A stretch of DNA of 64,000 bases from Salpingoeca rosetta. Taxonomy: Eukaryota; Protista; Choanoflagellata. How positions within the stretch are numbered: position 1 is the stretch's first letter; the number at the start of each line of letters is the position of its first letter. Shown piece after piece: positions 1-64,000 of the stretch. The stretch is from assembly GCA_033442325.1 (NCBI GenBank), contig JAWQFM010000015.1:320590-384589 (forward strand). The letters are read 5' to 3'. The notes beneath the pieces were generated by a model that was not told where the DNA came from, did no database searches, and saw nothing but the letters and a program-made list of their open reading frames with translations. Made by a program: the position numbers and the translations under genes.

Positions 1-870
1 ATCCCACACCCGCACCGTCTTGTCACAGCTCCCAGACACCACACGCGTCCCATCAGGGCTAAACCCAACTGATGTGACTTCACGCGTGTGCCCCTCGCAC
101 AGTGTCAGCTGCTCGCCCGTCCGCGCATCCCACACCCGCACCGTCTCGTCAAGGCTCCCAGACACCACCCGTGTCCCATCAGGGCTAAACCCAACCGAGT
201 TGACAAACCCCGTGTGCCCCTCGCACTGCGTCAGCTGCTCGCCCGTCTGCGCATCCCACACTCGCACCGTCGCGTCATAGCTCCCAGACACCACACGCGT
301 CCCATCAGGGCTGAACCCAACCGAGAAGACCCAATGTGTGTGCCCGTCGCACTGGGTCAGCTGCTCTCCCGTCCGCGCATCCCACACCCGCACCGTCTTG
401 TCCCAGCTCCCAGACACCACCCGTGTCCCATCGGGGCTAAACCCAACCGAGGTCACACTTTCCGTGTGCCCGTCGCACTGCGTCAGCTGCTCACCCGTCT
501 GCGCATCCCACACACGCACCGTCTTGTCCCAGCTCCCAGACACCACCCGTGTCCCATCGGGGCTAAACCCAACCGAGGTGACACCACTCGTGTGCGCCTC
601 GCACTGCGTCAGCTGCTCACCCGTCCGCGCATCCCACACACGCACCGTCGCGTCAATGCTCCCAGACACCACCCGTGTCCCATCAGGGCTAAAGCCAACC
701 GAGAAGACACGATCCGTGTGCCCCTCGCACTGCGTCAGCTGCTCACCCGTCCGCGCATCCCACACCCGCACCGTCTTGTCCTCGGTCCCAAATGGACTGC
801 CGCTTCCAGACACCACGCGCGTCCCATCAGGGCTGAACCCAACAGAGGTGACCTCACTCGAGTGTCCAGT
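1..870 (-). repeat. 126-nt (42-codon) tandem WD40-coding repeat, about 7 copies in the window, high DNA identity
   Basis: A recurring unit, gcatcccacacccgcaccgtc...cccagacaccac.cg.gtcccatc.gggct.aacccaac, with 126-bp period. Confidence 0.95.
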
Positions 871-2615
871 GATGACCAACTTGCAGGGGCTGCGGGCAAG
901 CACCTTCGGAATGCGCAGGAGGCAGTGATTCGTTCTTGCTGCTCGTGCCAGTGTTCGCTGCGCCTGTGAAGCAAACCAGTGTGATTGCAACGGTATGCCA
1001 CCAAGAAAACAACCTGCGCCACGTCGCAAGGCATCCTTCTCACTCAGCCTCGGCGCCCAGTGTTCCCCGAAAAGGGAGCCTGTGTCATCAAGCAACTGAT
1101 ACATGTCATTGTCCACACCGAGCAGGGCTGTGGTCAGCTCGGCCAGCTCCTTGATGAGGGGCCGCCCACGTTCGGCAGAATACGCCTGCAGCAATAGCCA
1201 CTGCGCCATCGCTGCCGTTGCCTCGCGTTCCGTTGGCGCTACACCCGTGCCCTCGAATTGCGCCAGTATGTTCTCGTTCATGGAAAGACGTGGCTGTAAA
1301 AGCACATCCCTCCACGCCTCGACGCTCTGCCTGGCACTCGCAGCAACAGCAGCGCTGGCCTCAGTGTCGGTGCCATGCCCTGATTTGCCTGTTGCCTTGT
1401 CTGCAAGCGCTCGTGCACACTCGTACAAGTGCATGTGGCCATGCTCCAGCGCGTACTTGGTGACGGGCTCGTCCAGGACGTCACTGCCTGGCTCCAACAG
1501 CCCATGCGAGCCGCTCAGAAGCCCTCGGTCCTGCAGCACGCGCAGGCACGCGCGAGCGAGGATGGCGTGGCCTTGCCGCACGTCCACAAAGTGAGCACCA
1601 GCTCGCTTCTTGTCCGTGAGGAAGTCGTTGACGGTCTTGTGCAGGGGCTCAATCACGTCGTGCTTGCTGCTGCTGGAGAAGAGGAGCGATAGCGCACTCA
1701 GCAGCCGCTTCGTCAGCGCCTTAAGCTGCACCCGGTCACCACCGCACAGCTCATGCAGATCCTCCACGTGCAGTGGCTGGCAGGAAGCCACAATCGCCGC
1801 CAGCACGTTGTGCAGGGTGCCTTGCAGTGCTGCCAGCACCTCCTCATCCTCACCCGCCACCACCTCGAGCCGCGCCCGAATGCGGTCCAGCGTCTCCGTG
1901 TACGTGCCGTCAACGATACTGCCGCCAGAGCTGGCGAGCAGAGCATCGACACCCGCCGGCCTTAATTGCTGCTTGCTCGACTCGTCCAGCTCCTCCAAGG
2001 CGCCGGCAACCAAGGTGGCTACGAGGAATACATCATCCGCTCGATGTGCGACACTGCAGTGCCGCAGCAGCACGAAAGATAGCACGGAAGGTCAGAGGGC
2101 GGCACAAGAGCACGGCGCGCGTAAACAAGAATGGAGGGATGGAAGGATGGGCAGCTGGACTTGCTGGAAGGACATGAGATCAAAATGCCGCACACACACA
2201 AACGAACACACGCCTCAAGAACATACCTGGCTTGGGTTCTTGCTACTGAGGCTGGCACTGTTGATGTGTACGTGGTTGTTGCTGTGACTGTTGTGAACGT
2301 CGTGGCTGTGGTGGTGTTTGCGTGCAGGCTCGATTGCCAGTCTTGAACTCTCTTGTACAGCACATGATTCACACCCAAGTGCTCTTGCAACACGCGCAAC
2401 AAATGGCGTGGATCGGCGCGTTGATGGAGGTACGGCTGGGTAGATTCTGGGGGACAAGTTGCTTGAAGGGTACGAACGAGCTCCGTTGTCGTGTTTGGTG
2501 TGTACGACAGGCCACAAGCAGTGGCCAAGGTTGATATCTCATGCTCAGTCAGAGTGTGGAAAGCGGCAGTGACGTCTGCCAGCGCCGCGTTGGCGTCCGC
2601 CGAACCGCGCTCCAT
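1..2615 (-). CDS. NLR-like (NWD/HET-E-like) protein, 3' end runs off the window: N-terminal helical (possibly death-fold) domain, Thr-rich linker, NACHT-associated helical/winged-helix region, highly conserved WD40 repeats
   Basis: ATG at 2615 (MERGSAD...). Phase-2 GT-AG intron 2226..2054, then an open frame from 2053 to the window edge. It reads RADDVFLVATL, LHKTVNDFLTDKKRAGAHFVDVRQGHAILARACL, KYALEHGHMHL, then about 7 repeats of GHTxxVxSVGFSPDGTRVVSGSxDxTVRVWDAxTGEQLTQCE. The ORF track misses it because no stop lies in the window. Confidence 0.85.
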
Positions 2616-3118
2616 ATCCTGTTCTTGTGTAGCTTGCTTTTGTGCTGTCGTTGATAGAAAACTGAATCCAGTTGCTCCTTTTTTTTTTTGCGCGACACAC
2701 AAAAACAAACCAAACAAACCAAACAAACGTTGCTCTCGCACCAAACCAACCAACCATCATCATCATCAGCATCATCACCCCAAGAAGCAACCAACCACAC
2801 CACGCCGCCGCACACCCACAATCATTGTTCTCTTCCAACCAACCTGCCTGCTCTGCCTTTGTGTGTGTGTGTGACAAGCAACCACTATCGTCAATTTATC
2901 TGCTCCAGCCAACCATACACCGCACACACTGCGGCACGTTCACACACTCGCTTGCCACACGGCGTGAACACCACCAAAGGTCACGTTCCACAAGACGTGT
3001 GTGTCATCAACGTTGGTGATCATCACGTGAGCTCTGTTTGTGACACACGCGATTCTCGGAACTGGTCAACCACACGCGCCACACCCCATCGATTCAAGCA
3101 ACCAATCACACGAGGTAT

Positions 3119-3170
<52 letters not shown>

Positions 3171-3321
3171 TGTGTGTGTGTGAGTGTGCGTGTGTGTGTG
3201 TATTGCCAAACTTGCTTCACCAGAACCCCACACGTGTCCTTCACGCGCACACGGCCATCCCCTCCTCCTCATTCCTTCTTTCTTTTCACACACACGCACA
3301 CACACACGCACGCACTGTAGA

Positions 3322-4351
3322 ATGGCAACTCAGACCAACGAGGAGGCCCTGAGCCACCTCGAGCAGCCACCGCCACCACCACAAGTTGCTCCTCCTCAAC
3401 AGCAACAGCACGAGGAACATGAAGAAGAGCTTTCGTTCCACACCATCCTGCAAGGAATACTTGTGCACTTTATGCTTGGCGATCTCGATCGCAACGCTCC
3501 ATTTGTACGTTGACTATGACTCGATCACCTGTGTGTGCGTGCGTGTGTGTCTGTTTGTGTGTTTGTGTGCGTGGAACAGCAATGCCAAGTCACACAAGCT
3601 CGACCGCATCACACGTGCGCCTCACGCTTGTTCCTGGTCTGTCTTCGCTTTCATTCCCTTTTTGCTTCCCGTTTGTAGTTGCAGCAGGTGTCCACCAAGT
3701 GCCGCGAACTGCTGGCCAAGGACTACATCGTTGAGGTTTGATCTCCACGCCAACTTTTGCCTTTGCACACACCAGCACGCCTTAATTGTGATGCGTGTCT
3801 TTGATCAATCAATGCGCCATATCCAACACCTTGAGCTCACCAACTCCACATGTGATTCGCAGGACCTGGACAACAGCGACGGCCACCTGTGCCCGCATTA
3901 CCCGCACACCATCTTCTTCCTCGCCGACGATCGCAACAGGTGCACGATGCTGGTGCTGGCTTGTACGGCTTGCGGAAGTTGGCAGGCGTCGTGTGTGGAG
4001 ACACGCCTTTTCGCTTTGCCTTGTTGACACTCTTCTTGTTCTCACTACGGCGCCCTTGCTGTTCCAACCACAGCAGCAGCGACAGCGACGCCGCCACCAC
4101 AACAACAACCACCACCAACACCACCGCGAACAACAGCAGCGGCAACATCAACGACGACAACACCAACAGGAGCAACAGCGATGATGAAGAAGAAGGCGAC
4201 GATGCATCCACGGCTGCCAGCCAGCGCGCCGCGAACCTCAAGAAGCTGCAACGGCTCATCCGCAAGGCCCAATATGCGCGCTGTCGCCGCCGCTTCCCCG
4301 TGCCGGTCATTCGCGCCTTCAACAAGGTACACACACACACACAACAAACAA

Positions 4352-4437
<86 letters not shown>

Positions 4438-7400
4438 CTGCCTTGAGTGTTAGCGCATTGCTCCATATGCATGTTTGCAACACCATCTCCCTGCTGCTCT
4501 GCACTGCACTTCACCGCATACACAGCTGTCCCCTCCCTCCCAACCGCATACGCACTGCGGCTGCTTTTACACTTCTCTCTCTCTCTCTCTGTTGCGCTTT
4601 CGTTCGGTCGCTGGCGGCCTGGCCATTGTTTTCTTCTTTCCGTTATGCGTCTGTTGCTTCTGTGCTTTGTCCGGTCCCCTTTCCTCTTCAACGCTTCATC
4701 CGATTGTGCCGTGCTTTCCATTGGTCGGTTGGTTGGCTGTTACTGTGGTCCAACCCAACGACCGCCCCTCATGTCCTGTTTCCGTGCACCCATCCATCCA
4801 ATCATTCGTTATCTTCTTCTTCTTGTTGTCCTGTTTATGCCCAATCCACCAGTGTATGTCTCTCTTCTCCGCCTTTGTGTTTTTGTTTTCCTTGCTCCGC
4901 TCTCAACCCAAACGCGCGCCAATCCGTTGGCCTGCATTTGCTGCTCATTGCTCTCCAATTGTCTGTTGATCTGTCTGTCGGTTCTGACCTGCCAACCGAT
5001 TCGTCGTGTTGTTATTGTTGTGTTCAATTGTTTCAATTTGTATTAACTATTTTCTTTGCGGTTTCGTTGTTTTTTTTTCCTTCCTTCCACGCTGCCCACT
5101 CACACCGCACAACGCCACCATGTACTTATGCAATCCCCACGTCTCCTCACACACTCTCCCCTCACTTCCCCTCTTTCCTTCCACCACCATCACCACCATC
5201 ACCACCATCACCGCCATCACCACCAGCACATCTGCCGGTCGGCCACGCTGTCGACGTATGAGGAGATAATGTTCCGCCTGGGCGTGTCCTCTGTGTACGC
5301 GTATGCCTCCAAGTACTTCAGCGACAGCATCACCCCCGCCGCCACAGACTTTGAGCACACGGACGTCGACGACGACGACGACGATGGTGATGGCGATGGT
5401 GACGATGATTGTGGTGAGCAGGCGCACCTTGGCCAGGATGACGTGCGCGCGTGCGTTGGTGGCAGTGGACTGCGCGGCTGCACAGCCATTGATGCGCACG
5501 AAGGAATGGCCGCAAGCACAGACGAGCAGCAGCAGTACGACGACCAGCAGCAGAATGGTGGCAACAGCCGTGCACAAGGAGACGCGCTGACAAGCGCATC
5601 CACAGCTGCGGCCACCAGCGAAGTCCACAGCCATAACAATGGCAGCAACAGCAACAGCAGCAGCAGCAGCAGCAGCGGGACGGGGAGCGTGCCATCCACG
5701 GAAGCGCCTACCGAGCGCGGCGATGGCGTTGATGTTGATGGCGCTGAGGTGGTAGCCACACTGCACCAGCACTTGACAACAACGACGGTGCACGATGTGC
5801 ACATTGGCCTGAAGCGCCGCGCCGACGAGCAGAACACCACCGCCATCGAGGATGGAGAGAACAACGACACCACCTGTACTGGCAACGCGCTTGCTGGCGA
5901 TGATGATCATGATCATGATGGTGGTGATCACGATGACGATGTTGTTGTTGTCGATGGCAGCGCCCACCGCGGCGACGGTGCCGCTGTTGCCGACAGGGAG
6001 CAGCGCGAGCTCATGGCGAACATGGCTGCCATTGTGCACGAGAGCGAGGAAGAGGACGAGGAGGAGGCGGTGATTGTCCGCCACACGTCCACCAGCAGTG
6101 AGAGCGGCAGCATCACCCCGCGCGGCTTCAGCAGTGCCACAAGCGGCGCACAAACGCCAAATAAGAAGCCAGAGTCAGTTTGTGTTGTGTTGTGCTCTGT
6201 TGCGTTGTGGTTGTGGGTGCTGTGGTCGTGGGTGCTGTAGTCGTGGGTGCGTTGGAAGTGTTCTGTCCATTACTCATTTTGCATCTCCTGCATCGCGTGC
6301 CCAATGCTGCCATGCGTATCCGCTCACCCCTTCATCATCTCCCGTGTGCGTGTGTGTTCTGACTCGCCTGCCAGGTCTGCCCGGGTGGTGTCGCAGCACC
6401 GCAGTGCCGACATCCAACTCCTCGACGCTCTGAGTACGTCCATGGTGACGTGATGGTGGAGGAGGCGTCAGCGGTGAGAATGGGACAAGACTATCCACAC
6501 ACACGCACACACACATACATACATACACACACACACACACCCCGCAGCACAAGGAGAGTGCTCCACAGCGAGTGCTGACACCTTGCATTCGGTGGCGGTT
6601 CGGAACCGATGTTGCTGACGCCAAACATCCAATGCACGCGTGCATTCCTTTTTTACTCACTGCACATCATGTTCTCTCAACCTCATCCCATCCTGTGCAG
6701 ACGTGAAGTGGATCTTTGATCTGATGGTTGAGAACCGCAAGCTCAAGTACCGCTATTACGTCTCCTCCTCAGAGAAGGCCGACGCAGAACGTGAGGGCGC
6801 GAGAGAAGCGCAAATGGGGAGTGGGCGGGTGGTTTGGTCTGGAGTACGAGTGTGGCTACCATCGTACGATGTTTGTGTGAGTATGTGATGCGTTGGCGGA
6901 AGGGCGATTGCTTGCTCAGGCGCATGATCACAACCTCCACACCCTGGCAACACCACATGAACGCGCATGTGCACACATTTTTGTGTGTATGTGTACTCAC
7001 ATACCGCATGTGCATGTGTACTCACATACCGCATGTGCATGTGTACTCACATACCGCAACCCACTTTCCACCCTTCATCACCACCACCACGAATCCCAGG
7101 CCGCTACGACCGGTTCTCGATTGTGGCGGTTCCGTATCCAGGGGTGGAGGATTTTGCCCACTGCGAAGCAGACGAGTTTGACGCCTTTGGAAAGGTCTGG
7201 CATGCTTGCATGTGTGTGTATGTGTGTGTGTGTATGTGTGCATGTGTGCATGTGTGCATGTGTGCATGTGTGCATGTGTGCATGTGTGTATGTGTGCATG
7301 TGTACATGTGTGTTTGAGCAGAATTGGCATGCAGCTAGCCTTGCATGTGTGGATCGGAACCGCCAACACCATTGATCACGCCTGTCATAAACGCGTGCAT

Positions 7401-7644
7401 GCATGCATGCACTCATGCGCGTGCGTATTTTCATATCAACCACACTCCCACCACTCATCAACCACAACAGCGCATCGACTGGACCAACCCGCGCTTTGAT
7501 GCGGATGTGTCCATCCCCTATCAGCCGTCCGCGATCAATATCGACTATGAGCAGTATCGCACGTGGAATCTTGGCGAGATCACGGCAAACTACATGAAGC
7601 TCCTGGTCCACCTCATCGCAACCGGCACGGGCGAAGGTGTGTGT

Positions 7645-7682
<38 letters not shown>

Positions 7683-8681
7683 ACGATTTGTGTTTCATTG
7701 GTGTTTGCTTGATGTGTTGCATGTTTGTGTTGCCATACATCTGTATGCATTCCCCTCCCATGTTCACTGCACACCCTCTTGCGCTCATATCACGTGCCCA
7801 TCATTTCCTCACACCACCCCTCCTACCACTTCATCGCTGCATTTTCATGTCCAGGTCTTCTCCTTCACTGCATCTCCGGCTGGGACCGCACCCCGCTCTT
7901 CACGTCTCTCCTGCGCCTCTCTCTCTGGGCGGTGGGTCACTGATGTCTGTGGTGTATGTGCGTGGGTGTGTGTGCGTGGGTGTGTGTATATGTCAACATG
8001 TGCCTGCCCTGAGTATGAATGTGTACGCACACCAATTCACCCGCTCACACATCTCTCACCACCCCTACCTCTCAACAATACACACACACACGTCTTCCCA
8101 TTCCCGTCCCGTATCAACAGGACGGCGTGTCACACGCGTCGCTGTCTGCGGAGGAAGCGCTGTATCTGACGGTGGCGTACGACTGGGTCCTCTTTGGCCA
8201 CCAGCTCTCCACCCGCCTCTCAAAGCACGAGGCAATCTTCTTCTTCTGCTTCGACTTTCTCCAGGTCTGTGCATGTGTGTGTGTGTGTGCGTGTGTGCAT
8301 GCGTGTGTGCGTGTGCGTGTGCGTGTGCGTGTGCATTCGTGCGTGCATGTGTGCGTGCATGTGAGCGTGTGTGCATATGTGCGTGCGTGTGTTTATCGTT
8401 CATGTGTGCGTACGCACTGTGTCAGTTTGAATTTCGCTCACTACTCCACTCTCCACTCTCCACACCACATACACATACGCACAACACACTGTACAGCACC
8501 TTGCTGATGCGGAGTACGCCTGTCCCGGAGCAACAGTGGACGCGTACGTGATATTTGTACTGCCCGTGCAATCTTGTCTCCTTTGGGCGTTTCCCTACTC
8601 TGGGGGGTTTCCCGACTCCTTAAATTTGTTTCTTTCTTCCACACGTTAATTGCGGCCCACACGCTCACGACGCACACGCAC

Positions 8682-8774
<93 letters not shown>

Positions 8775-8953
8775 ACATCGCATCCGAATACAGGAGCGAG
8801 CGGCATGCGCGGCTGCTGCGCGTGCGGGAGCTGTTCATTGCGTCATACCGCAGCGCGCGAACCAAGCACGAGGAGGTGTTGAAGCAGCAGCGCTGGTTCC
8901 CCATGGGCTGGCTCTCCGGCATCCTCTCAAGCATCACTACTTCGAAGCAGTGA
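3322..8953 (+). CDS. MTMR14: Myotubularin-related protein 14 (Jumpy-type phosphoinositide 3-phosphatase), multi-exon
   Basis: Spliced exons give LCPHYPHTIFFL, ARCRRRFPVPVI, HICRSATL, IFDLMVENRKLK, VSSSEKAD, VPYPGVE, catalytic LLHCISGWDRTPLFTSLLRLSLWA (7855-7932) and LYLTVAYDWVLFGHQL...IFFFCFDFL, all matching MTMR14 motifs. Stop at 8951-8953. Confidence 0.93.
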
Positions 8954-9097
8954 CACACAACAGCGCACCAGCTGCAAAGTCGGCACACGGACACACACAC
9001 ACACACACGCACAGACACACACACACAGACACACACAGACACAGACACACAGACACAGACACAGACACAGACAGACACAGACACAGACACAGACACA

Positions 9098-9162
<65 letters not shown>

Positions 9163-10157
9163 CGAGACCTACACCTGACCAGTGCGTGCTCAGCTTGGCT
9201 GATGAACCTGTCGTTTCCGTGGACAGCACCTTGATTTATTGATCACTTCACATCACTGGGTTCAGTGATTGGAGTGAGGAGGGGGAGGTGGGGGAGATGG
9301 AGTTGATGGCGCAACATGTGTCTTTTTTGCGCTCGTTGTTCGGTCCGTATTCTTTCATTTTCATTTTTTTCGTTTTGGTGCATGTTCTCTCTGTGCCTGT
9401 TTCCGTATCTGCCTCTGTCTCTGTTTGACTGACTGACTGATTGACTGTCGCTTTTTCTTTTCACGTCGTGCATGTGACGTGTGTTCTCTGCACGCATGTG
9501 CGTGACCACTGGGAGGGGGGAAGACTGGCTCTTACTGCTGTTGATGATGGCGTGGCGCTGGATGAAGGGGAGAACTGCAACATGTGCAACATATGTGTGT
9601 ATGTGGCAGGCACGTGCATGGCCTCTTCGGTTGCTCCTCCTTGTGCCTATGCCGATGCGATTGGCATGGAGCATGCGTGCTTTGACAGTCTTTATGTTGA
9701 TGCCTGCAGGCAAATTGTTGTTGTGCATCAACTCTGTGTCTCTCTGCATCAACTGCACACGACTCGTACACGCTCTTCCCTCAGCAACACGCTCCCGCTC
9801 TGTGTCGCTGTCGTTCCTGTTTCGTTCTTGGTTCATTCTTGTCTCATTTTTGTTTTGGTTGGTTACTTTTGGGTGCACTTGCATCCCGCCAACACCTCTT
9901 GGTGTTTAGTTACCGTGCGCCCATCTTCGTACCTGCCCACGCACACATGTGTGCACATGTACACGCGTTTCGCTCGCGCTACATTCATCCGCGCGTGTGT
10001 ATGCGTGGTGTGGTGACTCGTGCGAATGAGCGCCAATGAGTGAACTGTATCCGGCCTTTAATAGCGTTGACAGAAGCACATGGCACGAGGCAAGGAAAGG
10101 TAACACACACACACAATCAAACAAAGTGGAAGACGCAGGAAGACGTGCACACACATG

Positions 10158-10226
<69 letters not shown>

Positions 10227-10458
10227 TAATCAGAGCATGAACGAAAATCAGGAGCTATTGACGAGAACAGACATACAGAAGAGAAGCAAGCGGTACGTCA
10301 TTGAATAACACACGCACGAAGCAAGAAGCACGTGGGCACCTCGACATCATAGTCACATCGAGGAAAGCAAGGAAAGAGTGTAACCGAAGAGCAACTCAAG
10401 GCATACTGCTTGCAGACGAAAGCACAAAATCCAAATACATCATACACAAGAACGTCAA

Positions 10459-10491
<33 letters not shown>

Positions 10492-10504
10492 CAGCAACAA
10501 CAGC

Positions 10505-10541
<37 letters not shown>

Positions 10542-10549
10542 GGTCAATG

Positions 10550-12735
<2,186 letters not shown>

Positions 12736-12887
12736 CCTCCTCGTTGTTGTTGTTGTTGTTGTTGTTGTTGCCCCCTGTGCAAAGTCGCTCGTCCGACACA
12801 ACGCAGTTCAACAGCGGTGTTGTTCCTCTGTTGTTTTGTGGTCCTACGCGACCGACTGAATTCAGTCGACCAAGGAGTTGTGTGCGC

Positions 12888-13016
<129 letters not shown>

Positions 13017-13146
13017 TGTTGGACAACAGCTGACATCGCAGCCTCTTTCTTCACGAATCAATGGTGGGCGTAATGTTAACGAGAACGAGCGTTCTGCTGA
13101 GAGGTGATATGATCGCACCAAGGGTTGCTAAACACACACACACACA

Positions 13147-13180
<34 letters not shown>

Positions 13181-13261
13181 ACAAACGTACTCAGCAGCAC
13201 TGTCACAAACCTTAGTGACCCAGAACAACAAAAAGCATGTCGGCATCACCACCAATCATCG

Positions 13262-13300
<39 letters not shown>

Positions 13301-13303
<3 letters not shown>

Positions 13304-13722
13304 CCACCAATCATCGTCATCATCATCATCATCGTAATCATCGTAATCATCGTCGTCCTCAGAGTCATCATCAAAATCATAATCATCATCACCATTATCG
13401 TCACCATCATCATCTTCGCTGCAAGAGGTGTCACTGCAACACTCGTAATGTCGCTTTCCTGCGAGCAGTATCTGCCTCATCTCCTCTGGCGATCGGTTGA
13501 CGAGAGTCACGTCGGGCCACCGCCACTCTTCGTCGATTGTGGAGCAGTATTTCACCACAAGCGACGTGACGGGTGGGATGTTATCCACACCATCAAACCC
13601 GCAGTTGTCGAGAATAAGGCGCTGCACGCTGCTGATGCACGCAAAATCCTTGATGTTGCACGTCAAGATCCGGCAGTGGTTCACATCCTGAATGCGGTTG
13701 ATCACCAACACGCCTGCGGATG

Positions 13723-13782
<60 letters not shown>

Positions 13783-15401
13783 CATCATCACCACCATCAT
13801 TGCTGTTGTCGTTGTTGCTGCTATTGTTGTTGTTGCCACCATCACCACCACTTCCACCACCATCGTCACCACCAGTACTCCGTACGCCAGCACTCGCCAG
13901 TCGTTTCGTCTGACCATGCTGCGACTGCTGGTGAAGGGGGGTGGTCGAACCGCCAACGGTGGCGTTCTCAACGTGTAACGAGGTCATGGAGGCCATCGCG
14001 ACAGACCCACTGCAGTCGGCCAGGCGCACGTGCTCGCAGTCGGCGAGTTCCCCCTCCAGTCTGCAGCTGACGAGTTCGAGCAGCTTTCGTCCAGAGAGTA
14101 AGTGAAAGTCATGCATGGGGACGTCTGCACCAGCGTATGTGTCTTGCTGAAGCAGTACCTGCGGCACGTGTTGCACAAAGCTGCAGTGGAGGTCGTGCTC
14201 GAAGAACACCTTCAGCAGCTGAACACACGGTGGCACCGGCGCCTCCACCTCCCGTTTCATGACAAATACGACGACACGGCTTGGGATGACATTCAGGTCC
14301 CGGATGTCATCAATACAATGCAGCAGTTGTAGTTTGTCAACCCGGCGGCCAAGAGATGCCAGCTGCTCCGGTGTCAGGGCAGGAATTTCAATCGACTCCA
14401 GGGCAGAAATTTCAATCGACTCCAGCGCGAAGCACACCTCATCTGCGTGCTCAAAGTCTGGAAATGTGGCCAGCGAAGACAACGCATGGTGGATTACAAG
14501 CTTGCGGATGTGACGCGGGCACGTCACGCGCATGTTCGGGTTGCGCTGCAACTCAATCGTTGTTGCGTTGGGAAGATGCAATACCTCAGGGACGGCGGTG
14601 AGGTCACAAAGAGACACCTGAGTTGCGTTCAATGTGTCGATCTCAAGCGGTATCGCCTTCAGCTGAAGAGATTCTGCTGCTGCAATGGCCTCGTGCCCAC
14701 TGGAGCAGAGAACGCGGTGGAGAGCCAGGTGCTTGGTTCCGATCAGTGGAGTGAGGTTGGTCGTGTCATGGCTAAAGTTTAAGAGCGTGACGCTGGAAAG
14801 ACCTGCCTCTGCGAGGTCACTCAAATTATTGCAAATCGTGCTCCATATATCGCGGATGTCAATGCATCGCACGCGTTGCAGGTGACAGCGGCGAGGCGTA
14901 GTGCCTGTCGCTCCCGTCCAGACGAAGCAGTCAACGTCCTCTACCGCAACAGCAGCAGACTGGAAGCGTAAAGTGTCACAGAGGACAACTCGGGTAATGT
15001 TGCACGCTTTGATTGTGGAAAAGCGTGATCTGCCTGATGTCAAGTACACTAACTCTCCGCGCACATCTGCAAGTGCTGTCATTCGAAGCACATTCCAGCG
15101 ATCAGCACATGTTTGGTTGCTGAACCTGGCCCGCATGGAGAATACCGCAGGTGCAGCACGGTGTTGCTGGTGGTGGTGTTGTTGCTGGTGGTGTTGCAGG
15201 TGGTGGTGTTGCTGGCGCTGGTCTTCTCCCTCGTCTCCGTTCTTACTCCCTTCCTTGCCTTCTACCTCGTGTTGTTGATGATGTTGTTGCAGCTGCAGGC
15301 GGCATTGTTGATGCGGCTTCGATGGCACTGCTTCAGCGCGAGGCTGGTTTGGTTGTTCGTGCTTCTGGCGTGCGGTTTGCAGCCCATGTGCTGCATAACT
15401 G

Positions 15402-15450
<49 letters not shown>

Positions 15451-16075
15451 CTTGTTCTTGCCGCTGCACATTCTTGCTCCACTTCTCAAGCGCAGTGAAG
15501 CTGCCAAGCCAAAGCCGCCCGCATTGTCTGAACCTGCGCCAGAAACGGGCATCGTGCACTTGAGTCTCGAGGAAGGAGCAGGTGCTATCCCACGTCACCC
15601 CAAGCCAGCAGTGCACGAGAAATCGGTTCTGCAGCCAAGCGTCGATGGTTGTGCTAGGTGCATCTGCATCGGTCGCGTCAACGCTGCGCTCGCGCCAGGC
15701 GGCCTCCACAGGTTTGATCTTGTCCATCTGGAACGTGTCAATCCACTGCTTGACCGCTCGGGGCTTCTTCTTGAGGGAAGAGTTCAGGCGCAGGTCAGAC
15801 CAGATGGCATAGTTACTCTTTGCAACGTCAGCAAACACATCAGCAAGGCACCATTTTGGCATGGCGCATGGCAAGTCGTGGTAGAGCTCGCGGCACGTCA
15901 GCATGAGGTTGAAGAAGGCGCGAGCCACGTCGCGCTTGGCGCGAATGTAATACACGTCCACATCGAGGACATCGAAGGCCTCAAGTCCCTGTTCGTCCGT
16001 CGCGATTCTTGTCATTGGCGGCGGCACAAGCAGGTGTTCTGCAACCAGCGCCCACTCGCTCGCGCTCGTGCTCAT
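13301..16075 (-). CDS. Intronless 924-aa protein, putative F-box-like N-terminus plus degenerate leucine-rich repeats, with polyQ and polyD tracts
   Basis: Long uninterrupted ORF. N-terminal EWALVAEHLL...FFNLMLTCRELY resembles an F-box. Repeated LxL-type segments include HIRKLVIHH, VDKLQLLHC, VQRLILDNC and VTSLVVKYC. Confidence 0.65.
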
Positions 16076-16676
16076 GTTGTCTGCGTGCCTGTGCGTGGGT
16101 GGTCACTTCAGAAAGCTCGAGGATGGGAAGATGCAACAAGGAAGGTGTCAGCGCACGCACGCTGGTCGTGCTTGTAGATTATTGGGCACATCTTACGAAA
16201 ATATTCCTCAACCACACCAGCTCTCACACAAGCAGCTTCACCCCTCGCACGACGACATGCTCCATGTTCGTTTGGTTGCCCTTGTGTATTTGGGTGTTGT
16301 TGCTGTTGGGTGGAAAGCGTTGGTTGGAATGGCGCGACACGCGGCCCGTTTCAGAGCGCATGCCACACGGGGCAACACCGACAGACGCCAACAAAACAGC
16401 AACCATCAGGAGTGAAACAAAACACACGGAAGGTACGACAACAAAGCAACCGACACACGACAAGCGAGCGCGCGTGAAGGAAGCCCTGTTGCTGCAAAAG
16501 GATGCCACGGACAAAAGTGTATGAAAGAACACAAGAAATCAAGCATGGAAAGAGCACAGGGAAAGGGCGTAGTAAGCGTGGAAGAAGGGGGGGGGGAGGT
16601 GGGAGGGTTGGTGATCAGCTCACATCCTCAAACAAGACAGGGATCATGGGGATGCACGAGTGAGAAGCCAAGCACT

Positions 16677-19600
16677 TTAGTAGACGCGAATGACAGGGGG
16701 CACGGTCTCGCACTCCTGCTTGTCAAGGGTGTCATCGATGACAGGGCGGTACTTCAGGTCAACAGAGCCCTTCGCCGTGTCCTGTGTGGGTGAGTGTGAT
16801 TGTGAGTGTGATTGTGAGTGTGAGTGAGTGAGTGAGAGTGTGAGTGTGATGGTGAGAGAGAGAGAGAGAGTGTGTGTGTGTGTGTGGGTGTGTGTGTTCG
16901 TTCGCGTGCATGTGTGTGTGTGTGTGTGTGAGCGAGCGTCAGCAGGTTGTGCATGTGTTGCTCGTGTGCATCACGTCAAAAGCAGGCACGGCTACACGAC
17001 GCATGCGGCAGACGTACAAAAGTGGAGAGGGTGTGCTTCCTCCAGTGCTCGTCAAAGGAGAGCTTGGTCTGGCCCTCGATGGGCTTGGTGTAGTCATACT
17101 CATCCACGCGGTCCTTGTAGTCCTCGCGCGAGTGGGCGCCGCGAGACTCCTTGCGGGCCTCGGCAGAGACAATCGTCTGCAGGGCGCACGTCATCAGGTT
17201 CTGCAGCTCAAGGGCCTCAATCAGATCCGTGTTGAACACCATACCGCGGTCAAACGTCTTCAGGTCAGACACCTGCACAAGTGTTGCCGTGTTTGGGATT
17301 GTGTGAGGGTTGGTGTTGGTGCAAAGGATTGGTTAACGTGGACAGGTCTCGGCGTCAGCAAGCGCGACAACACGCCACAAAAGCCGCCAATGGGTTGCCA
17401 TGTTCAGTTCTCACAGCACAAAACCACCAGTACTCACGCAGTACGTACCCACACCCACACACTCGCACACCCACATCCACACACACGCAATCGTTGCTGG
17501 TTCGCACCATGGTGTCGTAGGTCTTTGCAAGGAGGTCGCAGCCCTCCTGCAGGACCTCGCCCGTGCGGAAGACGGCGGCGTGGCTCTGCATGGTCTTCTG
17601 CATCTCCAGACGCAGCTCGGCGGTGGTGGCGCTGCCGTTGGCGTGGCGCACCTGGTCCAGGTTGGCAATCGAGGCCTCGCCGGCGTTGGCGGGCATGTCG
17701 GGGATCTTGGCGCCGGGCTTGTCCTCCTCCGCAATCGTGTTGGCGCACGCTGTCGAGACATTAAAAGGCGTGGGTGTGCGAGAATGAGATTGTGTTTGGA
17801 GAAAACAAAAACGGGCAGGAGGAGGGGATGAAAGGGATGAGATAATGTGCAAATGGAGATGGCAAAACCATCAGCAGCACAACTACCACCATCACTACCA
17901 CGACCAATAGCACCGGCCACAGCGCGCATGGTACGCACCGCGGCCGAAGACAACAATGTCGAGGAGGGAGTTGGCGCCGAGGCGGTTGGCACCGTGGACA
18001 GAGGCGCAGGCAACCTCGCCAGCAGCGTACAGGCCGGGCACGACCTCGTCCTGGCCGTTGACGTTCTTGATGACCTGACCGCGGTAGTTGGTGGGCACGC
18101 CGCCCATGTTGTAGTGGACGGTGGGCAGCACGGGGATGGGCTCCTTGGTGGCGTCAACACCGGCGAAGATGGCGGCCGTCTCAACAATACCGGGCAGGCG
18201 CTCCTGCAGCACCTCCGTTGGCAGGTGCGACAGCTGCAGGTACACGTGGTCCTTGTTGGGTCCGCAGCCGCGGCCCTCGCGAATCTCAATGGTGGAGGAG
18301 CGGGAGACGACGTCGCGGGAGGCAAGGTCCTTGGCCGTCGGGGCATAGCGCTCCATGAAGCGCTCGCCCTCGCTGTTGAGCAGAATACCGCCCTCACCAC
18401 GGCAACCCTCCGTGATCAGGCAGCCGGCACCGTAGATGCCCTGTCGCAGACAACGCAATCAGGAGACAGGGGGCAGGGAGAGGGAAAACATGGTGCGTGT
18501 GGTGAGGTCGATGCAATATAGTGTGTGTGTATGAATGCGTGTGTGTGCATATGTATGTGTGTGTATGTATGCGTGTGTGTGTATATATATATATGTATAT
18601 GTGTGGATGTATGAGTGTGTGTGTGTGTGTGTGTTTAAGATCCTCCCCACGCAACACACATGCCATGCATGCACGCACGCACAAGCAGACACACGCACAC
18701 GTAAAATCGTAAACTCGCTCACGTGTACACGCACATTTACAAGCACACGCAACGCACCGTTGGGTGGAACTGAACAAACTCGAGGTCCTCGTTCTGGAGG
18801 CCGGCGCGGGCAACCATGGCGTTGCCGTCACCAGTGCAGGCGTGGGCAGAGGTGGCGGAGAAGTAGGCGCGGCCGTAACCACCAGTGGCAAGCACGGTGT
18901 TCTTGCAGTGGAAGCGGTGCAGGGTACCGTCCTCCTGGCACATGGCCAGGACACCGACGCAGGCGCCCTCGTCGTTCATGATCAGGTCAAGCGCAAAGTA
19001 CTCAATGAAGTAGGCCGTGTCGTAGCGGAGGGACTGCATTGCACGGAGGCGAAGATGGGTAGGTGCGTTGAAGGGGGGTTGGGTTGGGTCGTTGATTGAA
19101 CGTGAGAATTTGCAACGAGGATCACACGGAGGCGGGCAGGCAGATAAGCAGACGGGCAGGTTGCAGACAGACACACACGCGAGCAGGTTGCAGATAGACA
19201 CACACGCGGGCAGGTTGCAGACAGACACACACGCGCACAAACACACAAACATCCAAACACCCACACACATACACACCTGGCCGTAGAGGGTGTGGAGGAG
19301 GGAGTGGCCCGTGCGGTCAGCGACGGCGCAGCAGCGGTGGGCCTGGCCGCCCTTGCCAAACTTGAGGCTTTGGCCACCAAAGGCGCGCTGGTAGATGCGG
19401 CCTTCCTCCGTTCGGGAGAAGGGCATGCCGTAGTTCTCAAGCTGAAGGCCACAGGGCAAGGGCAGAGAGGAGAGAGAGAGAGAGAGAGAGGAGAGGGAAC
19501 AGAGCTTTGTGGTGAGGACGGTGACAACGAAAACCTTTGCTGAACTCAAGGGCTGGTCATGGGGTGTCAAATCCCGCACACACTGTGCAAAGTTGACAGG

Positions 19601-20676
19601 CACAGCCACGTAAATTCCACGCATACAGACAGACACACAGACACACAGACACACAGACACACACACACACACCTCGATGACGGTCTTGGGGGCTTCGCGG
19701 GTCATGTAGTGGATGGCGTCCTGGTCGCCAAGCCAATCCGAACCCTTGACGGTGTCGTAAAAGTGGAAGCGCCAGTCGTCCTCCTCCATGTTGCCGAGGG
19801 CGGCGTTGATACCACCCTATGAGGAGAAAGAGGGGGGTGGGGGTGTCGGGAGGGCACAACGACGTGGGAATTGCACACAAGATGAGAAGGGAAGCCGTCA
19901 CAGGTCACACACACGCATCCATGTACTGAGCTGTCCATACATGCATTGTTGATAGACAGGACTGCCATCGAAAACCCATTGACACACGAAGGCAAACAAA
20001 GGACAAACAAGGTCAAGACCAAAGACAAGGAGTCGTGGTGAACGCCTTGCAACCTGGTGTCCACACACACACACACACGCAGACCTGAGCAGCGACGGTG
20101 TGGGAGCGGGTGGGGAAGAGCTTGGTGATGCAAGCAGTCTTGAAGCCGTGCTGGGTGAGGCCGAAGGCGGCGCGAAGGCCGGCACCACCGGCACCAACGA
20201 CGACGGCATCAAACTCGTGGTCGATGATGGGGTAAGCAGACGACACCTTTTAGCGACAATGGGAAGGAATGGAGCGGTGTGGCACATGCACGACAAGAGA
20301 TGAGGGCGAGTTACGTGTTTGACCTTGCGCGTGTGTGCGTGTGTGCGTGCAGGTGCACCTCTCACTCTCTCGCACTCTTTCTTTTTTTCGTCTTCCCATC
20401 TCCCCATGTTGGCGAACCGCCGACAACGGTACGAGCAGGTGCATGTTGCAGGAGGAAAAGTAGCTGACTTGACTGGAAGGCCATCTTTGCAAATGCCAAC
20501 GGAAGACCGCACAAACAAGCAACAAAAGACTCCACAACAACACAACCGAGGTCTACACGACTGACCGACACAACCCCGCTGTTAGTTACCTGCTCGGCGG
20601 CCTTGGCTGTGCGGCCCGCGTGAAGGCGGCGCACGGCCGTGAGGCAGGAGCGGGCACGAGACGCTGTTGCGTTCAT
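16677..20676 (-). CDS. SDHA: Mitochondrial succinate dehydrogenase flavoprotein subunit, multi-exon
   Basis: Arg-rich presequence [18 protein letters not shown]; [18 protein letters not shown]; covalent-FAD motif [10 protein letters not shown] (split by an intron); [14 protein letters not shown]; [23 protein letters not shown]; HYNMGG; [13 protein letters not shown]; RKESRGAH; ends PPVIRVY-stop. Confidence 0.98.
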
Positions 20677-20858
20677 ATCCGGTGCTGGTGCGTGTGATGG
20701 AGAGGAAGGCGAAATAAGCGAACAGCAGTGAGTGGCGGTGCTGCAATCTTGAGTTGGAAACTTGGCCATGCCACCGCAGAAAAATTCACCGATAAACGTC
20801 GAAAGGTTTCTACCAAAATTCCGGCCGGACAGGCCAGCAAGAACGAACAACGACAACG
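20677..20858. promoter_or_regulatory. Probable bidirectional promoter SDHA/ALKBH7
   Basis: 182 nt between divergent start codons, with an AT-richer core at about 20750-20820. Confidence 0.55.
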
Positions 20859-22415
20859 ATGATGATGATGATGGCGATGATGATGCAGTCGAGGGCGTGT
20901 GGCAGAGGCGTGGTTGCGGCTGCCAGTGCTCAGTGTGGCAGCAGAAGAAGAGCGGTGGCTGAGGGGATGATGAGGACGAGGGTGATGGTGAGGGAAGCAG
21001 CAGCAGCAACAGCACCTCAGATGGTGCGGCTGGAGACGTGGCGGACCCTGAGTACAAAGGCAGCCCTTCAGACACAGCAACAAGAGACACACCAGCAGAC
21101 ACAACAACAACAACACATGCCTTCCTGCTTCACGAGAAGGAGAACCACAGCGTCGCCGTCAACGTCGTGCGCTGTTGACTTTGATCAACTGGAAGCGGTC
21201 GATGCTGGGCCCTTGGGGCTGTTTGTGTTTCCAGACGTCATCAGTGAAGCGGAAGAGGAACACTTGATGTCGCAGGTGAACCGCAAGCTCAAGCGCATGC
21301 GGTACGCCTCGGCGCACTTTGACCGCGCCATCAGCGGCTACAGGGAGATGCGCAAGTCACGATGGGACCCAGCGTCCATGGACACGTTTGCGCGCCTGCA
21401 GACCATGCACCCTTCCCTCCAAGCCCACATCCAGCCCAACCCTTCGTACCACATCCTGGACTTGGAGGCTGAGGGAACCATCTTCCCACACGTCGACAGC
21501 CTGAAATACGTACGCACAACTCATGCCTGTGCTGGCGCCTGCATCCACCGCGCCTGTGTCTGCTAGAACAGTCTTATGGCTCGCACCCACGCCTCTTAAC
21601 TGCGTAATTCTTTCAGGCTGGTCCAGTCATTGCCGGGATTTCCATGTTGTCTGACGCTGTCATGACGTTTGCTTCAGAGAAGGACCCGTGAGTGTACTTT
21701 GTGCACATGTGTGCGGGTGTGTGCGTGTGCACGCGTGTGTGTGTGCGTGTGCGTGTGTGTGCGTGTGCGTACACGTGTGCGTGTGTTTGTGTACGTGTGC
21801 GTGTTTGTGTGTGTCTTGTTCCAGCCGGACGATCCAGCCTGACGATCCAGCCTGACGATCCAGCCGGACGATCCAGCCTGACGCTCCTGCTTGGCTGTCC
21901 AGCTTGGCTGTCCTGTTTGGCTGTCCTGCTTGGCTGTCCTGCTTGGCTGTTAGTCATGACTTGTTTCACCACCTCCTAACCGTGCACTGCTTGTGGCGTG
22001 TGTTGACAGAAGTGATGTGATCGAAGCCTTCCTTCCCCGTCGCTCCATGTACATCATGAGGTAATGTCACACATCATAGCGAGTTGTAGAACGTCTTTCT
22101 CGAAAGGGTGCACGTGGTATGCTGAAAGTTAAACGCATTTCGCTTCTCTGGCGATGGTTCATGCGCTGTACACCTGCAAATCTCCAAATGCAACACCATT
22201 CTTCTGCCAAAGATGTTTGCTTCTTCCTCCCAGCCATGCGCTACTCTTCCACCTCACAACACAAAACGCGTGTTTTATGCGCTTGCCTTTCCTCTTCCAG
22301 CAATCGCATTCGATATGACTACACGCACGCTGTGGAATACAAGCAGTTCATATGGGGTGGCAACACGTACGAGCGCACGCGCCGTGTCTCCCTCCTCATG
22401 CGCAACGAAGATTAG
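20859..22415 (+). CDS. ALKBH7: AlkB homolog 7, mitochondrial 2OG-Fe(II) dioxygenase, 4 exons (start could be 20859 or 20967)
   Basis: FPDVISEAEEEHLM...RYASAHFDRAISGYRE, HILDL...IFPHVDS (HxD), IAGISMLSDAVM, LPRRSMYIM, RYDYTHAV (H), RTRRVSLLMR. Arg/Ala-rich N-terminus. Confidence 0.92.
21821..21947. repeat. Intronic minisatellites: 13-nt ccagcc(g/t)gacgat x4-5 followed by 13-nt gcttggctgtcc(t/a) x5
   Basis: Directly visible tandem units within ALKBH7 intron 2. Confidence 0.85.
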
Positions 22416-22881
22416 CACAACACAAGGCACGCGCACCGCAGCATACAGCACATGTACCACAACGCGGAGCACGTACATGTACTCGTGTGTGTGTGTGTGT
22501 CCGTGTGCGTATCTGCGTTTTCGTGTGCGCAGAGGGGGTTGGTTCACGAGCGCTTGCCGTCACTTCTTATTCCCTTGCTAGCCAAGCTTGTATTTGCCAC
22601 TGGCGTGATAGTGTACGCTTGTAAACAACACAACACCTACGTCGATAGCCATGGGAGCTGAGCAGCCAAACGCCACCCAGCTCAAGCACGCATACTGACG
22701 CAACAACAGCCAACATGCACAGGGGAAAGAGGGGGAGGGGAGAGCGGTAGCAAGGCGTACACATGGATACACACACCCACACACCCACACACCCACACAC
22801 ACATACACACACACACACACGCACACGCACGCACGCGCGCGCGCATACAACACAGCCCGCAAGCCTGCCTGCCAAGCCACG

Positions 22882-25738
22882 TCAAGTCCACTGGGACCGG
22901 TCCCACATGAGGAGGAGCTCGGCCATCTCCATCAGCAGCGGCTTCACCACCATCGCCGCATCACCAGCTCGCCGCTTACCACCGCCACCACCGCCACCAC
23001 CACCACCACCACCACTACCACCACCACTGCTACTACCACTGCTGGTGGTGCTCTTGCTGCTGCTTCGCGCTCGCGCCGGCGACGACTGCATGCGAGAAGG
23101 AGCAGCAGTTGTTGACGCGTTGCCATGATGGTGGTGGCTGTGTGCAGTGCCGCCGCCACCTGCCGTCGATGCTGTCGCCGTTGGCGGCGGATGGAGGGAG
23201 AAATCGTCCACCCATGCTGAGTCAGCAGTTGCCGGCACCTCTCGCTGTCGCTTTGGCGATTCAAGGGCTGTGCGCTGCACGGCCTCATACACTGGCAAAA
23301 GGATGGTTTGAGTGAGCCAAACGCCCACACCTTCCTCGCTTTCTCCGCCCACGAACCCGCATACAAGAGCACAGTGCGTGCGTGCGCGTGCGTGTGTGTG
23401 TGTGTGTGCGTGTGTGTGTGTGTACCTTTTTGCTGCCCGCACGTGACAGCTGCGGTGGAGAGGGACTCGTGGACGCGGCGATACACCAGCGGCTGGCGAT
23501 GATGATAACGCGTTGTTGGAAAAGCACGGGGAATGATATCAGCATTGGGGTGGCGAGTGAACACAACCAAGTCGTGTTGGTGAATGGTGACACCGACAGC
23601 ATGCTACGGGTGTGACGACAGACGATGTGGAGCCGCACAGGCATGGAGACACAACAAATGTCGCCATTGCTGTTGTTGTGTTGACTCACCACGCGCGCGT
23701 CAGAATCCGCGAGGAGGAGGAGGTCTTCGAGTTGGATGAGCAGCGGCAGCAATTCTTCCAGCTCACCGGCCTAGGGGGGAGCGGGAAGGTGGTGAATGGT
23801 ACGCATCTTCATTCAGCAACACACACACACACAGACACACAGACAGACACAGACACAGACACACAGACACACAGACAGACAGACAGACAGACACACACAC
23901 ACACAGACAGACACACACAGACACACACTCACACAAAAGTACCACGTCTCACCTTTGCCTTGATGTCAATGAGGAGGACGAGAGCGCGGAGTTTGAGCGT
24001 GGACCGCGGCGGGCACAGATCAACACACGCGTACAGACAGCTTGTGGCAAAGACGGTCTGGTCCAGACGCAGGGCGAGCAGCGCAAGCCGCAGCCAGTCC
24101 GCATGCGTGCGCGTCTGTTGCAGTTGTGGTGTGGGGTTTGGCGTGTGGGGTTTGTGGTGGGCGTGGTGAGAAGGAGAGAAGACAGATACACAGACAGGCA
24201 GAGAGGCAGACAGACACACACACACACACAAATACACAGATACACACACACACTCACAGATACACACACGCACACACACACACACACACGCGTATACCCA
24301 CACCCACTCACACGGACAGAGACAGACAGACAAACAAACACACAGCACCCCCACCCCGCCTACCTCTGCGACGCGGGCGGCCTCCGTCTCGAGTCCCTGC
24401 GTGCCGCCGCTGTGCAGAATGAAGCAGCACAGGTCCTCATACACAATGGCGCACATGTTGTCCAGCCACCGCCGGCACAGCCGCTGGTGCACTGCAACAT
24501 CGTGCTCGCTCTCCACAACACCACCGCCATAGCCACCGCTGCCGCCAAACAGCACATCGCACGGGTGGTCGCAAGGGGTAGGGGTTGTCTGATTCTGCTG
24601 TTGCTGGTTCTCCGTTTTTTCTTCTCCACCTTCTCCTTCTGCTGCTTCTGCTTTTTGTTGGGTGTCGTGGGCATCGCCCTGAACAACGCCGCTCTCTTCA
24701 CGATCACCTTCATCTTCATCTGCGCCCTTGCCACCAGCATTACCTCTCTGATCACTGCCACCCTCATCATCACTGTCATTGTCCTCGCCATTGGCGTCGT
24801 GTGCTGGTGGCGCGAGTGTCAACGCCGGCACCGTCTCCTTCACCTGAAACGCCGATTGTGTGTCGTGCACCGTTAACTGCGCATCGAATACCGATACATA
24901 GTTCACCACAGGGCCATCAGCCCCGCCGGAACGTATCTGCGGTTGTTGCTGTCCCTGCTGTTGTTGCTGCTGTCCGCCACCATCACCACCATCTCCACCA
25001 TCACCACTGCCAGCTTCACCATCGTTGCCGCTGGTGTCGAGCTGCAGGTGTGCGTGTGTGCGTCGCTGTTCCTCAATCACGTGGTGCGCGTGCGTCTGTG
25101 CACGTGTGAAGAATGTCTCCTGTCGCAACACCAGGAATTGGCTCCACCCAACACGCTGCACAATCCGTATCAACAACTGATGTGTTCATGTGTGCGAGTG
25201 TGTGAATGTGTGTGTGTGAGTGTGTGTGTGCGAGTGAGTGCGTGTGTGAGGAAGAGGGCGAGTGTGAGACCAAAGATGATCGCATGCGTGTTGCGGCCAA
25301 GTGCTCAAAGGTCATGGAGCCACAACACGAGCACACACTTGAACATGAGTGCGTGCGTACGTGTGCATGCATGTGCATCACAGAGAGTCAACCTTGTACG
25401 CGTCGAGTGCGATGCCTGTGAGGGAGACGGCACGAAGTTGCGACAGGAATTTGTCGTCCTGGAACGGAATCTGAAAATACACAATCGCGTTGGAGGTCAG
25501 GGGGTGGTAAAGGGGACACGCGTGCAGACAAGCGCGTGTGCGCACGCACATACACATACACACACACAGACACACTCATGAACACACATGAACACACACA
25601 GACACACAGACACGCTGCACCTTGCGGAGTTTTGGGTGCGGGGACGAGTGGTCGCGGGTCTGGGGCGCGGGAACGGCAGTGGCAGACACCTGGATGCAGT
25701 TCAGCGCAGCAAGCGCCAGGCTGAAACAGTGGAGAAGG

Positions 25739-25773
<35 letters not shown>

Positions 25774-25967
25774 GGGGGGGGGGGGGTTGATGGGATAGGG
25801 AAGGGATAGAGTCAGGGTAGAAGGAGGAAGCGTCGTGGAGATTATAGAAGTGGTGATGTACTGTGAGCGTTCATGGGAAGAAGAGACACGAAGCACAAAT
25901 GGAGCATGCACTCTTCCCCACACAGTCATAGACAGAGACGCAGACAGAGACACAGACAGAGACGCAG

Positions 25968-25999
<32 letters not shown>

Positions 26000-27307
26000 A
26001 AAACGAACCGTGGGCAGTCAGCGTGGAGGTATGCCGTGGCGAGGTGCAGCCAATCACGACCGCTCGCGCCGGGAGCAACAACTGCGGCGCGGGCGAGGGT
26101 AATGGCATCGGCAACACGATCACCTTGCAGACACGCGCGCGACTGCTCTGTGAGGAGACAGCTCGGCGGCGCGTGTGTGTACTGGGTGACCGTCTGCACC
26201 AGCCAGCGGGCGGCGTCCCGACGCGGCAGCGACTAATGGCAATCGTGATGATTATGATGATGGTGGTGGTGGTGGTGGTGGTTGCAGAAAGGAGTCAGTG
26301 TGTGCGTGTGTGTGTGTGTGCGTGTACGTGTGTGAAGTACAGCCGTATACACAGCGTGTGAGAGTGTGCAAGGTGATATTCAGGGGTGCATGAATGTGCA
26401 AGTAATGCAGGCAGCGTTCGCCAACACATTAAGACAACATGACGACCCAAGCACATCCAACACGAGATGATACACATGTCCGTCGTGCATAGCAGACCTT
26501 GTGCTGTGCGTCGACGGCGGTGGTGATACAGCGGGCAGCAACAGCGACAAGCCGCGGATCGTGCGCCGACAGCCGCTTGCACAGCAGCGCAGCCTGGACA
26601 GAGATGAAGGGAGGGGGTGGTGAGGTGATGTTGAGCTGGGGCAGTTGTCACATGTACAATGAATGGTGATGGCGTGCAGACACACAGGCAGACAGACAGG
26701 CAAACATACGGGCAGAGAGACAGACACAAACGCGCAAGCATACTATCGCCATCGCACGCGTTCACACACATACACACACACGCACACACGCACAGCACAC
26801 AGCGCACCTCGACGTCGAGGTGCTGTCGCTGGAGAAAGGAGCAGAGCGGGGAGAGGAGGGCGTTGTCGTGCGGCCGCTGCCCGCGAACACCGCGCCCTTC
26901 AAGCGCACGCAGCAGCGGGAAGTACACCTAATGGCGTGGGGTACATGGGGTGGGTGGTGGTGATGTGTGTGCGTGTGTGTGTGTCAAGGGGAGGGTGAGG
27001 TGTTGACGCTCGTGCGAACGCCAGCGTGGTGCAGCAGAGACAGTGACAGACAGAGAGACAGGGAGACAGAGAGACAGTCACACACACACACACACAGACA
27101 CAGACAAAAACACAGACAGACAGACAGACGTATCGACCTTTGCGATGGATGCCTTGAGCGTGTCGAGTGCGCGCGGCGTTGGGAGCGGGTTGATGACGAC
27201 CTCCGCTGGGACACGATCGTCCCGGCGCTCGTGCCGGTGCAGCGCACGCACCATGCTCGACAGCTGGAGAAAGAGGTGCATGGACGCACACGCATACACA
27301 TGCACAT

Positions 27308-27384
<77 letters not shown>

Positions 27385-27712
27385 TGTTCACAGCAAAAGG
27401 GGCTTGTGAGTTGTATGGCGTTGCTCGGTATTGGCGAGTGCGAGGTGCGTGCAGACAGGCGGAAACAACGAGTGGTAACTGTGAGCGCACCCATATCTGG
27501 GGCCACATCTTCTCCTCCACCATGTGCAATCCTCCTTTGGCATCGACTCCAAAGCTGGCACAGAGACGCGCGTAGGCGCATGTTAGTACAGCGAGCTTGG
27601 TTTTCCGTCCACAGACAGACAGACACACACACAGACAGCTAGACAGAGACAGACATACAGACACACACACAAAGACACAGACACAGACACACAGACACAT
27701 ACACACACACAC

Positions 27713-27763
<51 letters not shown>

Positions 27764-27985
27764 CGACACACCTGCGCACAGTGCCGGGGAAGAGGAGCTC
27801 TGTGCGAATGTCCATGCCGGACACAATGTCGTGAACAGCGAAGATGGCCTTGAGTGGCGTCACACCGCGCCCGTTCTGCGGAGCAACCAGAACACGAGTT
27901 GTGTGAGGGTGTATGGCAGGCTTATGCACCGTCAGCCAAGCGCACAGCAAAGTACACACACACACACACAAACAAACACGCACAC

Positions 27986-28038
<53 letters not shown>

Positions 28039-28894
28039 TCGTGCACACACACGCGCGCGCGCACGCAACGGACCTCTTGTTGGCGAACAGAAATGTGCTG
28101 CTGAATGTAGGCGGCAATGTGTGCGGGCGTGCTGCAGTTGATGCCGACGACGTAGTGGTGCTCCATGAGGTCACGACGACCGCGCATGATCTTGCTCGTG
28201 CTCGGCACGGAGTAGATGACGCAGCACACATCCGGCAGCCCCAGTGGCAGGCGGTCTGAAGCAGTGAAGGGGGAAGAGTGTGTAAAGGGAGCAAGAGCAA
28301 GATACGGCGTGATGAGAGCGCGTAAAGAAGGTAGTGTCAGGCTGCAGTGTGATGGGACAGCGTGACATGTGCAGCGAACGTACCGAGGTCGTTACATCGG
28401 TGCTGAAAGAATTGAGTCAAGTGTCTTGGATCCATGGCTCTCTGTTGTCACCATCGCAGACACGTTGAGACAGAGCACAATCAGCCGGGTTCGTCGAGGT
28501 ACTGGCAACCCTCGTTGCATATACGCAAGCACCGTGTGCATGGAGAAGCACGCAGCATGCAAATGGCAAAGCAGACACACACACACACAGACACACACAG
28601 GCACACAGACACACACAGACACACACAGGCACACACACACATACAGAGACAATCACTTACAGACACACACACACAGACACACAGACACAGACACAGACAC
28701 CGCACCTTGATTGGAAGCACGCTTGGTGCAAGTCGGCCGTCATCCGCTTGCTTGCGCGCGTCCCCAGCACCGCTGCCACTGCCGCCCGTGTAGCTGGTGC
28801 CTGTGCCACTGCCTTTGCCTCCTCCATCACGTCGATCACCACCTCCACCACCTCCACCACCTCCTCCACTGCTGCTTCTCCACCACGAAGACAT
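22882..28894 (-). CDS. Exomer cargo adaptor of the ChAPs family (Bch1/Bud7-like TPR protein), multi-exon
   Basis: Spliced motifs colinear with fungal ChAPs: [53 protein letters not shown]...WLHLATAY...[57 protein letters not shown]. Confidence 0.85.
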
Positions 28895-29142
28895 CTCTTC
28901 CCTCTTCTTCTTGTTCTTCTTGTTCTTTTGTGAGAAGCAGCGAAAATCTGCTGACTCAGCAGAATCCTGCCTCAAATTTCAATCCGCTCAAAAAAAAACG
29001 GCAACGCATCCAGCCAACCACTACAAACAGCGACAACAGCGAACAACGACCACCAACCAACCAAGCAAGCAGAGGGAGCGACAAGAAGGAGGCTGCTGCG
29101 TGCAGTGCTTTCTATTGGCTCTGCACATCCTTACGAGCAGCC
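28895..29142. promoter_or_regulatory. Probable bidirectional promoter ChAPs/ANKRD26-like
   Basis: 248 nt between divergent ATGs, with an A-rich core at about 28970-29000. Confidence 0.5.
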
Positions 29143-29878
29143 ATGCGCCGGTTGCTGGGACAAAGGGTGAGTCGTTGGATTTGAACGTTGGTCAATGCTG
29201 TGGCTGGTGATGGGTCGCAGCGTCAGACACGCACAGCGCGTGTGATTGCGCCTCTCTTCAACGCTCATCACACACATGCAAACACTCGCCTTGCCCTCCT
29301 CACCTCACATCTTCAACCCACTCACTCCACTGGCAGTCCTCGCGCCGCGACCGGCAGGCGGAGGCGGCTGCGTCAAAGTCGTCTTATGGCGAGCTGAACG
29401 TGAAGAGCCTGACCAAGGCGGGTCGCGCAGCCCTTGCTGGCGATGTGTCCAAACTCGACCAGATTATCAAGAAAGGTCAAATCAACGAACAAGACGCCGA
29501 GGGCAGGTGCGCTTATGACCACACCATGTTCTCCGCGCCCAAACACACACACGCACACACACAACGCGTGCCTGCATCTCTGACCTTGCCTTTCTTGTTC
29601 TCTTGTGATCTGCACGTATGACTGACGCGTGATGCATGCTTTGTCGTGTGTGGTCTGTGGTTGTTTCGTTCGCATAGGACGGCGCTGCACTTGGCAGCGA
29701 GTGCGGGTCACCTGTCCTGCGTCCTCAAACTGCTAGAGGGCAGGGCAGCTGTCTTGCGCGATGCACAGGGATGCACACCACTCGCCAAGGTACGCTCAAT
29801 TCCTGCGTACACTCAATTCCTGCTGTTCGCGTTACTGTTCGGCACACACGTCGGTGTCAGCTGAACCAACAACCACAC

Positions 29879-29943
<65 letters not shown>

Positions 29944-31351
29944 CACACACATGCACATGCGCAGGCGATCCAGGGCGGGCACACAGGCGTGGCGATGGCT
30001 ATCCTTCAGCAAGGGCACGGCGTGAATGTCCTCGACGACAACGGCGCCAGTCCGCTGCATATCGCGGTGCAGCACAACCAGCCCGATATTGCCCGCGTCC
30101 TGGCAGAGGGGGAGGCCGATGTCAACGCACGCGACAACGCCAGCAACACCCCACTGCACGTTGCAGCCGCCACTGGCGATGCGGGCATTGCGGATGTGCT
30201 GGTGCAGCAGGGAGCGCAACTCAATGCGGCCAACAGCGCACGTGACACGCCGCTTATGGTGGCGGCACAGCGCGGGCACGACGCCGTCGTCTCACTGCTT
30301 CTCCGCGCAGGCGCTTCGGTACGCTTTGCTTTTTTCCAAGGACGTACATGTGTGTGTGTGTGTGCGCGTGCGCGTATACATGTGTATTTTTGCATGTGTT
30401 TGCACACGTGTGTCTGTGTGTGCGGGTACATGCGTGCCTTCTTCTGCTCATAACCGATATTTTTGCCCCCACCCCCAAACTGTTGCAGACCACGTTGGCC
30501 AATGCCAGCGGGCAGACGGCAGCAGATCTCGCTCAGGCCAACGGACACCAAGCCACCGTCGACGCTCTTGGTGCGTGCCCGCTTGTGTGTTGTATTGTAT
30601 GTCCGGAAGGAGTATGTAATGATTGGCTTCTGCGTATGCTTAATGGGGCCCATCGGGATCATTCTGGCACACACATACACTCACTCACTCACGTACACTC
30701 ACTCACACACGTTCATGTTCTCAGCGCCGCCGAAGACAACGCCGCCGCCACCCGCGACAGCAGCGACGAGTGCACCCCTCGCTGAAGCCACCAGCACACT
30801 GGCAGGGGGAGCCATGCACCGACCTGCTGCTGCTACTGCTGCTGCTGATGATGGTGAAGAAGATGGTGATGGTGATGATGGTGATGACGACGATGATGCG
30901 ATGAGTGAGCTGTCGTTCCGTAAGGACGGTGGTAGTGGCGAAGACGGTGATGAAGAGGAAGATGAAGGGCAGGGACAGGCCAGGCGCAGTGGTGGCAGTG
31001 GTGTTGCACAGGCGATGGCGCAGGAATCGGCAGCAAAGCGCAGCACAACAGCAACGGCAGCAGCCGAGGGAGTTGCCCCTGGGCCTGCGGCGAAAGCCGC
31101 CAAGACCTCCGCAGCAACACACGCCACCCATTCTGATGATGACGATGATGATGGTGATGAGGATGATGCTCGTCGTGGCGGTGCTGTGTCTGCTGATGCG
31201 TCTTCCTCTGATGACTCCATGCAGGCTGCGCTGAGCAAGAAGGTGCGTGAATTCAACTTGGCACACGTGTATTGAGATGGGTTCGTGGTGGTGGTGGTGT
31301 TGGTGGTGTCGTGATGATGATATGCTCAACGCCCCAAACACACACACACAC

Positions 31352-31403
<52 letters not shown>

Positions 31404-34400
31404 CGCGCAATGTGCACATTTCCACACGCCAAACTGCACGTTCACTCATCCTCACCCTATCTCCCCTGGTGACAGCTGCGAGACACAGACACCAACCTGG
31501 ACACGCTGAAGGGGAGCGCAATTCGCGGGCGCAGCGGGAGCGTTCGTGGACACGCCGATGCCGTGCGCATGGGCGCCAGCATTATTGGCATGAAGCTTGG
31601 CTCCCGGCTTGGCCGGCCCGAGGGGCAGCACAGCGACACAGAGCACGACGATGATGAAGATGACGACGGTGGAGATAGCGGCGAGTGGGGCGTTGGCCAT
31701 GCTGAGACAGCAGCAGCCACGACTGCAGCCAGGCAGCCTGCACATGCACAGCACGGCGGTGGTCATGGTGATGAGGACGAGGATGACTGGGACTTCAGCC
31801 ACGAGGCTGCAACGAGTGCGCTGACATCCCTGGCCAAGACGCCAACGGCACAACGCACCCCAGCGGCGCAGGTTGTGCGTGGCGGTGCACACAGGGTCGG
31901 TGCTGGTGGCGAGCTGGAGTGGGACACAGACAAACTCACCAGCAGCACGCCTCGGCAGCGCGGCCAGGGCGGCCAGGGCGGCCAGGGCGGTCGTCGTCGC
32001 GCAGCGGCAGAGGACGATGACTCGCACGGCTTCTCGCACCGCCACGACAGCGACGACAGCTTTGGCCAGCTGCTCGGAGAGGGGCGGCCCCCGGTGGCGT
32101 CAGATGATGACATGCCCTCACTTGCAGAGCTCGGTATTAACGTGGCGGGATTCGAGTCGGACAACAACGCCTCCCCGGCCCAGGCCGCTTCAACCGCAAA
32201 AGGTACAGCGACAGTGCAGTGGGTGTGATTGTTTGTGTGCGTGTGTGTTTGCGTGTGTGTGTGGTGTGTGAGTGTGTGTTTGTTGTGTGTGCGTGTGTTT
32301 GCGTGTGTGTATTTGCATATGCATGTGTGGTGCGCGTGTGCGTATGCGTGTACGTGTGTGTATTTGCATATGCATGTGTGGTGCGTGCTTCTCATGTACG
32401 CATCGTGGTCCCATTTGTTGTGGACGGCATGCTGGTCATTATCCGCTCATGTGAGCGCAATGTCCCCCATATACCCTCACGGATGCATTTCATGCCATGT
32501 GCCCCTCGTCGCATGTCATCCCACCCCACCCTCTCTTTGTGCAGTGCAAGGCAGCATGATGGGTGGTGGTGATTCCGACTCGTCCTCTTCGTGGGACAGC
32601 CACTCCGACCAAGGCTCGCCACCACAGCAGCAACAGCAGCAGCAGCAGCAGCGTGGTGGTGAGGACAGCTTTCAAGAGCCATCACAGATGGAAGCGAAAG
32701 GAATGTCGCAGCTCGGCACGGGCACGGGCAAGCAAACAGGTGGTGGTGCACAAGAGACAGCGCTGCCCACCGACTACGAGGCGCTTGCACGGCGCCTCAG
32801 CTCGCAGTTCACGACAGCAAAAGGTGGCGCGGAACAGGGTGGTAGCGGCGGCGGCCGCGAGGAACAAGAGGACAATGAGGGCGAAGAGGAGAGCAACTGG
32901 GACACGGAGCCTGTCAGCGATGGTGACCATGACGCGTCGTTTGTCATGACAGCAGCAATGGGTGACGAGCGCGCAACGTCAAAGCCACAAACAGAAGAGC
33001 AGCAACCACAAACACAGACGCGCGGGGAAGACACGGCAGCCTCCACAGCGAAAGCAGCGACAGCAGCGGCAGTTGGAGGCATGAGCGGCCACGACTCCAC
33101 GGGCGATGCGGACGTGAGCGCGGATGAATCATCCTCCTTTGGTCACATCTCAGATGTGCAGCAAGCAGAGGAGCGAGCAACGACAGGGCCAGCGGCAGGG
33201 ACGACAACAGCGACAGGGGAGGAGGAGGAGAAGAAGCCATCCATGTCTGCGCTCTGGGGCACGGGTGTTCCCTCAAGAACGGCAGCAGTAGCAGCGGCGC
33301 ATACAGCTCCAGCACAAGCGTCGTCAGAGCCAGCAGCCACGCGTGTGCAAGATGATGCTGCCGATAGCGACTTTTCTGTTGGCAGTGGTTTGGATGATTT
33401 GCTCGACACGACAGCCGAGGGCAACGCAAGTGCCGTTGGCGGCAGTGGTGTTGATGCTGGTGCTGGTGCTGGTAATGATGGGAAGAAGAAGGTGCAGCGA
33501 AAGAAGGTGCAGGAGAGCGAGGCTCAGCGTAAGCTGCGTATGGACGAGGAGAGTTTGCTCGGTCAGGCCTCCACCACCACCGCTGCAGCAGCACAGCAGC
33601 TACAGCACGAGGTGAGGCTCGCAGTGTTTCTTTTGAGTGCACAATGGGCGTTGATGCGCACAAGTGTGTGTGTATGTGTGTGTGTGTGTGCGTGCGTGTA
33701 ATCCTTGTCGTTGTCAAACGCTTGCAGTGGCCATCTTCCACTCACAAAGCCAAGCCTGCTTCATTCTCATCCCTGAAAACACACGCACACACGCACACAC
33801 ACACACGCACACACACACACACACGCACACACATGCACACACATACACACACACACGCACACACACAATCGACTGCGTTAGTCGTCGCCCGTATCGTCGC
33901 CGCTGTCATCGTCATCGTCATCTGCCGCCACGCGCCAGGCGCGTAGGGACCAGGTGAAGGAGGAGCTTGCACGCGCACGGAAGCGCCGCGAACAGCCTCG
34001 ATTGCGAGCGCACACGATGAACCCCAGCAGCAGCAGCAGCAGCAGCAGCAAGAACAACAGGAAGAGGCACAGCCACGCTCAATTGAGGGGCAGGAAGAAG
34101 AGGCTTCTGCCGTCTCCGTGTCCTCGACTGCACCAAGCACCACACCAGTCACCACGGCAGCAGCAACGACGGCGGCAGCAGCGGCAGCGGCCACGCCGTC
34201 GAGTATTCGCATCAACGAAGAGCTGAACCGCACGCTTGAGAAACTTCGGGAAGAACAGCGGCGTGTGAGCGAGCGCGACAGCACAATTCGTCAGCTGCAG
34301 CAGCGCCTGAAGGAGGTTGAGGATGACGCAATGCAGGCGCGTGCCGCCGCCTCCTCCCTCGAGGGCGAACGCAGCCAGTGGACAAGCAACGCTGAGGACA

Positions 34401-37400
34401 AGGAGCGAGAGGCATCGCGACTGGGACTGGAGAACGCACGCCTCAGCGCCGAGTTGAAGTTTGCACAGGAGGAAGTTGAGCGATGGAGCAAAGAGGCCAA
34501 AGCTGCGAGTGCGCAAGCGGATGTGGCGGCAGACGCAGCAAGGCAGGAGGTGACGACGCTGAAGGAGCGCCTGCAGCAGCGGGACCGAGACGTGGTGTCT
34601 GTGGAACAGCACGTGGAGGAGCTGGAGCAGAGGCACCGCGAGACGGTGCAGAGCTTGTACGCAGCAGAGGCACGGGTGACGCGCGCAGAGGCGCAGGTGC
34701 AGCACCTGCAGCAGCAGTTGCAGGCGGCAGCTGGGGAGGGGGAGACGAGCCGCAAAGAGGAGGAGGAGATGATTGAGCGCAGGGTGCAGGCTGCCATGGA
34801 TGCGGCGCGAGCAAGCGCAGACACCGTTGCCCTGCATGAGTTGACGATAGCGCAGGCGCGCGTGACGCGGCTTGAGCAAGAGATTGCCGACCACACGCGG
34901 AGAGAGCACGCACTCGAGCGTGATGTGGACGCCCTGCGCGAAGAAAACAGCACACTCAAGTCGACGCTTGCAGAAGCCAGGGCGCGGGAGGAGCAGCTTG
35001 GTGCACAGCTGCAGCAGTCGCGGCAGCAGCTGCAGGCCAAGACTTCTGAGGCCGCCGCTGCCGCAAGTGTTACAGTGCCGTCCTCATCCTCATCATCACG
35101 CTCTCAACAGCAGCATGCCAGCGAAGAGGGTGTTGGCCAACAAGCAGGCGCACGCGAAGGAGACCACCACCAGCAGCTGCAGCAGTCATTCATGGATGAC
35201 TCTGTGCTGTTGGCTGCAGCTGGCGGGGACACTGCTGCGCTTCGCAACACACAGCAGCTGCGCCGCTTGCTGCGGGAACAGGCACGCTTGCGGGAGGAGG
35301 CTGACGAACGCGCACGCCAGCTGCGTGTCATGGTGACGGCGCTGCAAGCCCGCGAGGCGAACCAGTCTCTCAACGACAGCATCGCTGACGGCACGCGTGT
35401 CGTGCGCGTGTCTGACGAGGAGGCGCAGGACCTACTGAAAAAATTGCAGCAGCAGCTGGCTGACATGGAGGTGAGGTATGACAGCATGAGCAAGCAGTGC
35501 ACCGACATGGAGTACAGGAACATTGAGCTTGAGGGCAAGCTGCGCGACGCTCGCTCGGGCGACCACGCCTTGCGCGCGCAGTGCGTGGCCGCAGAGGCAG
35601 AGGTGGCTGAGCTCCAACGCCAGTTGACGTCCAAGGAGGAAGAGGGCACCCGCCTTCGCCAGCAGGTATCGAGCCTGCAGGCAGAATTGGAGGCGGAACA
35701 AAACGCGCTGGATGCGGCGCGGCGTCGCCTGGGCGCAGCGGAGGAGCAGGTAGAGGAGACACGGCGGGAGCTGGAGGATGCACAGGAGGAGATGCAGGCA
35801 TACCAGGAGCTGAACGACGAGAACGAGAAGCTCCGACGGCAGCTTGAGATGGAGGTGGAGGCACTGGCCGCACAGCGCGCGCAGGGTGATGACGAGCGGG
35901 CAGCGCTGCAGCGGAAGTGTGACGCGCTGAGCACCGAGTGCGAACGCCTGCGTGCGCAGGTGGCCGCCTTGGACACGCAGCTGAAGGACGAGCGGCAGCG
36001 AACAGAGGCGCGCGATGAAGAACAGCAGCAGCAGGTGGACGGCCTCATGAAGCAGGTGGCCGAGACGCGTGGCGAGCTCGAGATTGCTGCCGCCCGCGTG
36101 ACGGCGCTGACGCGCGAACTGGAGGCGTCGGAGCGCGCGCACCAGCAGACCAAAGGCCGGCTGCAGGACGCACATGCACAAGTGCACGACCTCAAACTGG
36201 ACAAGGGCGGGCTTGAGGAGGAGCTGTCGAGCGAGAAGCAGCGCCGCGCCGGTCTCGCAGCAGAGGTGGACGCACTCAAGCGCGAGATTGAGCATGCGCG
36301 CGCGTCTGGTGACGACCAGCGCTCCACGCACGAGGGCGAGAGGCGCGGTCTGCACACGCAACTGGAGACGCTTCGCCGTGATCTTGAGAGCATGACAGCC
36401 AAGCACGAGGAGGCGGCTACCAGCGCCGAGGAAGCAAGGGCACAGGCGGGCGTGCTTGAACGCAAGCTGCAGGTGTCGCAGGAGGAAGTGGCGCGCCTCA
36501 CGTCTGCTGCTGCTGATGCGACGGAGCGAGAGGAGAGTGCACGTGCAGGCATGGAGGATGCCCTGCAGCGCGTGGACGAGCTGACACACGCAAACCGGCA
36601 GCTGGAGGAGGATCTTCGCACCGAAAGCGACGCGCGGCGACGTGTTGAGGATGAGAGGCAGCAGGACTCTGACCGGGCCGCCGCATCCATGCAGCAGCTG
36701 CGGGTGGAGAAGGAAGAGCTGAGCGCCGAGGTGACGCGCGTGCAGACACAGCTGGACACGCGCACGCACGAGCTGCAGCAGCAGGTGACGGAGCTGCAGG
36801 TGCGTGTCGAGGAGACGACGCGGCAACTCGAGACGCGCGAACGCGAGATTGCGCACCTGCGCACAGACCTTGACGACACCACGGCGCTGGATACATTGCG
36901 CAAGGAGCTGGTGCTGTCCAACTCGCAGCGGGATATTGCGCAACGGGACGCAACGGCAGCACAACGCAAATGCGAGGAGCTGGAGGCGCGTGTGCAGGCC
37001 CTGCAGCGTGAGGTTGTGGACGCACAGCGCGTGGAGAGCGAGTTGCGACGTGACATTACCGCCCACGATGAGCGCATTGCAGACCTGAACAAGGACTTGC
37101 AACGCGCACACGCGCAGGAGGACCAGCACCTTGAGACGCGGGAGCGGCTGCATGGCGTACAAGAGGGGACGCGGCGGCTGGAGGGTTTGCTTGCACAGGA
37201 GACGAGTGCTCGCGAGCGGGCAGAGGACAGGTGCCGCTCGCTTGAGGAGGCCCTCGATCGCGTGCAGCAGCAGCGGGCGACGGCCGAGTCTCTCATGGGC
37301 GATGTGCAGGCGAAACTGAACAAGGCAGCAGCGGACCGCGACCAGGCAGCGGCGGCGCGGGAGGAAGCGTTGTCGAAGGTGGACGAGCTGCGGCGGCTGT

Positions 37401-38344
37401 GGGAGGCGGAGGTGCAGTCCCGCAACGCGCTGGGCATGAAGATTCTTGGCATGGAGGACGCTGCCGATGGGTGGGGCAAACAACTTGACAAGGAGCGACA
37501 GCGCGTGCGGCAGGCGCTTGAGAAGAAGCGTGCCGCAGAGTCGAAGCTGGAGGCCGTGTTCCAGCGCAACGAATCGCTGCAGCGGAAGATTGGGCGGCTG
37601 GAGTCTGAACTGCAGAAGGTGAAGGGGCGTGTGCGTAGCTACGAGAAGGGCGAGCTGCGAGCACCGGCGACGGAGACGGAGGTGAACGCGGTGAGGCAGC
37701 AGGCGCAGCAGGACATGGTGCGGCTGCAGCAGCAGGTGCAAGAGCTGCGGGACGCACACGCACGGTTGGAGGAGAGCAAGCTGTCGCTGATGCGGAAGCA
37801 CTCCGAGGCCATCAACGAGGAGAAGCGAAGCTATGATGAGCTCAAGGAGCAGCTGCTGTCGCTGCAAGACGAGCACGCTCGCGTGCTGCGTGCACTGCAG
37901 CAGGAGTATGTGCCGCGCAAGACGTTTGACGAGTACCGCGGGAACGTGGACCGGGAGGCGGAGGCGGCGCTGCGAGACAAGATCAAGGACATCAACGTTG
38001 CACTTGAGCACGACGCTGCCGTCCGCGATGCTGTGGGCGCGCACGAGCGGCTGGAGTTTGAGAAGACGCTGCAGCGACTGCGGCAGCAGGTGGCGCACAT
38101 GAAGGAGCAGCACCTGCGCCACACCACGACCAGCGTGGGTGGTGGTGTTGCTGGTGGTGTTGGCAACGATGGTGTGCCCACGCGAAGGGAGGCAGGCGGT
38201 GTTGGCAGCGGTATGCGGGTCGGCCTTGCGTCTAAGCGGCGTGGGCTTCGCGACCCACAACAACACCAAACAGGCCAGGTGAGCAAAGGATGGGGGGTTG
38301 TGGGTGGGGCGGAAGATAGATGCGTATGCGTTTGTGTGTGTGTG

Positions 38345-38427
<83 letters not shown>

Positions 38428-38551
38428 CTTGCTCGTATTACATTGATATTTTTTGGCTCACCTTTTGATGTATGCTTGTGTTTGCTGGCAGCGCTACTTG
38501 GCATCGTCGTTGTCCCGCAACCTCTACCATCACTATTCCAGCACAGAGTAG
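29143..38551 (+). CDS. ANKRD26-like ankyrin-repeat and long coiled-coil protein (centriole distal-appendage family)
   Basis: N-terminal ankyrins (LTKAGRAALAGDVSKL...RTALHLAA...GASPLHIAV...NTPLHVAA...DTPLMVAA), an acidic disordered middle, and an approximately 4.3-kb coiled-coil exon. LRRLWEAEVQSRNALGMKI and YVPRKTFDEYRGNVDREAEAALRDKIKDINVAL resemble ANKRD26/CCDC144 C-terminal segments. Last exon RYLASSLSRNLYHHYSSTE-stop. Confidence 0.75.
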
Positions 38552-39136
38552 CCGACAATTGCGTTGTGTGAGTGTGGAGTGTCGTGCAGTGTAATTGGAA
38601 GTGTGTAGTGTGAACCAGAAAGCCATAAGGGCGTGTGTGTGTGTGTGTGTGGTTTGTAGTGAGCTCGGAGCCTGGTTCCCTCAGACAGGTCCCTGTACTG
38701 TTGATGTGCACGTGAGCGCTGCGTTTGAGCGTCGCTCGTGCTTGCTTGTTTGATTGCTTGTTGTTTTTGCTGCTTGCCCTTTCCTTGCTTGTGCTTCTTT
38801 CAAATTGAACCAACAGTTATTGCTCGCTTGCCTGCTTGTCCATTCTGATGCACTCCCTCTGATTCTTTGTTCAATTCTTTCTCTCACCGCTCGACGCACG
38901 GGGGTGCAGTTGTTATGTACACATGTAAAGCGAAAACGAAAGCCAAGCAGGTGCAAGCCACTCGAAAAGAGAGATGGGACAATGATAACGCAGGCGAGCA
39001 CGCATACAACAAGAGCGGCAATGTGATGGCGTGACAGATATGGATGACAAACAAAAGGTTCAAGCAATGGACAACATGCCACGCTTCATCACGGGATAGC
39101 GGTGTGGTGCTGGGCGACGTGGTTCACAACCACCGA

Positions 39137-40278
39137 CTACACGATACGGGATGGCGGTTCACGGACTTCCAGCGGGCGGATGGAGCGTTGGAAGCGGTAA
39201 CGGAGGTCTGACGCACGCACGATGGGCAATCCCATCTGACGATGACGGGAGGAGAGTGAGTGAGAGAGAGTGTGAGTGAGTGAGTGAGAGAGAGAGTGTG
39301 TGTGTGTGTGTGAGTGAGTGAGTGAGCGAGTGAGTGAGAGAGTGAGAGAGAGAGAGAGAGAGAGAGTGAGTGAGTGAGTGAGAGTGAGTGAGTGAGTGAG
39401 AGCGAGTGAGTGGGTGTGGCACAGAAGCAAGTTGAAGGGTTTCGGAGATCCACAGGTATGCTTAACACAGTGTTGGGAAAGCGTCGGCGGCTCTCACCTG
39501 CCACAGGTCGCGCCCAAAGACGAGTTGTATTCTCTCAAATGGCGTCATCTTCGCCTCCATCTCTTCATCGTAAGACATGGGCGCCTTGTGTCGCACGTCC
39601 TTCTGCATGTGTGTGCGCATGTGGAAGTGCGTGGTTGTGAGGGTGTGCAGTTGTGCTCATGTGTACGTTGGTGTGTGAATGTGTGTGCATTCGGTGTTTC
39701 AAGCAGGGACAGACGTGTACTCGCGTCACACGTGCGCCACACATGCACCGCAGATACTCGCATAACACATGTACCACACATGCACGCACGCAGATGCACA
39801 TGCTCACCTCTCCCACGAGCATCTGCAGTGTGGTCTTGCCCTGCATGATGAGACGGCAGTGAATGCCAACAAACATGAGGAACGCCACGGACGTCGATGC
39901 AGAGAGGAAGACGCCCCAGGCAAAGAAGATGAGCTCAAAGAAGGATGGTTGCCGCAGCTGTCGCCTGCAGGATGGAGGAGCAAAGAAGAAGGGGGGGGGG
40001 TGGAATGCAAGGTGGTTAAGAGGGAGGTTAGGGTTATGGGCGTGTGTGGGTATGTGTGTGTGTGTGTGCGTGCTTGCGTGGGTGTGTGTGTGTACGCTTA
40101 GGATGTATACCACTTGGGACAGGTTTGGTGCATGGGCTGAGGGGTGCACTCACTCTGCCATGGCTTGTAGGGATGTTGTCATCGGGAAGATGGTTCCTAC
40201 AGTGGTTGAATGATGGGGGGGGGGTGCATAAGCGTGGAAGAGCCTACAATGCACACGTGTGTACACATAAATACACAT

Positions 40279-40333
<55 letters not shown>

Positions 40334-40423
40334 CACACACACACATACACAGACACACACACACACAGACACACACCCACCCCACAGACACACCCACAGA
40401 CACAGACACAGACACAGACACAC

Positions 40424-40454
<31 letters not shown>

Positions 40455-41151
40455 TACACACACACACACACGCACGCAGACGCCACGCAGCACCCCTCCC
40501 CGCTTCACTAATCAACGCACCGATGACGGTGCCGACGTGCCCCATACTGAGCAGGACGAGAAAGGCGAGGAGGACGGCGAGCCAGCTGTAGATGATGACG
40601 AGGAGAAACTGCTTGTAGTTGTGAAGGCCAATGCAGTTCCCGAGCGCCGGGCAGTGGTGGTCAAAGTCCAGCGAGCACCCTTTGCACAGCCTGCAGTGGT
40701 GCGCAGACACGGGCCGGTACCGGTTACAGTGCTTGCAGTACGTGGCCACGGACTCGAGCGTGATGATGTCCGTGTTTCGCAGGTCTGTCAGGGACTTGGT
40801 GCCGCTGTACAGCGAGCTCTCCGCCGGCAGCGGGATGATCCTGGCCGTGTACGTGGCGTAGATGGCCCACGACTGCAGCACGACGAAGATGGTGGCCACC
40901 ATGGACGCGTGGATGTTGGTCTCGCGTTCCTCCGCGGTGACGGCAACGAACGGATGAAGTACTGCCGCATACCACAGGTGGGCGAGCGCCGACAGCGTGA
41001 TGACGACGCAGATGATGGGCCCGAGCAGGAACATGTACCCCGGCAGCCGGTCGAAGGACGCATCGTCATTGAACGGGTTGATGGGGTCCACCACCTTCCT
41101 GTACCTCCCACCACCACCACCACTGCCACGCGACAGCATCGCACTGTTCAT
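39137..41151 (-). CDS. DHHC zinc-finger protein S-palmitoyltransferase, multi-exon
   Basis: CKHCNRYRPVSAHHCRLCKGCSLDFDHHCPALGNCIGLHNYKQF, four hydrophobic segments, GKTTLQ (TTxE-like) and VFGRDLWQMGLP (PaCCT-like). Confidence 0.93.
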
Positions 41152-41206
41152 CTCCCTTCTTGCTGGTCGTTGTGTGCGAAAAAGTGGTTCAGGGAGGACA
41201 GCTCAG

Positions 41207-41842
41207 ATGAGGACTGCTGTGATGAGTGTCGTAGTGAGTGTCGCGGTGAGTGCGGTGGCAGTGGCGGTGGTTGTTGCGGCGTGTCTGGGTGTGGCAGCTG
41301 CAGGGAACGACTTCACAGGACGGTGGACAGTGGTTGTGCCGCAGCGCAATGACTTTGATGCACCAGGCGCGCCCCCAGCACCCTCCTACAGGTCGCATGT
41401 GTGAGCATGTGTGTGTGTGTGTGTGTGCATGTGTGTGTGCATGTGTGTGCGTGAGTTTGCTTGCCCATCGTTGCATGTGCTCACCACTGCACATGTGTAC
41501 TTGCTGCACCACAGATACAACCATGAGCTCCTGTTTGATGCAAAGCGAGACCGCTTGCTTGTCTTCTTGGGATACTTCTACGACCATCGCCGCCATCGTC
41601 CCACTTGGTGCAGGTTCGTTCATGTGCGCGCGCGCATGTGTGTGTGTGTGTGTGTGCATGTGTGTGTGTAAATGTGTGTGTGTGTGTGCATGTGTGTGTG
41701 TGTGCATGTGTGTGTGCATGTGTGTGTGTGCATGTGTGTGTGTGTCTGTCCGTCCGTCTGCCTATCTGCATGTCCGCCGCTTCGATTGTTATGCGCTCAC
41801 ATCACTCCACATCCCTTTGGATCTGCGTCTTTCCTTCACACG

Positions 41843-41904
<62 letters not shown>

Positions 41905-43665
41905 CACTGAAGTGATACGTGGGAGTTTGACCTCGACGCGGGACACTGGAAGCTGGTGAACGATGGGAAGGACAACAGTGCACCGCAGGCCAGATACGGA
42001 CACTCAGTCGTGCTCATCGGTACCCAACATCAGGCCCGTGTTATGGGTTGACCCTGCCTCCGCTCGCACACCCATGCGCACGTGCAATACATAACATGAG
42101 CGCAGCGGTTCACTCGCGCAGCGGTTCACTCGCGCATATTCTCTCTCGCGCGCGCACTCACACGCACACTTGCTCCCCCGCACACGCGCATTCATACGAA
42201 TGCATGCAGACCCTGACACGGCTGTTCTATTCGGAGGCGACGTTGGGGATCGCAATGCCCCATATGGCGGGAAGCTCAACGACCTGTGGCTGTTTGATCT
42301 CCTCACGAACACGTGGAAGGAACTGCATCTGAACGGTGTGTGCGTGCGTGTGTTTGTATGTGTGTTTGTATGTCCGTGTGTGTTGGAGTGAGTGTGTTTG
42401 TATATGTGTCTGTGTGTTCGTGTGCGTGCGTGTGTTTGTATGTGTGTTTGTATGTCCGTGTGTGTTTGCATGTGTGTCTGTGCATGTGTGTGTTTCTGTG
42501 TGTTCGTGTACGTGTGTGGGTGTGTGCGTGCCTTGATTCAACTTCCATTGTTTGCTGTTGCCTCACCCCAGTACTTCTCACTGCTTGAATATGATTCGGG
42601 CACGTTGACAGGCCCTCTGCCACAACCAAGATCGCTGCATGCAAGCGCAGCGCTTCACGATCTGACCGGTACTCAAACTTGACAGTCTTGTCACCGTGCA
42701 TACACACTCTTGCAACCAAAAACATCTGACGTGATCGCACAAGCTTGCGTTTGCAACGCCACCCTGCCACACATTGTTGTCTTCTCGTCGTCGTCACGAT
42801 CCCCTCTCCCCCTCTCTCTTCCCCTTTGTCCTCTGACCTGTCTGTCTCTCGCACAGGCGCCTCGCACATGGTCGTGCACGGTGGGCTTGGCGTGGAGGAC
42901 ACGTGGGTGTTGGATATGACGCGGCTCAAATGGCACAAACACGTGCCGCCCACCGCCAGCGCGCACGCCCAGCCCTCCACTCCCGGCTACCGCTACGGGG
43001 CGACGCTGACGACAATGGTGGTGGATGGCCGAGAGGCGGCCGTGCTGTTTGGGGGCGGAGATCTCAACACACGCCAGCTCTTCAACGACGTGTGGGCGTT
43101 TACACTTGGCTCGCACCAAGGCGGAAGGAGGCAACGTGACAGCGACGGTGATGGTGATGGTGATGGTGATGGTGATGGTGGTGTGGTTGGCCGGTGGAAG
43201 CGGTTACAGGACGCCAGCCGTGGCCCAACAGCCAACGCACCCGTCACCACCCTCGATGGCACGTTGAAGCCGAGCGGCAGGAACTATCACGCTGCAGCCG
43301 CCGTCGCGCTTCCCTCGCATGACGCCAACAGCGCCATGCTGCTCATTTTCGGCGGAGCAAACTGCACAGGTACATGGGTGTGTGTGTGAATGTTTTCTTG
43401 TGTGTGTGTGTGTGTGTGTGCTTGTATGTGCATGCTGCCTGCTTGACACAACCTCATCCACACAACTAAATACACACACGCACACACGCATTCACACACA
43501 CAACCACAACCACAACTCATGACACTCTTGAATTGTGCAGGACAATGCAACTTGCACAATGACATGTGGTTGTTTGATCCGAGCACCACAGAATGGCACG
43601 CCGTGGTTGACGAGCAGCAGTCCATCAGCACCCGGTATGCGTGTGTGCGCGCGTGCGCGTGTGTG

Positions 43666-43697
<32 letters not shown>

Positions 43698-64000: not shown

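Follow-up and report, generated by a model that had tools for sequence, protein, structure and literature searches.

The minus strand at the left end of a 64,000-nucleotide stretch of Salpingoeca rosetta DNA (the whole stretch being called here the window) encodes a tandem array of WD40 repeats that are nearly uniform except at five codons per unit. I propose that a transcribed protein of NLR ancestry has its ligand-binding end in this array, with a scaffold homogenised within the array and a recognition face diversified blade by blade, and that the protein may act as an adaptor or a decoy. I consider this reading probable, and the argument for it begins with the features of the gene. Repeat units are taken to start at the G of GH and are numbered U1 to U7 downward from position 867.

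2227..2615, minus strand: exon 1 (ATG at 2615-2613), encoding an N-terminal helical domain of five predicted helices and a Thr-rich linker
2054..2226, minus strand: intron, GT..AG, phase 2, from reading of the sequence and from a spliced contig
868..2053, minus strand: the part of exon 2 outside the array, encoding a helical/winged-helix linker of about 394 residues
1519..1926, minus strand: linker patch (residues 43-178), 408 nt with 86.5% DNA identity to the paralog gene on GL832995.1 by blastn
867-724, minus strand: U1, 48 codons, six of them extra, in the B-C turn (SGSG-SPFGTE-DK)
723-598, minus strand: U2, 126-nt WD40 unit
597-472, minus strand: U3, 126-nt WD40 unit
471-346, minus strand: U4, 126-nt WD40 unit
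345-220, minus strand: U5, 126-nt WD40 unit
219-94, minus strand: U6, 126-nt WD40 unit
93-1, minus strand: U7, 31 codons, after which the window edge cuts the unit

The seven 126-nt units occupy 867..1 and continue past the left edge of the window. TRF finds them with a period of 126 (6.2 copies, 87% matches, score 1147), and Pfam recognizes WD40 in seven stretches (E 3.8e-87). An initial annotation, made from the letters alone, had described a near-identical array of 42-residue WD40 repeats at 1-870, and these searches, together with the identities between units, confirm it and place it on the minus strand. High internal conservation has been defined as an identity of about 85% across 100 residues or more (PMC4986451), and the present array falls within that definition, with a mean pairwise protein identity between units of 85.3% over 283 residues (range 79-90%). 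At the level of DNA the mean pairwise identity is 86.4%. The residues listed at the outset as variable are all correct by the codon table of the units: the pairs that follow GH(S/T) are SE, DR, SG, ES, HW, GF and RE; the residue after V is T, F or N; and the pairs within SGSxDx are I-A, W-K, W-K, Y-A, L-E and C-K. The loop insertion reported in the first repeat is likewise present, as six extra codons in the SGS-x-D turn of U1, which stands at the edge of the array and is the most divergent unit. Columns 1, 3, 33, 40, and 42 show minor variation among units.

The differences between units are concentrated at columns 4, 5, 7, 23, and 25. DNA identity is 92.9% on the 37 scaffold codons versus 43% on these five hypervariable codons, and 19 of the 24 amino-acid state changes (79%) fall within them. 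The homologous five columns take 20 of 80 changes (25%) in the array of XP_004987796.1, a paralog in the same species. By the counting method of Nei and Gojobori (NG86), dN is 1.25 at the five columns, while the scaffold shows a dN of 0.021 and a dS of 0.256, giving a scaffold dN/dS of 0.08. Bootstrapping over codon columns puts the 95% confidence interval of pN at the hypervariable columns over pS in the scaffold at 1.87-5.01, with a ratio of 1 or less in 0 of 5,000 resamples, a ratio that may be inflated, since conversion and codon bias (GC3 0.74) may both depress dS. The non-synonymous excess that the initial annotation would have looked for codon by codon is thus found at the variable codons, as judged by counting methods and a bootstrap on seven units of one genome. 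The contrast is of repeat with repeat in that genome and not of allele with allele, and purifying selection fixed for each blade would look identical.

The five columns were picked post hoc, and it is useful to have a set chosen on other grounds. In HET-E, positive selection has been found at codons 7, 9, 25, and 27; the first pair brackets codon 8 in the d-a loop and the second brackets codon 26 in the b-c turn, codons 8 and 26 being under purifying selection (PMC1805685). Columns 5, 7, 23, and 25 of the present units flank the invariant V6 and D24, with the same spacing. Taken alone, they show a dN of 1.19 versus a scaffold dS of 0.26. They account for 14 of the 24 changes, a number matched by 42 of 111,930 four-column sets (p = 3.8e-4), and this a priori test lifts the circularity in part only. 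Are the hypervariable columns simply those where the structure tolerates change? Eight control columns (3, 16, 33, 36, 37, 39, 40, and 42) are undefined in the consensus of 44 relatives and lie outside the five. At these family-variable columns, which are not on the top face, dN is 0.095, so simple structural tolerance does not explain the excess at the five.

AlphaFold2, run on the array with an alignment of 44 sequences, predicts a seven-bladed propeller (pLDDT 97.5, pTM 0.93) in which each unit contributes strands A (columns 6-11), B (17-22), C (27-31), and D (37-41). In the model, the D-A loop ends with columns 4 and 5, strand A has column 7 as its second residue, and the B-C turn contains columns 23 and 25. 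No variation between units is seen in the A-B or C-D loops. In the meander topology of WD40 proteins, the D-A and B-C loops are on one face of the propeller, the top, and the A-B and C-D loops are on the other. By this topology, and by analogy with the HET-E model of PMC1805685, the hypervariable columns are predicted to lie on the top face. The mapping of variable sites on a propeller model, another check that had been suggested, thus puts them in the D-A loop and the B-C turn, on what topology makes a single face. The solved structures closest to the model are 7big, 5yzv, and 2ymu (TM 0.94-0.95, rmsd 1.1-1.2 A, 43-47% identity).

Then there is the uniformity of the scaffold. Within the array, scaffolds are 89-97% identical, versus at most 78% to any unit in the 267 other proteins gathered. 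Those proteins include the family relatives and the 120 listed top matches of a WD40 word search through proteins of 376-1,197 residues in a set of 5.8 billion. The listed top matches of that search, made with the WD40 part, are generic near-consensus fungal and bacterial WD40 proteins, at most 61% identical, and no paralog sharing the scaffold is among them. Judging from these comparisons, the scaffold occurs, within the set of proteins gathered, in this array only. A four-gamete test within the 126-nt unit fails for 19 of the 36 informative site pairs, and in four of those 19 both sites belong to the scaffold. The units are by this test mosaics of each other, and no simple tree accounts for them. 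[quoted passage not shown]

An apparent array of this kind might be manufactured by an assembly that collapsed or mis-joined a tandem repeat. Short-read unitigs do end inside the array, and some contigs carry other letters at hypervariable positions. Nevertheless, 20 runs from eight studies, all with one organism label, contain 74-91% of the sampled words of 1-2700, every unit-specific hypervariable codon is covered by contigs free of differences, and the deviant contigs are accounted for by further units past the window. An artefact is scarcely credible in the face of this. Contigs of this kind contain additional forms of the unit, distinguished from U5 almost solely at hypervariable codons (positions 326/327/336/337 and 262/272/273), and in one contig the letters of columns 4-5 are different. 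Two units or more must therefore be present besides these seven, whether past the window edge or in another part of the genome. In DNA runs, the summed unitig depth of the array is about 7-14 times that of its flanks, which gives a crude estimate of about 12-14 genomic copies of the scaffold 31-mers (depths in RNA runs fitted a copy-number reading poorly and were left out). This number would fit one array of 14 units, predicted to form two propellers, as far as so crude an estimate can suggest. No alternative alleles of the locus appear in the four runs examined, all under the same organism label. A joint between 205 and 338 that might be taken for a deleted unit is better explained as a contig of another unit with different hypervariable codons than as a length variant.

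The reading frame of the gene stays open through at least 684 codons of exon 2 and through 129 of exon 1, and in-frame stop codons precede the ATG at 2615. Exon 2 starts at 2053 and extends past the window edge, leaving the end of the array outside. A spliced contig of 2,930 nt from run X17 joins 2053 to 2227, and contigs from three other runs are unspliced. The gene is therefore transcribed, with the predicted splicing, and the basis for its expression is this single spliced contig from a run presumed to be of RNA. As far as position 3100, the X17 contig contains no upstream coding exon. It remains unspliced over 485 nt or more on the upstream side of the ATG and extends about 750 nt past 3100, representing either a long 5' UTR or an overlap with a divergent plus-strand open reading frame that starts near 3321. 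Microsatellites, (GT)n/(CA)n and related, are very frequent throughout the window (3120-3201, 4329-4438, and many more; 203 TRF rows) and are typical of the non-coding DNA of this genome. Word searches with the linker, through proteins of 376-2,906 residues, did not find the gene's own annotated protein, nor did exact look-ups of four open reading frames of the window, and the C-terminal units of the array are for that reason unseen.

The protein begins with a domain that has a relative within the species: residues 9-97 of exon 1 align with residues 47-137 of PTSG_12916, an S. rosetta NPHP3_N protein, at 34% identity (E 5e-13). No Pfam family exceeds threshold in exon 1 (DUF6085 has an E of 0.036). 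AlphaFold2 gives the domain five helices with moderate confidence (pLDDT 65), and the model has no significant match in the PDB: Foldseek returned nothing with an E below 1, only insignificant death-fold rows, and the ESM Atlas search came back empty. Neither a HET (TIR-like) domain nor any other cell-death effector domain was found in exon 1 by Pfam or by comparison with PDB folds.

The linker shares 52% identity (E 3.6e-95) with residues 690-1074 of XP_004987796.1 from S. rosetta and 33-41% with PTSG_12916, with proteins of Barroeca monosierra, and with Monosiga brevicollis XP_001748462.1. In these relatives, an NPHP3_N/NACHT domain lies directly upstream of the region homologous to the linker, and HTH_TANC1 is found there too; the linker itself matches HTH_TANC1 with an E of 6.7e-6 and 26.4 bits, just under the cut-off of 27. 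Pfam finds no NACHT or NPHP3_N in exon 1 or exon 2, and no remnant of NACHT was detected in the whole 64 kb by tblastn searches that took the N-terminal halves of seven relatives as queries. Without a NACHT/NTPase domain, the gene is not an NLR of the HET-E type. Sequence homology instead makes it a derived, NTPase-less member of the choanoflagellate NPHP3_N/NACHT-WD40 (STAND) family. The N-terminal part and the post-NACHT linker are joined through the Thr-rich linker across the single intron, and the gene looks like one that has kept the first N-terminal domain, the linker, and the propellers, and lost the middle, including the NTPase. A horizontal origin from bacteria was considered and rejected: both the N-terminal domain and the linker are specific to choanoflagellates, and the WD40 repeats stand no nearer to bacteria than to fungi.

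The NACHT-WD40 protein XP_001748462.1 of Monosiga has a 126-nt array of its own (5.7 copies, 90% matches), with variation at the same codons. In that array (positions 5830-6555 of the stretch of CH991564.1 examined, L003), units 1 and 3 carry +1 and -1 indels exactly at the hypervariable codon 23, and unit 3 ends in a TAG; its annotation bypasses the indels and the stop by mini-introns. The Monosiga array is either broken or mis-sequenced.

According to the initial annotation, repeats are shuffled between paralogs. No such shuffling was found between this array and the paralog units examined. The WD40 units of XP_004987796.1, the nearest annotated paralog, have only 66-71% DNA identity to those of the present gene, no exchange of units is evident with its array or with the other proteins gathered, and unitig depth suggests only about 12-14 copies of the scaffold 31-mers genome-wide. 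What does appear to have moved is the linker patch. Its counterpart is at 5188-5594 of the stretch containing the intronless XP_004987796.1 gene (L001), and its dS is 0.375, versus a saturated pS of 0.75-0.77 in both flanks. By its sequence, the patch points to gene conversion between two NLR-like paralogs that lie on different scaffolds, or else to a chimeric origin. Family members then do exchange sequence, but the patch is not evidence that they exchange repeats. PTSG_12916 shows no conversion with the present gene. Within XP_004987796.1, residues 1500-1625 (L001 7498-7875) form three consecutive, near-identical WD40 units with mostly the same hypervariable residues, a recent and little diversified tandem duplication in an otherwise diverged array.

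How might such a protein have arisen, and what might it do? Read from its amino end, it would consist of a helical N-terminal domain, the helical/winged-helix region found as a rule behind NACHT, and lastly WD40 propellers, the first of them made of the seven repeats. Among fungi and multicellular bacteria, a homogenised array of repeats whose binding positions are hypervariable is a hallmark of fast-evolving recognition receptors. Exchange between units inside the gene, by unequal crossing-over or by gene conversion, would keep the scaffold uniform, and the top face would be the recognition surface, with selection for different residues on each blade as in the HET-E/NWD sensors. Lacking the NTPase switch, the protein would be unable to signal by itself in the manner of an NLR. 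It would more likely be a binding partner, an adaptor, or a decoy for NACHT-bearing paralogs, or perhaps a stand-alone binding platform, and these suggested roles are the weaker part of the proposal. The immune or allorecognition role put forward in the initial annotation would be a candidate function.

An alternative view is that this is an ordinary WD40 scaffold with one fixed, asymmetric partner, its blade contacts under purifying selection, the rest homogenised by conversion, and nothing diversifying at all. Top-face residues do vary by blade in every WD40 protein, the consensus of the 44 relatives is undefined at the same columns, conversion is active (the units are mosaics, with a scaffold dS as low as 0.26), the runs examined show no polymorphism, and there is no NTPase switch. 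It is asking a good deal, however, that conversion tracts spare five codons spread across 66 nt in every unit while other tolerant columns (16, 36, 37, 39, and 40) are homogenised. Moreover, the gene's relatives are NACHT-WD40 proteins, and high internal conservation is rare outside of NLR-type sensors, at 0.4-1.2% of repeats (PMC4986451). A fixed partner is on these grounds unlikely, if still a view to be taken seriously.

Decay offers another account: NACHT was deleted, and what remains is transcribed but functionless, its repeat pattern ancestral or copied from functional paralogs. NACHT is indeed gone though both modules that flanked it have NACHT-bearing homologues, no protein bearing the linker turned up in word searches over 376-2,906 residues, and the Monosiga array has its frameshifts and stop. 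A decaying gene would not be expected to keep a frame open through at least 684 codons of exon 2 and the 129 of exon 1, to have its intron spliced correctly, and to hold scaffold dN/dS at 0.08, and no donor array with this scaffold is found among the proteins gathered. I regard decay as improbable, and return to the reading with which I began, a homogenised scaffold that bears a diversified recognition face.

It is tempting to carry that reading further. Choanoflagellates might possess an NLR-like system that diversifies its WD40 face, in which a NACHT-less sensor, decoy, or adaptor pairs with NACHT-bearing paralogs by way of the N-terminal and winged-helix modules that they share. The model for such a pairing is provided by sensor/helper NLR pairs. 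So specific a scheme is a long shot, but if it is true, then it would be a pre-animal case of an immune receptor with divided labor. If the pattern reflects real diversification, then the closest relatives of animals possess the raw material of variable intracellular recognition. S. rosetta is genetically tractable, and the idea is therefore open to direct testing. NACHT-WD40 genes of S. rosetta and M. brevicollis are already on record (PMC3879445), and choanoflagellates are reported to lack LRR-type NLRs with Death or CARD (PMC6040629). A full-text literature search turned up no account of choanoflagellate WD40 arrays that are homogenised and hypervariable.

Several known systems resemble the gene in part. 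The closest structural matches, those from Nostoc punctiforme (2ymu) and Thermomonospora curvata (5yzv) and the designed WRAP-T (7big), also have near-consensus repeats, but they are prokaryotic or artificial and do not have the choanoflagellate linker; the likeness is one of fold and consensus-like sequence, not of family. The choanoflagellate NPHP3_N/NACHT-WD40 proteins are family: the linker here is homologous to theirs (E from 3.6e-95 down to 1e-24), a WD40 C-terminus and an intronless repeat exon are shared, and the N-terminal domain is held in common with PTSG_12916. They carry the NTPase module that the present gene does without, and their units are less alike, with protein identities of 62% in XP_004987796.1 and 40-48% in the Barroeca homologues, versus 85% here.

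The likeness to HET-E, on which the initial annotation built its view of a recognition receptor, holds for the homogenised repeats, for the hypervariable top-face sites, and for the NACHT-WD40 proteins among the relatives; it fails for the gene itself, from which NACHT is absent. HET-E and the NWD proteins have NACHT and a HET (TIR-like) or other cell-death effector N-terminus, and neither was found in the present gene. The fungal genes are also marked by exchange of repeats among family members and by repeat numbers that vary between isolates; what is seen here is a private scaffold, 66-71% DNA identity to the units of the paralog, and the conversion-like patch in the linker. They belong to fungi and this one to a choanoflagellate, where RIP is not applicable, and DNA identity between units is reported to reach 100% in NWD genes, as compared with 86% here. 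What the array shares with HET-E, HET-D, and NWD of Podospora anserina is the 42-residue unit, about 85% identical from copy to copy, homologous hypervariable pairs about a conserved residue, an excess of non-synonymous change at the hypervariable sites, and signs of concerted evolution (PMC1805685, PMC4986451).
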